Part shown: positions 1-64,000 of the stretch, piece by piece
How the letters are laid out: each line of letters opens with the position of its first letter
Position numbering within the stretch: the first letter of the stretch is position 1
Assembly (NCBI GenBank): GCA_038867615.1
Contig: JAWBYA010000005.1
Span: forward strand, 64,001-128,000
DNA length: 64,000 nt
DNA from: Sulfolobales archaeon
GTDB lineage: Archaea; Thermoproteota; Thermoprotei_A; Sulfolobales; AG1
Direction: 5' to 3'
Translations under genes and position numbers: made by a program
The notes under the pieces: generated by a model
Seen by the model: only the letters and a program-made list of their open reading frames with translations
The model's database searches: none
Told to the model about the DNA's origin: nothing

Positions 1-1119
1 CCCAGCAAGCCTTTCGAGGGTTTTCTCGAATCTTATGAACTGGAGCTCTTTCTCAGGATCTCTGCCAAGCGCTAGTGCTAGAGCATACATCCCTATATTG
101 GCTGGTAGATATCCTGAGGAGTTCTCGAGAACGATCACTCCGAGCCTTTCTTCTGGTAGATAACCCATATATGCCGTGTGGACAAGCACCGATCCTCCGT
201 GGCCGACGAGCTTTCTACCGAGGAAGCTGGGTATTATTCTTAATCCAAGCCCGTAGCCCTCTCCAGGGAACTGTGTGTATGGGTATGTTATCCTTATCCT
301 CTCCATCTCCTCGATACTCTTGCTAGAAACAATCTCGGTGTCATTGAGTCTTCCCCTATTGATCAGCATTGATATATATCTAGCCATATCTATGCAGTTG
401 CTAAGCAAACCACCGTCTGAGGTTATTCCGTAGGGGAATGGTGTTTTAACCAACCTACCCTCACGATCTATGGCATATGGTGATGCTACATCGCTATCCC
501 TCTCAACCTCCTCCTTTGCAAAATAGCTCCTCCTCATACCGAGGGGTTCGAGTATTCTTTTCCTAACAAACTCCTCATAACTCATCCCAGAGACCTTGCT
601 TATGATCATGCCTAGCAAGACATAGCCCTCGTTTAGGTAGAAATACCTCTCGCCAGGCTTTGCAACAGCCCACGAGCCAGCGTCTGAGAGGAATGTCAGC
701 ATATCCTCATAGCTAGATATAGGGATCCAGGTGGCGTTCTCCTCACCAACAGCGCTCCTGATATAGGCCTCGGCATAGGCTAGAGCAGGGATCCCGCTCG
801 TATGGCTCATTAGATGCCATATCCTTATCCTCTCTCCTCCTGGCCTGATATCTAGGGGTATATAGCTATCAACATAGTCATCTATGCTAAGCCTACCCTC
901 CTCAGAGAGGATCATTATAGATAGGCTTGTGAAAGACTTAGTAATAGATCCAATCCCATATACAGTGCTAGGAAGCGCTGGAAGACCCTTCCCATAATCC
1001 CTAAAACCAAAACCCCTCGAATATATGATAGACCCATCCTTAACAACAGCTATGCTTAAGCCAGGAACCTTATTCCTACTCATCCTATCTAGGACAAAAC
1101 TCTCTAGCCTCTCAAACAT
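1..1119 (-). CDS. Serine hydrolase, beta-lactamase/penicillin-recognising family (Pab87-like peptidase); 3' end runs off the window
   Basis: Missing from the ORF track. Manual translation from ATG 1119 gives MFERLESFVLDRMSRNKVPGLSIAVVKDG...YGIGSITKSF (SxxK motif), with YxN (YLNEGY) downstream. Confidence 0.9.
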   Translation of the reverse strand, partial: MFERLESFVLDRMSRNKVPGLSIAVVKDGSIIYSRGFGFRDYGKGLPALPSTVYGIGSITKSFTSLSIMILSEEGRLSIDDYVDSYIPLDIRPGGERIRIWHLMSHTSGIPALAYAEAYIRSAVGEENATWIPISSYEDMLTFLSDAGSWAVAKPGERYFYLNEGYVLLGMIISKVSGMSYEEFVRKRILEPLGMRRSYFAKEEVERDSDVASPYAIDREGRLVKTPFPYGITSDGGLLSNCIDMARYISMLINRGRLNDTEIVSSKSIEEMERIRITYPYTQFPGEGYGLGLRIIPSFLGRKLVGHGGSVLVHTAYMGYLPEERLGVIVLENSSGYLPANIGMYALALALGRDPEKELQFIRFEKTLERLAG

Positions 1120-1212
1120 CTTCAAGACGAGCACCGAGATCTCTATGAGATGGAGAATAATAACATTAACAACCATCTCATCTATACTGGTAGTGAGTAA
1201 GAGAGCGCTTTA

Positions 1213-1362
1213 TCAGCACTTATAATTCTTATAACATATATTGAACCTCTTAGCCAGATCACAGAGAATCCTTAGAGGCACAACAGCCCTCTTATTACCC
1301 GAGACCATGACTATAGCCATCTTACCGCTTATCACAACCTCGGCTTCCACGCATTTCTCCAT
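1213..1362 (-). CDS. Small Cys-rich hypothetical protein (49 aa)
   Basis: Manual translation MEKCVEAEVVISGKMAIVMVSGNKRAVVPLRILCDLAKRFNICYKNYKC*. GAGG lies just upstream; the ORF is below the track size cutoff. Confidence 0.6.
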   Translation of the reverse strand: MEKCVEAEVVISGKMAIVMVSGNKRAVVPLRILCDLAKRFNICYKNYKC

Positions 1363-1567
1363 ATATCCTCTATAATCTATCCCCCTACCCCCATTATTTG
1401 TTTTAGCCAGTGCTATTAACAGAGCTCAGCATACAATAGCACCTATAGCATGTATCCAGACCTAGTCTAGGGCCCGTGCTATAGGATTCCCATAATAGAT
1501 CGTTTCAAATCCATAAAGCAAGACCCATCGCTAAATGATCGGAGTACTCGCAGAGAGCTCTAAATCT

Positions 1568-2866
1568 TCAGGCTCTCTCAACCTCAGCTAGAGCTCTATC
1601 CATCACATTTACTATTATATCTAGAAGCTCTGTTCCGATTGTCAGGGGTGGCTGTATTCTTATCACCGAACCATATATTCCTCCCCTGCCAACAAGCACC
1701 CCCATGTTTCTAGCAAACTCTTTAACCTTCTTAGCCTCCTGTGTCGCTGGTGTTTTCTTGGCATCCCTGACCAGCTCAATGCCTACTATTAATCCAAGAC
1801 CTCTGACATCCCCTACCAGTGGGTGTTTATCTTGGAGTTCTCTGAGTCTTTTGAGCAGGTACTCACCTTTTCTGGCAGCCTGTTCATGTAGCCCCTCCCT
1901 CTCGATGATCTCTATGGTTTTTAGCGCGGCTGCAGCTGAGACGGGGTTGCCGCCGAATGTTGAGAAGTGATCCCCAGGCTCGAAGGAGCTTGCTATCTCG
2001 TCTCTAGTTACACATGCCCCCAGTGGAAAGCCGCCTGCTAATGCTTTAGCTAGCGTGACTATGTCTGGCTCAACCCCGTAGTGCTCGATCCCAAACATCT
2101 TCCCTGTCCTGCCAAAGCCTGTCTGAACCTCATCGGCTATTAAGAGGGCTCCGAGGGGGTCTAGGATCTCCTCCTTGACTATTCTGAGATAGTTCCTAGG
2201 CAGGGGTATTATGCCTCCCTCTGCTATGACGGGCTCTACAATCATTGCCGATACCTGGCCTGTTGATGCCTCCCTCACTATGCTTTTAGCAATCTCGGCA
2301 TAGATCTTGCCGCACTCCTCCTCATCGCCTCCGAACGGGGATCTGTAGCAATAGGGGGCTGGAATGAATATAGAACCTGGTAGGAGGGGTCCGAAGCCCT
2401 TCTTCCTAGACCCGTGTCCCGTTATGCTCATAGTACCAAGGGTTCTCCCATGGAAAGACGGTGTTAGGGCTATCACCTCGTATTTCTTGGTATACTTTCT
2501 GGCAAGCTTCAAAGCACACTCGTTAGCCTCAGCACCGCTGTTACCGAAAAAGCTCTTGGTAAGCCTTCTGCTAGGCATGATCTCTGCAAGCTTCTTAGCA
2601 AGCTGGGCCACGACGGGGACGTAGTAGTAATACGAGGATACATGGACAAACCTCCTAGCCTGCTCAAATGCTGCTGAGATCACCTCCTCCCTACCATGAC
2701 CTATATTCATTACAGAGATCCCGGAGAAAGCGTCTATATATTCTCTACCATTAACATCCCTAATGATCTCGCCCCTAGCTTCTGCAACAACCACAGGATC
2801 TACCTCGTCAACTATATTCAGGATCATATACCTATGGGCATCTCTAATAACCTCATCCCTATCCAT
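1568..2866 (-). CDS. Class III PLP-dependent aminotransferase (GABA/acetylornithine aminotransferase family)
   Basis: Motifs NSGAEANE, FHGRT, IADEVQTGFGRTG, PDIVTLAKAL (PLP Lys), STFGGNP. Start trimmed to MDRDEV because the upstream extension is AT-rich intergenic sequence. Confidence 0.92.
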   Translation of the reverse strand: MDRDEVIRDAHRYMILNIVDEVDPVVVAEARGEIIRDVNGREYIDAFSGISVMNIGHGREEVISAAFEQARRFVHVSSYYYYVPVVAQLAKKLAEIMPSRRLTKSFFGNSGAEANECALKLARKYTKKYEVIALTPSFHGRTLGTMSITGHGSRKKGFGPLLPGSIFIPAPYCYRSPFGGDEEECGKIYAEIAKSIVREASTGQVSAMIVEPVIAEGGIIPLPRNYLRIVKEEILDPLGALLIADEVQTGFGRTGKMFGIEHYGVEPDIVTLAKALAGGFPLGACVTRDEIASSFEPGDHFSTFGGNPVSAAAALKTIEIIEREGLHEQAARKGEYLLKRLRELQDKHPLVGDVRGLGLIVGIELVRDAKKTPATQEAKKVKEFARNMGVLVGRGGIYGSVIRIQPPLTIGTELLDIIVNVMDRALAEVERA

Positions 2867-2999
2867 ACGCGCCCCATCTATCAGAACAAATATACAATAT
2901 ATATTATTATTCCGGTAAATGTTAAACATTGTATCGCTTAACATATACACCAATAACACGGGATTTGATAACAACAATAGATTCCAGAGAGCCGAGGGA

Positions 3000-4055
3000 T
3001 CATCTATCGGTTGTTATATGTGTCCTCGAGACCTCCTCAGCAGCTTTAACACCGCTCTCTACTTGCTCCCATGGAGACATATTTCTCCACAACCCCCCAA
3101 CCCCTACCAGGTAGATCCCGTTGGATGCTAGATAGGCTCTAACCTCTTCTAAGAATCCCCCGCCGGATCCTAGCGGGGTTATATATGGTATTGTATATAC
3201 CCTCTCGCTCACCACATCCTCCTTATTACTAGCTAGCTTAGCCCATCTAGCTTCTGCAAATGCTCTGGAAACCTGGTCTGTGGGCGGTGGATTCCCTTTA
3301 CAATAGCTCATGAGGCTTTCGACGAGATAGTGGTTAGGAGGCGCTGATGAGGGGTCTATGTTTGATAATATATAGAATGTATGGGTTCTCGAAGCCCTCG
3401 TCCCGTGGATCACTATATCCCATTTCGGAGCATCCCCCCTGATTCCGAGGGCGATGCCCATAAGATCTACATGATCAAGGCTTGCCGCGAGCTCCATAAA
3501 CTTTCCAGAGATCTTCTCGTCATAGAGGCTCTCTAGAAGGAGTGGTAGGGGGTATGATGATACGAGTACACCATATCTAATAACCCTGCCATTCCTGAGA
3601 ACAGCTATTCTTCTAGCTATATCTATCTTCCTAGGAGTATAATATGTATACTCGGAACAGCCGCTAGCGAGCATGGATTTTATAGCACGCCCCCAACCGC
3701 CTCTGGGGATGCAGAGTCTGCCCCCGAGCTCAGGATACCACCAGGGCTTCTCACCAGAAGATCTCCAGCACATGGTTTTTGAAACATGATCCCCCTCCTT
3801 AGCTATGGTGAAAGAGACCTCCTTACATAGCATTTGGAACCCGTGTTTCTCGAAGAAGCCTGAGAACCTCTCAGGGATCAGTAGGGGTAGTTTCTCAAAC
3901 CTAAAGCCCACGGAATGCTGGGTTCCTAGATATCCCCCAGGCTCTAGGCTTGAGTCGACAATAAGTATGCCTCTATATCCCTGAGAACACATGCTCCTCA
4001 CAAAGGAGGCTGCCGCTAGATCGCTTCCAAGGACTAGGAGTGGTCTGCTCTCCAT
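3000..4055 (-). CDS. Divergent FAD/NAD(P)-dependent oxidoreductase (protoporphyrinogen oxidase-like fold)
   Basis: N-terminal LLVLGSDLAA...EPGG, central PRGGWG, C-terminal GIYLVGVGGLW pattern. Confidence 0.55.
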   Translation of the reverse strand: MESRPLLVLGSDLAAASFVRSMCSQGYRGILIVDSSLEPGGYLGTQHSVGFRFEKLPLLIPERFSGFFEKHGFQMLCKEVSFTIAKEGDHVSKTMCWRSSGEKPWWYPELGGRLCIPRGGWGRAIKSMLASGCSEYTYYTPRKIDIARRIAVLRNGRVIRYGVLVSSYPLPLLLESLYDEKISGKFMELAASLDHVDLMGIALGIRGDAPKWDIVIHGTRASRTHTFYILSNIDPSSAPPNHYLVESLMSYCKGNPPPTDQVSRAFAEARWAKLASNKEDVVSERVYTIPYITPLGSGGGFLEEVRAYLASNGIYLVGVGGLWRNMSPWEQVESGVKAAEEVSRTHITTDR

Positions 4056-4152
4056 CCCACTTCAACAGAATATCCCCTAGCCCCTATATTAGACCATAGA
4101 CTCCATAGGTATATCATCATATTACTAGCTAGGCAGTATAGCTTGGGCGAGC

Positions 4153-4707
4153 ATGGCGGCGATAGTGGCTGGGCTAGACCTCTCGGGAGTCCCTAGGAGA
4201 TGTAGTGGGTATGCAGAGATCCATGTACCGCGAAAAAATATTCTGGATGCTAAATGCCTCTACGAGGATAGAGAGATAATAGAGACTATCAAGAACAGGA
4301 TCTCCGTGGTAGCTATAGACGCCCCCATCTCTAGAGAGCCTACCATGAGGGAGCTTGATAGAGAGGCTATCAGGAGGGGCTATAGGGTTCTGCCGCCAAG
4401 CATGGGAGGCATGAGGATCCTTACCCAGAGGGCTTGGAGGATATATAGCGAGCTCAAGGAATCCGGTGTGATCGTGATAGAGACCCATCCCAGAAGCGCT
4501 CTCAAAAGCTCAGGATCAGGCGGCTTGGAAGAGCTCCTGAGAAGACTTGGTATAGAGATCCCACAAGGCTTGGTGGAAGCTGCTAGAGCTAAGGATATAT
4601 CGGATGCTATAGTTGCCTCGGTAGTAGCCTATTGCTATTATACTAGAGAGTGCATAAGATCTATAGAGGCTCCCGATGGAGTGTTATACCTTATAGCCAG
4701 GCTCTGA
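4153..4707 (+). CDS. DUF429-family RNase H-like fold protein
   Basis: VAGLDLS, VAIDAP, R..DRE, VIETHP, DISDA motifs. Confidence 0.8.
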   Translation: MAAIVAGLDLSGVPRRCSGYAEIHVPRKNILDAKCLYEDREIIETIKNRISVVAIDAPISREPTMRELDREAIRRGYRVLPPSMGGMRILTQRAWRIYSELKESGVIVIETHPRSALKSSGSGGLEELLRRLGIEIPQGLVEAARAKDISDAIVASVVAYCYYTRECIRSIEAPDGVLYLIARL

Positions 4708-4783
4708 GAAGGTCTCTATTCAAAAGCATCTAGAGCGTTGCAGTGTTATTGCATAGATGTTAAGGGCTTTTCACAAATGATTC

Positions 4784-5419
4784 TTGGGATTGGTTTCTGT
4801 GAGACCTTCCACAGGCTACCCAGAAATCGATTCAGAGTTATTCGTAAACGGCGAACCCCTAATCATATACGGCGAGCCCGGGTCTGGCAAGACAAACCTC
4901 GTACTCAAGATACTCAGAGAGTCCCTGAGAATCGGTATGAACGCCTCCTACATATCCACAGAGGGAAGCCTGGTTCTCGAGAGAATGGATAGAATGGGGA
5001 TCCTTGATTTCGAAGCTCTTCACATAGCATTCGCACAAAGCCTATCCCACCTAGCCAAGCTAGCCTCCGAAGCGATCATCGCCGAGCACTCAATAGTAGT
5101 TATAGACAGCATTAACTCACTCTACAGAACCGAGGTTGGCTTCACCCCAAGGGCTAACGAGATCTTCCTCGGAATCCTCGCCATGCTTAAACACCACTCA
5201 CTCTCAGGAAGATGGTCTATAGCTACAGCCCAGGTGAGAGAAATCGAGGATCTAGAACCATCAGGAATAGACCTCATAAGCTTCTACTGCAAAAACCTAG
5301 CAAGGGTCTCGAAAAACGCTAGAGGCACTAGAATCCTTGAGATAGGGGGCAAGAGGTATAGATTCAAAATAACAGAAGATAACGTGATCTTCTCAACCAG
5401 GGTCTCGAAACCCCGTTGA
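4784..5419 (+). CDS. RecA/RadA-superfamily ATPase (RadB/aRadC-like paralog)
   Basis: STGYPEID, Walker A GEPGSGKT, YISTEG, Walker B VVIDSINSLYR, ATAQV; no N-terminal HhH domain. Confidence 0.8.
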   Translation: MGLVSVRPSTGYPEIDSELFVNGEPLIIYGEPGSGKTNLVLKILRESLRIGMNASYISTEGSLVLERMDRMGILDFEALHIAFAQSLSHLAKLASEAIIAEHSIVVIDSINSLYRTEVGFTPRANEIFLGILAMLKHHSLSGRWSIATAQVREIEDLEPSGIDLISFYCKNLARVSKNARGTRILEIGGKRYRFKITEDNVIFSTRVSKPR

Positions 5420-5746
5420 TTTGCCTGCAAGCGTAATTATAGAGATGCGCATGCATGGTTACAATGGCGAAAGGATCTACGAGCTCCCTGAGCAAGGAAA
5501 AGGAGAAAATAAGAGTAGATACTGGGAGGAGATTAAAGATAAAGAATAGCTGAGAGAATTAGTAATAATGGCTGGGGAGGATATCATAGCACCCATATAT
5601 GTAACTAGATCGCAACATAGCAATGCACAGCTTTCAAACAATATCTAGAAACTATGGAGATCGGTAGTTTAAAACGAGGTCTCTATTCCTATTCCTATAT
5701 CACAGATTCTTTAGAACGAAACAGTACCTAGATCTTTTACTCTTGC

Positions 5747-6511
5747 TCATTTTATCTCTAGCTCTCTTCCGTATATTGTTTCTATTCCTAGCTCTTTTGC
5801 TCTTTCTATTGCTTCCTTCATTACGTTTATGGCTACTATTATTTTCTTATCAGGTTTTTTCCCGAGTATTTTTTCGAATATCTCACATCTCTCGTAGAAC
5901 CACTCAACATCGTCTAGCTCTAGAAGGCTTCTAACCTCTATGAAGTATGTGATATTGTCGTGCACATAGATATCTATCTCAAGCCTCGCACCCCTTCTAT
6001 AGTATCTCCCATCGATATCCTTATAGCTTATCTTCTCAACCCTGGCTGGAGAGATCCCTAGTTCTTCTAAAATATCGGAATAGACGTTAAGGATCATTCT
6101 CTCAAGATCTATGCCAACCCTTCCAGACAAGCTCCCGAGAGAGGCCTCGATCCTCATCAAAGCCTTAGAGTGTTCTTGAAGAATCTTAGAATGCTCCTGA
6201 AGAATCCTAGAATGTTCTTGAAGAATCTTAGAGTGGTACTCGAGGATCTTAGAATGTTCTTCGAGAATTTTAGAGTGTTCTTGAAGAATCCTGGAGTGCT
6301 CCTGGAGCGTTCTGGAATGTCCTTCGAGGATTTCTGCGTGTCTTCCAAGTATTTCGTAGATTTTCTTGATATGCTCTGCTATAGTCTTAATAGCCTCTGC
6401 GATATCCCTAAGCTCCTCCGTCCTTGCAGCCCTTACAGCCCTCTCAATGATCTCTTCTATGGTTTTCCAATCAATACTAATGCTCGCGCCTTCTGAATCC
6501 TTGGTGCTCAT
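5747..6511 (-). CDS. Coiled-coil protein with C-terminal PD-(D/E)XK-like domain (DUF3782/DUF1626-like)
   Basis: Heptad repeats followed by LEIDIYV...FIEVRS and AKELGI, typical of this crenarchaeal family. Confidence 0.8.
   Translation of the reverse strand: MSTKDSEGASISIDWKTIEEIIERAVRAARTEELRDIAEAIKTIAEHIKKIYEILGRHAEILEGHSRTLQEHSRILQEHSKILEEHSKILEYHSKILQEHSRILQEHSKILQEHSKALMRIEASLGSLSGRVGIDLERMILNVYSDILEELGISPARVEKISYKDIDGRYYRRGARLEIDIYVHDNITYFIEVRSLLELDDVEWFYERCEIFEKILGKKPDKKIIVAINVMKEAIERAKELGIETIYGRELEIK
6161..6349 (-). repeat. About nine tandem 21-nt coding repeats (LQEHSKI heptads)
   Basis: Repeated units of the form ttgaagaatc(c/t)tagaatgttc. Confidence 0.9.
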
Positions 6512-6763
6512 ACTCTCAAGATAGATGCTCTTCAGAATTATTTAAACACGTAATTAAGAGCCTCTTCCTTTATTTATAAAGATCTCATCTAGCCTATAGG
6601 GGTCTAGAGATCCAGTGAGGGGACATAAACCGCTGTTAATCCCAAGTCACGGGTTTTATGTCTATTCTAGAGACCCCAGGATCTTCGTAGGCTGTGGGCT
6701 GGGTTTATTTACTCTCTCTGCTTGATATTTACCTCTTGAGTAGATACTGTTTGGGTATTCCCT

Positions 6764-7021
6764 ATGGCGAGCGATGTTTCAAAGACTAGAGGATATCTTA
6801 AATCATTCGGTGTGAGTGTTACGAACTATGAGGAGGAGATGCTTAAACTCATAGAGAAGGCTGGGAAGGGGGTTTCGACAGAGGATCTTGTTGAGGCTAT
6901 AAGGCTTACTGAGAATCTGAATAAGAGGCTTATAGAGATTGTTGAGCATGTCCTATCTATAGAGATTGAGCTTCTCAGAGAGCTTATAAGCAAGGCTGGA
7001 TCTGGAGGGGCTAGGGTCTGA
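6764..7021 (+). CDS. Hypothetical helical protein (85 aa) upstream of the FdhE-like gene
   Basis: ATG ORF with typical codon usage, 20 nt from the next gene. Confidence 0.7.
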   Translation: MASDVSKTRGYLKSFGVSVTNYEEEMLKLIEKAGKGVSTEDLVEAIRLTENLNKRLIEIVEHVLSIEIELLRELISKAGSGGARV

Positions 7022-7041
7022 GCAGCTCTGTCGTAGAAACT

Positions 7042-7722
7042 ATGGCAAGGATTCCCTGTGGATCTAATACTGAGTGTCAGGACGAGCTGAAGGAGTATCT
7101 AGAGCTCTATGAGCATCTCCACAGATCCATAGAGTCTCTCAACATAGATGTCGAGATGGAGTGTGATAAATATCCTCTAATAGTGTGTGTGAGGAACATA
7201 CAAGGTCTAGCTAGAAAGGCAGCCGAGATTCTGGCGGGACTTGGTGCTGATATGAACGAGACAGAGATCCTGGAGAGTATTAGAAAAACAAGAGAGGAGA
7301 GTGAGATAGGATCCCTAGCATCATATGTACTCAGGAGGATTGTTTTCAGAGGGCTTAGGGATAGGGTGAAGAACCTCTCGTGGAGCTCTGGAAAATGCCC
7401 GGTATGTGGCTTAACACCTATAGCGGCTATAGTTAGGAGGACTCCTCATGGCTTTTTCTCGCAGCTAAGGTTAGAGCTTCACTGTCTCTGCGGCTTCTCA
7501 TGGTCGTATGATGCTTTTAAATGCCCCCTGTGTGGCAATGCGTCTAGAGATAAGTTCGAGGTGATTATGATCAATAGTCTCAAGATCCAGAGGTGCATGC
7601 TATGCAGCCACGCGGTAGCTATAGTTGATGAGGGTCCCCTCATATCAGGGGATCTTGTGCATGTTATCATGAGCTATTCTACGATGAGGCTCGCATCTAT
7701 GGAGAAGCATGGGGGTTCATGA
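7042..7722 (+). CDS. fdhE: FdhE-like formate dehydrogenase accessory protein
   Basis: W...CPVCG..P, HCLCGFSW, CPLCGN, CMLC cysteine clusters. Confidence 0.72.
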   Translation: MARIPCGSNTECQDELKEYLELYEHLHRSIESLNIDVEMECDKYPLIVCVRNIQGLARKAAEILAGLGADMNETEILESIRKTREESEIGSLASYVLRRIVFRGLRDRVKNLSWSSGKCPVCGLTPIAAIVRRTPHGFFSQLRLELHCLCGFSWSYDAFKCPLCGNASRDKFEVIMINSLKIQRCMLCSHAVAIVDEGPLISGDLVHVIMSYSTMRLASMEKHGGS

Positions 7723-7906
7723 AAATTAATAATAGATCTATAGTGATGCTATGTATATGTTTTTACAGATATCCAGGATCATAATACATCTTATTCCAAC
7801 ATACCCTTGAAAGAAAGATCCTCTTGCAAAATTTTTAGGCTTTCTAGCTAATTATTATTGGGTCTCCCCTTCTCTTTATCCACAATACCCCTGGAGGTGA
7901 TCTTCT

Positions 7907-8860
7907 TTGCACAGGCAGGTGCTCAGAAACTCTAAGGGCGCCCTGAGAGCCGCATTGGTAGCTGGGGTTGTCTCGGTTATATTTGCTGCTGGCGAGCTCC
8001 TAGCTATGAGCTGGCTTGGGCATTCAAGCATAGTTATGGCCGACATGATCCACAGCATCCTTGATGCTCTGATGAGTTTCGCAACAGCCTTCTCGATCTA
8101 TATTGTAACCACGCGTAGAAGATCCTCTAGATTCCCCTGGGGCCTCTACAACGCCGAGAGCCTGGCATCCATGTTCATAGCAATAGTAACACTCTTCTAC
8201 GCGTTAGAGACACTCTATACAGGGCTTACAAGCCCCTCCAAAACACCACACTATGTCATACCACTACTACTCGTGGGCTTTGCTGTATCGTATTCCATGT
8301 ACAGGCTTGAGGCTAGATGGGCTGAGAGGTCTATGTCATCCTCCCTCAGATCCGACGCCCTCCACGCAAGATCAGACGCAATGCTAACCCTCTCAGCACT
8401 AGCCGGAGTTGCTATAGAGCTTACAAGCGGAAGCCTATTACCACAGGCAGTAGTCCTAATACTCATAACCGGGTATATTGTGAGGGACTCTCTATATATA
8501 TTCAAGGAAGCTGTGCTCTCAATACTTGGCGCTATGCCGTCTAAAGAAACCGTCGAGCATCTTATAAGAATTGCTGAGAGCTCCTCAGGTTTAAAAGTAT
8601 ATAGAGCTATGCTTAAACGTATGGGGTCTTTCGTCTCCGGCGTAATAATGCTCGAAGCAGAACCCACAATAAGCCTTGGAGAGGCCCACAGGATCTCTAG
8701 AAAAGTGAGAAGAGCCATCTATAGGGAGAGACCTGATGTGGTAAACCTAGTAGTGGTAATCAAACCAAGGGAGAACATGATAAGGATCATCAGAAATAAC
8801 TACCAGTACCAAGAGAGAGGCCAGCCGATCACTAGCTACAGCTATCAAGTGATCAAATAA
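7907..8860 (+). CDS. Cation diffusion facilitator family transporter
   Basis: ADMIHSILD, FPWG..NAESL, SDALHARSD motifs; ~6 TM segments; C-terminal dimerisation domain. Confidence 0.9.
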   Translation: MHRQVLRNSKGALRAALVAGVVSVIFAAGELLAMSWLGHSSIVMADMIHSILDALMSFATAFSIYIVTTRRRSSRFPWGLYNAESLASMFIAIVTLFYALETLYTGLTSPSKTPHYVIPLLLVGFAVSYSMYRLEARWAERSMSSSLRSDALHARSDAMLTLSALAGVAIELTSGSLLPQAVVLILITGYIVRDSLYIFKEAVLSILGAMPSKETVEHLIRIAESSSGLKVYRAMLKRMGSFVSGVIMLEAEPTISLGEAHRISRKVRRAIYRERPDVVNLVVVIKPRENMIRIIRNNYQYQERGQPITSYSYQVIK

Positions 8861-9019
8861 ACATATTTTATTAATGAAATGAATCATATACACACCTACT
8901 CTCCCCAATTTTGACATCAGAGATTCGGGCTACACAGCAATCGATATTGCTTGGTACAAACGCTCTTAGAGGACTAGTATAGCTGATCAAAAATAAAAAC
9001 CGAAAAACTTGCCACGTTA

Positions 9020-10246
9020 CTATGGCATGTTTAGAGCATAGTTAACAGCTTTATAGGCATCGACCAGGCCGTAGCCGTATGCAGGGTCATATCCCGAAGA
9101 CCCTAGATCTATCGCTGTTGATATCAACACATCCCTAACCTGATCCGGAGCTAGCTTCCCATGGCCAGAGGCAAGCCTGAGCGCTTGGATCAGGGCTACT
9201 GTTGCCGAGACATGGGGAGCCGCCATTGAGGTTCCACTAGCATATGCATAGCTCCCACCCTTCCATGTCGATAGTATGCTAACACCTGGAGCCACTAGAT
9301 CTGGGTTTCTATTGCTCCAGCTGGGGACTTGGTAGTTGATATCAATAGCCCCCACCGCTATGACCTCGGGATATGCCGCTGGGTAGCTTGGCTGGGAGGC
9401 TCCCTCGTTACCAGCAGCTGCCACTAGGACTACGCCATAGCTATAGGCATAGATAACAGCATCACGAAGCACAGGGCTATCAGGACCGCCGAGGGACATT
9501 GAGATCACATCAGCATCATCAGTAGTCCCAGCATTGTTATCAGGACCCTTTGTAGCCTCAACTATTCCTTTAGCCACATCGCTCACATAGCCCGATCCGC
9601 TTGCATCGAGAACCCTTACAGCATATAACAGTGCTTTAGGCGCTGCTCCAGCCACGCCGATGCCGTTGAGCCTTGCAGCTATGATCCCTGCCACGTGGGT
9701 TCCATGCCCGTTGGGGTCGTCGCAGTTCTTGAGATTAGTCCCCTCATATAGAGTCTTAGTATTTCTTAGAGATACAACACACCATGTCACTGAATCCTTG
9801 AGATCTGGGTGCCTGTAATATATACCTGTATCAACAACAGCAACTCTTATCGTTAGCCCGTAACCATACGCCGCATCCCCATATTGGGGTGAATAGGTGC
9901 TCCAAACCTTTGTCGCATTGATCATCTCTATGTTCCACTGAACCTCCTGCTGGATCTTAACGGGCTTGTCATAATCAACATACCTAACAAAAGGCAGACT
10001 TGCAATCCTATTAACAAGGCTCTGGGGTAGTTCTAGAACCACGGCCTTAATCTCGGCTATCTCTAAGACAATCGAGCCCATGGATGATATCTGATCCCTA
10101 GAGGTATCGTAATTGCTATCCCCTCTAAACCCGACTATAACTCTGACTCTCTGATCCCCGAAACTCACCAACGGTGCAGAGCCTAGAAAGACTAAGAACA
10201 CTAAGATCAAGCCAACCATAGATATAATACGTTTCACACACAACAC
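9020..10246 (-). CDS. Secreted subtilisin-like S8 serine protease with propeptide
   Basis: Signal peptide; VAVVDTG, HGTHVAG, AAAGN, GTSMAAPHV catalytic motifs. Confidence 0.95.
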   Translation of the reverse strand: MLCVKRIISMVGLILVFLVFLGSAPLVSFGDQRVRVIVGFRGDSNYDTSRDQISSMGSIVLEIAEIKAVVLELPQSLVNRIASLPFVRYVDYDKPVKIQQEVQWNIEMINATKVWSTYSPQYGDAAYGYGLTIRVAVVDTGIYYRHPDLKDSVTWCVVSLRNTKTLYEGTNLKNCDDPNGHGTHVAGIIAARLNGIGVAGAAPKALLYAVRVLDASGSGYVSDVAKGIVEATKGPDNNAGTTDDADVISMSLGGPDSPVLRDAVIYAYSYGVVLVAAAGNEGASQPSYPAAYPEVIAVGAIDINYQVPSWSNRNPDLVAPGVSILSTWKGGSYAYASGTSMAAPHVSATVALIQALRLASGHGKLAPDQVRDVLISTAIDLGSSGYDPAYGYGLVDAYKAVNYALNMP

Positions 10247-10423
10247 CGCCTGGTATTCGCAACAAAGCTAATAAACCCCAACTAACTATAAAAAGATTAG
10301 CTCTTGCTTCTAGAAGATATGGCTGGAAAAGAGGTCAAGAGCGCTATATATTGGGATATACATGCCTAGATCCTCTCGATCATAGAAAAGAAAAACATAT
10401 TTATAAGCAATGGAAAACAGCCT

Positions 10424-10888
10424 ATGAAGGCATGTATCATGCCAGAACTACTTATACCTAGACATGTCTGGGAGACGGTGGTTAAAGCTGCTAGAGAAGC
10501 TAAGGAAAGAGGCATACCGGTAAGAGCCTTCTTCCTATTCTGTCGTAGAGGAAAACCCTTCCATGTCATGAGCTGTAAAGAGGTGCCTGTGAGGGTTCAT
10601 AAGCTGAATCCTCTCATCTTTACATGGGACTTGAGCCGAGCCAACAAGAGAGAATATTATCCTTCGAGAGACACACCGTATTCATATAGAGGTGTAATAG
10701 TAATTAGGAAAGATCTTCAATTAACTTTGCACGACGCATATTGGGCTGCTATAGATGCTCCAGGATCCATCTATATCCATGTAAGGCTGTGGATAGATGA
10801 GAACGGGAATCCTTGCTACGAAGCCCACTGGATCGATAGGGTTAAGACGCACGGGGAATTCACCCCTATAAAAATAAGAATCATATAG
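10424..10888 (+). CDS. Hypothetical protein (154 aa)
   Basis: ATG ORF with a TATA-like TTTATAA ~22 nt upstream; ends 5 nt from the tRNA-Leu 3' end. Confidence 0.6.
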   Translation: MKACIMPELLIPRHVWETVVKAAREAKERGIPVRAFFLFCRRGKPFHVMSCKEVPVRVHKLNPLIFTWDLSRANKREYYPSRDTPYSYRGVIVIRKDLQLTLHDAYWAAIDAPGSIYIHVRLWIDENGNPCYEAHWIDRVKTHGEFTPIKIRII

Positions 10889-10893
10889 ATGAG

Positions 10894-10978
10894 TGCGGGG
10901 GGTGGGATTTGAACCCACGCAGGCCTACGCCATCGGGTCCTGAGCCCGACCCCTTTGACCTGGCTCGGGCACCCCCGC
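10894..10978 (-). tRNA. tRNA-Leu(CAG)
   Basis: GCGGGGGTGCCCGAGCCAGGTCAAAGGGGTCGGGCTCAGGACCCGATGGCGTAGGCCTGCGTGGGTTCAAATCCCACCCCCCGCA folds as a cloverleaf with long variable arm and anticodon CAG. Confidence 0.97.
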
Positions 10979-11013
10979 CCATAAAGATAATAGTGTTTCT
11001 GGCTTATAGAGGT

Positions 11014-12066
11014 TTATGGCTTTCCTCCTCTGATCTTCTGCCTTTTCTCCAGGATTTTATAGAGGTGTGTTTTAACTATCCCTTCGGGCAGTATCCCCTG
11101 GGGTCTTGCTGCTAGGATTAATATTATCAGGAGTCCTGTCACCGCATATCTTATGAAGCTTATATCTATCGATATAGTTATTCCCAGAAGGGCTAGTGTG
11201 GAGGCTTGAGAGAATCTCTCGAAGAGGCTGAGAACCAGTGCTCCTAGCAATGCCCCGACATTGTTTCCAGAGCCTCCTAAGAGAACCATGGATATTATGT
11301 AGAAGGTCACTACAGGTATGTAGTCGTCAGGGAATATGGCTTGTGTGTAGAATGTGAAGAGACTCCCAGCAGCTCCCGAGAGGGCTGATGATATGAAGAG
11401 CACCTGCCCCCTAACCCTCGCAACATTCTTGCCAAGGGATTCTGCTGCGATCTCGTCATCCCTCACGGCTTTCATAACCCTCCCGAAGGGTGAGTTTGAT
11501 AGCCTCTCAACAAGAATGAATGTTGCGAAAGCAGCTGCAAGGGTTATTAGTGAGTAGAGGAGGAGTGTTAGGGATCTATCTGCTATCCAGTTGAGGGGGT
11601 TAGGGATCCCGCTCATACCGAAAACACCTCCTACGAGGGGCTCGTATGTTCTTACAAAAACCCTCCCTGCTTCCCCAAATACTAGGAGGGTTATTGCTAG
11701 GAAATCCTCCCTAAGTGCTAGTGCTGGGTAGCTTGCTAGGTAGCCGAAGATCCCTGAGACTATGGTTGATAGTGCTAGGGATACTAGGAAGACCTCGACG
11801 GCGAAGACAGGATTTGCTGCCGAGTATTCGGTACGCTTAGCCGCAGCAGCTGCTGAGAAGCTATCTGTTATACCTAGGGCTGAGTTGTAGAGAGAGCTTG
11901 TGACCACCGCTGTCACTATAGATCCTATGAAGAAGAAGAACACCTTGCCAAAGTTAGGTATTCCTGTATATCCATATTCTAGATTAGCGCTTAGGGCTAG
12001 TATTAGGTATATAGATGTGTATGTGACTATGCTGCTCACGAATATAAACATACCCGAGAGCTCCAT
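11014..12066 (-). CDS. livM: Branched-chain amino acid ABC transporter permease (LivM-like)
   Basis: YGYTGIPNFG, SPFGRVMKAVRDDEIAAESLG, VLLGGSGN, RPQGI. Confidence 0.88.
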   Translation of the reverse strand: MELSGMFIFVSSIVTYTSIYLILALSANLEYGYTGIPNFGKVFFFFIGSIVTAVVTSSLYNSALGITDSFSAAAAAKRTEYSAANPVFAVEVFLVSLALSTIVSGIFGYLASYPALALREDFLAITLLVFGEAGRVFVRTYEPLVGGVFGMSGIPNPLNWIADRSLTLLLYSLITLAAAFATFILVERLSNSPFGRVMKAVRDDEIAAESLGKNVARVRGQVLFISSALSGAAGSLFTFYTQAIFPDDYIPVVTFYIISMVLLGGSGNNVGALLGALVLSLFERFSQASTLALLGITISIDISFIRYAVTGLLIILILAARPQGILPEGIVKTHLYKILEKRQKIRGGKP

Positions 12067-12070
12067 AGCA

Positions 12071-12958
12071 TCACCTCATAAACAGCCTGCCCCTCCCAAT
12101 AAGCAGTGTAGATGCGATCGCTAGATAGGCTATTATAGGCTTATAAGCAGTATCTACTCCGAAGAATCTGTTGAAAAACCACATACCGAGATTCTCTGAG
12201 AAACCTATTATAAAGCCCCCAGCTATTGTTAGCGGTATACTCCTAATACCACCTATGATCGATGATGCAAAGATCCAGAGGAGAAGCCTCCACCCAGTCT
12301 CAGTATTTATACTAGTATAGAAAGCCCACAGAGCCCCCATAGCACCTGCTAGGAGGCCAGAGACTATCCACGTGATCCTCCTAACCCTCCATACAGGAAT
12401 ACCAGAGGCCGAGGCTAGCTCCGGGTTGCTTGCAAGAGCCCTCATAGCCTTCCCGATCATGGTTCTATGCCTAAACATGTAGAGAGAGACCGAGGCAACG
12501 CCTAGAAAGCCTAGACTGAGTATGTGGAGATTAGTTATAGGCGAGCCCATAGCATAGGCTATTGGTGTAAGACTATATCTAGAGGATAGGAAGAGCATGT
12601 CAGAGTAGTCAGCATATATAGACCACAGATATCTTATGAGAAGCATAACACCTATAGAGGCTATGAGGAGCTGTAGAGGCGAAGAACCCCTCCTATAGAG
12701 AGGCTTATACACAGACTCATCAACAGCAAGAGCAAGAATAGAGGAGACCATCATAGCGAGAAAAAGAGCCATGATAGGATCAAAACCCCCTATCGTGGCA
12801 AGAGCAGCAGCATAAGCACCTATAGTCACATACTCGCTAACAGCAAAATTAGCTATCCTCGTAACACTATAACTAATAGTGAGGGAGAGGGCGCCGAGAG
12901 AATATATAGATCCTGCGAGAAGCCCCTGAAGAGAGTTCCTCAGAACCTCGTCGAGCAG
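12071..12958 (-). CDS. livH: Branched-chain amino acid ABC transporter permease (LivH-like); probable CTG start
   Basis: The frame is open upstream of the track start (LLDEVLRNSLQGLLAGSIYSLGALSLTISYSVTRIANFA, a conserved LivH N-terminus). Also GKAMRALASNPELA and IIGGI. Confidence 0.85.
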   Translation of the reverse strand: MLDEVLRNSLQGLLAGSIYSLGALSLTISYSVTRIANFAVSEYVTIGAYAAALATIGGFDPIMALFLAMMVSSILALAVDESVYKPLYRRGSSPLQLLIASIGVMLLIRYLWSIYADYSDMLFLSSRYSLTPIAYAMGSPITNLHILSLGFLGVASVSLYMFRHRTMIGKAMRALASNPELASASGIPVWRVRRITWIVSGLLAGAMGALWAFYTSINTETGWRLLLWIFASSIIGGIRSIPLTIAGGFIIGFSENLGMWFFNRFFGVDTAYKPIIAYLAIASTLLIGRGRLFMR

Positions 12959-12994
12959 AGATACCCCTATTGTGCATAAGCTAAGGGTGATATA

Positions 12995-13630
12995 TCATTT
13001 GCCAACAGGCATCATAAAGGGGATAGAGACATGTCTATCATTGTACCCAACCCACAGCACTACATAGATATACTTATAATTGCTAGGAACTGTTATGTTT
13101 AGGAAAAGAACGCTATCGATGCTGAGAGTACCGACCTCATAGATATTAAGAACATCAAATGCCCTAAGATCTTTCAGAGAATACCAAGAGCCTAAATACT
13201 TAGCATAGAGCCTCGAGGAATCAGCGCCAAAACCCCCATCTAAGCTGTTAAACGATAGATTATAAGGAGAACCCTCGGGAGAGGAGATATTATACCCAAT
13301 ATTGCTAGGAGGTAGTTGCGGGAGTTCCCACCACCTCTGTGTATAGGAGAGAGCAACATGGAAGGTGATATAGGTGTGGAGTGAATAAACACCCTGAAGA
13401 ACCCCTACTCTAATGACACCAGCATAGATAACCACATAGGAGCCTCTATTCTCAAAAGATATGGGCAGAAAGAGGAATTCGTTCGAGACAAGCTCTGCGT
13501 ATGAGGTGAAAGCACTCTCAGAATACATGGAGAGAGTCCAGGAGCCGGCTAGAAGGAAACCGGCAATACCCAGAATTATGGTCAGGGTAATAAGGATCAT
13601 AGAGCCAATAATCTCTGACTGTGCCTTCAA
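12995..13630 (-). CDS. Archaeal type IV pilin-like protein (class III signal peptide)
   Basis: MKA|QSEIIGSMILITLTIILG prepilin-type N-terminus. Confidence 0.75.
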   Translation of the reverse strand: MKAQSEIIGSMILITLTIILGIAGFLLAGSWTLSMYSESAFTSYAELVSNEFLFLPISFENRGSYVVIYAGVIRVGVLQGVYSLHTYITFHVALSYTQRWWELPQLPPSNIGYNISSPEGSPYNLSFNSLDGGFGADSSRLYAKYLGSWYSLKDLRAFDVLNIYEVGTLSIDSVLFLNITVPSNYKYIYVVLWVGYNDRHVSIPFMMPVGK

Positions 13631-13634
13631 CGTA

Positions 13635-14651
13635 TCACCCCAAAACTAGCTCAGCACCTAGGACAGCTATATATTCAACACCAATGTTAAGCCTATTCCC
13701 TCCCAGCTTATCAACAATAAGGGTAACATTAAGGTCATATACACCTGGTGGGGCGTTTCTCATCGGTATGAGCGAGACACCCTCAAGAACTATATAGCCA
13801 GGGTCAGTGCCTTTAGGATACCACACAGTTTTGCTAGAACTAGTGCAGCTAGAGCTGGTATCCTGTTGCAAACATATCCTTAGGATGGTATCGAACTTCT
13901 CATCGGATTTATTAAATACCAGTACTACTCTGTAGAGCACCGCCACTGCATACGGATTTTCATTAATACTTACAGTGTTCTTGAAGATCAGACCAAAGCA
14001 ACCACTAAGCTCATATAATATATTATCGCCTCTGGTGTCATTTATTGTTAAGAGCTTTCTCGCAGGATCGTATTTGTTGAACGAAACCAGAGCAGCAACA
14101 CCGTTTTTGTTACATACAGTACTTCTCTCATTATACCTCGCTATTATGTTACTTCCATAGTAGTTATAGAGATCCTCAGCAAAACCAGTATTACTATGTG
14201 TAAATGTCACTGGCTGTGGCAATACTGTGTATTTTTCTTTTGCTGGGAATATGTTTCCTTTTGATGTTACTATATAGCATACTCTGCTCAAGTTATAGCC
14301 TGCTATATTGCTTATCGCATCGCCTGGGTTAAGGATCTCGCTTGTTCTGACCAGGAGTGTTTCTCTCTCACATCCTTTCCCGCTATCTATAACTGCTAGT
14401 ATTATAGTTATCGGTATAGATCCTGTGTTCTTTATCAGAAAAACCCTGCTCTCATTTACTATCTCTAGAGACTCTCGTGTTTTCTGGTTTTGGAACTCCC
14501 TCGCAACACTCATAGCCCTTAGTATTTCCCCGCTTGTGGTGTTTAGGTAGATTAAAAGGGGTATTAGGGTTACCATTATTATTGAGAGCCCTACTATGAA
14601 TGCCACCATGCCTGCTACTGCTTTTCTTACTATCGATTTCCTCATGACCAC
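13635..14651 (-). CDS. Pilin-like/minor pilin protein
   Basis: RKA|VAGMVAFIVGL hydrophobic N-terminus; KNTGSIPITI motif common in archaeal pilin-like proteins. Confidence 0.6.
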   Translation of the reverse strand: MVMRKSIVRKAVAGMVAFIVGLSIIMVTLIPLLIYLNTTSGEILRAMSVAREFQNQKTRESLEIVNESRVFLIKNTGSIPITIILAVIDSGKGCERETLLVRTSEILNPGDAISNIAGYNLSRVCYIVTSKGNIFPAKEKYTVLPQPVTFTHSNTGFAEDLYNYYGSNIIARYNERSTVCNKNGVAALVSFNKYDPARKLLTINDTRGDNILYELSGCFGLIFKNTVSINENPYAVAVLYRVVLVFNKSDEKFDTILRICLQQDTSSSCTSSSKTVWYPKGTDPGYIVLEGVSLIPMRNAPPGVYDLNVTLIVDKLGGNRLNIGVEYIAVLGAELVLG

Positions 14652-14713
14652 TTTTTTTATTCCATCGGGATATTTATTATTTATGTATAGTTTTAGCAGG
14701 CTATATCATCTCT

Positions 14714-17700
14714 CTATATTATCTCTTCCTCAGCCCTCCTCTCCATATATCTCCTCGCTATCTTCATCAGCACTATCACCGTAGCAACCATGCCAATAGC
14801 TACATATACCATAATGAACCTTGATAACATGTTTAACAGTGTTGGCTGTAGCTTTAATACTAAGTTCCGCTCCCCGACGGGTAGTGGCTCTTCAAGAGTA
14901 TTATAGCCTGCTGCTACCACTGTAACCCTGTATGATCCGTATGGTATACTGATCTCCGCCTTACCATCATTACCGGTCTTCCATGTAAACTCTACCGCCG
15001 GGTTCTCAAGGCTTTTTATAGTTATGCCCGCACCATTAATAGGCTGCCCGGTATCGTCTATAACGCTTATGGTGTAGCTCATGACCCTTCTATTAAGCGA
15101 TACCTCAATCCTACCGCCACCCACAACTATATCAACCTCCTTTTCTGTCGCAGTATATATAGATCCCTGCCCAGCAGGTTCAACAACTATTCTCGCATTT
15201 CCATGTGGTAGTAAGACAGTGGTAGTAGCACCTCCCGGCGATAATTCCTCGCTATACATGAGCCTGTCGCCCATGTATACCAGCACTCTGACCGGGGATA
15301 CAAGATCGCCGCTTATAGGATCTATTAGAGCTATGGTTACCTGATACCTAGTCCTATTTATACTTACCACAAGATCTTGCCTATCGATGTTTAGAACGCC
15401 TCTATAGCCTATATAGAGGCTCTGGTTAAAGGGCTCTATTAAGATAAGATAGCGGTCGAAGAATATCCTGGGTATTGTTATTGTACCATTACTTGATGTA
15501 ATGCCGGAGAAGATCCTTATGTTGGAAATCATGTTGATTATGGATACACCAGCATTGGGGACAGGAACGCCGAACTCATCTACTATCATAAGATTTACCT
15601 GGATCTCCCTCGGTCTTAAAAGAACCTCTAAGTTATTGATAGAACCAGGCTCGGTGATGCCGATAAGCGCCTCTCCCTCATGGAAGAAGGGTGATGCCGC
15701 GATAACTCTATAGATGCCGAGGGGAAGAACTACAGGGGAGCCAGGCTTGATAGTACCAAGATCTCCTCTCAAAAGAGGACCCTCCGCAAACAGTTTTATC
15801 GAGATCGACTCTTCAGGGGGCTTTGTAACATCAGCCCCAAGAACCCCAACACTTATGTTAAGCATAGCGGTGTTAACCCTGAATATTATGTTTATGTCAC
15901 CACTCCTACTTACAGTGAACCTGGCTCTAGCAAGCTCTATTCCATCGCCTATCAATAATGCATAGTGCTCCCCGCCCTCTAGCATAAGATCTAGAGGATC
16001 CTCAACAGTCGTTGTATTGATCTTTCCATCTATTGACAACATAAGCCCTGGCGGAACCATTGCTAGCATCGCTGCATACGGGCTCTCAGGGTTATAGTAG
16101 TAGAGGAAAAGCCTAACCCTGTATAGAATTGATCCTGGAAGATCAATTGTGCTTCCACTAACCACCAGACTGCTAACATACTCTATAGCGCCGCTCAGAA
16201 CCCTAGCTATATAGGATCCTCTGGGGAGGTAGAGAATGGAGGATCCGTTTATTATCAAGCCTCTAGCAACGAGACTATCATTTTCATATATTTCTATATA
16301 GCCATCAGTAACACCTATTGAGTAGTTGGAAACAACGCCCGTAACAAATACCCTTGGATAGATCCTCACAAGCTCTATAGAGCACCTACTAAACGCTATA
16401 TCCTGGAGCGCGTTGATAACATATACCCTCGAGGGCGTAGCTAGATAACCTCTCCCAAACCCCGCCGAAGTCCACATACCAGGGCCTACCGGAACTCCGA
16501 GGTAGTCATCACCCCTAGTACACTCAATAGATGTTGACTGATCAACCCTGTTTATATGGAGCTTTCCAGAACTATCTATAGCGATCAAAACCCCATCTCT
16601 ATAGTCAGCAGCAACTATAGATCCCGGGATATCTATCCCCCAGAACGCCACATGAAAACCCCTTTGGTCGTTATAGAGAAAATAGTAAGCCCTACCACTA
16701 TCAAGGATCACTGAGACACCCCGCCCATTATTATCATACCCCACCCACACCCCACTTGAAGATGGGGTGGGTAGTATATACCAAACATAATCCTCATACC
16801 TATTCTGGATCTTCACAGGTACGGGGTTGAGATTCTGATCGAAGTATATAAAAGCCGCCACAAATAGATCTTCACGATAACCAACAATGATTCCTAGGTA
16901 TGTCCAGGGAACCCCGGCAACATTGGGTTTGATCAGCTTAGCATAGACCGGCTTAATGTCAAGCAGAAGCGGCTTCCCGAATCTTATGGATTCGGGTGCG
17001 CAGGTTGCATCGAGAAGCACGGCATATGTTGGTACAGCGCTCTTAACGATCTGTGTAACCTCTCCTTGACCGCTTCTCATGATAACCATATACTCTATCG
17101 GTGTCTTTTCAAGCATATATTGATTCAACTCTATAGCTATGCTCTCTGTCTCGTACTCGGGATGGGTTATGTTAACAATATACAGAGTACTGCTCGGATC
17201 TATCAATGGGAGGCTAAGAACAGCGCTCCCGTTCTGATCCGAGATGGATTGAAAAACAAGACCTTTCGTCGCCTTGGGCTTTGCCAGGCTTGCAGTCACA
17301 ACAGCATCAGAGATCGGGTAACCTGTTTCATTATATATAACAAGGGCGACGTCAAGCGATGGTGGAGTATATATTGCGAGAAGAAGCGACGGATCAACTC
17401 TCCTAACAGCCCCATAGACAACTTCAGTACTAGATATATCTAGAATAGCACTTCTCATAAAACTATAGACAGCAGTGCTCTCACGAGGCCCAATCTCAGC
17501 CCAGCCACCCCTAGTAACCCTGTAGAGATATAGATAGCCTTGGCTGTCAAGAAGAGCTAAGATTGGATTGCAGAAAATACCAACCCCTATCGATAGTCTC
17601 TTAACAGGAAACCTCGACGCCTGTATATAGCTCGCCCTCCCCTCCCACGTATTATATACAACAGCCTCCCCCCTATCGGTGCCAACAGCTATATAGCTTC

Positions 17701-18034
17701 CTCTATCGCCGTCCGAAGCAATTGTAGTGGGGATCCCGCTTAATGCATACCTAGATCTATATATTGTTCGTGAAGGGCTATCCATGCTAAGAACCTCGAG
17801 AAAATAGCCCTCAGAAGACGCGTCGAAACCAGAGGCAGCTACTATACCCCTCCCAGGTATTGATGCAAACATGTTAGCCTGTATTGATAGATCCGTATAC
17901 CAAGTGCTATATAGGCTATACGGCTCCATAACACTAAGAGCCTTTGAAGCCTGCTGCGCGTTAGTAACATAGAGAGGTAATATTGGGAGCATTATGATCG
18001 CCAGTATCAGTAAACCTTTGTACCACACAACCAC
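14714..18034 (-). CDS. Large membrane-anchored surface protein (beta-propeller-like N-terminus, repeated carboxypeptidase-regulatory/Ig-like domains)
   Basis: Signal peptide; repeats like VIDDTGQPINGAGITI...TGNDGKAEISIPYGSYRVTV; C-terminal TM helix with basic/acidic tail. Confidence 0.75.
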   Translation of the reverse strand: MVVWYKGLLILAIIMLPILPLYVTNAQQASKALSVMEPYSLYSTWYTDLSIQANMFASIPGRGIVAASGFDASSEGYFLEVLSMDSPSRTIYRSRYALSGIPTTIASDGDRGSYIAVGTDRGEAVVYNTWEGRASYIQASRFPVKRLSIGVGIFCNPILALLDSQGYLYLYRVTRGGWAEIGPRESTAVYSFMRSAILDISSTEVVYGAVRRVDPSLLLAIYTPPSLDVALVIYNETGYPISDAVVTASLAKPKATKGLVFQSISDQNGSAVLSLPLIDPSSTLYIVNITHPEYETESIAIELNQYMLEKTPIEYMVIMRSGQGEVTQIVKSAVPTYAVLLDATCAPESIRFGKPLLLDIKPVYAKLIKPNVAGVPWTYLGIIVGYREDLFVAAFIYFDQNLNPVPVKIQNRYEDYVWYILPTPSSSGVWVGYDNNGRGVSVILDSGRAYYFLYNDQRGFHVAFWGIDIPGSIVAADYRDGVLIAIDSSGKLHINRVDQSTSIECTRGDDYLGVPVGPGMWTSAGFGRGYLATPSRVYVINALQDIAFSRCSIELVRIYPRVFVTGVVSNYSIGVTDGYIEIYENDSLVARGLIINGSSILYLPRGSYIARVLSGAIEYVSSLVVSGSTIDLPGSILYRVRLFLYYYNPESPYAAMLAMVPPGLMLSIDGKINTTTVEDPLDLMLEGGEHYALLIGDGIELARARFTVSRSGDINIIFRVNTAMLNISVGVLGADVTKPPEESISIKLFAEGPLLRGDLGTIKPGSPVVLPLGIYRVIAASPFFHEGEALIGITEPGSINNLEVLLRPREIQVNLMIVDEFGVPVPNAGVSIINMISNIRIFSGITSSNGTITIPRIFFDRYLILIEPFNQSLYIGYRGVLNIDRQDLVVSINRTRYQVTIALIDPISGDLVSPVRVLVYMGDRLMYSEELSPGGATTTVLLPHGNARIVVEPAGQGSIYTATEKEVDIVVGGGRIEVSLNRRVMSYTISVIDDTGQPINGAGITIKSLENPAVEFTWKTGNDGKAEISIPYGSYRVTVVAAGYNTLEEPLPVGERNLVLKLQPTLLNMLSRFIMVYVAIGMVATVIVLMKIARRYMERRAEEEII

Positions 18035-18179
18035 CCAGGCCTCCTATGCTTTTCTTAACAGATGTTTTTATATATAGTTTTTTATATATAAAACGAATCT
18101 GGATAACAACCATGGCGATAGAGATCCCAATATATCCCAACAGGCTACTACTTTATATATACCCCTGGAATATTATTTA

Positions 18180-19835
18180 GTGGAAACCATGGGGATTCTA
18201 GATAAGATCAAGGGCTTTACAAGACTTGGTGCGCAGGGGGAAAAGCAAGAAAAGCAACTGGAGGATAGCCTTCCTAAGACCCCTGAAGGCTATATGATAA
18301 ATATAAGGCTACCCATAATGCCCTACAGAGAGAAACCGAAGGGTGAGATCGTTGAGAGATACACAATCTATGATCCATGGGCTATGGTTTCAATCATACT
18401 TTCCGATAGCACGAGCGAGTATGTATATTTCATCGATGAAACTCCTCTAACAGAAGAGGAGATCAAGATCTATAGAAAAGTGATCGACTTCCTCATATGG
18501 GAAGTTGGAGAGATGGGAAAGGATGAGGATCCGAAGGAGTTTATAGTGAGAGAGGCTAGAAGGGCTATTGATCTCTTCAAGGCAAGGGCAAAGAGAGATT
18601 ATAACATTAGCTGGGACAAGATCCTGTATTACGTAGAGAGGGAGGTTAAGGGCTTTGGCCCGATAAACGTGCTGATGCTAGACCCAAACCTAGAGGATAT
18701 ATCGTGCAACGGTGTTGGGCTACCTATATATGTGTATCACAGGAAATACGAGTCCATGCCAACCAATATTATTTTCCAAAACGATGAGGATCTAAGCTCA
18801 TTTGTGGTTAGACTAGCCCACATGGCTGGAAAGCACATCTCAGTAGCATACCCAGTCCTCGACGCCTCTCTCCCAGGAGGCCATAGGCTTGCAGCAACAT
18901 TTGCGAAGGAGATTAGCCAGAAGGGCTCTGCCTTCACGATCAGGAAGTTCAGGGAGGATCCATTAACAGTTGTAGATATGATAAGCCTGGGAACAATATC
19001 ACCCGAGTTGGCAGCATATCTATGGTTCCTCATAGAGCACAAGAAAACATTCCTAATAATGGGCGTTACCGGGAGCGGTAAGACAACACTGCTAAACGCT
19101 ATCCTGAACCTTGTGAGGCCAAACTATAAGATAGTAACCATAGAAGAGACGCCAGAGATAAGGCTACCCATAAAGAACTGGGTGCAGCTCGTCACGAGAT
19201 CCAGCTACGCTGGTGGGGAATCAAAGACTGGGGAGATAACGCTCTACGATCTTGTTAAGATCTCGCTGAGATACAGGCCAGATTTGATCGTGGTTGGCGA
19301 GGTGAGAGGATCCGAGGCCTATGTGTTGTTCCAAGCAATAGCCACAGGCCATGGGGGAGCTACGACAATACATGCGGAGAGCATAGATGCGGCTATAAAG
19401 AGGCTTACAAGCCCGCCCATGAATATACCAGAATCATATATACCCCTGATCAACTCCGCACTAATGATCGAGAGGGTGCCTGTTAGAAGCAAAGATGGAA
19501 CGACAAAGATCTCGAGAAGAGTTACAAAAATATGGGAGATAGATAAAAGCGTAACACCAATGATTATTGGTAAGTGGAGTCCCAGCAGAGACATGCATCT
19601 ACTCACACTTGATAAGAGCCCTATGCTCAACTCAATAGCCGAAGCGCTTGAGATAAGCATGAGTGAAATACTCGACGAGATCCGGGCGAGGGCCGGCTTC
19701 ATGAGATGGCTATACTATAACAATATAAGGAACTATATCGATATAGCGTCAGCGATCTATAAGTACTATAGGAGCCCGAAGGAGATCCTGAGCCTTGTCG
19801 AAGCAGATCTAGGCCATATGGGCGAAAGCATCTGA
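18180..19835 (+). CDS. Type II/IV secretion (pilus assembly) ATPase, VirB11/ArlI family
   Basis: DPNLEDISC, FTIRKF, GVTGSGKTT, LRYRPDLIVVGEVRG, TGH...TIHA. Confidence 0.95.
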   Translation: METMGILDKIKGFTRLGAQGEKQEKQLEDSLPKTPEGYMINIRLPIMPYREKPKGEIVERYTIYDPWAMVSIILSDSTSEYVYFIDETPLTEEEIKIYRKVIDFLIWEVGEMGKDEDPKEFIVREARRAIDLFKARAKRDYNISWDKILYYVEREVKGFGPINVLMLDPNLEDISCNGVGLPIYVYHRKYESMPTNIIFQNDEDLSSFVVRLAHMAGKHISVAYPVLDASLPGGHRLAATFAKEISQKGSAFTIRKFREDPLTVVDMISLGTISPELAAYLWFLIEHKKTFLIMGVTGSGKTTLLNAILNLVRPNYKIVTIEETPEIRLPIKNWVQLVTRSSYAGGESKTGEITLYDLVKISLRYRPDLIVVGEVRGSEAYVLFQAIATGHGGATTIHAESIDAAIKRLTSPPMNIPESYIPLINSALMIERVPVRSKDGTTKISRRVTKIWEIDKSVTPMIIGKWSPSRDMHLLTLDKSPMLNSIAEALEISMSEILDEIRARAGFMRWLYYNNIRNYIDIASAIYKYYRSPKEILSLVEADLGHMGESI

Positions 19836-19893
19836 AACTAATACTAATAAATCTCGATTAGAACTTCAGCATAGATACCTCGAGAGGAAAGCC

Positions 19894-21645
19894 TTGACGA
19901 TCAAGGAAAGAATGATATATAGCCTTGACCGTGTCTTCGTCTTGCTGTTTGATAGAATAGGTTTAAGCATCGTGAGGACATTCGAGCTGGATAGAGCTAT
20001 AATATCTGCAATGATAAGGGCTAACCCACGTGTCTATGGAGCCAGGATTGTAGGATATACCCTCATAGCACTCCTCATCGGGATCGCTATAGTAGGTGCT
20101 GCACTGCTAGTAAGACCAAGCATCGTGTTACTAGTTATAATGGTTTTGGCCGGAGTGCTTCTACCACTCTTGGTCTTCATACTATTTATAGCCTATCCCG
20201 TCATGGCTATGAGTAGAAGAAAGAGGCTTATCGAGTCTGAGTTACCGTTTTTCGCATCATATATCTCTATCATGGCTAGAGGAGGCGTCCCGATCGCGAA
20301 AGCCATGGAGGCATTTAGAAGAACACCTCTTTTCAAGGGAATCAGGCTTGAGACGCAGGAGTTTTTCAGAAAGCTGGGGCTTTTTGGAGGAGATCCCATA
20401 GCCACGTTGGAGGAGATCTCGTACTACCACCCTTCACAGATCTTCAAGGATTTCATGCTCGGATACATAGTAACCTACAGGACTGGTGGAGATGTTGTTA
20501 GATACCTAGAGACAAGAGTTGAAGAATTCTTTAGAAAGCAGGAGGAAATGATAAAACAGATGATCCAGAAGCTAGGTGTCTATATGGAGGCATATATGGT
20601 TACAAGTATAATAGGAGGCCTAGGGCTCCTCATACTATTCACATCAGCAGGATGGATCCAGGGCGGAAGATTCGCCGTCACAAGCTACGACCCCACGGTT
20701 CTAATCCTCTTCAACTTCGTTGGACTCCCATTACTCTCTGTAGCAATAATCTATGGAGCTCATACAGCCCAGTCGAAATGGGGGTTCGAGCTCAGAGATG
20801 TGATCTATCTAGCCCTCTTAGTAGCAACGGTATCGCCCCTACCCTATCTACTTGTGATCCTCGCTATAGGGGGTTACCAGGTATTCTCAGGGATCTATAC
20901 AAAGCAAGCAATCTTGGGACAAGTACTCGGCATCGCCATAGCCCTGCTAACAATCTCAACACCAGCATGGCTAGCCTATAGAAGGGCTACCAAGGGGCTC
21001 AGGGCTCTCGAAAGATATACCGCACTCTATATCGAGAACGTAAGCGGGTTGAGGAAAACAGGCCTCGCGCCGGAGAGATGCTTTATAGAGGCATCAAAGG
21101 GGGAGTATGGTCCTCTAAACCCGATTGTGAGGAGACTTGCAGCAGCAATAGAGATGGGGATCGATATTGAAGAGGCTATTAGGAGGAGCCTCTACGGTGT
21201 TAGAAGCTGGCTTATAAGGGTTATATTCAGACTGGCTATAGATGCCGTTAAAGTTGGGGGAGGAAGCCCGGAGATCTTCTACCTGCTAGCTAGATATGCA
21301 TCAGCCATTGCTGAGGCTTATGAGAGGCTTAGAACAAACCTCAGGATCTACGTGTTCCTACCATATATAGGTGCAATCCTCTTCGCTATAACAAGCACGG
21401 TATATATCTCATTAGTAATAGCACAGCCACCCCCAATGATCGGGGGTAGAGAAATAGATACCGCAACGATCTACAGACTAAGTCTGATGGCAAGCCTAGC
21501 ATCGATAATGAACGCATGGATGATGGGAATAGTGGCAGGAAAGATCTCTGGATTATCTGTGGGAGAAGGATTTAAACACGCAACAATACTAACAACCATA
21601 ACAACAATCGTAATCTGGATCTTTGTACAAATGTTCATACCATAA
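19894..21645 (+). CDS. Type II secretion system F/TadC-family membrane platform protein
   Basis: Duplicated T2SSF domains (ESELPFF...ARGG; GGDV; KTGLAPE; VGGGS), multiple TM segments, directly after the ATPase. Confidence 0.88.
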   Translation: MTIKERMIYSLDRVFVLLFDRIGLSIVRTFELDRAIISAMIRANPRVYGARIVGYTLIALLIGIAIVGAALLVRPSIVLLVIMVLAGVLLPLLVFILFIAYPVMAMSRRKRLIESELPFFASYISIMARGGVPIAKAMEAFRRTPLFKGIRLETQEFFRKLGLFGGDPIATLEEISYYHPSQIFKDFMLGYIVTYRTGGDVVRYLETRVEEFFRKQEEMIKQMIQKLGVYMEAYMVTSIIGGLGLLILFTSAGWIQGGRFAVTSYDPTVLILFNFVGLPLLSVAIIYGAHTAQSKWGFELRDVIYLALLVATVSPLPYLLVILAIGGYQVFSGIYTKQAILGQVLGIAIALLTISTPAWLAYRRATKGLRALERYTALYIENVSGLRKTGLAPERCFIEASKGEYGPLNPIVRRLAAAIEMGIDIEEAIRRSLYGVRSWLIRVIFRLAIDAVKVGGGSPEIFYLLARYASAIAEAYERLRTNLRIYVFLPYIGAILFAITSTVYISLVIAQPPPMIGGREIDTATIYRLSLMASLASIMNAWMMGIVAGKISGLSVGEGFKHATILTTITTIVIWIFVQMFIP

Positions 21646-21728
21646 TAAAACCACCATTTATCCCTGAATACTCGTTAATGCCCTTCCACATTCCGCTTGT
21701 CCCCACCCTACAATAGATCCGTGGCGGC

Positions 21729-22229
21729 TTAACGGTATAGAAGTTGGTAAACAAAGTTATCTATCGAGAAAAACCCGGGGCCTATGATGGCTAAGGCTGC
21801 ACAGGATGCTAGGAGCACCGTATCTAGCTCCCATCCAAACATATAGCCCTTGGTGGCTTTGAACATGGGTTCGGCGAAACCACGGGGCAGGGATTTGAGT
21901 GCTGCGCTAGTTATATATAGGATCGTTGTCGAGAGCATCTCGATCGCTAGCAATGCCGCAGCGACCCTGGTTAGAAAGCCTATGATAAGTGCTATGCCTC
22001 CTAGGAACTCCAACAACCCCACCAGGTCAAAAAGCACCCCGGGTATTCCTATCTGCCTCATACCATCCCTCATTGGCTTCCTAAAGGGCCCCATAATCTT
22101 TGGTGCTCCATGGACTATGAAGAGGATCCCTACAAAAACCCTTATGAGAAACACACCTATAGATGCTCCAAGCCCGTTCACAAATGGGGAGAACAAGATC
22201 TCTAGAACATCCACCACTATTATCACCAT
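21729..22229 (-). CDS. DoxX family membrane protein
   Basis: IRVFVGILFIVHGAPKI, LEFLGG..LIIGFLTRVAA, GPG.FSID. Confidence 0.9.
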   Translation of the reverse strand: MVIIVVDVLEILFSPFVNGLGASIGVFLIRVFVGILFIVHGAPKIMGPFRKPMRDGMRQIGIPGVLFDLVGLLEFLGGIALIIGFLTRVAAALLAIEMLSTTILYITSAALKSLPRGFAEPMFKATKGYMFGWELDTVLLASCAALAIIGPGFFSIDNFVYQLLYR

Positions 22230-22398
22230 AGTTTACTATGTAAATCAGCTTATAAATCTCACGTAACAACTCGCTAGATCTTCAAACCTAATAACTGGAT
22301 CTCTATTTAATATTTTACTATGTAAATCAAATCTACTATGGACATATAGGATCCTCGCTATTTTCCTTATGATGTGGTATAGTTGTTAGGGGCTTCCC

Positions 22399-23325
22399 AT
22401 GAGGGTTCTTATCTTTGGCGGGCTTGGCTTCATAGGCTCTAACCTTGCTAAAAGGCTCGCTGAGAAGGGTTACGAGGTTTACATAGCCCATAGGGGGTTT
22501 TCGAGTGGGTATAGGGAGAAACTAGCCTCTATAGTTAGCAGGTATGCCTCTCTCACCATGTATAGTGATCCGAGGGATCCGATCCTGTCTATCAAGCCTA
22601 ATATTATATATAACCTTGTTGGCAGGTATTTCGGGAGCGAGCGGGAGATCATCGATTCTAACTTGGGATTTGCTGAAAGACTCTCTAAGGCTTTGGAGGG
22701 TTATAGTGATTATAAGCTGATCCACATATCGGCTGCAACCATAGTAGGGCCTAAGGGTGACGTGATCTATGAGGAGGAGAAACACCTAGTCGGAATAGAA
22801 CCGAGAGGGGTTTTCGATGAGAGCAAGGCTGAGGCTGAGAGAATAATAGCTAGCAGGATAAAGAGCTGGGTTATTGTGAGACCAGTGCTGGTCTATGGAG
22901 CCTATAACGCCCACCCAGAGTGGGTAAAGCTCCTCGGGATTGTTAGGAGGGGGATCGCGCCTCTGATGAGGGCTAGGGTCTCGGCTATAGAGGTTGGAGA
23001 GCTCTCAGAAATCCTTGTAAGAGCATTAGAACTTGATAGGGAGTATTTCTTCGCAACAGAGTGTGAGCCGTATTGGCTAAGTGACTTCGTAGAAGCGATC
23101 TCTCAGATCTATGGGGCGAGGTCTATAAAGATCCCCGTACCACTATGGCTTGCAAGAATAACAGCCCCAAGGGATCTTGGAAAACACTTCCCATACCTAA
23201 ACAAGGTCTTCTCATGCGATAAGATGGTGAGGCTTACAGGCTATAGGCCGAGGAGAATGCTTAGAAGAGGCGTTGAAGAGATGGTAAAATGGATCCTAGA
23301 GACTGGAGGAGAGAGCATAGCCTGA
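22399..23325 (+). CDS. NAD-dependent epimerase/dehydratase (extended SDR)
   Basis: GGLGFIG Rossmann motif, FDESKAEAE, RPVLVYG. Confidence 0.85.
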   Translation: MRVLIFGGLGFIGSNLAKRLAEKGYEVYIAHRGFSSGYREKLASIVSRYASLTMYSDPRDPILSIKPNIIYNLVGRYFGSEREIIDSNLGFAERLSKALEGYSDYKLIHISAATIVGPKGDVIYEEEKHLVGIEPRGVFDESKAEAERIIASRIKSWVIVRPVLVYGAYNAHPEWVKLLGIVRRGIAPLMRARVSAIEVGELSEILVRALELDREYFFATECEPYWLSDFVEAISQIYGARSIKIPVPLWLARITAPRDLGKHFPYLNKVFSCDKMVRLTGYRPRRMLRRGVEEMVKWILETGGESIA

Positions 23326-23361
23326 TAATAACCTGTTAGAATTATTATGGGTGGTTAGAGC

Positions 23362-24348
23362 TTGATCGAGATACATGGGCTAGGACCGGCTGGAGTAGCA
23401 GCAGCCCTATTCCTTAGAAAAGAGGTTGTAGTAAGGGATCTTGGTAAGAGGTATTTAAAAGCATGCGGAGAAGCAGTGCCAATAGACACACCGCTTGTTG
23501 AGGATAGATTTGTGCTCAACAAGATCAGGAGGTTTGAGTTCTATCACGAGGATCGATTTATAGGTGAGGTGAGCTATAGAAAACCCTACTGGTATATCGT
23601 TGACAAGAGCTCCTGGATCTCCTCCCTGAGAGAGAGAATACAGATAACTAGCGAAATCGAGAAGAGTGAAGAACGAATCGTCATAGATGCTAGGGGACCT
23701 TATTCAAGCAAGGGCTTGAAAATAACAGTTGCAAGAGTCTATCTAAAGAGCCCGAGAAAGAGGATAGATCCCGAGGCTGTTTACTTCATATATAGAAAAG
23801 GGGCACCGGGCTTCTACTGGGTATTCCCACACGGTGAGGATCTCAACGTTGGAGGCGGATTCATAGGTGTTAAAAACCCCCTCCCACTAATACATAGCTT
23901 CATATCAAGCTGGCTAGGCGGGGGCGAGGTGATCGATGTTAGAGGAGCCCCACTAACAGTAGATCCAGAGATAGATCTGGGGAGAGAAGGGGTATATAGA
24001 GTCGGCGAGGCAGCAGGACTAGTATACCCACTAACAGGAGAGGGTATAAGACCAGCTATACTATCCTCGCAAGCTCTAGTAGCCTCGCTAGGAACCAGAA
24101 AACCCCTCGATAACTATAGAAGAGCAATATCCAGAATAATATCCCAGATAGAGTTCCAGAAAAAACTCCTTAGAATAGCTATGAGAAGCATCGAGAGAAA
24201 TGGATCGATAGCGGAGCTTGCAAACACCAGCATCCTCAAGGACTATATAGAAGAGAACCTATCGGTGAAAACACTGCTCATAATGATATCAAGAAACCCC
24301 CCAAAGGCTGTGAAGACACTGCTTTCGATTTTACTACCAGCCCCATAG
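23362..24348 (+). CDS. Geranylgeranyl reductase-family FAD oxidoreductase
   Basis: GLGPAG, KACG, GFYWVFP, VGEAAGLVYPLTGEGIRPA. Confidence 0.85.
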   Translation: MIEIHGLGPAGVAAALFLRKEVVVRDLGKRYLKACGEAVPIDTPLVEDRFVLNKIRRFEFYHEDRFIGEVSYRKPYWYIVDKSSWISSLRERIQITSEIEKSEERIVIDARGPYSSKGLKITVARVYLKSPRKRIDPEAVYFIYRKGAPGFYWVFPHGEDLNVGGGFIGVKNPLPLIHSFISSWLGGGEVIDVRGAPLTVDPEIDLGREGVYRVGEAAGLVYPLTGEGIRPAILSSQALVASLGTRKPLDNYRRAISRIISQIEFQKKLLRIAMRSIERNGSIAELANTSILKDYIEENLSVKTLLIMISRNPPKAVKTLLSILLPAP

Positions 24349-24631
24349 AGATCTATTATAGCTACCTCCACTAGCTATAGATAGCATCCCATGGAGTCCT
24401 ACTTCTATAATAGCCATATCACGACCATCCAGCCTAACCTGATTATGAATAGATATAACCCTATAGGATCATACAAACCATCATTGCAAATAAACCAGCT
24501 ATTTAGGAATCCTAGGAGGATCCCCTCGCCAGAAGATCTCGTATTACAATATAAATCGCGTATTACAATTGTATACAGTATTAAGCGCTTATTAACCCGA
24601 GATGCAATAATAATATGTCGAGACTGAGATC

Positions 24632-24862
24632 GTGAGTGCAGTCGTATCGATCAGAGTACCTCGTGAACTGAAAGAGAAAATGAACGAGCTAAAAAGAATC
24701 ATTAACTGGAATAATGAGATTAGGAAATGTATAGAAATTAAGGTTAAAGAGACGGAACAGCCTGAAGCGATTGAGAAGCTCGAGGAGCTGATCAAACAAC
24801 TCGGGCAAACACGCAAGGGTACAGCCGTAACCTATGTGAGGGATGATCGTGATAGTAATTGA
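24632..24862 (+). CDS. vapB: Antitoxin (RHH-like, VapB-type)
   Basis: VVSIRVPRELKEKM...INWNNEIR...VRDDRD; overlaps the PIN gene start. Confidence 0.8.
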   Translation: MSAVVSIRVPRELKEKMNELKRIINWNNEIRKCIEIKVKETEQPEAIEKLEELIKQLGQTRKGTAVTYVRDDRDSN

Positions 24863-25262
24863 TGGCTCAGCCCTTGTTAAATACTTGTTATATGAGGATG
24901 GGTGGGAAGAGATCTCTAAGTATATTAGGGAGATGAGGCCTCTAGTAACGATCGATCACGCGCTTAAAGAGATCGCTAATGGTATTTGGAAGCATAGAAA
25001 GCTATATAGCGTGATAAGCAACGACAAGATCATAATGCTATATAGAGGGTTTCTAGAACTGGTTAGAACCGGTGTGATTATAGTCGAGCCTGAGGATGGA
25101 TATATAGTAGAGGCCCTTGAGATCGCTTTGAATCACGACATAAGTGTATATGATTCCCTCTACATCTCGTTAGCCTTAAAATACGGCGAACTCCTAACAT
25201 GCGACGCAAAACAAGCAGATGTGGCTTCAAGGCTTGGAGCAAAGGTATACTATATAGCTTAG
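24843..25262 (+). CDS. vapC: PIN-domain VapC toxin
   Basis: VIDGSALVK, EIAN, VYDSLYI, LLTCD acidic PIN residues. Confidence 0.9.
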   Translation: MIVIVIDGSALVKYLLYEDGWEEISKYIREMRPLVTIDHALKEIANGIWKHRKLYSVISNDKIIMLYRGFLELVRTGVIIVEPEDGYIVEALEIALNHDISVYDSLYISLALKYGELLTCDAKQADVASRLGAKVYYIA

Positions 25263-25316
25263 CATCACATGCTTGTAGATCTATTTATTGGTTGTGTTTA
25301 TGATCTTTCGGAGCAG

Positions 25317-25476
25317 CTGCCGTGGCCAGCTGTTTCTGGTTCCATGGTGGTTTATAAGGACTGATATCGAGTCTGTAGTTCTGCAATAATGAAACAATAG
25401 TATAAGCTCTACTATTTTTATGGGGATGCCGCCCAACAATGAGGATAGAGATAGAGACCCGAGGGGCGGGTTAAAT
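25317..25476 (+). repeat. Dispersed repeat family A, copy 1 (direct repeat of 33159-33320); MITE-like/ncRNA element
   Basis: Roughly 80% identical by eye to copy 2 over ~160 nt, from CTGCCGT.GCCAGCTGTTTC to GGGCGGG.TAAATA. Confidence 0.85.
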
Positions 25477-25747
25477 AAAATCCAAAATGCAGGGGTTCCC
25501 CACAGCATTGAGCCGAGGCCGAGGATATGGGAAGAGCTGTTGGTATCAAGCAAATATCAACCGCAATTAAGCCAGAACTCCGCCATGACCTATTGATGCA
25601 ACTAGCATGTCTTGCTTCGCTAGCGGCGTGGAAGTCATATATGGTCTATCTTCTATAGAGTTATAGAGTTTAAATAACCGTATAAAAATACATGATATAA
25701 AAATGCGGCACTATCTAGCTATATATTTCTGAATATTTAATTATATA

Positions 25748-26434
25748 GTGGTATGGGAGCCCATGGGCTATAGGAGCTACGTAGTGTATCTTGAGCTGAG
25801 CCATACTGGGTGCTGGACCGAGAGTACAGGATCCAAAGACGTGTTTGTTAAAAACCTGCAACAGGATTTCAGCTATAGTGGTGATGCATATAAAGCTATC
25901 TCGGTGTTTGTGGGTGATGATCTCAGAACATTCCTAGGCCCGTTTAAATTTCATAGAAATATACTGGGTGTTAAGATCCATAGTCTCTCTAATAACATAG
26001 CCTTGGTAGAGTTCACAAGCGCTAGGAACGGTACTGTAGCAGATCTTGTGAAGAGATACGGCGGGGTAACGATCAGCCTCGAGATAGTTGATGGTGTTGA
26101 GAGATGGAGATTCCTACTACCAAGGGCTAGGAAGGAGAGTATAGGGCTTCTCAGAGATAATGCAGAGACTATGGGCAACCTGCTCAAATTCCATGTAACA
26201 GAGCCAGAACCAACATATTTCACAGACCCGTATCCCTTGCTCTCACACTATGAGGATAAGGCACTCACCCAGGCGTATCTCTCTGGCTATCTAGACTATC
26301 CTAGGAGGGCTAGGGCTAAGAATGTTGCTAAGATTCTGGGTATAAGTCCTGCAACATTCCTCTACCATATTAGGAGGGCTGAGAAGAAGCTCGTGGCTAG
26401 CTATCTTAGGAGGAGATCGATTCTAGTACCCTAG
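25748..26434 (+). CDS. Bacterio-opsin activator-type (HTH_10) transcriptional regulator
   Basis: N-terminal H..CWT; C-terminal AYLSGYLDYPRR...AKILGISPATFLYHIRRAEKK. Confidence 0.9.
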   Translation: MVWEPMGYRSYVVYLELSHTGCWTESTGSKDVFVKNLQQDFSYSGDAYKAISVFVGDDLRTFLGPFKFHRNILGVKIHSLSNNIALVEFTSARNGTVADLVKRYGGVTISLEIVDGVERWRFLLPRARKESIGLLRDNAETMGNLLKFHVTEPEPTYFTDPYPLLSHYEDKALTQAYLSGYLDYPRRARAKNVAKILGISPATFLYHIRRAEKKLVASYLRRRSILVP

Positions 26435-26440
26435 GACACC

Positions 26441-27445
26441 CTAGGATCTAGAAGATCCCCCAAGGATCTTTGATAAGTATTCGTCAAGCAGATCCGAGAT
26501 ACTTGTCCTCAGATAGAGAATAAAGACCATGACAACCACACCTATTATCACAAGGTTTAGATAGGAAGCAATCCTCGATGTATATTCGTAGAGAGACACC
26601 ACTATTATTGATGACAATATAGGGCCAAGAACATTACCAGAACCCCCCACAAGACCTATTATGAGTGTTAGCAGCGATATCAACGGGTTCAAAGCATTGT
26701 TAGGATCTATGTATAGTAGATAGAGAGCCGAGACACCTCCGCAAAGTGCTTGGAGCGCTGAGGCGAGGATAAAGATCCCTAGAGAGTATCTATAGGGGCT
26801 GAGCCCGTGACTAACAGCTAAGATCTTATCGCTCCTCACCACAGACATATAGATCCTATGCCTAGTCGCCCTCATATAGGAATACACAAGCACATTAACA
26901 ATGGATAATGCGGATAGAAGGAGAAGGGATAGCTGATCACTTATAATAATAGGCACGATCTTGCCCACATGGCCCGTGAAATTGATCTCGACATATAGTA
27001 GCACCTGCCTTAGAGCCTCGAGAATAGCTAGAGTAGCGAAGAAAAAGAAAAGCCCAGCAAGCCTCAAAGTTACATAACCTATAGTAGCTGCAACAGCAAC
27101 CGCTACAAGAACCGAGACCACAACCCCGGCTAGAGGTCCGAGGCCATATAGCAGTGAGTAGACAAAGATATACGCACCAACACCGTAGAAAGCACCAGTA
27201 GCAAACGAGGGGTATCCTAGCGAGAAGAAAAGCACCCATGGTATGGATAGACATATATATACAAGTATATTCCTCATAGTAGCCATAAAGCCTGCAGGGA
27301 GTAGAAGGCCTAGGACTAGCAACACTAACACCACCAAGATCCCGGGTAGTGATAATCTGAGGATCTGTAATATAGTATCGAGAGCCTCTCTAGATGCACG
27401 AACACCCGGCACCTCGCCACTTCTACCCGGTGTAAATCTTACCAT
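26441..27445 (-). CDS. Branched-chain amino acid-type ABC permease (LivM-like)
   Basis: LRLAGLFFFFATLA, LVGGSGNVLGP; multi-TM. Confidence 0.85.
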   Translation of the reverse strand: MVRFTPGRSGEVPGVRASREALDTILQILRLSLPGILVVLVLLVLGLLLPAGFMATMRNILVYICLSIPWVLFFSLGYPSFATGAFYGVGAYIFVYSLLYGLGPLAGVVVSVLVAVAVAATIGYVTLRLAGLFFFFATLAILEALRQVLLYVEINFTGHVGKIVPIIISDQLSLLLLSALSIVNVLVYSYMRATRHRIYMSVVRSDKILAVSHGLSPYRYSLGIFILASALQALCGGVSALYLLYIDPNNALNPLISLLTLIIGLVGGSGNVLGPILSSIIVVSLYEYTSRIASYLNLVIIGVVVMVFILYLRTSISDLLDEYLSKILGGSSRS

Positions 27446-27578
27446 AACAATCCCTCCTCATAAAACAAAAGGGGCCTTATGCGTAGGGAATCCATCGTCT
27501 CTTTCCTCTCTAGATATGTACTCTATATGTTTGATATGATCTGGAAAAACAAACAGGATCATGTGGGTTTGCACCTCT

Positions 27579-28289
27579 CTACCCCTTTAACCCAAAATAG
27601 TTTCTGATAACATCGACCCCAAGGAGATCCTTTGGTTTGTAAGCAGCAAGGATCCTTCTATTATGCGCCACATACACAGTATCTACAGAATCCTGGTTTC
27701 TGACAAAAGGTACTACGCTCTGTTCAGCTATGATTATAGAGACCCCTCTGGATCTCAGCTTCTTGAAAAGATCATAGATAATGTCTATAGCCTTTGGAGC
27801 AAGCCCTGCTGAGGGCTCATCGATCAAAAGGATCCTGGCCCTTGCTGAGAGAGCCCTGGCTATCGATAGGATTTTCTGTTCACCACCACTCAGTGTTCCT
27901 GCAAGCTGGTTTCTCCTCTGAGCCATTATGGGGAGGAGGGTATAGATCTCCTCGAGGATCTTTTTCCTCTCGCTTCGAGGAATATTCCCCGCAACCATAC
28001 CCAGCTTTATATTCTCCTCGACCGTGAGTTCGGGGAATACTAGCCTCTCGCTCGGTATATAGTGTATCCCTAGCCTAGCCCTCTCACCAGGATCCCTGCT
28101 ATCAAGGATCTTTGTACCAACATAGACCTTACACATATCTATCGGATAGGGAGCCGTCCCGAGAGCCACGAACCTTAGGAGAGAGGTTTTTCCAGAGCCG
28201 TTCGGCCCTATTATAGCTATAGATCCTCCGGGCTCTAGTACGAGCTCTCCTATGGCCTCTGTAGTCGGGCATCCAGCGATCCTGAGCAT
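27579..28289 (-). CDS. ABC ATP-binding protein (LivF-like)
   Basis: GPNGSGKT, LSGGEQK, LLIDEPSAGLAP. Confidence 0.9.
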   Translation of the reverse strand: MLRIAGCPTTEAIGELVLEPGGSIAIIGPNGSGKTSLLRFVALGTAPYPIDMCKVYVGTKILDSRDPGERARLGIHYIPSERLVFPELTVEENIKLGMVAGNIPRSERKKILEEIYTLLPIMAQRRNQLAGTLSGGEQKILSIARALSARARILLIDEPSAGLAPKAIDIIYDLFKKLRSRGVSIIIAEQSVVPFVRNQDSVDTVYVAHNRRILAAYKPKDLLGVDVIRNYFGLKG

Positions 28290-28301
28290 GGCCCCACACC
28301 C

Positions 28302-29039
28302 CTACGCTATCGTGTAAGAGCCTAGATAGGCCTCTATAACCCTCTGATCCCTTATAACCTTCTCAGGCTCCCCATCGGCTATGAGGGATCCGTAGTTAAG
28401 AACCACAAGCCTATCAACCTCTCTAACCAGGGATCCTATCGCGTGCTCAACCCATATAGCTGTCGCCCCACTGCTATCCAGATAGCTCCTCACAAGTCCT
28501 CTGATCTCTCTCTGCTCCTCCTCAGAGAGGCCTGAGAGCAGCTCATCTATCAAAAGAACCCTCGGCTTCATAGCCATAGCCCTGGCAAGCTCCATCAACC
28601 TAACCTCATACCTATTCAGCTTAGCAGCCATCATATGTGCCTTCCCACCAAGCCCGACGTCCTTGAGATACTCTATAGCTAGTAGCTCAGCCCTCCACAG
28701 ATTCTTCTGACGCTTGAGAACACCCAGGGCTACGTTCTCAGCCACAGTGAGATCCCTTATAACCCTGGGGAACTGGTAGATGCTCGCAACCCCTAGATCA
28801 GCCAGCCTCTCTGGATCCATGCCATTGAGCCTCGCACCAGAGATCTCTACCCACCCCCTATCAGGCTTTAAAAGACATCTAAGTATGTTGAGCAGCGTAG
28901 TCTTGCCAGAACCGTTAGGGCCTATGAGACCTACAACCTCTCCCCGCGATACCTCGAGCGAGACGTTATCCAGGGCCTTTATACCGCCGAACCACTTGCT
29001 AACCCTATCGATCCTTATCTCCACCACCAACAGGATCAC
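28302..29039 (-). CDS. ABC ATP-binding protein (LivG-like)
   Basis: FGGIKAL, GPNGSGKTT, LLIDE, VEH, VIEAYLG. Confidence 0.9.
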   Translation of the reverse strand: MILLVVEIRIDRVSKWFGGIKALDNVSLEVSRGEVVGLIGPNGSGKTTLLNILRCLLKPDRGWVEISGARLNGMDPERLADLGVASIYQFPRVIRDLTVAENVALGVLKRQKNLWRAELLAIEYLKDVGLGGKAHMMAAKLNRYEVRLMELARAMAMKPRVLLIDELLSGLSEEEQREIRGLVRSYLDSSGATAIWVEHAIGSLVREVDRLVVLNYGSLIADGEPEKVIRDQRVIEAYLGSYTIA

Positions 29040-29926
29040 CTCACAATCTGAGGCCTCCCCATAATACCCGTTGGTCTGACAAGGAGTATCAGGAGGAAGA
29101 GTGTGTAGAGGTAGAATAGTTTTAACCCTGGTGGGAGGAGATAGCCTATAGCGCTATCCATTAACGCGTATAGAATAGCACCTACAAGGCTCCCCACAGG
29201 GTTACCAAGCCCTCCAAGGGCTGTTATTACGAGGGCTATGACAAGATACTCCACGCCCATGAAGGGGTTTATCTGAACCCTCATGCTTATAGCAGCACCA
29301 GCAACTACGGGCAATACCGTCGATACTATCGATGCAAGCATATATATCTTGCTAGTATTAAGCCCTATATCGAGTGCAAGACGGGGAGCCTGTATAATTC
29401 CCCTGATCGCCACGCCTATGTATGTTCTATATAGCAGGATATAGGTAGTAAAGGTCATAATAACTCCTGTGATCATGATGATGAAGACGTTAAGGGGGAC
29501 GAGGATCGACCCCATGGCAACCCCCTGCTCTAGATAAGTATAGCTCACAGCGGTAGGGCTCCAGAGATACGCCACAACTCCCTGGATAGCCATCGAGAGC
29601 CCGAAGGTTGCTATTATGCTCTGCTCCTCAATAACATTAACACTACCGCTAGCAAGGATCCTGTTGTAAATGATAGTATACATAACATAGCCTATAAAAA
29701 TACCTATCACCGCAGCAACAGGGATGCTGGCAATAGGAGGGATCTTATAGATCGCGTATAGCCAGTACGCCGTATAAGCACCGATCATAACAAGATCCCC
29801 ATAGGCTATGTTAATAATCCTGGTCGAGCTGAAAAGTATATTGAACCCGAGCGAGACAGCAACATATAGAGGCGAATATATAAGGGGTAAAAGGATCAGT
29901 GAAACCATTCTATCAAAAAGCTCCAC
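29036..29926 (-). CDS. ABC permease (LivH-like)
   Basis: TRIINIAYGDLVMIGAY, LGGLGNPVG, VRPTGIMG. Confidence 0.88.
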   Translation of the reverse strand: MELFDRMVSLILLPLIYSPLYVAVSLGFNILFSSTRIINIAYGDLVMIGAYTAYWLYAIYKIPPIASIPVAAVIGIFIGYVMYTIIYNRILASGSVNVIEEQSIIATFGLSMAIQGVVAYLWSPTAVSYTYLEQGVAMGSILVPLNVFIIMITGVIMTFTTYILLYRTYIGVAIRGIIQAPRLALDIGLNTSKIYMLASIVSTVLPVVAGAAISMRVQINPFMGVEYLVIALVITALGGLGNPVGSLVGAILYALMDSAIGYLLPPGLKLFYLYTLFLLILLVRPTGIMGRPQIVR

Positions 29927-29949
29927 AGGAATCCCCTACCCCCCGCTAG

Positions 29950-30177
29950 CCGTTTGTCTCCATCCAATCCTATAGTAGATCGACCATGTGGGTTTGTTAA
30001 CAGCAGTTGAGCCCAACAGTGTAGGGCTCTCGCCTACCGAGAGATCATCCCCTGGATGGCTTGGAGCAATGCTCCCATCACCACCCAGAGTCAATATAGA
30101 GACCAAACCATCACCAAAAACAATTCCAACCATAAGATTATAAATATCTCCCACGAATATCAAAAAGAAAACACCCC
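29950..30177 (-). mobile_element. Dispersed element family B, copy 2 (degenerate, internally deleted), inserted between the SBP and LivH genes
   Basis: The reverse strand matches 38271-38542 at GGGGTGTTTTCTTTTTGATATTCGTGGGAGATATTTATAA, GGTGGTGATGGGAGCATTGCTCCAAGCCATCC, GAGCC...GGCTC and the end GACAAACGG. Confidence 0.75.
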
Positions 30178-30179
30178 GT

Positions 30180-31475
30180 TCAGCTCCACTCAGGCTTTGG
30201 ATATATGTAGGGCGATAGGAAGGGCGCGTTTACAAACTCGATATTGGGGTACCTGCCCTTAGTTATAAAGATAGGCTTGGCCACTCCTCCCTGGTATTGC
30301 ATCCAGACAAGGAACGGGGGATCTATTGTTTGGTTAACAAACCTAACGCTCCCAAGAGGGCCGAATGGTATGTTGAAGGTCTCGCTATCAAGCACCCTCT
30401 TTATCTTCTCATAATTCAGACTCCCCGCCTTCTCTATAGCTGCTTTGAAGATCAAGCAGCTCTTATAAACAAGACCCTGCATATCCGGTACAGGGGCGTA
30501 GCCGTATTTACTCACATATGCATCCCAGAAGCTCTTTAGCACAGGATCTAGATCTGGATAGCTATTAGTCCAGTAGATTATCCCCTCTCTGGTAGCGTTA
30601 TCGAACCTTGTGTAGAAATCCCTCGTAGAGGCTCCGGGGCCTGTCATTATGAGCACCTTTGGATTTATCCTAAGCTCCCTCATCTGTGGAATAACTACGT
30701 AGGAGTCGGCACCAAAGGTTAGTGCTAGTACTATATCTGGTCTAGCCTCAGCCATTCTTAAGAGCAAGCCCCTCACATCTGTAGCTGTTAATGGATAGCT
30801 TGCTGTGAACACCACTTCTCCTATCCTCTGCTCCTCGAGGGCTTTTTTCGTCCATGTTGCCCAACCGACTGTTGAGTCTGTCTCGGCATATATGATAGCT
30901 ATTCTCCTCAGCTCCGGGCGATCAGATATGATCTTCTTTATAACCGCGGCATACATGCCTCCAACGTGTTCGAAGGTCATGAAGGTTAGATAGATATTCT
31001 GGCTCACATTCTTCAACCTCTCCTCAGTCGCTATAGTCTGGGTTGCTAGGATTATAGGGATGTTGTATTTGTTGACCACAGGTATGATTCCAAGCCCTAT
31101 CCCTGTCCCAAAAGGCGGCCATAGAAAGTCAACCTTATCCTGGGTTACAAGCTGCTCATAAAGAGATCTCGCCTTGCTAGGATCGCTTGAATCATCATAA
31201 TGAGTTATCCTCAACGGGATCCTCTTACCGAGCTCTGCAACATAGACCCCTCCCTGACTATTTATATAATCAGCACAGATCTGGTAGGCCCTCAGCTGCT
31301 CATTACCCTGGGCTGATAGAGGGCCTGAGAGAGCAACTGTAAAGCCAACCGATATATGGTCTTTGGTAGCTTGGGGGTTTAGAGAGCCTGAGAGATACAT
31401 ATACCCCGCTAACCCTGCGATTACTACGATAACCACAACAACTATCCCAATCACAGCCCTTCTCGAGACCATCAT
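30180..31475 (-). CDS. ABC substrate-binding protein (LivJ/Peripla_BP_6 type)
   Basis: N-terminal membrane anchor; VGFTVALSGPLS, INSQGG, YDDSSDP, QDKVDFL, AIEKAGS. Confidence 0.9.
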   Translation of the reverse strand: MMVSRRAVIGIVVVVIVVIAGLAGYMYLSGSLNPQATKDHISVGFTVALSGPLSAQGNEQLRAYQICADYINSQGGVYVAELGKRIPLRITHYDDSSDPSKARSLYEQLVTQDKVDFLWPPFGTGIGLGIIPVVNKYNIPIILATQTIATEERLKNVSQNIYLTFMTFEHVGGMYAAVIKKIISDRPELRRIAIIYAETDSTVGWATWTKKALEEQRIGEVVFTASYPLTATDVRGLLLRMAEARPDIVLALTFGADSYVVIPQMRELRINPKVLIMTGPGASTRDFYTRFDNATREGIIYWTNSYPDLDPVLKSFWDAYVSKYGYAPVPDMQGLVYKSCLIFKAAIEKAGSLNYEKIKRVLDSETFNIPFGPLGSVRFVNQTIDPPFLVWMQYQGGVAKPIFITKGRYPNIEFVNAPFLSPYIYPKPEWS

Positions 31476-31634
31476 GCAATCCCGGGGGATAATATGTAGT
31501 AATGGCTATATATGGTACATAATTCCTATTTGATGATGCTTGCTATAAATGAAAACAGATATATACATAACATTGAATAAGACATAACCATATAATGGAA
31601 GAGCCGCATAGAACACGCATAGCTTATATAGCCC

Positions 31635-33155
31635 TTGCATCATATGAATAGGGATTGGATGAAGGTCACCTACGGTAGGAAAGGGGTCTCAGCAGATCAC
31701 CCACTAGCTGTGGCTGCAGGGCTTAAGGTTCTTGAGAACGGTGGTAACGCTTTCGACGCCTCGATAGCAGTGAGCGCCGTCCTCTCGGTTGTACACCCAT
31801 TCTCAGGAGGCCTTGGAGGCGATGGGTTTATCCTAGCCCTTTCGAACAGCGAAATCATAGCCTATAATGGTTCTGGAAGATCTCCCTCCGGTTTTAACGC
31901 TGAGGAGTATATGGCTAAGAAACCCTTGAGAGGCCCTCTCACGGTAACGATCCCAGGGCTTGTGGAGATGTGGGGATATGTTGCTGAGGAATACGGGACA
32001 ATGGATCTCAGGGATCTCTTAAAACCAGCCATATCGCTCGCCGAGAATGGGTTCTACGCCGACCGAGCGCTCGGAGCAGCCGTGTCTAGATATAGAGGTG
32101 AACTGGAAGCCTTCGAGGAGTGGAAGAAACTATACGGAAGCGTGGAGACAGGAAGCCTGGTGAGGAATAGAGGGCTTGCAAACGTCCTGAGAAGGATCTC
32201 TAGCAGGGGTTGGGATGAGTTCTACTACGGAAGAGTAGCTGAGGATCTAGTATCAGGGTTGGAGAAACAGGGGGTTGGGATCTCGCTAGAAGATCTGATG
32301 GATCATGAGGGCCTAGAGGTCGAACCCCTAAAGCTGGACCTAGGATCCAGGGTTCTATACGAGCTCCCGCCTAACAGCCAGGGGATCTCGACGTTACAGA
32401 TGATCTCAGCATTACACGAGCTAGAGATAGATAAATATGGTTTTAACGATCTTAGGAGGATAGATGCGTGGAGCGAGCCCACCAAGAAGATCTATATGTT
32501 CAGGGATAGAAACATAGGAGACCCAGAGGCAATGACAATAGACCCGAGGGGTTTTGTGAAATACAGCTCGATAAAGACCGAAGCAGCTAGCTCGGAAAGG
32601 CTTAGTGATAAGGATACAACGTTCTTCGTAGTAGATGATGGAGAGAATCTCGTGGGGTTTATCCAGAGCCTCTTCTACCCATTCGGATCAGGCGTCACAA
32701 CCCTCGGCATTGTTATGCAGAACAGGGGCTCTGGATTCTCCTACGAGAAGGGACTTCCAAACACGCCTTCTCCGAGGAAAAGACCTCTCCACACGCTCTC
32801 AATACTAATGGTTGACGATCATGAGAGAAACTCTATCTATATGATAGGGTGTGCTGGGGGAGACTATAGACCACAGATCCATACAAGGATCTATGAGAAC
32901 ATATTCGTATACAACATGGGCTTGGGCGAGGCTCTAGCAGCCCCTAGATTCATATACACAGACCTCTCAAAAGGATCTAGAGTGATTATAGAGGAGGGTC
33001 TGGGCGAATATAGATCCTCGCTAGGTATTGAGGCACAGGTGATCAAGGGTCAGAGATCCACAGGATTGGTAAACGCGGCGAGAAGAGACAGGACTAGGGG
33101 GTATACAGAGTTCGCTCCCGACACTAGAGGGGCAGCAATATCAATAGCCATATAG
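31635..33155 (+). CDS. ggt: Gamma-glutamyltransferase family (Ntn hydrolase)
   Basis: GGNAFDA, GGLGGDGF, ELPPNSQG, autoproteolytic DTT, QSLFYPFGSG, QNRG, KRPLHTL. Confidence 0.92.
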   Translation: MHHMNRDWMKVTYGRKGVSADHPLAVAAGLKVLENGGNAFDASIAVSAVLSVVHPFSGGLGGDGFILALSNSEIIAYNGSGRSPSGFNAEEYMAKKPLRGPLTVTIPGLVEMWGYVAEEYGTMDLRDLLKPAISLAENGFYADRALGAAVSRYRGELEAFEEWKKLYGSVETGSLVRNRGLANVLRRISSRGWDEFYYGRVAEDLVSGLEKQGVGISLEDLMDHEGLEVEPLKLDLGSRVLYELPPNSQGISTLQMISALHELEIDKYGFNDLRRIDAWSEPTKKIYMFRDRNIGDPEAMTIDPRGFVKYSSIKTEAASSERLSDKDTTFFVVDDGENLVGFIQSLFYPFGSGVTTLGIVMQNRGSGFSYEKGLPNTPSPRKRPLHTLSILMVDDHERNSIYMIGCAGGDYRPQIHTRIYENIFVYNMGLGEALAAPRFIYTDLSKGSRVIIEEGLGEYRSSLGIEAQVIKGQRSTGLVNAARRDRTRGYTEFAPDTRGAAISIAI

Positions 33156-33158
33156 TTA

Positions 33159-33410
33159 CTGCCGTAGCCAGCTGTTTCGGGTTTCATGATGGTTTATAAG
33201 GATTGATATTAAGCTCGTAGTTCTGCAGTAATGTAACCTTATATAAGCTCTATTATTCTAATGGGGATGCCCGCCCAACAATGAGGGTAGGGATAAAGAC
33301 CCGAGTGGGCGGGGTAAATACAGAGAGATCCAGGATATGGGCCCCAATGAAAGGAGCCCTGAGGCCCATGAAGCCAAGGAAAACCAGTTGATTAAAAAGA
33401 GACAACTGTT
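33159..33410 (+). repeat. Dispersed repeat family A, copy 2, with two K-turn-like hairpins
   Basis: Direct repeat of 25317-25476. Hairpins CCCGCCC..AATGAGG..CCGA..GGGCGGG and ATGGGCC..AATGA..CTGA.GGCCCAT. The right boundary is approximate. Confidence 0.8.
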
Positions 33411-33466
33411 ATGAAGCCTGAACCCCATGCTGTTTTGAATCTATTAATAATCGATATTTAGCGATT

Positions 33467-34936
33467 TTATCTTGATATGAGAAGCTTTGGATTAAGCCTC
33501 TCCTCGAGTGCCATTCCTATCAATACAAAACCAGCCATGTAGCTTGTTATCCCTGCTATCGGTGCGAAGAGCCACCACCACGCTCCATTAACAAGTGCTC
33601 CTTCGTTATAAGCCTCGTTAAGCATCCTCCCCCAAGAGGGTATATTAGGGTCTCCGAAGCCTATGAACTGAATCAAGATCTCTGTTGCTATTACTCCGGG
33701 GACTAGTGATACCAGTCCATAGATCGCTAGGGGGGCTAGTCTCGGCATTATATGTCTCCTAAGGATCCAGAGCTTACCAGCACCAAGGGCTACTGCGGAC
33801 TCCACATAAGGCTCGCTCCTAATCGTTATCGCCCACGATCTCACAAGCCTTGCAAGCCCGGGCCATGAGACAAGCACTATGATCCCGTATATAACAGGCA
33901 TGGATCTCCCGAGAAGGGCTACCGTGATCATTATCAGGGGAACTGCTGGTATAAAGAATATCATATCGGTTAGGAGTGTTATCACCTGGTCAGAGAATCT
34001 CCCAGCCCTGAGACCCGCTATAGATCCTATTGTCACTGCTATCCCCACCGTTAGGAGAGATGCTGTCAGTCCGAAGAAGTTAGCAACCCTGGCTCCTTCT
34101 ATAAACTGCCTCCATATATCGATCCCCCTGCTATCAGTCCCCATAAGCCCGTGAGCCCTCCCAAGGATCTTTATACCTACGGGCTCGACCTGTATCGTTA
34201 CACCCCTGCAACTATCTCCCAGGCACTCATAGCTTATATTGATCATAGCCCTCAGCCTGGTCCCAGGCTCTAGTAGGAGCTCGCTCACGGGGTTCACGAA
34301 TATCGGGATAGGGGGATCCTGGATCCTGTTGAGATAGGGGTAGGGGAGACGTATACTGGAGACGAAGGATCTATTCCCGCCCGAGGGTAGAGTATCATCC
34401 GCCCTGAATACCATATAGATCCCGGCCTTGATCTTCTCCCTCACACCACCCTGCTCAACAACCTTCTCCCTCCCCAGTAGCTTATCGCTAACCAGGTATA
34501 GCTGGATTCTATATTTAGCAGAACCCTCTGAGAATACCTTAAAACCATATGTTATAACCATAGACCTAGCCGGCTTATAGGGATAGTCAATATACTCGCT
34601 CACCAGGCTCACAGAACCCGGGGTTTGGATAACAATACTAACGATCCCGTTGCCTTCTATTAGCCTAGATCTCTCAAGTCCTCCTTGGAATAGCTGCCAA
34701 CCACTCAGGCTGGCCTCCACAGTCCTCGGGATCTCTGGGTCTAGTAGGAGCGCCACCCATGCGGGTTGTGCAAGCGCGTCTGCCTCCCATTCAAGCCCTA
34801 CAGAGGTTCTATACCCAGCAAACATCGAGTATGTCCCTAGGGCTGCGTAGAAAATGACTATAAGCAATCCTAGGTAGAGCTTTACCCCACCCCTATAGCC
34901 TCTCCTCCTCTCCCTCTCCACGCTCATTGTGATCAC
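33467..34936 (-). CDS. Oligopeptide/dipeptide ABC permease (DppC/OppC-like) with large extracellular insert
   Basis: HGLMGTDSRGIDIW, WPGLARLVRS, YVESAVALGA, PSWGRML, GAWWW. Confidence 0.9.
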   Translation of the reverse strand: MITMSVERERRRGYRGGVKLYLGLLIVIFYAALGTYSMFAGYRTSVGLEWEADALAQPAWVALLLDPEIPRTVEASLSGWQLFQGGLERSRLIEGNGIVSIVIQTPGSVSLVSEYIDYPYKPARSMVITYGFKVFSEGSAKYRIQLYLVSDKLLGREKVVEQGGVREKIKAGIYMVFRADDTLPSGGNRSFVSSIRLPYPYLNRIQDPPIPIFVNPVSELLLEPGTRLRAMINISYECLGDSCRGVTIQVEPVGIKILGRAHGLMGTDSRGIDIWRQFIEGARVANFFGLTASLLTVGIAVTIGSIAGLRAGRFSDQVITLLTDMIFFIPAVPLIMITVALLGRSMPVIYGIIVLVSWPGLARLVRSWAITIRSEPYVESAVALGAGKLWILRRHIMPRLAPLAIYGLVSLVPGVIATEILIQFIGFGDPNIPSWGRMLNEAYNEGALVNGAWWWLFAPIAGITSYMAGFVLIGMALEERLNPKLLISR

Positions 34937-35991
34937 GCTATGTGTTTTGATAAACCATGCCTAGCCCTTGGATCCAGGATCGCTATAGCTAGATCCGATA
35001 TATAGAGGGATAGGGCCACCAATAATGTTGATGTTACGAAGAAAGCATTCATAACAGGGATATCGTTATTCTGTATAGCTTGGTATGCATAGAAAGCTAT
35101 CCCAGGCCATGATGATACCAGCTCAAGGGCCACAGAACCCCCAAATATTGTTGGCAGGGTATAGGCAACCTTAGTAAGTATCGGAGGCCTTACGTTAGGG
35201 ACAACCTCCGCTCTAATAACATCCCAGTCAGACATACCCTTAGCCTTGGCTGTGAAGGTATAGTCCTCCGAGATCTCCGAGGATAATATGGATCTGAAGA
35301 AATAAGCCCAGATACCGTAGAGCGAGAGTATAGATGCTATATATAGTGGGGATAGATACCAGATCCAATACCTAATGTCAGATATGCTCTCTATATTAAT
35401 AGTAGGAGCCCTAACAGGTAGGGGGAGAAGCTGAATCCCCCAGGAAACCTTGGGAACATAGGCTAGGAAGTAATATACAATAAGCACGAAAACCCATATC
35501 GGGATGGAGAAGCTCGATATGCTTGATAGAGTAACTAGAAAGTCGAGAACCCTCCCCCTAAACCTAACAGCAGCTATTGCTAGATAATACCCAACAAAGA
35601 TCGGTACTATGGTGGCGAAAACATATAGAGCTAGAGTGTATGGGAGTCTCATGAGGATCTCTAGCGAAACACTCCTCATCGAGTGGAGAGAGTAGCCAAA
35701 ATCCATTGTAAAAGCACTTCTCAGGAAAAGGATCAGCTGGTCTGGAAGGAGAGGCCTCTCAAGACCATATATCGAGGAAAGAGATGCAACCCAGCTAGAA
35801 TACCCAGGATCATCAGACGCTCTGAAAACAGCCCTAAGCAGAGGATCCGCTGACTGGCTTGGTAGAAAAGGATTCCCCCCAAGAGCCGCTGTGGGTATAA
35901 CACGTGTTAGGAAGAAGAAAAGAACAAGGGCCAGCGTGAATGTTGCCAGCATAGCGATACCCCTTACGATAGCATACCTAGCCAGAGACAT
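34933..35991 (-). CDS. Oligopeptide/dipeptide ABC permease (DppB/OppB-like)
   Basis: DFGYS, RLPYTL, EDYTFTAKAKG, WPGI, DPR. Confidence 0.9.
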   Translation of the reverse strand: MSLARYAIVRGIAMLATFTLALVLFFFLTRVIPTAALGGNPFLPSQSADPLLRAVFRASDDPGYSSWVASLSSIYGLERPLLPDQLILFLRSAFTMDFGYSLHSMRSVSLEILMRLPYTLALYVFATIVPIFVGYYLAIAAVRFRGRVLDFLVTLSSISSFSIPIWVFVLIVYYFLAYVPKVSWGIQLLPLPVRAPTINIESISDIRYWIWYLSPLYIASILSLYGIWAYFFRSILSSEISEDYTFTAKAKGMSDWDVIRAEVVPNVRPPILTKVAYTLPTIFGGSVALELVSSWPGIAFYAYQAIQNNDIPVMNAFFVTSTLLVALSLYISDLAIAILDPRARHGLSKHIA

Positions 35992-36106
35992 GGGTTCCCC
36001 AAACTATATAGATAATGGAACAAAATATGCTACTACGATAAACCAGATCTATACGATCCGCATCATAACCCAAGCCCGGGCAAGTTACAAGCTTTTATAG
36101 TGCAAG

Positions 36107-37054
36107 CTACATCGAGCTTTTCTCATAATAGCCACATCTCTTGCAATACCCTCTCTTTACACGCCCCCCACAGATTCTGCAGGTATCCCGAGCCTCTGCC
36201 TTTCTAAGCCCTCCGAAGATCCTTAGGTATCTTGATAATAAGTACGCCTGATCCCTCGACCTAGGCTCCAGGATCTTTGACACACTCTCAATAAGATCTT
36301 CTGTTACCATCGAAGCCCATATATTGCTGAGCGTGACAGACCCGCTCCCAACCTCTATAGGTTCTTTTAACCTATAGTAGGATGGAATCGATAGATCCTC
36401 TAGCAGGAGTCTCAGGATCTCTTTACCCCTAGCTACCCTAGAATAGGAGATCTTGCACTCGGGAGGTATTTTGAGGGCGAGCTCCACCACGCTTTTCGAT
36501 GCCAATGGCTGGATCACCTCTACCCCTAACTCCTCTCCAAGCCTTGAGGAGGAGAACTCCATATAGCTTGATAGATCCTCTATATATCTCGATAGATCCT
36601 CTAGCCTGTAGAGATGCATATATGAATATCCAGCAAAGAGCTCGTCACCAGCATCGCCTGTATAGACGCATCTACACCCAAGCTTGGCTGCATATTCCAG
36701 GGCTATGTATACTGAGACATCGTTCCTCACCTCTATAGGATCGAAGGTATCCATGATCCTTATCACCTCGTCCGTAGCCCTAAGGGCTTCTGAAACACTG
36801 AAGATCTTCTGGTGGATCTCTATCCCCAGTTCTCTCGCAACAAGAGAACCCCAGTAGAGATCCTTTGTAACGCTCTCCTCAAGACCTACAACTATGCCCT
36901 TGAGGGGTATTTTCACAATTTTTCTTGCAATAGTTGCTATATATGATGTGTCTATCCCACCACTCATTATAATGCAGTCGCAAGCCCTTGACTCGATTTC
37001 TTTTGAAACGAGATCAGTGAGGATCTTTGAGGCATTGATGCAATCAATCCTCAG
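36107..37054 (-). CDS. Asparagine synthase C-terminal-domain (PP-loop) protein with C-terminal Zn ribbon; probable CTG start
   Basis: SGGIDTS, TGDAGDELFAGY, GKEILR, CRICGG...CKRCG; the frame is open 29 codons upstream of the track ATG. Confidence 0.8.
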   Translation of the reverse strand: MRIDCINASKILTDLVSKEIESRACDCIIMSGGIDTSYIATIARKIVKIPLKGIVVGLEESVTKDLYWGSLVARELGIEIHQKIFSVSEALRATDEVIRIMDTFDPIEVRNDVSVYIALEYAAKLGCRCVYTGDAGDELFAGYSYMHLYRLEDLSRYIEDLSSYMEFSSSRLGEELGVEVIQPLASKSVVELALKIPPECKISYSRVARGKEILRLLLEDLSIPSYYRLKEPIEVGSGSVTLSNIWASMVTEDLIESVSKILEPRSRDQAYLLSRYLRIFGGLRKAEARDTCRICGGRVKRGYCKRCGYYEKSSM

Positions 37055-37103
37055 AAAGACACACCATTTTATCCCTCGTCACAGAGATATTAATGGACTA
37101 GAT

Positions 37104-38270
37104 ATGGTTACCAACCTACCCCCAGAAGCTAGATCTAAGTTCGCTAAGTATCAAGAGGCAAAAACCCCTGAGGAGAAGCTCCAGGCATTGCAAGAATTCC
37201 TCTCAGCAGTTCCGAAGCACAAGGGTACCGAGAACCTTGTTAGATGGGCTAGGAGGAGGATGGCAGAGCTTAGAGAAGAGATAGAGAGCAGAAGATCTAG
37301 AAGAGGGGGCGGAGGACCCTCTCTATTCACCATCGAGAGGTCTGGGGCTGCACAGCTCATAATGATCGGTTTTACAAAGTCTGGAAAAACAGCCCTTCTG
37401 GGGAGGCTTACCAATGCTAAGGTCACGCCATCCGATATACCCTACTCAACCAGAATCCCTATCCCAGGGATGCTTGATTACGAGGATATACAGTTCCAGC
37501 TCGTCGAAGCCCCCTCTATTATAAGGGGTGATAGGGATTCGAGATGGAATAGGAGATCCCTAGGGCTTTTGAGAAACGCTGACGGTGCTTTGATGGTTAT
37601 AGACCTCTCCCAAAACCCCTCCGAGGATTATAAAGAGCTTGTCGAGATCCTTGAGGAGGAGGATATAAGGATCACCAAGCCTAGGGGCTATGCTGTTGTC
37701 GAGAAGGACCAGGGATCGCCGGGCATAAGGATCATATATAACGGCAAACTTATAGACGGGACTAGCGAGGATGTGAAAAAGATCCTTGAGGGCTATAGGA
37801 TCTATAGAGCCACTGTAAAGCTCTATGGAGAAGTAACCCTAGACGATATCGAGAACGCGGTTATGGGGGCAACCATATATAGACCCTCGATCGTTATGGG
37901 TAACAAAGCCGATCTAGATGATGGGAGCAAGTGCGAGGAACTGAGAAAAACAGTACCCCCAGAGATCCCTGTTATATGTTGCTCAGCACTAACCGGGAAA
38001 GGCTTGGAGAACTTGGGCAAAGTTATATTCGAGAGGCTAGAGATCATGAGGATATATACAAAACCCATAAACGCCGAGCCATCTAAAAAACCCCTCGTGA
38101 TCAAGAGAGGATCAACGGTCCTCGAAGTAGCCAAAGCAATACACAAAGATCTATATAGGGGCTTTAAATACGCAAGGATCTGGGGACCCTCAGCAAACTA
38201 CCCAGGCGAGAGAGTGGGTTCAGACCACATACTCAAAGACGGGGATATCGTAGAGATACACGCAGCATAG
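37104..38270 (+). CDS. DRG/OBG-family GTPase with TGS domain
   Basis: MVTNLPPEA...PKHKGTE, GFTKSGKT, NKAD, C-terminal TGS (IHKD...ARIWG...DGDIVEIH). Start trimmed from 36894. Confidence 0.92.
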   Translation: MVTNLPPEARSKFAKYQEAKTPEEKLQALQEFLSAVPKHKGTENLVRWARRRMAELREEIESRRSRRGGGGPSLFTIERSGAAQLIMIGFTKSGKTALLGRLTNAKVTPSDIPYSTRIPIPGMLDYEDIQFQLVEAPSIIRGDRDSRWNRRSLGLLRNADGALMVIDLSQNPSEDYKELVEILEEEDIRITKPRGYAVVEKDQGSPGIRIIYNGKLIDGTSEDVKKILEGYRIYRATVKLYGEVTLDDIENAVMGATIYRPSIVMGNKADLDDGSKCEELRKTVPPEIPVICCSALTGKGLENLGKVIFERLEIMRIYTKPINAEPSKKPLVIKRGSTVLEVAKAIHKDLYRGFKYARIWGPSANYPGERVGSDHILKDGDIVEIHAA

Positions 38271-38542
38271 GGGCTGTTTTCTTTTTGATATTCGTAGGAG
38301 GTATTTACAAGCTTTGAAAGGTAGTGTCCTCGGTGTGGGTCTTCCCACACCAGCCCAGGTGGCGATGGGAGCAGCGCTCCAAGCCACCCGGGGCAAAGCT
38401 AGATGGGAGCCGCGTGCCGTTTGGCTCGACGGTCGCCCATGACCCCGCAGGATCAGAGATCCGAGATCCTGAGGGTGGAGACGAAAACCCCTGGATGTGA
38501 CCATGAATAAAATGAGTGGAATGAACATCCAGGGACAAACGG
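38271..38542 (+). mobile_element. Dispersed element family B, copy 1: promoter plus highly structured ~210-nt RNA (non-autonomous IS-derived/omega-RNA-like)
   Basis: TATA-like TTTACAAG at 38304. Stems GGTGTGGG/CCCACACC, GGTGGC/GCCACC, GGAGC/GCTCC, GAGCC/GGCTC, CAGGATC/GATCCTG, CCCTGGATGT/ACATCCAGGG. Second copy at 29950-30177. Confidence 0.7.
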
Positions 38543-38578
38543 GTAAAGAATAAAAGCCCAGCATAGATAATAAATTCA

Positions 38579-38637
38579 GGGGCGGCGCGCCGGGGAGAAC
38601 CCCCGTGACCGGGGTTCGAATCCCCGCCCGGCTACCA
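38579..38637 (+). tRNA. 3' half of tRNA-Gln with GC-rich leader (candidate split tRNA gene)
   Basis: C-CCCCG-TGAC-CGGGG-TTCGAAT-CCCCG-CCCGGCT-A-CCA covers position 38 to CCA; the implied 5' end AGCCGGG (A1-U72) fits archaeal tRNA-Gln. Leader GGGGCGGCGCGCCGGGGAGAA; AT-rich TATA-like box at ~38549-38556. Confidence 0.8.
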
Positions 38638-38885
38638 CTATTATAACAGTGAACCCGGAACCTGTTTCCAGGAATTCATATTTATACTAGCTTCTCTACA
38701 CTACCCTTTGGTTTTATAGTTCGTAGGTATAACACCGTGAAGCACTAGCCTCGGTTTTATGGCTTTTATATATCCCCTTATATGAGTTATATGGGCTGTC
38801 ATATGGAATACCAACCCTCCACGCGATCAAAAACTCCACTCACACATCTCCGATCAATTGTTATTATTAACAAACCAAAGATCTG

Positions 38886-39998
38886 TTGGTGGGGTCTTTG
38901 ATCAGGGTCGCGATTGTTGGTGTTGGTAATATAGCCTCGATGCTAGTCCAGTCTGTGTATATGTATAAGGCTAGAGGCTCTGTAGAGGGTGTGATGACCG
39001 AGAATATAGGGGGGTATAGGGTTGGGGATATAGATTTTGTAGCAGCCTTCGATATATCCCGTAGAAAGGTTGGTAAGGATCTCGGTGAAGCTATATACGA
39101 GCCCCCCAACAGCGTCCCAAGGATCTTCGATGTTAGGAGAACAGGTGTCACAGTATCGCCAGGCCCTGTTCTAGACGGTGTGGCTCCCCATATGAGGAGT
39201 GTTTTTGAACCTATAGAGACTAACACCGGGCTTGGGGATATCGTTGACATCCTTAGATCTTCCAAAGCCGAGGTTGTGGTAAACCTACTCCCCGTAGGAA
39301 GCGAGGAAGCCTCTAGACTCTACGCAAGAGCCTCCCTCGAGGCTGGTGCTGCCTTTATAAACGCGATCCCTGTTTTCATAGCAAGCGATCCAAGCAATAC
39401 TTGGCAGAAGCTATACAGAGAGGCCAGGATCCCCCTACTTGGCGACGATATAAAGGGGCAGGTTGGTGCTACTATTCTCCACAGAACCCTTATAAAGCTC
39501 CTCCACATGAGAGGGGTTCTCATAGACGAGACATACCAGTTAAACGTTGGGGGTAATACTGATTTCCTCAACATGGTTGATGAAGAGAGACTATATTCCA
39601 AAAGGATCAGCAAGACAAGGGCTGTGACAAGCATACTCCCCTACGGCGATAAGCTTGAGAACGAGGGGAGGGTGAGGATAGGCCCGAGCGACTATATACC
39701 CTTCCTCAACAACACGAAGATAGCATATATATACATAAAAGGAAGATCCTTCGGAGGCCTTCCAGTAACGCTTGAGGCTAAGCTAAGCGTGGATGACAAG
39801 TCAATGGCAGCTGCAGTTCTGCTAGACGCGATAAGGGTCGCCAAACTAGCCCTCGACAGAGGACACGGCGGCCCTATAAGAGGCCCTAGTGCGTATCTAT
39901 TTAAACACCCACCGATCCAGGCACCAGACGATGAGACCGCGTATAGATGGTTCCTAGAATATGTTGAGAAAGGTATCGATATAAACGATGCTAGATAG
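38886..39998 (+). CDS. ino1: myo-inositol-1-phosphate synthase
   Basis: [55 protein letters not shown]. Confidence 0.95.
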
Positions 39999-40096
39999 CA
40001 TCACAACAAGATCTTAAATACACCGGGTAAACGGTATCGAAACCCTGTACCAGGATATCCAAAGCTTTTCTAACCCTGTGCGGAGTTATTATTTGG

Positions 40097-40151
40097 ATGA
40101 TGAGGCGGGCAGCATAGGATCGATTGGTGAATGCCCCTTAGTTCACTCTGA
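40097..40151 (+). ncRNA. Candidate C/D box sRNA (2'-O-methylation guide)
   Basis: C box ATGATGA (40097), D box CTGA (40148), internal D'/C'-like AGGA and TGGTGA, two guide-length spacers; 55 nt; lies between convergent genes. Confidence 0.7.
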
Positions 40152-40793
40152 CGCCCTGTCTATTATATAACCCTTGATCTCCCTCGCAGTTCCCTGTCTC
40201 CTCCGCGTTTCCCTAGCCTTTTTCTTTGATACGAAGTACTTTATAGCCTCACCAAGATCCCCGAAGATCTTCTCCCTACACTTCCTATTCCGAGGACAGC
40301 TAGGGTTAGGTATAACATAGACCTCAACCTGTCTACCCCGCCTATATATGGTTTCACGCCTCACCATGGATATGAATTCCCTATACACCTCTATAGCTTC
40401 TCTAGCCCTAGCCATATAGATCTTCGGGCACTGACCCACTCCCCTGGCTATATGCCTAGCCATATAACTTCTAGCCCTGAACCTTCTACCACAGTATGGG
40501 CATTTCTTCTCAAGCACGCTCGAGACCTCTGGGTATAGCTCTATGAGCGTAAGCCTCAGCCACCTATACTTATCGCTCTTATCTAGAAGAATATCAGCTG
40601 TGCTCACTCCCTCTACATTGAGCTCTAGCTGCGGCTCTCCGTCTTTCTTCATGCCTAGGTATTCGTATATTATCTCCTTAATGATAAAGGATCTACTAAC
40701 CCCCCTCTCCCTAGCCATCTCATCGAGAGCGTCTATCACCTCTACATCCAGCGTAACAGATATGCTTACCTCAGAGGACTTCTCCCGAGCCAA
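40143..40793 (-). CDS. Ribbon-helix-helix (CopG-like) plus C2H2-type zinc-finger protein
   Basis: ISVTLD...LDEMARERGVSRSFIIKEII; CPYCGRRF...MARH. Confidence 0.75.
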   Translation of the reverse strand: MAREKSSEVSISVTLDVEVIDALDEMARERGVSRSFIIKEIIYEYLGMKKDGEPQLELNVEGVSTADILLDKSDKYRWLRLTLIELYPEVSSVLEKKCPYCGRRFRARSYMARHIARGVGQCPKIYMARAREAIEVYREFISMVRRETIYRRGRQVEVYVIPNPSCPRNRKCREKIFGDLGEAIKYFVSKKKARETRRRQGTAREIKGYIIDRASE

Positions 40794-40797
40794 GGTC

Positions 40798-40938
40798 TCA
40801 CCTCAGCTTCTTTCTAACATACCCCTCAATGATCGATCTTATAAGCTCGCTCCTAGAAAGACCCCTCTCCCTAGCAATCCTATCTAGAAGTTCTAAGACA
40901 TCCCTGCTTAAGCTAAAATTCACAATCCTCTGGGGCAT
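40798..40938 (-). CDS. Small CopG/RHH DNA-binding protein
   Basis: MPQRIVNFSLSRDVLELLDRIARERGLSRSELIRSIIEGYVRKKLR; start trimmed to ATG 40938. Confidence 0.8.
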   Translation of the reverse strand: MPQRIVNFSLSRDVLELLDRIARERGLSRSELIRSIIEGYVRKKLR

Positions 40939-41013
40939 AAGAACCACTAATAAACAAGACACAGGCAACCTAATATGTAATGACAAATCACACCAAGCTT
41001 GTTCGAAGCTCCT

Positions 41014-41775
41014 CTAGAGGGCTTTTATTGTAGCCCTTAGGGAGCCCCCTCTATTGGAAAAGATCTCCTCTATACCCTTTAACCCCCTCTCACCCAGGCT
41101 CTCTAAAACCTCATCATATCTATTTATAATCCTCATTAGATGTTCAAAATCCCCCTCTGTTGGGAGTGATTCGAGTGATAATGTGAACATACAACCCATA
41201 CTCACTATCCCGCAGACCACGCCCCCGCTGCTTAGAAGCTCTAAACAGCTCTCTAGATCCGGTCTCGAGGGGATGCAGTTCTCGGGCGGGTGGGTGTGGG
41301 CTATTGCTATGGCTTCGTCTATCCATGGAACCCTCACCTTATGCTTCTCACCCTCGAGTATAACCCATTTAGAGCTGTAGAGGAGGATCGACATATACTC
41401 AACACCCCCTCTATAGGCTGTCTCCAGAGCGAATGGTTTCATTAGATCCCTTATATCCTGCTCAATGGTTTCTGAGAGCACTCTATATAGATCCCTGAGC
41501 CCTACGCCATAGCCAGAGGATCCCCTAGAGATCCTCACCCTCCTCCCAATGGAATCCTCGATGCTCCTCACAACCTCTTTGAAGATATGCTCGGGCTCCT
41601 CACACATAGAAACCCTTATCTCAAGCACATCCCTATAAACATCCCCAATGCTGGTTAAACGCGGGTCGAGACATCCGAGCTCCTCAACCACATACTCCAT
41701 AGCCTCGATAGCCTTGTAGATAGATATAGCCCTAGCACCCCTCTCAGTAGATCTCTCTATAACAAGCCTACCCAT
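41014..41775 (-). CDS. Protein with C-terminal JAB/MPN (JAMM) metalloprotease-like motif
   Basis: E...IAHTHPPENCIPSRPDL (HxH...SxxD). Confidence 0.65.
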   Translation of the reverse strand: MGRLVIERSTERGARAISIYKAIEAMEYVVEELGCLDPRLTSIGDVYRDVLEIRVSMCEEPEHIFKEVVRSIEDSIGRRVRISRGSSGYGVGLRDLYRVLSETIEQDIRDLMKPFALETAYRGGVEYMSILLYSSKWVILEGEKHKVRVPWIDEAIAIAHTHPPENCIPSRPDLESCLELLSSGGVVCGIVSMGCMFTLSLESLPTEGDFEHLMRIINRYDEVLESLGERGLKGIEEIFSNRGGSLRATIKAL

Positions 41776-41865
41776 AGATACTGAATACCAAAGGATATAG
41801 GGATACTCAGCCTTTAAACAACACTATCTAAAACACACTACAAACATATCCAGGCTAAGCGATCC

Positions 41866-42474
41866 TTAGCTTTGATCCCCAGCCATAGCCGTCCCCCTGA
41901 TTATAAGCCACGGTTTAAGACACGCCTCTCTCCACCACTTTCTAGCCTTCTTCCCATCAGCACTACATACCTCTTCCAGGCTGGCTCCTCCAGAGTCTCT
42001 CTTTATAGCCACAAGATCATCCTCATAACCACATGTCTCCATCCTCAGAGTCTCCACCGCCCTATAACCACAGACCTTCGAGACCTCTCCCCATGAATAA
42101 ACACTATACCCCATAGACTGGAACAGAGCGATCGAAGGATCGTTATCGCCAGATATAGTTGCAACAAAATAATCCACACCACGCATCGATAAAACCTCCT
42201 CAGCCGATGCCAAGAGCACCCTCCCATAACCCCGACCCCTATATCTCGGGAGGATCGCTATATAGTAGATAACACCCAGAACCCTTGATCCCAGATCTAA
42301 TCTATATACCACCGACTGCCCCACAAGCTCTCCAGATCTATATAGATCTATCGTAACACCTCCAAGCCTCTTAACAGCCCTCGCAAAATAGCTATGCCAC
42401 CTACCCATAGAGATCTCTATCACAGGCAAAGTAGAAAAATCATCCTGAATAAAGGCTACGAGATCCTCTTCCAT
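41866..42474 (-). CDS. GNAT family N-acetyltransferase
   Basis: YIAILPRYRGRGYGRVLL, N..SIALFQSMGY. Confidence 0.88.
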   Translation of the reverse strand: MEEDLVAFIQDDFSTLPVIEISMGRWHSYFARAVKRLGGVTIDLYRSGELVGQSVVYRLDLGSRVLGVIYYIAILPRYRGRGYGRVLLASAEEVLSMRGVDYFVATISGDNDPSIALFQSMGYSVYSWGEVSKVCGYRAVETLRMETCGYEDDLVAIKRDSGGASLEEVCSADGKKARKWWREACLKPWLIIRGTAMAGDQS

Positions 42475-42931
42475 ACTTACACCAGATCACGGACTCTCAG
42501 TATAAACACCGTGTAGAGGTATATAAGCACTACTGCTCCTGAACACTCCTGATCCGCAATTAAATGACTATAGGCACAACCGATCCGCCCGCTATGGTGA
42601 GGCTGGACAGCATAGACATTCTATCCGCAGGAGTAAACACTAGCATAGTGCAAATCCACATAGTGGTAAGGCTAAGCATATTTCCACCAAGCTATCTAGT
42701 GTATATAGCGCTTACTTAGGGATCTATGTCTTATATTTACAAACAATACCCGAATACTAATATGGCTCATATATTGGCATAAGTGATCATATATATGAGC
42801 CATAAACAGGATCTAGGTATGGTCTAATACTACTTAATAGAATAAAGAGCATACCAAACCTAGGGGCAGGGCCTGCTGTTCATTTGAAAATATAGGATCA
42901 TTTAGGTATATAGTTTTAGGTATGTGTCGAA

Positions 42932-43348
42932 CTATCCCAAGATCCTCCGTTTTAGCTGGGTATGTAGTAGGTAGCCTATAAGCGTGAAGAGTATGATTTG
43001 TGCAATCAATAATAATATAGCAGCGATCCCTAGCATCACTGCTTCCCGTAGTAGGAGGACTGTGATGAGGATAATACCGCCGGCAAGACTCGCATAGAGT
43101 AAAATACTACCAGCATACACCTCACCTGGTGAGGAGGGAGGTCGTTTCCACTCTCCCGAGGCTATTAAGTATGCTGATGCTATTACGAGTATAACGCCCG
43201 CCATAGTACCCCAGACCCATGGTTCACTGCTCTGAACCCACATAATAACTCCTGGAACCAGAAGGCTTAATCCAGCCAATAATATAATAATATAGGCTAC
43301 TATGCGAAACAGCATCACAACCCATAAATACCTCTCCCAGAATCCCAC
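42932..43348 (-). CDS. Hypothetical 4-TM membrane protein
   Basis: Four hydrophobic segments. Confidence 0.6.
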   Translation of the reverse strand: MGFWERYLWVVMLFRIVAYIIILLAGLSLLVPGVIMWVQSSEPWVWGTMAGVILVIASAYLIASGEWKRPPSSPGEVYAGSILLYASLAGGIILITVLLLREAVMLGIAAILLLIAQIILFTLIGYLLHTQLKRRILG

Positions 43349-43573
43349 GCTCTAGTTCCCTGGAATATAAACATAGGTTAAGGCATATATCTGCGTAAAC
43401 ATTATTCCCACAACTAACTCTACATGAACAAACCTAACCATAAGGGCGAATAATAGCATAACCATAAGACTGGTATATAGCTATCTTCTTGTAGAATTTT
43501 TGATATATTCACCATGTGCTTATAAAAAATAAATTCTTGCCCTATTGTCATCAGCATAAGTTTAATGGGAGTT

Positions 43574-44236
43574 CTAACCTCCATATATGGAGTCCCAGAA
43601 CATACCCTCGTACTTCTGGATCAGTGTTGCTGCTACAACCATTGAGGCCTTCTCGGCTGGGTAGTATTTTGATGCAATGGCCAAGGATCTCTCTATAAAC
43701 TGATCATATGGCGGACTGAAGATCTTGAAGAACCCTAGGTTCTTATACCCGTATTTCTTCTCCAAAGCATTTCCTAAGGTTGATGAAGCCTGGCCCCATG
43801 TTGGGAAGTTCACTGCGAATGCGAATGCAATAACCCCGGGGCTTGCGTATTGGGATAGCCATGAGATATAGTGGGTATATGCAACAGCCATGGGTCTTAC
43901 AGAGGCTTCAGAGGGTTTGACGGGCTCTATGCCCAGCTCTATGAGGAAGCTTTTCAGCTCTTGGAGGGCTTTGTAATCCACATCGACAGCTGCTTTGAAA
44001 TAATCTATCTCATCCATATCCCTTGCTCTTGAGAGCATTACTGCAAGGGATCTTAGGTCGTGGTTCACGATATACCATTGGTTTATAGCGAACCTCTTGA
44101 TCGCGTCGACGCTTAGCCTCCCATCAAGGGCTTCAGAGATCATTGGGTGTTTGGTAACCCTCTCCTCAAGATCTTTCAGAGATCTTCTTAGATCCTCGTA
44201 GAAACTCCTAATATCACCAACACCCACGAGGATCAC
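43574..44236 (-). CDS. tenA: TenA/THI-4 family protein
   Basis: HP...G, QWYIVNHDLRSL, AVAYTHY, YEGMFWD. Confidence 0.85.
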   Translation of the reverse strand: MILVGVGDIRSFYEDLRRSLKDLEERVTKHPMISEALDGRLSVDAIKRFAINQWYIVNHDLRSLAVMLSRARDMDEIDYFKAAVDVDYKALQELKSFLIELGIEPVKPSEASVRPMAVAYTHYISWLSQYASPGVIAFAFAVNFPTWGQASSTLGNALEKKYGYKNLGFFKIFSPPYDQFIERSLAIASKYYPAEKASMVVAATLIQKYEGMFWDSIYGG

Positions 44237-44310
44237 CAGTGGTGTTGCTAATAATCAGGTTAATAAGCGTCTATAGACGTTCTATAGCTGTTATAGGTGA
44301 TCAGAAGGTT

Positions 44311-44697
44311 CTAGGGCTCTCCACCCAGCGATACGGATCTGAACTCGCCGAGCTTTACAGATCTGAAGAAACAAGACCTATTACCCGTATGGCATGCCGG
44401 CCCCGAGGGTCTTGCTAGATATATTATTGAGTCACCATCACAGTCGACAAGGATCTCCTCAACCCTTATTACATTCCCCGAGGTCTCGCCCTTCATCCAA
44501 AGCCTCCCCCTAGATCTGCTCCAGAAGTACGCGTAGCCAGTCTCTATGGTCTTCTCAACAGCTTCTCTATTAGCATAGGCTAGCATTAACACCTCCCTAC
44601 TCTCTATATCTTGAACAACCACTGGTAACAAGCCTCCCCCTTTATCGAAGTCAAGCATGCTCAGTATCTTTTCCTTCAGCCTCTCATCACGTGTCAA
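44311..44697 (-). CDS. hisI: Phosphoribosyl-AMP cyclohydrolase
   Basis: WSRSR..LWMKGETSGN, DCDGD, ACHTGNRSCF. Confidence 0.95.
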   Translation of the reverse strand: MTRDERLKEKILSMLDFDKGGGLLPVVVQDIESREVLMLAYANREAVEKTIETGYAYFWSRSRGRLWMKGETSGNVIRVEEILVDCDGDSIIYLARPSGPACHTGNRSCFFRSVKLGEFRSVSLGGEP

Positions 44698-45449
44698 GGG
44701 ATCCTTACCCTCACTCCGAGTCTTGAGAGGATCTCCTTAACCTCGTATACCTTGTATATCTCATAGTGAAATATAGATGCTGCTAGAACAGCTGAGGCCC
44801 CCGCACCCACAGCCCTAGCCATATCCTCTGGAGAGCCCGCGCCCCCGCTCGCGATTATAGGTATATTGACAGCCCTTGAGATTAGTGAGATGAGCTCCAA
44901 ATCATACCCAGATCTATTACCATCAGCATCTATAGATGTTAGCAAAACCTCGCCAGCACCAAGCTCGACGGCCCTCGAAGCCCAGGTTGCTGGGTCTAGC
45001 GGTGTCTCCACCCTACCCCCGCTTATAAATACCCTGTAACCATCTCTAGATCTTTTAGCATCTATAGCTATAACCGTCGATTGGGATCCATAGATCCTCG
45101 AGATCTCTGTTATAAGCTTTGGATTCCTAACAGCATGTGTGTTAACGCTAACCTTATCAGCACCAGCCCTGAATAGCTTCTCAGCATCCTCAAGGCTTCT
45201 AACACCTCCCCCAGCCAATATAGGGATCGAGATCTCCTTCGCGATCCTCCTGAGAACATCTATAGAGAACTCCCTATCCTCGGGAGAGGCGCTTATATCG
45301 AGAACAGCTATCTCATCAGCACCCTCAGCCTCATACCTCCTAGCAAGCTCGACAGGATCTCCTACTCTCTGCAGCTCTCTGAAACTCTTACCCTTAACAA
45401 CAACCCCTCTATCCATATCGAGGCATGGGATAACCCTTATATAGACCAT
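44694..45449 (-). CDS. hisF: Imidazole glycerol phosphate synthase, cyclase subunit
   Basis: RVIPCLD..GVVVKG, GADE, GADKVSVN, LTSIDADG, IASGGAG, LAASIFH. Confidence 0.95.
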   Translation of the reverse strand: MVYIRVIPCLDMDRGVVVKGKSFRELQRVGDPVELARRYEAEGADEIAVLDISASPEDREFSIDVLRRIAKEISIPILAGGGVRSLEDAEKLFRAGADKVSVNTHAVRNPKLITEISRIYGSQSTVIAIDAKRSRDGYRVFISGGRVETPLDPATWASRAVELGAGEVLLTSIDADGNRSGYDLELISLISRAVNIPIIASGGAGSPEDMARAVGAGASAVLAASIFHYEIYKVYEVKEILSRLGVRVRIP

Positions 45450-45453
45450 GGTC

Positions 45454-46173
45454 TCACCTCTCGAGAGACACAAGATCCTTTGGATCTATAAGCCCCTCGT
45501 AAAAAGCCTTCCCAACAACAACGCCTCTGAAACCCTCCCTAGCAAGGATCTCCAGATCACCTATGCCCTGAACACCGCCTGAGTATACCACAGACCCTCT
45601 ATACCTAGGAGGTATCGATGATACGAAAACAGAGTCTAGACCACTAAGGCTACCATCCCTCTCCGTATTGGTTATGAGGAAGAGTTTATAACCTATGGAG
45701 GAGAACCTCTCGAGGATCTCGTTTAGAGTAAAGCCGGAAGAGATCCTCCAACCGCTGTGAACAACAAGCCCTCCCCTAGCATCAGCTGCCAGAACAACCC
45801 TATCAGCACCCCTCTCAAGGGCTTCAAAAGGATCTATCATCCCCCTATATATAGCGGTCCCCACAACAACCCTATCAGCCCCAGCATCTATCGCTGCATC
45901 TAGATCCCCGATCCCCCTTATACCCCCGCCCACGGTTACAAACCCACCAGCATCTTTAAGAGCCCTTACTAGTGAGAGGACATATTTCCCAATAACCCTC
46001 CCCTCTATAGCGGCTTCCAAATCAACCACATGGATCCTCCTAACACCTCTATCAAGGATCTCGAGACCCTTAGCCAGAGGATCCCTCGAATACACCTTAA
46101 CACTACCTGGATCTCCTCTAAGCATTCTCACAACAGAGCCTCTATAGATATCGAGGGAGACATGGATCTCCAT
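45454..46173 (-). CDS. hisA: ProFAR isomerase
   Basis: HVVDLEAA, VGGGIR, TNTERDGSLSG, SGGV. Confidence 0.92.
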   Translation of the reverse strand: MEIHVSLDIYRGSVVRMLRGDPGSVKVYSRDPLAKGLEILDRGVRRIHVVDLEAAIEGRVIGKYVLSLVRALKDAGGFVTVGGGIRGIGDLDAAIDAGADRVVVGTAIYRGMIDPFEALERGADRVVLAADARGGLVVHSGWRISSGFTLNEILERFSSIGYKLFLITNTERDGSLSGLDSVFVSSIPPRYRGSVVYSGGVQGIGDLEILAREGFRGVVVGKAFYEGLIDPKDLVSLER

Positions 46174-46174
46174 A

Positions 46175-46780
46175 TCATCCCCTCATATAGCTTAGAAGCG
46201 CTTCAGCAAACACCCTCCCAGAAACACCTGATCTCTCAGGGTGGAACTGGGTAGCAACTATATTGCCTTTAACAACTAGAGACGGGATCTCGAGTGAGCC
46301 GTAGTATGAGACCCCAACAACACTATCGGTAGATTTAGCATAGTATGAATGAGCATAGTAGAAGTCAAGACCCTCGAGCCGTGTCCATGGCTCTAGGGGG
46401 TTCTTGATCCTGAGCGGGGCCCAACCGATCCTAGGGATCCTTAGCCCTGTCTCGCTAGGGATCCTCACAACCCTGCCTTGAAGCACTCCCAACCCTTTTC
46501 CAGACCCTTCATCGCTCTCCTCGAAGAGGATCTGCATTCCTAGACATACCCCTAATACATAGCCTCCCCTAGCGGTAAGACTCTCTATAGCTTCCCTCAA
46601 ACCCTCGATCCTTCTGATCAGTGCTGAGAAGTTCCCAACGCCTGGGAGGATCAATAGATCCGCTGTCGCCATATCCATAGGGTTGCTTGCAATCAGGGGT
46701 TTTGCTCCAAAATTCCTCTCCACATAGTTGGCTAGGTTACCAAGATTCCCTATACCGTTATCCGCTATAGCGATCCTCAT
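46175..46780 (-). CDS. hisH: Imidazole glycerol phosphate synthase, glutaminase subunit
   Basis: LPGVGNF, GVCLGMQ, YYAHSY, QFHPERSG. Confidence 0.95.
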   Translation of the reverse strand: MRIAIADNGIGNLGNLANYVERNFGAKPLIASNPMDMATADLLILPGVGNFSALIRRIEGLREAIESLTARGGYVLGVCLGMQILFEESDEGSGKGLGVLQGRVVRIPSETGLRIPRIGWAPLRIKNPLEPWTRLEGLDFYYAHSYYAKSTDSVVGVSYYGSLEIPSLVVKGNIVATQFHPERSGVSGRVFAEALLSYMRG

Positions 46781-47346
46781 TACGCAACACCCTTAGAGCT
46801 GATAACCCCTCCTCCTGTTAGTTCTGATGCTTGTTTGAGAGATACCCCCAGGGCTTTGAAACAGGCTTCAGCGATATGGTGAGGATCCTCCCCATAGATC
46901 TTGAGGGCGTGGAGAGTGAAAACTCCCGAGGAGCTCATGCTCCTGAGGAAATGCTCTATGTTGCGTCCATCAACATCCTCAATCCTGGATCCGCTTAGGT
47001 CTAGGCTTATCCTGCTATAGGTTCTCCTAACAAGATCTATTGCCACAGCTACTAGAGCATCATCCATAGGGATCAATGCATACCCAAACCTCCTTATCCC
47101 AACCCTGTCGCCCAGAGCCTTTGAGATAGCATCCCCGAGGGTTATCCCCACATCCTCTATAACGTGGTGCTCAAGATCCCCTGTAGCCTCCACCCTAACC
47201 CCTATTCCTCCATGGTGGGCCATGGTTTCTAGCATGTGGGTGAGAAACCTATATGGGGTTTTCACGCTATAGCCAGGGGTATCTAGATCAACCTCGACAG
47301 AGATCCTGACTTCCCTTGTCTCTCTATAGGATCTTCCGACCCTCAT
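46780..47346 (-). CDS. hisB: Imidazoleglycerol-phosphate dehydratase
   Basis: RETRE, FLTHML, HHVIEDVGI, PMDDAL, HHIAEACFKALG, SSKG. Confidence 0.95.
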   Translation of the reverse strand: MRVGRSYRETREVRISVEVDLDTPGYSVKTPYRFLTHMLETMAHHGGIGVRVEATGDLEHHVIEDVGITLGDAISKALGDRVGIRRFGYALIPMDDALVAVAIDLVRRTYSRISLDLSGSRIEDVDGRNIEHFLRSMSSSGVFTLHALKIYGEDPHHIAEACFKALGVSLKQASELTGGGVISSKGVA

Positions 47347-48407
47347 GGTCCTATATCCTCTAGGGTTTTGATCAACAGATCTATTACCTCCTCCCTCGGG
47401 ACAGAGATCCTCATATACTGATCCCCCTCTCTGAAGAGCCCCCTATATAGCCTTACACACATACCTCTTGATCTAAGCATCTTGTCTATCAGATCCATAT
47501 CTAGGCTTGGCCTCACAAACACGAAATTCGTCTGGGTATCGTAGGGTTTTAGATAATCAATACCCCTGAGCCTAGAGACAAGAACCTTTCTAAGCCTCTT
47601 AATCTCCTCAACATATCTAAGAATCTCCTCCCTAGCCCTGAGAGCCTCTATCCCAACGAGTATGGAGAACTTGTTTATCTGGAATGGGAGCTTGATAACC
47701 CTTATAGCTCTAGACACATCGTTCCCAGCAACTATATAGCCGAGTCTGAGGCCTGCGAGGCCATATGCTTTAGAGAATGTTCTAACCACGGCTAGGTTTT
47801 CATAGCTATTAATAAGATCCTCCTGCCTATCGTCTGAGAACTCTATATAGGCTTGATCAACGACAACCAAACCCTTAGTGCTCTCAGCAACAGCCCTTAT
47901 CAACCTCTTATCAACCAGATTACCCGTTGGATTGTTGGGGCTGCAGAGAAACACTAGATCTGATTTCGAAGCCTTATCAACAACAACATCTATATCAAGC
48001 CCGAAATCCCCTTCCCTCAGCGGTATATAGTCCACTCTATACCCCCTAACAAGGGACCTCAAGGCATACATGGGGAAGCTTGGTTTGAGTGTAAGCACCC
48101 TGGGCTCTTTAACCAGAACACCTGCTAGCATTAGTAGTAGATCTATCGCTTCGTCAGCCCCGTTGGTTATGTTCACCATATCCCTCTCAACAGATAGCAT
48201 CTCGGCCAGCATCTCTGCTAACTCCGCCTCTTCGCCCTGTGGATAGAGCCTCGGATCGGTTTTAGAGACAGCCCTAGCTATTATCTCACCAATAAGCTCT
48301 CTGGGTATTAAGAGATTCTCATTCTTATCCAGGGGGTATGCACAGCCATTGCTAGCCTCGTAGACCGGGATATTGCTTCTCACAAAGGATCTGAGCCTTT
48401 CCATCAA
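47343..48407 (-). CDS. hisC: Histidinol-phosphate aminotransferase
   Basis: LDKNEN, NGADE, SPNNPTG, DQAYIEF, RTFSKAYGLAGLRLGY. Confidence 0.93.
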   Translation of the reverse strand: MMERLRSFVRSNIPVYEASNGCAYPLDKNENLLIPRELIGEIIARAVSKTDPRLYPQGEEAELAEMLAEMLSVERDMVNITNGADEAIDLLLMLAGVLVKEPRVLTLKPSFPMYALRSLVRGYRVDYIPLREGDFGLDIDVVVDKASKSDLVFLCSPNNPTGNLVDKRLIRAVAESTKGLVVVDQAYIEFSDDRQEDLINSYENLAVVRTFSKAYGLAGLRLGYIVAGNDVSRAIRVIKLPFQINKFSILVGIEALRAREEILRYVEEIKRLRKVLVSRLRGIDYLKPYDTQTNFVFVRPSLDMDLIDKMLRSRGMCVRLYRGLFREGDQYMRISVPREEVIDLLIKTLEDIGP

Positions 48408-48413
48408 CTCCTT

Positions 48414-49694
48414 TCACCTAGAAATAGATCTAAGGTGGATCTCGAACCCCTCCGAGAGAGCTATAGGGCTTATAGCCATTGCTATCTCCCTAAGATCTCC
48501 TAGAGATCCGTGGAACCTAACAGCCCTCCTAAGAGCAACAAAGTCCAGAACAGAGAGCCCGCCCCTCCACCTAGCCCACGACATGGTGGGGAGAATATGG
48601 TTAGCTCCCGAGTAATAGTCATTCACAGCCGTTGATACACACCCGCTTAGCAACACACCGTAGTTCTTGATCATCCCCACGAGACCCTCATCCCCGCTAC
48701 AGATCTCCACATGCTCAGGGGCTATTAGGTCTATGAAGCGGGCTGCCAGCACAGGGTTATCAGCAACAACCATGCTTAAGAGCCTCGAGACTCTCTCGAA
48801 AACCATGGATCCTGTTTCTCGGGAGAGTCTCTCAATAGATCTCGAGAGATTCTCCGCGATAGAGTCGCTTGTTGTGACAGCTATTAGGAGAACCGAATCC
48901 CCATGCTCGGCCTGTGCAGCTAGATGCCAGGCTATATCATCCTCAGAGCCTTTCCTATCAACATATACTAGAAGCTCTGTCGGGCCTGCGAGCATATCGA
49001 TCCCCACGTCTTTTGAAACAACATGCTTAGCCATCGTCACATAGATACCCCCTGGACCTGCTATCTTATCAACCCTCTCGATACTCTCGGTACCATATGC
49101 TAGCGCAGCTACACCATAGGGCCCGCCAACTCTATATACACCGTCAAAGCCAGCGATCGCTAGGGCAGCCATCATAGTATTGTTGAGGGCTTTTGGTGGG
49201 AGGAATGCTACGAGCCTCTCAACACCGGCTTCTCTAGCAACAGTTCCACACATAATAGCTGTGGATATATATGGCACCACGCCTCCCGGGACATAGCATG
49301 CCGCCCTACTCACTGGTTTAAAGAAGATCTCTATGGATATACCGTTGCCGGCGTCAACTAACCACCGCTCCTTGAGAATGCTTACTAGGGGTTGCTCGGC
49401 GATCCTTATCCTCTTTGAGAGCTCTCTGAGAGAGCTTACCACACTTCTATCGACCTTCCCAACGCTTGCCTCTAGATCCTTTCTATCGATATATAGATCT
49501 TTTCTCGATAGCCTCACACCATCGAGCTTCTCAGCATATTCTATAACAGCCTCATCGCCCCTCTGCCTAACATCACTAACTATCCTCCTCACCCTCTCCT
49601 CAACATCCTCTACATCGATTCTCGACCTAATAACCCTGGCTATCCTCTCAACATCAGCCTCACTAGCTATCCTTAACACCCTCAAAACCCCCAC
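48414..49694 (-). CDS. hisD: Histidinol dehydrogenase
   Basis: YVPGG, VDKIAGPG, IDMLAGPTE, QAEH, APEH, DYYSGANHILPT. Confidence 0.95.
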   Translation of the reverse strand: MGVLRVLRIASEADVERIARVIRSRIDVEDVEERVRRIVSDVRQRGDEAVIEYAEKLDGVRLSRKDLYIDRKDLEASVGKVDRSVVSSLRELSKRIRIAEQPLVSILKERWLVDAGNGISIEIFFKPVSRAACYVPGGVVPYISTAIMCGTVAREAGVERLVAFLPPKALNNTMMAALAIAGFDGVYRVGGPYGVAALAYGTESIERVDKIAGPGGIYVTMAKHVVSKDVGIDMLAGPTELLVYVDRKGSEDDIAWHLAAQAEHGDSVLLIAVTTSDSIAENLSRSIERLSRETGSMVFERVSRLLSMVVADNPVLAARFIDLIAPEHVEICSGDEGLVGMIKNYGVLLSGCVSTAVNDYYSGANHILPTMSWARWRGGLSVLDFVALRRAVRFHGSLGDLREIAMAISPIALSEGFEIHLRSISR

Positions 49695-50670
49695 CCACGC
49701 CTATGTTGTCGAGCGGTATCACGAGCCTCGGTTCATATACGACTAATCCCTGCGCGAGTCTCCTCAATACAGGCATGATCCTTATGAGATCGTCTTTACC
49801 AACCACAGTGTTTATCGCAACCCACTCAGGATCTGCTAGAGGACTTATAGTCGGGCTCTTGAGTGCTGGGAGGGTTTTCAGAAGCTCTTCTAGGTTTTTC
49901 TTCTTAACATTGATGAATATATGGTATCTAGATCTTGCATCTATAACTCCCCTCATTATAGCCACTATATCGGAGATCTTCTCCCTCTTAACAGGATCTC
50001 TGAGAGATCCTGGGCTTGCTATCAGCACAGCCTGTGATTCTAGAACCATATCGATCGCTTCTAACCCGTTGCTCTCCAACGTAGTCCCGGTTTCTGAAAC
50101 ATCTATGATAGCATCAGCCTCTTCAGGAGGCTTCGCCTCTGTAGCTCCGAAGGATAGTATCACCTGAACCATGGTATTATCACCCCACCTGCTCCAGGGA
50201 GTTATTACAAGTGGTCTTGATGATCCATAGTACTTTTTATAACTCTCCCTACTGGAGATAAACCTAGAGGCTGTGTTGAGATACTCGGTAGAGATCCTCA
50301 AGATCCTTTTCTCCTCTGCAAACCTCTTAACAAGATCTTCAGCACTCCTGTACCCAGATCCTCTTGGTACTGCGAGGACTAGCTTAACCCTCCCTATCCC
50401 TAGCTCTAGGAGAGGCCTAACCTTATCCTCAACCCCCTGCTCCAGAACCCAATCGATCCCTGTGATCCCTATGTCGTATAGCCCTTCGTAAACATATATC
50501 GGGATCTCCTGGGGCCTCAGGATCTTAACGCATATATCGGGATCGCTTGCTATTATAGGTCTATAGCTCCTCTCCTTACCTATCAGTGTGTAGCCAGCTC
50601 TCTCGAGAAAATCATAGACCGTCTTCTCGAGAGATCCCTTGGGTATAGCGAGTTTAACGAGGCATGCAAT
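49663..50670 (-). CDS. hisG: ATP phosphoribosyltransferase, long form; no canonical in-frame start
   Basis: The frame continues 123 codons upstream of the track start: KLAIPKGSL...LRPQEIP.YV..G.YDIGITGIDW; then GATE and a C-terminal regulatory domain (LPALKSPTISPL). Confidence 0.93.
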   Translation of the reverse strand: MACLVKLAIPKGSLEKTVYDFLERAGYTLIGKERSYRPIIASDPDICVKILRPQEIPIYVYEGLYDIGITGIDWVLEQGVEDKVRPLLELGIGRVKLVLAVPRGSGYRSAEDLVKRFAEEKRILRISTEYLNTASRFISSRESYKKYYGSSRPLVITPWSRWGDNTMVQVILSFGATEAKPPEEADAIIDVSETGTTLESNGLEAIDMVLESQAVLIASPGSLRDPVKREKISDIVAIMRGVIDARSRYHIFINVKKKNLEELLKTLPALKSPTISPLADPEWVAINTVVGKDDLIRIMPVLRRLAQGLVVYEPRLVIPLDNIGVGGGFEGVKDS

Positions 50671-50863
50671 AACGAACCACCCCGGATGTTCTATATGTTT
50701 TCTCGATGATCCTCTCTCTAATGTTTATTTCTGGGCTTCTTCTCATCAAAGATCTAGGTGTGAATACACATCCCTGACGCCTTGTAGAAAAGGCTATGGA
50801 TGCTTATAAGCATTTCGCCTACTGTATTTATTAATCGCCCTGTATTTTCTCTGGTGGTGAGCC

Positions 50864-51628
50864 ATGTCATCCTTCGTATCGATAGAGCCTAAGGTTTCCC
50901 TCGTCTTCAGCGATATCAAGGTTCCCAAGGCTATTGTTGATTCCCTCAAAGGGCTTGTTGACGAGGTTTTGGTTACTATAGATAGCAGTGGTTTTCGCCT
51001 CACAGCTCTCGACCCTGCCAAGGTATCGATGCTCACTCTAGAGATACCCTCGAGCGCCTTTCTGGAGCTTAGGGTTGACAGGGAGCTCTCTCTAGGAATA
51101 TCTATGCAGAATCTAGAACTAACCCTAGAGGGTGTTAAGAAGAACGAGAGGTACGTCTTGGCAAGCGATGGTGAGTTCATAGAAGTTGTTATAGAGGGTC
51201 TTCCCACGAGGAGATTTAAGTTTAGAAGCATAGAGCTCCCAAGCGAGGTACCAAGCATAGATGTTCAATACGATGTTGACGCTATAATAGGTATAGATCC
51301 CTTCAAACTCGCGATCAAGGATATAGCATCGATAGGATCCTACGCCCTTCTCAGGGCGGAGAACGAGGAGGCCCTCGAGATCATGGAGGCCTCTACCAAG
51401 AGGGGTCTTGCAAGGCTTACAAGAGCCTCTGGGGCTTTAATAGATCTAAGGGTTAACAGACCCTCGAGCTGCTCCTACGAGATCAGCTATATAGAGAAGG
51501 TCCTATCCCTAGCCAAGCTGGCATCACAGCTACAGGCAAGCTTCTCCAACGACTCCCCACTCAGACTGATATTCCCCCTCGTTATGGGGGGTACGGCTAC
51601 CTTCTACCTAGCGCCCCAGGCTGTGTAG
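50864..51628 (+). CDS. pcn: DNA polymerase sliding clamp (PCNA subunit)
   Basis: ALDPAKVSML, F.ND.PL.L.F, FYLAP. Confidence 0.9.
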   Translation: MSSFVSIEPKVSLVFSDIKVPKAIVDSLKGLVDEVLVTIDSSGFRLTALDPAKVSMLTLEIPSSAFLELRVDRELSLGISMQNLELTLEGVKKNERYVLASDGEFIEVVIEGLPTRRFKFRSIELPSEVPSIDVQYDVDAIIGIDPFKLAIKDIASIGSYALLRAENEEALEIMEASTKRGLARLTRASGALIDLRVNRPSSCSYEISYIEKVLSLAKLASQLQASFSNDSPLRLIFPLVMGGTATFYLAPQAV

Positions 51629-51632
51629 CAGC

Positions 51633-52205
51633 ATGAAGATCTATGTGGAGCATCTTGAAGAGGAGCTGGGGAGATGGTTATTAGCCGAGTATAGGAACAG
51701 CTATAGGATCGCTGGGGATCTTCTCCTAATAACAGGGGCCGAGATACCAGGGATCCCTAGCACAGCAAAAAGGATCCACGAGATCGCGGATCCCTCAAGG
51801 CTCGTAATACTAGACCCCCAAGCTGAGGAGGAGCTCAAGCCAGAGGATCTCCTGGGATGCGATGGCGTTGTAATAGGCGGGATCCTTGGCTCACACCCTC
51901 CCCTCGGAAGGACTAAGAAGCTCCTCTCAGACAGGCTTCCCAAGGCGGTTAAGAGAAACATAGGAAGGCATCAGTTCTCAATAGATGGGAGCGTCTATAT
52001 AGCCCTACAGATCATTAGGGGTAAGAGGCTCAGAGACATACCATTCACCGTGGGTGTCACGATAAAGAGGAAGCTAGGCCCTGTGGAACACGAGATCCAC
52101 CTCCCATACGCCTACCCCTTGGTAGATGGAAGACCACTATTATCAGAAGAACTCATAGAACTTCTAGTCGGGTCAAGCAACTATGTCGTTGAATACCACA
52201 TATAG
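51633..52205 (+). CDS. SPOUT-class SAM-dependent methyltransferase (Sfm1/DUF431-like)
   Basis: VEHLE, LDPQAEEEL, IGGILGSHPPLGRT, QFSIDGS, LPYAYP. Confidence 0.82.
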   Translation: MKIYVEHLEEELGRWLLAEYRNSYRIAGDLLLITGAEIPGIPSTAKRIHEIADPSRLVILDPQAEEELKPEDLLGCDGVVIGGILGSHPPLGRTKKLLSDRLPKAVKRNIGRHQFSIDGSVYIALQIIRGKRLRDIPFTVGVTIKRKLGPVEHEIHLPYAYPLVDGRPLLSEELIELLVGSSNYVVEYHI

Positions 52206-52418
52206 ACCTGTAATCTAGCCGTTCTCATCGGTCATCAACATCACCATGGGCAGAAGGATCATAGAGGTCTGGATTTCATAACACTAAACCCACATCAGTA
52301 TTAATTACTATGAAAAACACCAAAGACCCATAGCTCGGAACCCAAGCTAAGGTGAGTATATATAATAGTTAAGTATAATAATATAATAGTTATATATAAA
52401 ATCCTTCTAGCAGTAGTA

Positions 52419-53114
52419 GTGGGGGTTGGTGCTCTGAAAAGGATATTTGACAGGATATCCCCAAAGACGCCTGAAAGAGAGATGTTTGATACTCTTGTCA
52501 AGCACCTCGACATATCGCTCAAGGCCCTAGACACGGCATACGAGATGGTTTCTGGTCGCTGCAAAGATCCTGGCGAGGCTGCTGAGAGGGCCAACGAGGT
52601 CCTTCTGATGGAGAGGGAGGCTGACGAGCTTGCCGAGGATCTGTTTGTAAAGATCATCAAGGGATCCATGCCTCCCGTCATAGTCTCAGAGCTCCAATAC
52701 CTAGTCGATAAGACAGACGACATAATGGATCACATATACTTCATCGGAATGGAGATGTCCAGAGCCTATCGCAACGGCCTTACCCAGAACCAGCTTCTAG
52801 GACAGATCTACTCCGATATAGGGTTGATGATGAGCCTTGCAAAATCCGGTTTGAAAAAACTGCGAGAGCTATATGTAAAGGCTTTTAGAGATAGAGAAAC
52901 CACCTTGAAGTTGAAGGCCGAGATAGACGTGATCGAGGATAAGATAGACGAGGTGAAAAACCAGGTTCTTAACAAGATCTACGAGGGTGGGGGTCTAAAG
53001 CCTATAGAGATATTCCACGCAATACAGCTTATAAGAACAGTCGACGATATAGCTGACGCCACAGAAGATGCTGCCCACGCGGTGGTGAGGCTTGAAAGCT
53101 CTATTATATCGTAA
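52419..53114 (+). CDS. DUF47/PhoU-like phosphate transport regulator
   Basis: EREADEL, DDIMD, EDKIDE, DDIADATED duplicated helical repeats. Confidence 0.85.
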   Translation: MGVGALKRIFDRISPKTPEREMFDTLVKHLDISLKALDTAYEMVSGRCKDPGEAAERANEVLLMEREADELAEDLFVKIIKGSMPPVIVSELQYLVDKTDDIMDHIYFIGMEMSRAYRNGLTQNQLLGQIYSDIGLMMSLAKSGLKKLRELYVKAFRDRETTLKLKAEIDVIEDKIDEVKNQVLNKIYEGGGLKPIEIFHAIQLIRTVDDIADATEDAAHAVVRLESSIIS

Positions 53115-53130
53115 ACATGCTAGGGAAAAG

Positions 53131-54588
53131 CTAGCCCTTAGCAACCCCTATTGGTCTAAGCCTTGCAACTAGCTTCGCTATCTTAACCCTATCAGCTACA
53201 AGGGCTACTTTATCAACATCCTTATAGGCTCCTGGAGCCTCTTCCGATACTATCCTTGCATCAACAGCCCTCACATATATCCCTCTCCTGCTCAGCTCGT
53301 TTATAACCTGGCTCGCTGGATAGCTCCTAACAGCCCCAGCCCTGCTCATCCACCTCCCAGCACCGTGTGGTGCTGAGTAGAATGTCCTTATACTCTCAGG
53401 TATCCCCACCATAACGAAGCTCCCAGACCCCATGCTACCTGGTATTAGAACAACCTGCCCTGTCTCCTGGTGCTCTTTAGGTATCTCCGGATGACCTGGT
53501 GGGAAAGCCCTGGTGGCTCCCTTTCTATGAACAACAACCTTTCTCCTCTTCCCATCTATATCGTACTCCTCTATCTTTGCTATATTATGGGCCACGTCGT
53601 AGATTATGCTTAGATCTAGTTTATCGGGATCGACGTGGAACACCTGCCTAAAACTCTCCCTAACCCAGTGGGTTATGAGCTGCCTGTTAGTGAAGGCAAA
53701 GTTAGCCGCAGCCCCCATGGCTTGGAAATAGTCCTGTGCCTCTTTAGTATTGAATGGCACGGATGCGAGCTCCCTGTCAGGCGGGTTGACGCCGTATTTC
53801 TTCATAGCCCTCTCCATGATCATTAGATAGTCGCTAGCAACCTGGTGCCCAAGCCCTCTAGATCCGCAGTGGGCCATCACAACAACCTGACCCTCGCTGA
53901 ATATCCCGAGCTTCTTAGCGATAGTGGGGTCGAAGACCTTGTCGACGACCTGGACCTCGAGGAAGTGGTTCCCAGCACCAAGCGTCCCCAGCTGCTCCTT
54001 ACCCCTATCCTTAGCTGTTTTGGAAACCTTGTCAGGGTTAGCCCAGTCTATAAAGCCCCTCGACTCTATATGGTATTTATCATCAGCCCATCCATAGCCC
54101 TTCTGTATAGCCCAGTCAACACCCATGCTGAGCACGTTGTTTATATCCTGCACAGACACCCTGATCTTACCCTCAGCACCAACCCCGCTGGGGATGTTCT
54201 CGAAAAGAGTGTCTACAAGCTCCTTAAGCTTCGGCCTAACATCCTTCTCCATAAGGTTTGTCCTTATAAGCCTAACACCACAGTTAATATCATACCCAAC
54301 ACCTCCAGGGCTTATCACACCCTCATCGACATCGAAAGCAGCAACACCGCCTATGGGGAAGCCATAGCCCTGATGCCCGTCAGGCATTACATATACCTTA
54401 CCAACAACACCTGGGAGTGTTGCTACATTAGCACCCTGTACTAGGGTCATATCCTCCCTCATCTTCTTTATAAGAAACTCATCGCCAAACACAATAACAT
54501 CTGTCCTCATACCAGGCCTAGCACCCTTAGGTATGATCCATGTATACTCGTCTGGACCTCTCTCGATCCTTATCGACACGACATCCAC
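53131..54588 (-). CDS. rtcB: RtcB tRNA-splicing/RNA-repair ligase
   Basis: MPDGHQGYGFPIGG, GYDINCG, GTLGAGNHFLE, HCGSRG, HN, HRKGAT, HGAGR, EEAPGAYK. Confidence 0.97.
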   Translation of the reverse strand: MDVVSIRIERGPDEYTWIIPKGARPGMRTDVIVFGDEFLIKKMREDMTLVQGANVATLPGVVGKVYVMPDGHQGYGFPIGGVAAFDVDEGVISPGGVGYDINCGVRLIRTNLMEKDVRPKLKELVDTLFENIPSGVGAEGKIRVSVQDINNVLSMGVDWAIQKGYGWADDKYHIESRGFIDWANPDKVSKTAKDRGKEQLGTLGAGNHFLEVQVVDKVFDPTIAKKLGIFSEGQVVVMAHCGSRGLGHQVASDYLMIMERAMKKYGVNPPDRELASVPFNTKEAQDYFQAMGAAANFAFTNRQLITHWVRESFRQVFHVDPDKLDLSIIYDVAHNIAKIEEYDIDGKRRKVVVHRKGATRAFPPGHPEIPKEHQETGQVVLIPGSMGSGSFVMVGIPESIRTFYSAPHGAGRWMSRAGAVRSYPASQVINELSRRGIYVRAVDARIVSEEAPGAYKDVDKVALVADRVKIAKLVARLRPIGVAKG

Positions 54589-54768
54589 CTAATTATATTG
54601 CCCACAGCACCTTTTATCCTTATATATCATTATAGAGGTTCATACGGGGTTCAGACCCCATAGCGTTGATACCTCAGAATGCTCTTCTTCACATAACTAT
54701 TACGCCCATATCATAGAATAAAGAATAAAACCTATAGCGTGTTGAGGAGAAAGCTCTATGCTGCTCTA

Positions 54769-55929
54769 CTAGTATCTAATAATCCTGGAGGGCTTTGTCA
54801 AGACCTCGGCTCCCTTGCTTGTCACCACCAACAATTCCTCGAGCCTGATACCAAACCTTCCTGGTATATATACCCCGGGCTCTATTGTCACCACATACCC
54901 TTCTCTAAGCTCATCGTTAGAAGATCTTGATAGGAGGGGTGGTTCGTGAACCTCGACACCAACACCGTGTCCCAGCGCGTGTATAAAGTATCTACCATAG
55001 CCCTTCTTCTCAAGAACCTTTCTTGCCGCCTCATCAACCTCCGAGGCCTTGACTCCGGGGCTTACCTTCTCTATAGCTGTGTTGAGGGCTTCCTCAACAG
55101 CCTCTAGGGCTCTCAACTCTTCTGAACCAACACCGCCTCCCACAAGCATCCTTGTCATGTCGGATACGTATCCTGAGTATACCGCCCCCATATCTATGAC
55201 CACAACATCTCTCGACGAGATCCTCCTATCCCCTGGCTCTGCGTGTGGGTAAGAGGCATTCGGGCCTGAAGCCACTATCGTTGGGAATGCATACCCGTCA
55301 GAGCCATGTATTCTCAATGCTCTATCAAGCATCCCAGCCAGCTCCCTCTCACTCATACCCTCCCTAACGCTTCCTGTAACTTCCATGAATGCCTTTGACG
55401 CTATCTCGGCGGATCTCGATATAGCCTCGATCTCGCTTTTTGTCTTCAAAGCCCTGATCCTTGAGAGATCTTCTGAGAGATCTATGCATCTACCCGAGAG
55501 GATCTCGAGAAGTCTTTTGCCCAGGTATGAGTAGTCACACCCAAAGGCCCCCTTAGCACCTAGCTCCTTTTTAATAATCTCCTCAACGCCTCCCCTTATG
55601 AGGGGCATATCTTCTGGAGGCTCCACCGGGTATCTCTGATAAGCTATAACCTCTACATCCTTAACCCTGGATACGTGATCCCTGATCCTCGTGTATTCGA
55701 GCACAGGCACATAGACCCTGGCCTTTCTATCACTGATAACAGTGATCGCTGAAACCCCTTTCCCCAAGAACCACCTATTCATAGACTCGCTCGCGATTAG
55801 AAGCCCTCTTAGAGAGAGCTCTTCGACCAGTGATGAGACCCTTGATAGCTTCTCCTCAAGGATCCTTACCGCAATCCCGCTTTCCATCAATATACACCGA
55901 GATATATCTTGTGAGGACTTATTTACCAA
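54769..55929 (-). CDS. pepQ: Xaa-Pro aminopeptidase/prolidase (M24B)
   Basis: VIDMGA..GYVSDMTR, HALGHGVGVEVHE, TIEPGVY, GIRLEE. Confidence 0.92.
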   Translation of the reverse strand: MVNKSSQDISRCILMESGIAVRILEEKLSRVSSLVEELSLRGLLIASESMNRWFLGKGVSAITVISDRKARVYVPVLEYTRIRDHVSRVKDVEVIAYQRYPVEPPEDMPLIRGGVEEIIKKELGAKGAFGCDYSYLGKRLLEILSGRCIDLSEDLSRIRALKTKSEIEAISRSAEIASKAFMEVTGSVREGMSERELAGMLDRALRIHGSDGYAFPTIVASGPNASYPHAEPGDRRISSRDVVVIDMGAVYSGYVSDMTRMLVGGGVGSEELRALEAVEEALNTAIEKVSPGVKASEVDEAARKVLEKKGYGRYFIHALGHGVGVEVHEPPLLSRSSNDELREGYVVTIEPGVYIPGRFGIRLEELLVVTSKGAEVLTKPSRIIRY

Positions 55930-55961
55930 CCATGATGAGTTCCTATAGCATATAACGAGAA

Positions 55962-56351
55962 TTACTGCTGGAGGTTAAAAGGCTTACCGCTTCTAAGGAT
56001 CTCCTCGGGGATTTTGTCTCTATATTTTTTAAGGAACTCCCTATCCTCTCCCTCGTTTCTATACATGTCTGGAAGCATCCTCGGGATCTCATCGATCACT
56101 GGGTACCATCTCCCACACTTCCTACAATAGATCACCGCTGTGGCTATCTCTATAGCTATGCACTCCTCACACGGTGTCTCCACCTTCTCTTTCGAGAGGT
56201 CTTTTTTGAGATAGCTGCACCAGAGCTCACATAAAGGCTTACTCCTACTCAGCTCTCTCTTCTGGTGCTTCTTCTCCTCAATAACTATCAACTCTAGGGG
56301 GAAGTTTTTACACATAGGGCATGCGAGTAGATCTACGAGTCTGTATTTCAT
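55962..56351 (-). CDS. Trm112-family methyltransferase activator
   Basis: LVDLLACPMCKNFPL...CRKCGRWYPVIDEIPRMLPD. Confidence 0.9.
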   Translation of the reverse strand: MKYRLVDLLACPMCKNFPLELIVIEEKKHQKRELSRSKPLCELWCSYLKKDLSKEKVETPCEECIAIEIATAVIYCRKCGRWYPVIDEIPRMLPDMYRNEGEDREFLKKYRDKIPEEILRSGKPFNLQQ

Positions 56352-57712
56352 CCAACAACCCCCCTTATTACTGAGAGAAGCTCGTTAAGTATCCTATCAC
56401 CCTCATCTCTGCTAATAGCCTCCATCATGATCCTCACCACAGGCTCTGTACCAGAGGGTCTTACGAGGAACCAGCCTGTTTTGAGGTTAACCCTAACACC
56501 ATCTATATTTATGGTATCACCACCCCTATACGCCTCCCTAACAGCCTCGACAACCTTGAGAGCCTTATCCCTATCCATTGGGATCTTGGTCTTGACTATA
56601 TAGACTCTGGGGATTTGGGAGAAGAGCTGGGAAGCCTTCTCACCAGAATAAGCCATTGCCTCGAGGAAGAGAGCGGATTTGGCCCCGCCATCCCTTATGG
56701 ATAAGTGCTCGGGATACACAAAACCCCCGTTCTCCTCAAAAGCACACATAGCCCCAGATCTCCTTATACCCTCGAAAAGCCTCTTTATACCAACAGCCGT
56801 GTATTCAACCTCAAAACCTCTCGACTTAAAGGCTCTTGCCACAAACTCCGAGGTCGATACAGCTGTAACGATCCTCCTAGGTTTCTTCGACCTCCCGCTC
56901 TCTGCGAGGTGTGTTGCTATTATAAAAGCACTCCTATCCCCCCAGTGGATCTCACCGTCCTCCGATACAAAGATAGCCCTATCACCGTCGCTATCATGCC
57001 CAACACCCAGGTCTGCGCCCAACGCCCTCACAGCCCTCGAGAGATCTCCAAGAGTATCCGGGGTAGGTTCATAGGGTCTTGATGGCTGTGGCGAGGGGTT
57101 AGCGTTTATGGTGATAACCTTCACCCCAAGTCTTCTCATAATCTCTGGGGATGTGTGGGTTGTCACGCTATTAGCAGGATCGATCACAACCTTATACCCC
57201 TTCGAGGCTATTTTATCCCTATCCACGAGGGAAACGATCCTAGATATATAGAGGTCGAGAACACCCCCAAGCTTTCTCACACTATGCCAAGCCTCAATAT
57301 AGCTAGCCCTCCTGAACTTTGACTCGAAATACAGGGCCTCAACCTCCTCCTCAACACTATCGCTAACCTCAACACCATCAGGCCCCACTAGCTTTAATCC
57401 AACATACTCAGGGGGATTATGGCTTGCCGTGAACATAACCCCGCCATCAAAGCCCAGCTCCTTCACAGCCAGCTGGAGTGCGGGTGTAGGGATCTTCCCA
57501 GCATCGTAAACCTTAACCCCAGAGCTTATAAGACCAGAGACCCCTGCATGGAGTATTGCTTCCGTACCGCCGCGATAGTCAGAGGCTATAAGGATCCTGG
57601 AGCCAGGGGCGAAGTAGCTCCCTATAGCCATACAGAGCCTGGCTGCCTCGACAACATCTAGCGTTTTGTTGAAAATACCTCTAACACCATCTGTCCCAAA
57701 TAGCCTGGGCAT
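56348..57712 (-). CDS. Phosphoglucomutase/phosphomannomutase family protein
   Basis: LFGTDGVRG, TASHNPPEY, DSDGDR, FEENGG, RPSGTEP. Confidence 0.93.
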   Translation of the reverse strand: MPRLFGTDGVRGIFNKTLDVVEAARLCMAIGSYFAPGSRILIASDYRGGTEAILHAGVSGLISSGVKVYDAGKIPTPALQLAVKELGFDGGVMFTASHNPPEYVGLKLVGPDGVEVSDSVEEEVEALYFESKFRRASYIEAWHSVRKLGGVLDLYISRIVSLVDRDKIASKGYKVVIDPANSVTTHTSPEIMRRLGVKVITINANPSPQPSRPYEPTPDTLGDLSRAVRALGADLGVGHDSDGDRAIFVSEDGEIHWGDRSAFIIATHLAESGRSKKPRRIVTAVSTSEFVARAFKSRGFEVEYTAVGIKRLFEGIRRSGAMCAFEENGGFVYPEHLSIRDGGAKSALFLEAMAYSGEKASQLFSQIPRVYIVKTKIPMDRDKALKVVEAVREAYRGGDTINIDGVRVNLKTGWFLVRPSGTEPVVRIMMEAISRDEGDRILNELLSVIRGVVG

Positions 57713-57748
57713 GGTTATCCAAACATTATCTCCCACGGGTGTTATATA

Positions 57749-58858
57749 TTGGGTTGGTGGATGGCTGGGATCGTTTGGTTCGATGCGCTAACATCTAAGC
57801 AGATACTCATAGCACTATCCCTCAAACGCTTCCTCCAGCCCCATGGATACGATGTCCTGGTAACGGGGAGGAGGTACGACGCTATAGAGGGGATTGTAAG
57901 AGTCCTTGGAGTAGAGGTTCCACTCGTAGGAGGCTATGGCGGGGATGCCTATGAAAAGCTTAGGGAGGAGGTTTCGAGGATGGGGCTTCTCTTAGAAATA
58001 CTCTCAGGGAGGGTTAGCGACCTTATAGCCGGGATCTCTTACCCAAACCCTGTTGAGGCTAGGATAGTCTATGGGTTGGGAAAACCCCTAGCAATTCTAT
58101 CCGATACTCCTCACTCTATCCATGCCCACAGACTCACAGTACCCCTGGCATCCTTTCTAATCCATAGCTGGTGTATAGATAGTGCTGAGTGGAAGCAATA
58201 CCTATTACCCCACACAAGGCTTTATAGCTATCGCGGTGTTGACGAGCTCAGCTGGATCCTATATCTAGAGGAGATCCAGGATCAGAGGCACATAAGATCC
58301 CTAGGCCTTTCTGAAAGAGAGTATGTTGTTATAAGGCCTGAAGAGACCAAGGCCTCTTACTATGTGTGGAGGGATATGTGGGATCTGTGGATAAGGATCT
58401 CTGAGGATCTAGTTAAGAAGGGGTATAAGGTCGTAATCCTACCCAGATATGGGGATCAGAGGGCATATATAGAGGAGAGGCTTAGAAACCATATAGAGAA
58501 GGAGAGGGTAATAATACCCACTGTCGAGAAAGCCATAGGCCCAGCCCTAGCCAAGCACGCCTTAGCAGTAATAACAGGGGGAGGGACTATTGCTAGAGAA
58601 GCAGCACTCTACGGAGTCCCGGGAGTAACCCTCTTCCCCCTAGAGCTCCCGGTGGATAGATGCCTCTCATCCCTGGGCCTCCCCATAAAGAGAGCATCAA
58701 GCGTAGAAGAGATCATGAGTATTATAGATAATGCTGAGAATGATATAGAGCTATTTATCGCCAAGGCTAAAGAGATCATAGCTAATATGGAGCCTCCTCA
58801 AAAAACCCTGCTAGAGATCCTCAGGGAGGTTGAGAACCGTGGAGGGGGAGGGTGCTAG
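57749..58858 (+). CDS. DUF354 family GT-B fold protein
   Basis: VWFDALTSKQ, SDTPHS, YRGVDE, VIRPEE..ASY, GGGTIAREAALYGVP. Confidence 0.82.
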   Translation: MGWWMAGIVWFDALTSKQILIALSLKRFLQPHGYDVLVTGRRYDAIEGIVRVLGVEVPLVGGYGGDAYEKLREEVSRMGLLLEILSGRVSDLIAGISYPNPVEARIVYGLGKPLAILSDTPHSIHAHRLTVPLASFLIHSWCIDSAEWKQYLLPHTRLYSYRGVDELSWILYLEEIQDQRHIRSLGLSEREYVVIRPEETKASYYVWRDMWDLWIRISEDLVKKGYKVVILPRYGDQRAYIEERLRNHIEKERVIIPTVEKAIGPALAKHALAVITGGGTIAREAALYGVPGVTLFPLELPVDRCLSSLGLPIKRASSVEEIMSIIDNAENDIELFIAKAKEIIANMEPPQKTLLEILREVENRGGGGC

Positions 58859-60236
58859 AATCCCTGGAGGCTCTTTGGAAAACCCGATCTTCGTTGTCGA
58901 GAGGATCATGTGGCTCGTCGAGAGCAGACAGAGCGTAGAAGAGGCGCAGATTAGAAGGGCTGGCGAGCTCTTAGGAACACCTGTTAAGAGGGTTGAGGCT
59001 CTGAGGGCTAGATATTCAGACGTGTTCTCAAGGTTTATTGAGAAGAGATGCTCAGAAACAGGCTCTGAGTATAGGGTTTGCATATATTCTTGGAATAGGA
59101 AGAGGGCTTTCAAAGCCTTCCCAGCCTCTCTCTATGCCACAGGCACGATCATAGTATTCAGGGGAAACGAACCGCTAGAGGTTATGTGTAACCCCCTGCC
59201 AAAGGCTCTCGACTACCCGGTTGCTGCGGAACATATACCGGGCTCTACGATCCCCTACTATGTATCTGAAAGGATCGATGGGTGGCAGGTTAACGCCTAC
59301 TACGATAAGATCCTCGGGAGATGGGTCTTCTCGACTAAATATGTGCTCCACAACATGTACTTCTCACGAGGCATTCTAAACATAGATAGGTATGGCGAGA
59401 TAAGCAACCCAATAGTATCACTAGCCGATGAGATAGCATCTAGAGAGAACATCTATGCAATGCTAGAGGGTCTGGAGGGATGGTCCTTCATATTCGTATT
59501 GCTAGGGCCGGAGCCGGCTATAACCTCTCCACCATACCCAATAGCACCAGATCCTCAGGAGTATAAGCTCTACCTAGTAGCAGCTAGGAGGAGCGATGGA
59601 GTCCTAGTAACAGGGACAGAGGCGGGGAAGATGATAGGGTGGAGCCTCATCCCTGCTGAGAGGATCGCTAAACCTCTAGAGGATCTATACAGCGAGATCA
59701 GGGGCTCGATAGCAACAAGATCCCTAATAGCATGGATAAAAACCGACAGGGGAGATCCCGTTATACTTGAGATCCCCTCGCAGTACTACTACGACGCAAT
59801 GATGGTGAAGCATCTCAGAGACGCGAAATCAGCCTCCATACTATGTTCCGAGGATCTATGTGAAGAGATATCCAAACTAGTCCCCGAGGATCTGGGGGAG
59901 AGGGTTAAAGCTATCGGCAGGATCTACAGAGACCTTGTAGAAGCCCTAGAGCACGGACTCCTCGACGAGAAAGCCTTCTCCGCAATAGCCGATGCGATCA
60001 ACGAGATCAGGGGTGAGAGAGTGATCACAGCAAGAGAGATCCTTGATGAAACATTATCAAGAAATTATAGAAGGCTGGCTAGAAAGATACTAGCCCTAGC
60101 CCTCGAGGATAAATCCCTGGCCTCTAGCGAGGTTATGGATATACTTGTAAAGATAAAGTCTATCGCTCGGTTTAACAACACAAACGAGACAAAGCTGCCA
60201 TGGACTCCCAAGACAAATAATAGCTATAGCGGGTAG
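58830..60236 (+). CDS. Divergent ATP-dependent RNA ligase (T4 Rnl1-like nucleotidyltransferase) homolog
   Basis: NPLPKALDY (cf. xPFxKFFN), SERIDGWQV (cf. motif I EKxDGS), WVFSTK, SFIFVLLGPE, LYLVAAR. Confidence 0.55.
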   Translation: MRTVEGEGARIPGGSLENPIFVVERIMWLVESRQSVEEAQIRRAGELLGTPVKRVEALRARYSDVFSRFIEKRCSETGSEYRVCIYSWNRKRAFKAFPASLYATGTIIVFRGNEPLEVMCNPLPKALDYPVAAEHIPGSTIPYYVSERIDGWQVNAYYDKILGRWVFSTKYVLHNMYFSRGILNIDRYGEISNPIVSLADEIASRENIYAMLEGLEGWSFIFVLLGPEPAITSPPYPIAPDPQEYKLYLVAARRSDGVLVTGTEAGKMIGWSLIPAERIAKPLEDLYSEIRGSIATRSLIAWIKTDRGDPVILEIPSQYYYDAMMVKHLRDAKSASILCSEDLCEEISKLVPEDLGERVKAIGRIYRDLVEALEHGLLDEKAFSAIADAINEIRGERVITAREILDETLSRNYRRLARKILALALEDKSLASSEVMDILVKIKSIARFNNTNETKLPWTPKTNNSYSG

Positions 60237-60239
60237 ATA

Positions 60240-61118
60240 GTGTTGGAGATACACTCAACCCTCTTAGAGATAGCTAAGAAAGATCTAGAGGCGTCTAGGC
60301 TCCTGTTCGATAAAAAGCTATATCCTCAGGCTGTGTTCTTCTTGCAACAAAGCATCGAAAAAGCCATCAAATCCTATGGTATATTGAATAACGTGATAAG
60401 TGAAGGAGAGACAAGGGATATTGGGCATAGAGCTTGGAAAGTCTATCGCAAGATTTTCAGTAAGCTTAAAGAGGACATGAGAAAAGCAAAGGAATTTATT
60501 GAGGCTTATCCAGGACTCAAACAGACAAGAATACTAAAGGATCTGGATCTCGACGCTATTATAGCTAAGCTGGAAGAGCATGAAGAGAGCCCCTCTGAAG
60601 AAAAGGAAAAAGAGCTATGGAAGCTCTCTTTCGAAAGGGAGAGGCTTGAAAACATTATAGCAGATATCAACAAAACAAGGAAGGAGTTGGAAGAGGAAAT
60701 AACTATATATATAAGCGAGCGGGAAGTCAAAGAGATAAAAAAAGCCTTAATGGATTATATCTTTAAGATCAATCCTACGGCGAAGATTGAAGCAGATAAG
60801 ATCAAAAGAAAGCTGGACAAAGCGCTCACTCCTCAGCTAATTAGAGATCGCCTTAATATAGTGATAGCCGAGCTGCCTTCTTACGTCTTCTGCTCTTTGT
60901 CACTATATTACCTCTCCTTGGTTCTCTCTCCACATGCTACCAAGCCAAGGTATCCCCAAGCTGATCATAACCCCTTAGAGGTCTACAATGAAAGGATGCC
61001 CTTGATCCAGGTGTTTAGTCATTTCATAGAGATTGCTGAAGAGACTTTGAATACCCTGGATCGTATATTTAATAGTTCCGCGCGTTTATCCTTCGCATTT
61101 CAACTAGATTCATTTTAA
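60240..61118 (+). CDS. HEPN domain protein with long helical insertion
   Basis: AKKDLEAS...YPQAVFFLQQSIEKAIKS...GH at the N-terminus; RYP motif ~170 aa later. Confidence 0.82.
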   Translation: MLEIHSTLLEIAKKDLEASRLLFDKKLYPQAVFFLQQSIEKAIKSYGILNNVISEGETRDIGHRAWKVYRKIFSKLKEDMRKAKEFIEAYPGLKQTRILKDLDLDAIIAKLEEHEESPSEEKEKELWKLSFERERLENIIADINKTRKELEEEITIYISEREVKEIKKALMDYIFKINPTAKIEADKIKRKLDKALTPQLIRDRLNIVIAELPSYVFCSLSLYYLSLVLSPHATKPRYPQADHNPLEVYNERMPLIQVFSHFIEIAEETLNTLDRIFNSSARLSFAFQLDSF

Positions 61119-61221
61119 TTTCTTGAGATAACATAGCACCTGGCTATATTTCTCATCTTCTTTATAATATCATTTTTTCCCTCTATTAATGATACCTATG
61201 TGAGTCATGCCACGCTCTTGT

Positions 61222-61923
61222 CTAGAGCGATATGATCCCTGTGTATGAGAGTGCTAGAAGTAGTATGAATGTTGATAGGGTGATAAGTATGTTATCGTCT
61301 ATCGGGTTCTTCTCGTAATGCTCGATTATCGATGCCAGGGCTGCTATGAATACTCCTGGGAATCCTATGTAGTAGTAGGCTAGAGGTGCGCAAACGAGGA
61401 ACATGGCTAGATTACCCCACCACGATTTAGTCCTCTTCTTAAACATAGCGTTCCTCACAATACCTGTGGCAGCGTCTCCGAACGACATGAAGAGTATCGG
61501 TATCAAGCCATAGAGCGGTGTTGCCATGAATATCCATGAGGCTGTTAGCACCGCACCCCAGGCGATGCAGAAGTTAACCTCGTACATGTTATCCTTAACC
61601 TGGTACCAGTGCATAAGCTTTCCAGTCCTATGGGGTATCCAGTTTATAAGGGCGAGGATCAGGGCTAGGATCAGTGGTATTGTGGGCGATGTGAAAAGCA
61701 CAGGGACTAGGAGGGCTACAACCCCGCCGGCGAGGATATGTATCACCTTTCTATTAAAATAAACAGCAACATTGTGGGGAAAACCCCTGTTAATAAAAAT
61801 CCCATAGAGATACTTGGTCCCGAGAACAACCAAAAGGACGTAGAGAAACAGGATAAAGGCGTAGAGAGCCTCGGATAAGGGGTTTAGCGGTATAATATAT
61901 TCTAGATATAGACCCAGGTTCAA
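61222..61923 (-). CDS. Dolichol/phytol kinase-family membrane protein
   Basis: RKVIHI, SFGDAATGIV, KSWWG, DDNILI. Confidence 0.8.
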   Translation of the reverse strand: MNLGLYLEYIIPLNPLSEALYAFILFLYVLLVVLGTKYLYGIFINRGFPHNVAVYFNRKVIHILAGGVVALLVPVLFTSPTIPLILALILALINWIPHRTGKLMHWYQVKDNMYEVNFCIAWGAVLTASWIFMATPLYGLIPILFMSFGDAATGIVRNAMFKKRTKSWWGNLAMFLVCAPLAYYYIGFPGVFIAALASIIEHYEKNPIDDNILITLSTFILLLALSYTGIISL

Positions 61924-62093
61924 GTTCCCACCTACGAGTCTAAGGAATCAGTGTTTCTGAAATTAATATATTTTTCAATGATCTAGACTATCGTTTCAAG
62001 CATATTAGATGTAGATGATGCTGAGAATCCGAAGGTTCTCCGCCAACTAGGAGAATATGCTGTGGCTTATCAAAGCCACACAGTCCAGGGTCT

Positions 62094-62609
62094 CTAGTAG
62101 GGTACGTTTTTTAACCCTAGCTTGTAGGCTCCCCAGTTTGTTGCTATGTGGAGGATAAGCACTATAATGGCTCCTGCTACGAAGATCGCGAGGTCTATTT
62201 GGTAACCAACCATGGTGTCTAGAGATAGGGTTTTTATCAAGATGTTTGCGAAGATGAAGAATGATAGCTGGTCTAGAAGGGGTGCTGGGGCTCCCCTAGG
62301 GATCCCTAGTCTTCTCTTTATAAAGGCTCCTACTATATCGCCTAGAAGAGCTCCTAGGGATGATGCTGCTGCATATGGTACGAAATATGGATTATCAAGG
62401 GCTGCTGAATAAATAGCACCCACCCCCGTTCCAAAGATCATGCCTACTGCTAGTCCTTCGAAGGTTTTCCCATCACCCAGGATTCTCTTACCATCTATGA
62501 ACATCCTACCAAGATCTATTGGTTTTCCCCTCTTAACAAACACAGGAGCCCCGTTGGAAGCCATTGCGGGGAAGTATATGAAGATAGCCTTTAGGATCGT
62601 TTCGATCAA
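62094..62609 (-). CDS. carS: CDP-archaeol synthase
   Basis: PAMASNGAPV, PIDLG, LGDGKTFEG, GDIVGAFIKRRLG, LLDQL, LGLKNVPY. Confidence 0.93.
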   Translation of the reverse strand: MIETILKAIFIYFPAMASNGAPVFVKRGKPIDLGRMFIDGKRILGDGKTFEGLAVGMIFGTGVGAIYSAALDNPYFVPYAAASSLGALLGDIVGAFIKRRLGIPRGAPAPLLDQLSFFIFANILIKTLSLDTMVGYQIDLAIFVAGAIIVLILHIATNWGAYKLGLKNVPY

Positions 62610-62724
62610 GCTCGTAACCAGCTCTATCTAGCCCACCACACATGATCATTATTGATAGCTTTAATATAGAGAGATCCGTGTCTGCTGCGGCTTTTAAATC
62701 CCCTTGCAATATATGGAGTAGCTG

Positions 62725-63360
62725 GTGCCTCTCTTGTCAAGAGCGAGGATCCCTGGGAGGGAGAAGTGGAAGTATAAGAAGTGGTATAGGGTTACAGCAC
62801 CCCCTCTTTTCGGCGAGGTTGAGATAGGCTCCATACCCGCGGACGAGGACTGGAAGATCGTTGGAAGGACTGTTGAGGTAACTATGTATGAGCTCACCGG
62901 AGATATATCACAGCTCCACATCAGATTCAAATTCCAAATAATAGGAGTAGAGGGTGATAGAGCGATAACCAGGTTCAAGCTCATGGAGCTTGCAAGGGAC
63001 TACCTTAGAAGCCTTACAAGAAGGAAAAGCAGCAAGGTGGCTGGGATAATCAACCTAACCACCAAGGATGGCTATGGGATAAGGGTAACGGTAGCCGCGT
63101 TCACAACATATAGGTGCAAGACATCCCAGAGAAAAGCTATTCGAAAGATAATGTTCGAAATACTATCCAAAGCAGCCTCGGAGAAAACACTGGACGAGTT
63201 TATAAAAGCCTCGCTTGGAGAGATACAGAGCCAGATATTACAGGAGGCTAAAAAGATATACCCGATCAGGAAGGTAGAGATAGCCAAGATCAAGCTCCTA
63301 ACAATACCAGGACCAAGCGGTCCTATGAAGGCCATCGTAACCCCACAGAGACCCGTATAA
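62725..63360 (+). CDS. rps3ae: 30S ribosomal protein S3Ae (eS1)
   Basis: KWKYKKWY.V.APPLFG, GRTVEVT, DYLRSLTRRKSSK, KKIYPIRKVEI. Confidence 0.95.
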   Translation: MPLLSRARIPGREKWKYKKWYRVTAPPLFGEVEIGSIPADEDWKIVGRTVEVTMYELTGDISQLHIRFKFQIIGVEGDRAITRFKLMELARDYLRSLTRRKSSKVAGIINLTTKDGYGIRVTVAAFTTYRCKTSQRKAIRKIMFEILSKAASEKTLDEFIKASLGEIQSQILQEAKKIYPIRKVEIAKIKLLTIPGPSGPMKAIVTPQRPV

Positions 63361-63402
63361 CTATCCTCATGGCTGCAGCACCCCTAAACCCTGCTCCAAA
63401 TC

Positions 63403-63963
63403 TTAATACTCCTCGGCGACTGGTTTTAATACTCTGAGGAACCAGCCTAGATCGAATATATTCTCCACAGCAGCCTCGGTATCTCTACCCATAGCCTTGG
63501 CTCTAAGAATCTCTCTAGGATCTAGCAGGGCTCTCCCAACCCCTATGACTCGCCTATCACTCGGATCTATGACCCCCACTATATCTCCCCTCCTAAAGGG
63601 TCTGTAGATCTTTTCGACACTAGCCACTAGAAGATCGTTTCCATATAGGTATGCTTTAACACCCTGGGATCCTGCCTCTACGGCGGATCTTGTATCACCG
63701 GTGCATCTATATATCTCTTGCAACAAGCCTGGGTACGGGTAGATCTCGCCATTAATTATAATCCCAACCGGGGATCCTGCGTACATATATTTGAGATCGA
63801 TCTCGCTCTCTATGGCTGTAACTATGCATATCCCTGGATATAGGTTGCATGTGATTTTGAATCTTTGTGGGATGCACTTAATAATCTCGGTTCTTTTATA
63901 AGCTCTTGAGAGGATCCCTAGAAGCTTTTCCTTATATCTCCTTATCTCCTCCCTATCACGCAT
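63403..63963 (-). CDS. PUA-domain RNA-binding protein (Nip7-like)
   Basis: AYLYGNDLL, GDIVGV...IGVG, DLGWFLR. Confidence 0.75.
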   Translation of the reverse strand: MRDREEIRRYKEKLLGILSRAYKRTEIIKCIPQRFKITCNLYPGICIVTAIESEIDLKYMYAGSPVGIIINGEIYPYPGLLQEIYRCTGDTRSAVEAGSQGVKAYLYGNDLLVASVEKIYRPFRRGDIVGVIDPSDRRVIGVGRALLDPREILRAKAMGRDTEAAVENIFDLGWFLRVLKPVAEEY

Positions 63964-64000
63964 GTGAAAGACCCTCCTGTCTTATGGATATGGGGCCATG

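Follow-up and report, generated by a model that had tools for sequence, protein, structure and literature searches.

Split tRNAs are central to the debate over whether tRNA originated as two half-molecules or was broken up later. The catalogue in the available part of a 2014 review comprises 29 genes with 12 anticodons from seven genomes (PMC4033280), and the text available from this review and from another of 2015 (PMC4390854) gives the same catalogue as Chan et al. (2011). In the accessible portion of Chan et al. (2011), split tRNA-Gln is confined to Nanoarchaeum equitans (UUG, divided at 32/33), and the Desulfurococcales contribute only tRNA-Asp and tRNA-Lys. The accessible parts of papers of 2019, 2021, and 2025 cite the same three discovery papers for split tRNAs, and the available part of a 2019 "hybrid tRNA" paper does not mention Gln. 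Our search of the literature to 2025 found no crenarchaeal split tRNA-Gln, to which the supplements of Chan et al. (2011) or GtRNAdb could add entries, and the literature searched held no published split tRNA in connection with Ignisphaera.

[quoted passage not shown] 2005; PMC3218864 Table 1, PMC4033280, PMC4390854, in the parts available). The tRNA-Gln locus described here resembles that pair, as far as those sources describe it, in having two 5′ halves that differ in their anticodons, one 3′ half, a joint at 37/38, GC-rich complementary trailers and leader, a promoter for each piece (here predicted), and a heteromeric EndA (here two gene matches). It differs in isotype and in host, here not a reduced symbiont but a free-living archaeon of the Desulfurococcales/Sulfolobales branch whose genome measures 2.2 Mb; the layout is also conserved across several genera, and relatives with cis introns point to its origin. 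The N. equitans split tRNA-Gln(UUG), as given in PMC3218864 Table 1, is of the same isotype and likewise made from two genes, but its joint lies at 32/33 and only UUG is involved; the present tRNA-Gln is joined at 37/38, with both isoacceptors split and a 3′ half common to the two.

The split tRNAs of the Desulfurococcales (Asp and Lys), in the accounts available, come from the same broad branch, with a 37/38 joint for Asp, intron-bearing relatives interrupted at the same place, canonical hBHBh′ junctions, and a trans helix of about 13 nt, all of which liken them to tRNA-Gln here. They are of other isotypes, however, and each is one tRNA with a private 3′ half, while the 3′ half here is common to two; their halves lie 200 nt to 5 kb apart, and the tRNA-Gln halves here lie on different contigs. 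In Caldivirga (2009; PMC4390854, PMC4033280, in the parts available), as here, a constant 3′ half is combined with alternative pieces carrying synonymous anticodons, and these combinatorial pieces also match a candidate tri-split tRNA-Asp described below; tRNA-Gly of Caldivirga is the only tri-split tRNA found in the literature available to us. Caldivirga belongs to another order, the Thermoproteales, and its split isotypes include Gly (PMC4390854, available part).

The 3′ Half and Its Candidate Partners

The window is the whole stretch of DNA analyzed, 64,000 nucleotides of contig C5 from a Sulfolobales archaeon whose assembly (G000) totals 2.22 Mb in 28 contigs and is 94.4% complete. It contains the following features:

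38549–38556, plus strand: TATA-like box AATAAAAG, at −30 to −23 from the first G of the leader, a putative promoter element
Between box AATAAAAG and leader GGGGCGGCGCGCCGGGGAGAA: spacer of 22 nt
38579–38599, plus strand: GC-rich 21-nt leader GGGGCGGCGCGCCGGGGAGAA, recognized by direct reading and by its complementarity to the trailers
38600–38637, plus strand: 3′ exon of tRNA-Gln CCCCCGTGACCGGGGTTCGAATCCCCGCCCGGCTACCA, common to Gln(CUG) and Gln(UUG)

The exon consists of C38, the 3′ strand of the anticodon stem (CCCCG), a 4-nt variable region, a T arm (CGGGG/TTCGAAT/CCCCG), the 3′ strand of the acceptor stem (CCCGGCT), the discriminator A, and an encoded CCA. Many genomes of the same order have contiguous tRNA-Gln genes whose 3′ part matches its 38 nt with 0 mismatches, which identifies it as tRNA-Gln, and a whole-genome search finds it in single copy in its own genome. 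Within the leader, the first 11–15 nt pair with both trailers, GGAG pairs with positions 32–35, and AA together with C38 makes up the 3′ bulge. A preliminary description of this DNA had reported an intact 3′ half, a 21-nt leader, and a TATA-like box, and direct reading and the exact match to contiguous genes bear it out. We consider 38579–38637 to be a working 3′ half gene, the only one found in the genome, which together with two 5′ half genes would yield two trans-spliced tRNA-Gln isoacceptors; we put the probability of this reading at about 0.9.

The site is unreported by ARAGORN without introns and by the Rfam tRNA model at its gathering score, which find only an unrelated tRNA-Leu in the window; an Rfam scan loosened to E ≤ 1 gave zero tRNA rows at the three half loci, the covariance model being blind to halves. 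Contiguity was checked against four DNA runs, in which depth across the repeat region described below was uninformative. Assembled contigs from two independent runs (X3 and X6) span 38495–38622 with zero differences, so the arrangement is not an assembly artefact. X3 and X6 also have one contig each that matches exactly 38579–38637 with different flanks on both sides, so another organism in the samples has the same split 3′ half gene.

Two 5′ halves lie elsewhere in the genome:

C2:273527–273564: Gln(CUG) 5′ half AGCCGGGTCGTCTAGCGGCCAAGGATGCGGGGCTCTGG, 38 nt, followed by trailer CCCTCCGCGCCGCCCC; TTTAAAT at about −29 to −23
C9:3025–3062: Gln(UUG) 5′ half, anticodon TTG, followed by trailer CCAGGCTGCGCCGCCCCC; AAATATAA at about −33 to −26

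Searched against the 2.2 Mb at ≤2 mismatches, the 15-nt leader core in reverse complement yields one non-self match (C2:273566–273580), and this match lies directly 3′ of the perfect tRNA-Gln(CUG) 5′ half, an adjacency beyond chance. The Gln(UUG) 5′ half was recovered by a similarity search with the CUG one. At ≤7 mismatches, a whole-genome search for 5′ halves returns only C2:273527 and C9:3025, and fuzzy searches of the genome (≤7/31 and ≤8/38 mismatches) found no further Gln-like halves. It had been noted beforehand that the window itself holds no 5′ half, and none was found there. A 5′ half of the form AGCCGGG...CGGGGCT(C/T)TGG with a trailer close to CCGGCGCGCCGCCCC had been predicted; two such genes exist, each with a TATA-like box. 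The proposal of a split tRNA-Gln thus holds; that the one 3′ half would serve both CUG and UUG had not been foreseen. TATA-like boxes, which may act as promoters, are found about 23–33 nt upstream of all three pieces at distances conserved in relatives, and no oligo-T terminator was found after any of the three half genes.

Joined in script, the halves give 76-nt cloverleaves with every stem fully paired (7/4/5/5 bp), which ARAGORN identifies as tRNA-Gln(ctg) and tRNA-Gln(ttg). These are canonical tRNAs for two anticodons otherwise missing from the tRNA set: a whole-genome ARAGORN run that permitted introns returned neither a ctg nor a ttg tRNA, and none of the 43 whole-genome matches to the Rfam tRNA model above its cut-off falls at a Gln locus. 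The check for an intact gene that had been proposed beforehand found no intact tRNA-Gln by ARAGORN, Rfam, or fuzzy searches, although in a 28-contig assembly of this completeness a copy in unassembled DNA is conceivable. The three genes lie on separate contigs, C5 for the 3′ half and C2 and C9 for the 5′ halves, and no cis intron joins them. Standard annotation calls both tRNA-Gln genes missing in these genomes.

The genome also encodes candidate processing enzymes. Two proteins match the EndA family (PF01974; 112 and 31.3 bits), as would fit one catalytic and one structural subunit; their genes are at C1:316186–316440 and C2:116528–116761. The predicted joining enzyme is encoded in the window itself:

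53134–54438 (C5:117134–118438), minus strand: RtcB-family RNA ligase gene (PF01139, 576.9 bits; 485-aa frame)

The Predicted Splice Junction

With either 5′ half, the pieces fall into the 37/38 register. The anticodon stem CGGGG/CCCCG forms the flanking helix h′ (5 bp), and the central helix H consists of 4 bp, G-U pairs included, between C32–U35 (CUCU or CUUU) and GGAG. The 5′ bulge is G36 G37 ^ N (GG^N) and the 3′ bulge A A ^ C38 (AA^C); cleavage in a bulge-helix-bulge motif falls after the second base of the bulge. A register of this kind, with GGAG on positions 32–35, the bulge AA^C, and the joint at 37/38, had been suggested for one anticodon and fits both. GGAG accepts CUCU and CUUU alike by G-U wobble, which makes one leader able to serve two anticodons. 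All 14 trailer-leader pairs from seven genomes keep this register (h′ of 5 bp, H of 4 bp, GG^N, AA^C).

The trailer-leader duplex contains 10–11 consecutive G-C pairs and a few more. Read in the ungapped register, the CUG outer helix has 2 bp, a 2×2 internal loop, and then 10 pairs over the 14 nt examined, or 11 by hand count; the UUG outer helix, counted by hand, has 1 bp, one mismatch, 3 bp, a 1-nt bulge, and 10 bp. The outer helix is interrupted in some pairs, that is, h is relaxed. Duplex energies in G000 are −34.3 kcal/mol for CUG (shuffled trailers averaging −25.6) and −34.5 kcal/mol for UUG (shuffled trailers, −26.6), and across the 14 pairs they range from −31 to −40 kcal/mol. The observed energy was reached by 4/300 shuffles for CUG and 5/300 for UUG, and by up to 15/300 in one pair; with sequences this GC-rich, shuffling makes a weak control. 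The minimum-energy cofolds of ViennaRNA show interior loops in place of the two 3-nt bulges, as is expected from the energy model.

Neighborhood of the 3′ Half

The 3′ half lies between two housekeeping genes, one of them separated from it by a dispersed repeat:

36894–38270: DRG-type GTPase gene, upstream
38272–38541, no strand assigned: MITE-like dispersed repeat of about 270 nt, between the GTPase stop codon and the promoter of the 3′ half
38886–39998: inositol-1-phosphate synthase gene, downstream

The repeat accounts for 52 BLAST rows genome-wide, including its self match, with identities of 65%–96% when that match is set aside. The locus is syntenic in two congeners, G003 and G002. The repeat is present at the site in G003 and absent in G002, in which the GTPase gene adjoins the half's promoter and the same split gene is found. 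Since the site is empty in G002 though the split is there, the repeat insertion is younger than the split. The suggestion that a neighboring mobile-like element hints at how the split arose is therefore abandoned; the repeat is context, outside the tRNA system, and not the cause of the split.

This neighborhood bears on the possibility that the 3′ half is an att-site relic, the 3′ part of a tRNA-Gln left behind by an integrating element while working genes lie elsewhere. The 3′ parts of archaeal tRNAs are common integration targets, the dispersed repeat adjoins the 3′ half, and duplicated tRNA 3′ parts resembling att repeats do occur elsewhere in this genome (C3:267207 and C10:78). The 3′ half, however, is single-copy, leaving no second copy for a repeat pair; ARAGORN and Rfam find no intact tRNA-Gln in the whole genome; and the sequence just upstream is not tRNA but a leader complementary to two trailers. 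Its neighbors are housekeeping genes, the locus is syntenic in G003 and G002, and no integrase or transposase was found among the 10 neighboring ORFs scanned. A relic of integration is thus highly improbable.

Elsewhere in the genome, a tRNA 3′ part CCGGGTTCAAATCCCGGCCGCCGCA is found at C3:267207–267231 (minus strand) and again at C10:78–102 (minus strand), at one end of the 41-kb contig C10. The opposite end of that contig carries a cut-off tRNA match (C10:41191–41241, minus strand). These look like the att repeats of an integrated or circular element.

With introns allowed, ARAGORN reports a cis-spliced gene at 38408–38637, a "tRNA-Asp(gtc)" with a 134-nt intron, and if this were correct the 3′ half would belong to a single long-intron gene. 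The 5′ part of this call, however, falls inside the MITE-like repeat, which is absent from the site in G002; pairing of its acceptor strand AGCCGCG with CCCGGCT, read by hand, includes a C-C mismatch; in sequence the 3′ part is Gln rather than Asp; and the same run gives other implausible introns, of 465–1742 nt. We rejected the call as a stretch of repeat that mimics a tRNA 5′ half, and a cis-spliced tRNA-Asp here is scarcely credible.

Conservation in Related Genera and Families

In four of the five congeners (G001, G002, G003, and G005) there is exactly one 3′ half, its leader of the same type as here, and the CUG and UUG 5′ halves lie on other contigs; G004, the last of the five, is 81% complete and shows the UUG 5′ half alone. 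Both genomes of the sister genus g3 (G007 and G009) have the same one-3′/two-5′ layout, again with the halves on other contigs. The exons are invariant across these genomes, while promoters and flanks diverge. An AT-rich box lies 22 nt before the leader in G000, G001, G007, and G009, and the sequences of the boxes differ. In genus g1 the leader reads GGGGCGGCGCG and the trailers CGCGCCGCCCC, against GGCGGTGGCGGC and GCCGCCACCGCC in g3 (in full, leader GGCGGTGGCGGCGGGAGAA with trailers (A/G)CAGCCGCCACCGCC and (A/G)CGCCGCCACCGCC); the differences between the two genera match, indicating that leader and trailers changed together. Pairing of one 3′ half with two distinct trailers puts a dual constraint on its leader.

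Other relatives show other arrangements. In genus g2 the UUG gene is intact, or interrupted by a 32/33 intron in G010, and only CUG is split, with its own 3′ half that lacks an encoded CCA. In G021 (family f9), CUG is split with a helix of about 30 nt and UUG is intact. The one-3′/two-5′ layout reappears in family f11, whose leader and trailer (GGGAGGAGAGGAGG / CCTCTCCTCCC) are unrelated to those above; the family includes the complete genome G023 (1,319,206 bp), in which pattern searches found no intact tRNA-Gln copy, and the f11 type also matches L147, from a record labelled Fervidicoccaceae. A 3′ half of the same kind occurs in the record of Ignicoccus pacificus DSM 13166 (L049).

These comparisons speak to a further alternative, in which the three loci are decayed pseudogene fragments, dead remnants of tRNAs whose true genes lie in the unassembled 5%–6% of the genome. 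The assembly is indeed only 94.4% complete, and draft assemblies are sometimes without tRNA genes. Yet the three-piece layout recurs in six other genomes of two genera, with exons that stay invariant where flanks diverge and with leader and trailers that co-vary, and each piece retains a TATA-like box at the expected distance. The complete genome of another family (G023) likewise has one 3′ and two 5′ halves and no intact copy by pattern searches. Decay is accordingly very unlikely. The preliminary description had itself raised an att-site relic and a decayed tRNA as alternatives, and both are set aside in view of the single-copy 3′ half, its complementary leader, and the layout in six other genomes.

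Wider Distribution and Origin of the Split

A scan of 185,579 species genomes for GAGAN followed by the 3′ half yielded 117 stretches in four groups. The largest (75/117) has a 5′ half start ≤130 nt upstream and represents cis genes, mostly with a 37/38 intron ending GGAGA(A/T/G)|C. In seven stretches the 5′ half start lies 131–400 nt upstream with an AT-rich spacer between. There is no 5′ half start within 400 nt in 27, and the remaining eight likewise have none but offer <400 nt of available sequence (L096 among them is visibly a cut-off cis gene). L060 is probably a cis gene with a variant 5′ part.

The cis intron of relatives at 37/38 ends GGAGAA|C, the same junction as in the split gene. 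The ends of these introns are the trailer and leader ends seen here, which fits splitting by the opening of an intron hairpin. Additional support comes from a graded series within one order, from intact gene to cis 37/38 intron, to halves 135–259 nt apart, and to dispersed halves. We infer that the split of tRNA-Gln probably arose by the opening of a 37/38 intron. In two MAGs, L101 (JAMOVB010000085.1) and L067 (CAZBXI010000002.1), the 3′ piece starts from position 33, the leader ends CCCGA(A/C), and the cis 37/38 intron is kept; this suggests a 32/33 split of their tRNA-Gln, as is known for tRNA-Gln of N. equitans.

Other Candidate Fragmented Genes

The same genome contains a candidate tri-split tRNA-Asp(GUC) in three pieces, each with a predicted promoter of its own:

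C2:58285–58319, plus strand: piece 1, positions 1–32
C5:~650–705, plus strand: piece 2, a leader, the 5-nt exon TGTCG (positions 33–37), and a trailer
C2:139496–139533, minus strand: piece 3, positions 38–76 with CCA

The loci of the tRNA-Asp pieces are L203, L181, and L187. Joined in script, the three pieces are called tRNA-Asp(gtc) by ARAGORN, and the genome yielded no further tRNA-Asp. Five of six genomes of the genus have the middle piece. Compensatory differences between trailer 1 and leader 2 distinguish the G000 type from the G001/G005 type. Sister genus g3 has a cis tRNA-Asp gene with introns exactly at 32/33 and 37/38 (L217 and L218).

Downstream of the Gln(CUG) 5′ half lies a further element:

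C2:273582–273630 (L153:1556–1604), plus strand: C/D box sRNA-like element of 49 nt, starting 2 nt after the Gln(CUG) trailer

It contains the boxes UGAUGA, CUGA, UGAUGU, and CUGA (C, D′, C′, and D), and its two guides are of 12 nt each; the top Rfam match, sR20, scores 28.4 bits, below the cut-off of 44. The element follows the CUG 5′ half at 5/5 g1 loci and 2/2 g3 loci and was not seen at three g2 loci. Searches with the guides turned up scattered 11-mer matches but nothing that stood out as an rRNA or tRNA target, the rRNA genes not having been located. It is possible that the element is co-transcribed with the Gln(CUG) 5′ half and released by the bulge-helix-bulge cut.

Proposed Mechanism and Implications

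The tRNA-Gln locus shows all the sequence-level features of an archaeal split tRNA, with its splicing predicted. The 3′ half gene would be transcribed from its own promoter as the 21-nt leader plus positions 38–76, and two genes elsewhere would supply positions 1–37 of tRNA-Gln(CUG) and of tRNA-Gln(UUG), each followed by a GC-rich trailer. Once either trailer anneals to the leader, the two halves would be held in place for the tRNA body to fold and for a bulge-helix-bulge to form at 37/38, its flanking helix being the anticodon stem and its central 4-bp helix positions 32–35 with GGAG. The splicing endonuclease would then cut both bulges and RtcB would ligate G37 to C38, so that three genes would yield two mature isoacceptors. 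Every step of this course is predicted, from transcription of the halves through annealing, cleavage, and ligation to aminoacylation of the product.

This seems to be a new split isotype for the Crenarchaeota and a rare arrangement, unreported for tRNA-Gln in this archaeal group. Apart from the Caldivirga sets, where Ala and Glu are reportedly also among the split isotypes, it is the second example of one 3′ half common to two isoacceptors.

A wider reading, which we offer tentatively and rate at somewhat under even odds, is that these genomes use tRNA fragments as interchangeable parts. It would join four elements: the shared Gln 3′ half; the three-gene tRNA-Asp, whose 5-nt middle exon (U33–G37) carries the anticodon; the Gln(CUG) 5′ half co-transcribed with a C/D box sRNA, such that the cut in tRNA-Gln would also release the sRNA precursor; and the repeated splitting of tRNA-Gln across the order by opening of the 37/38 intron (and, in some genomes, that at 32/33). 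If this reading is true, tRNA splitting would be a recurrent outcome rather than a rare accident.
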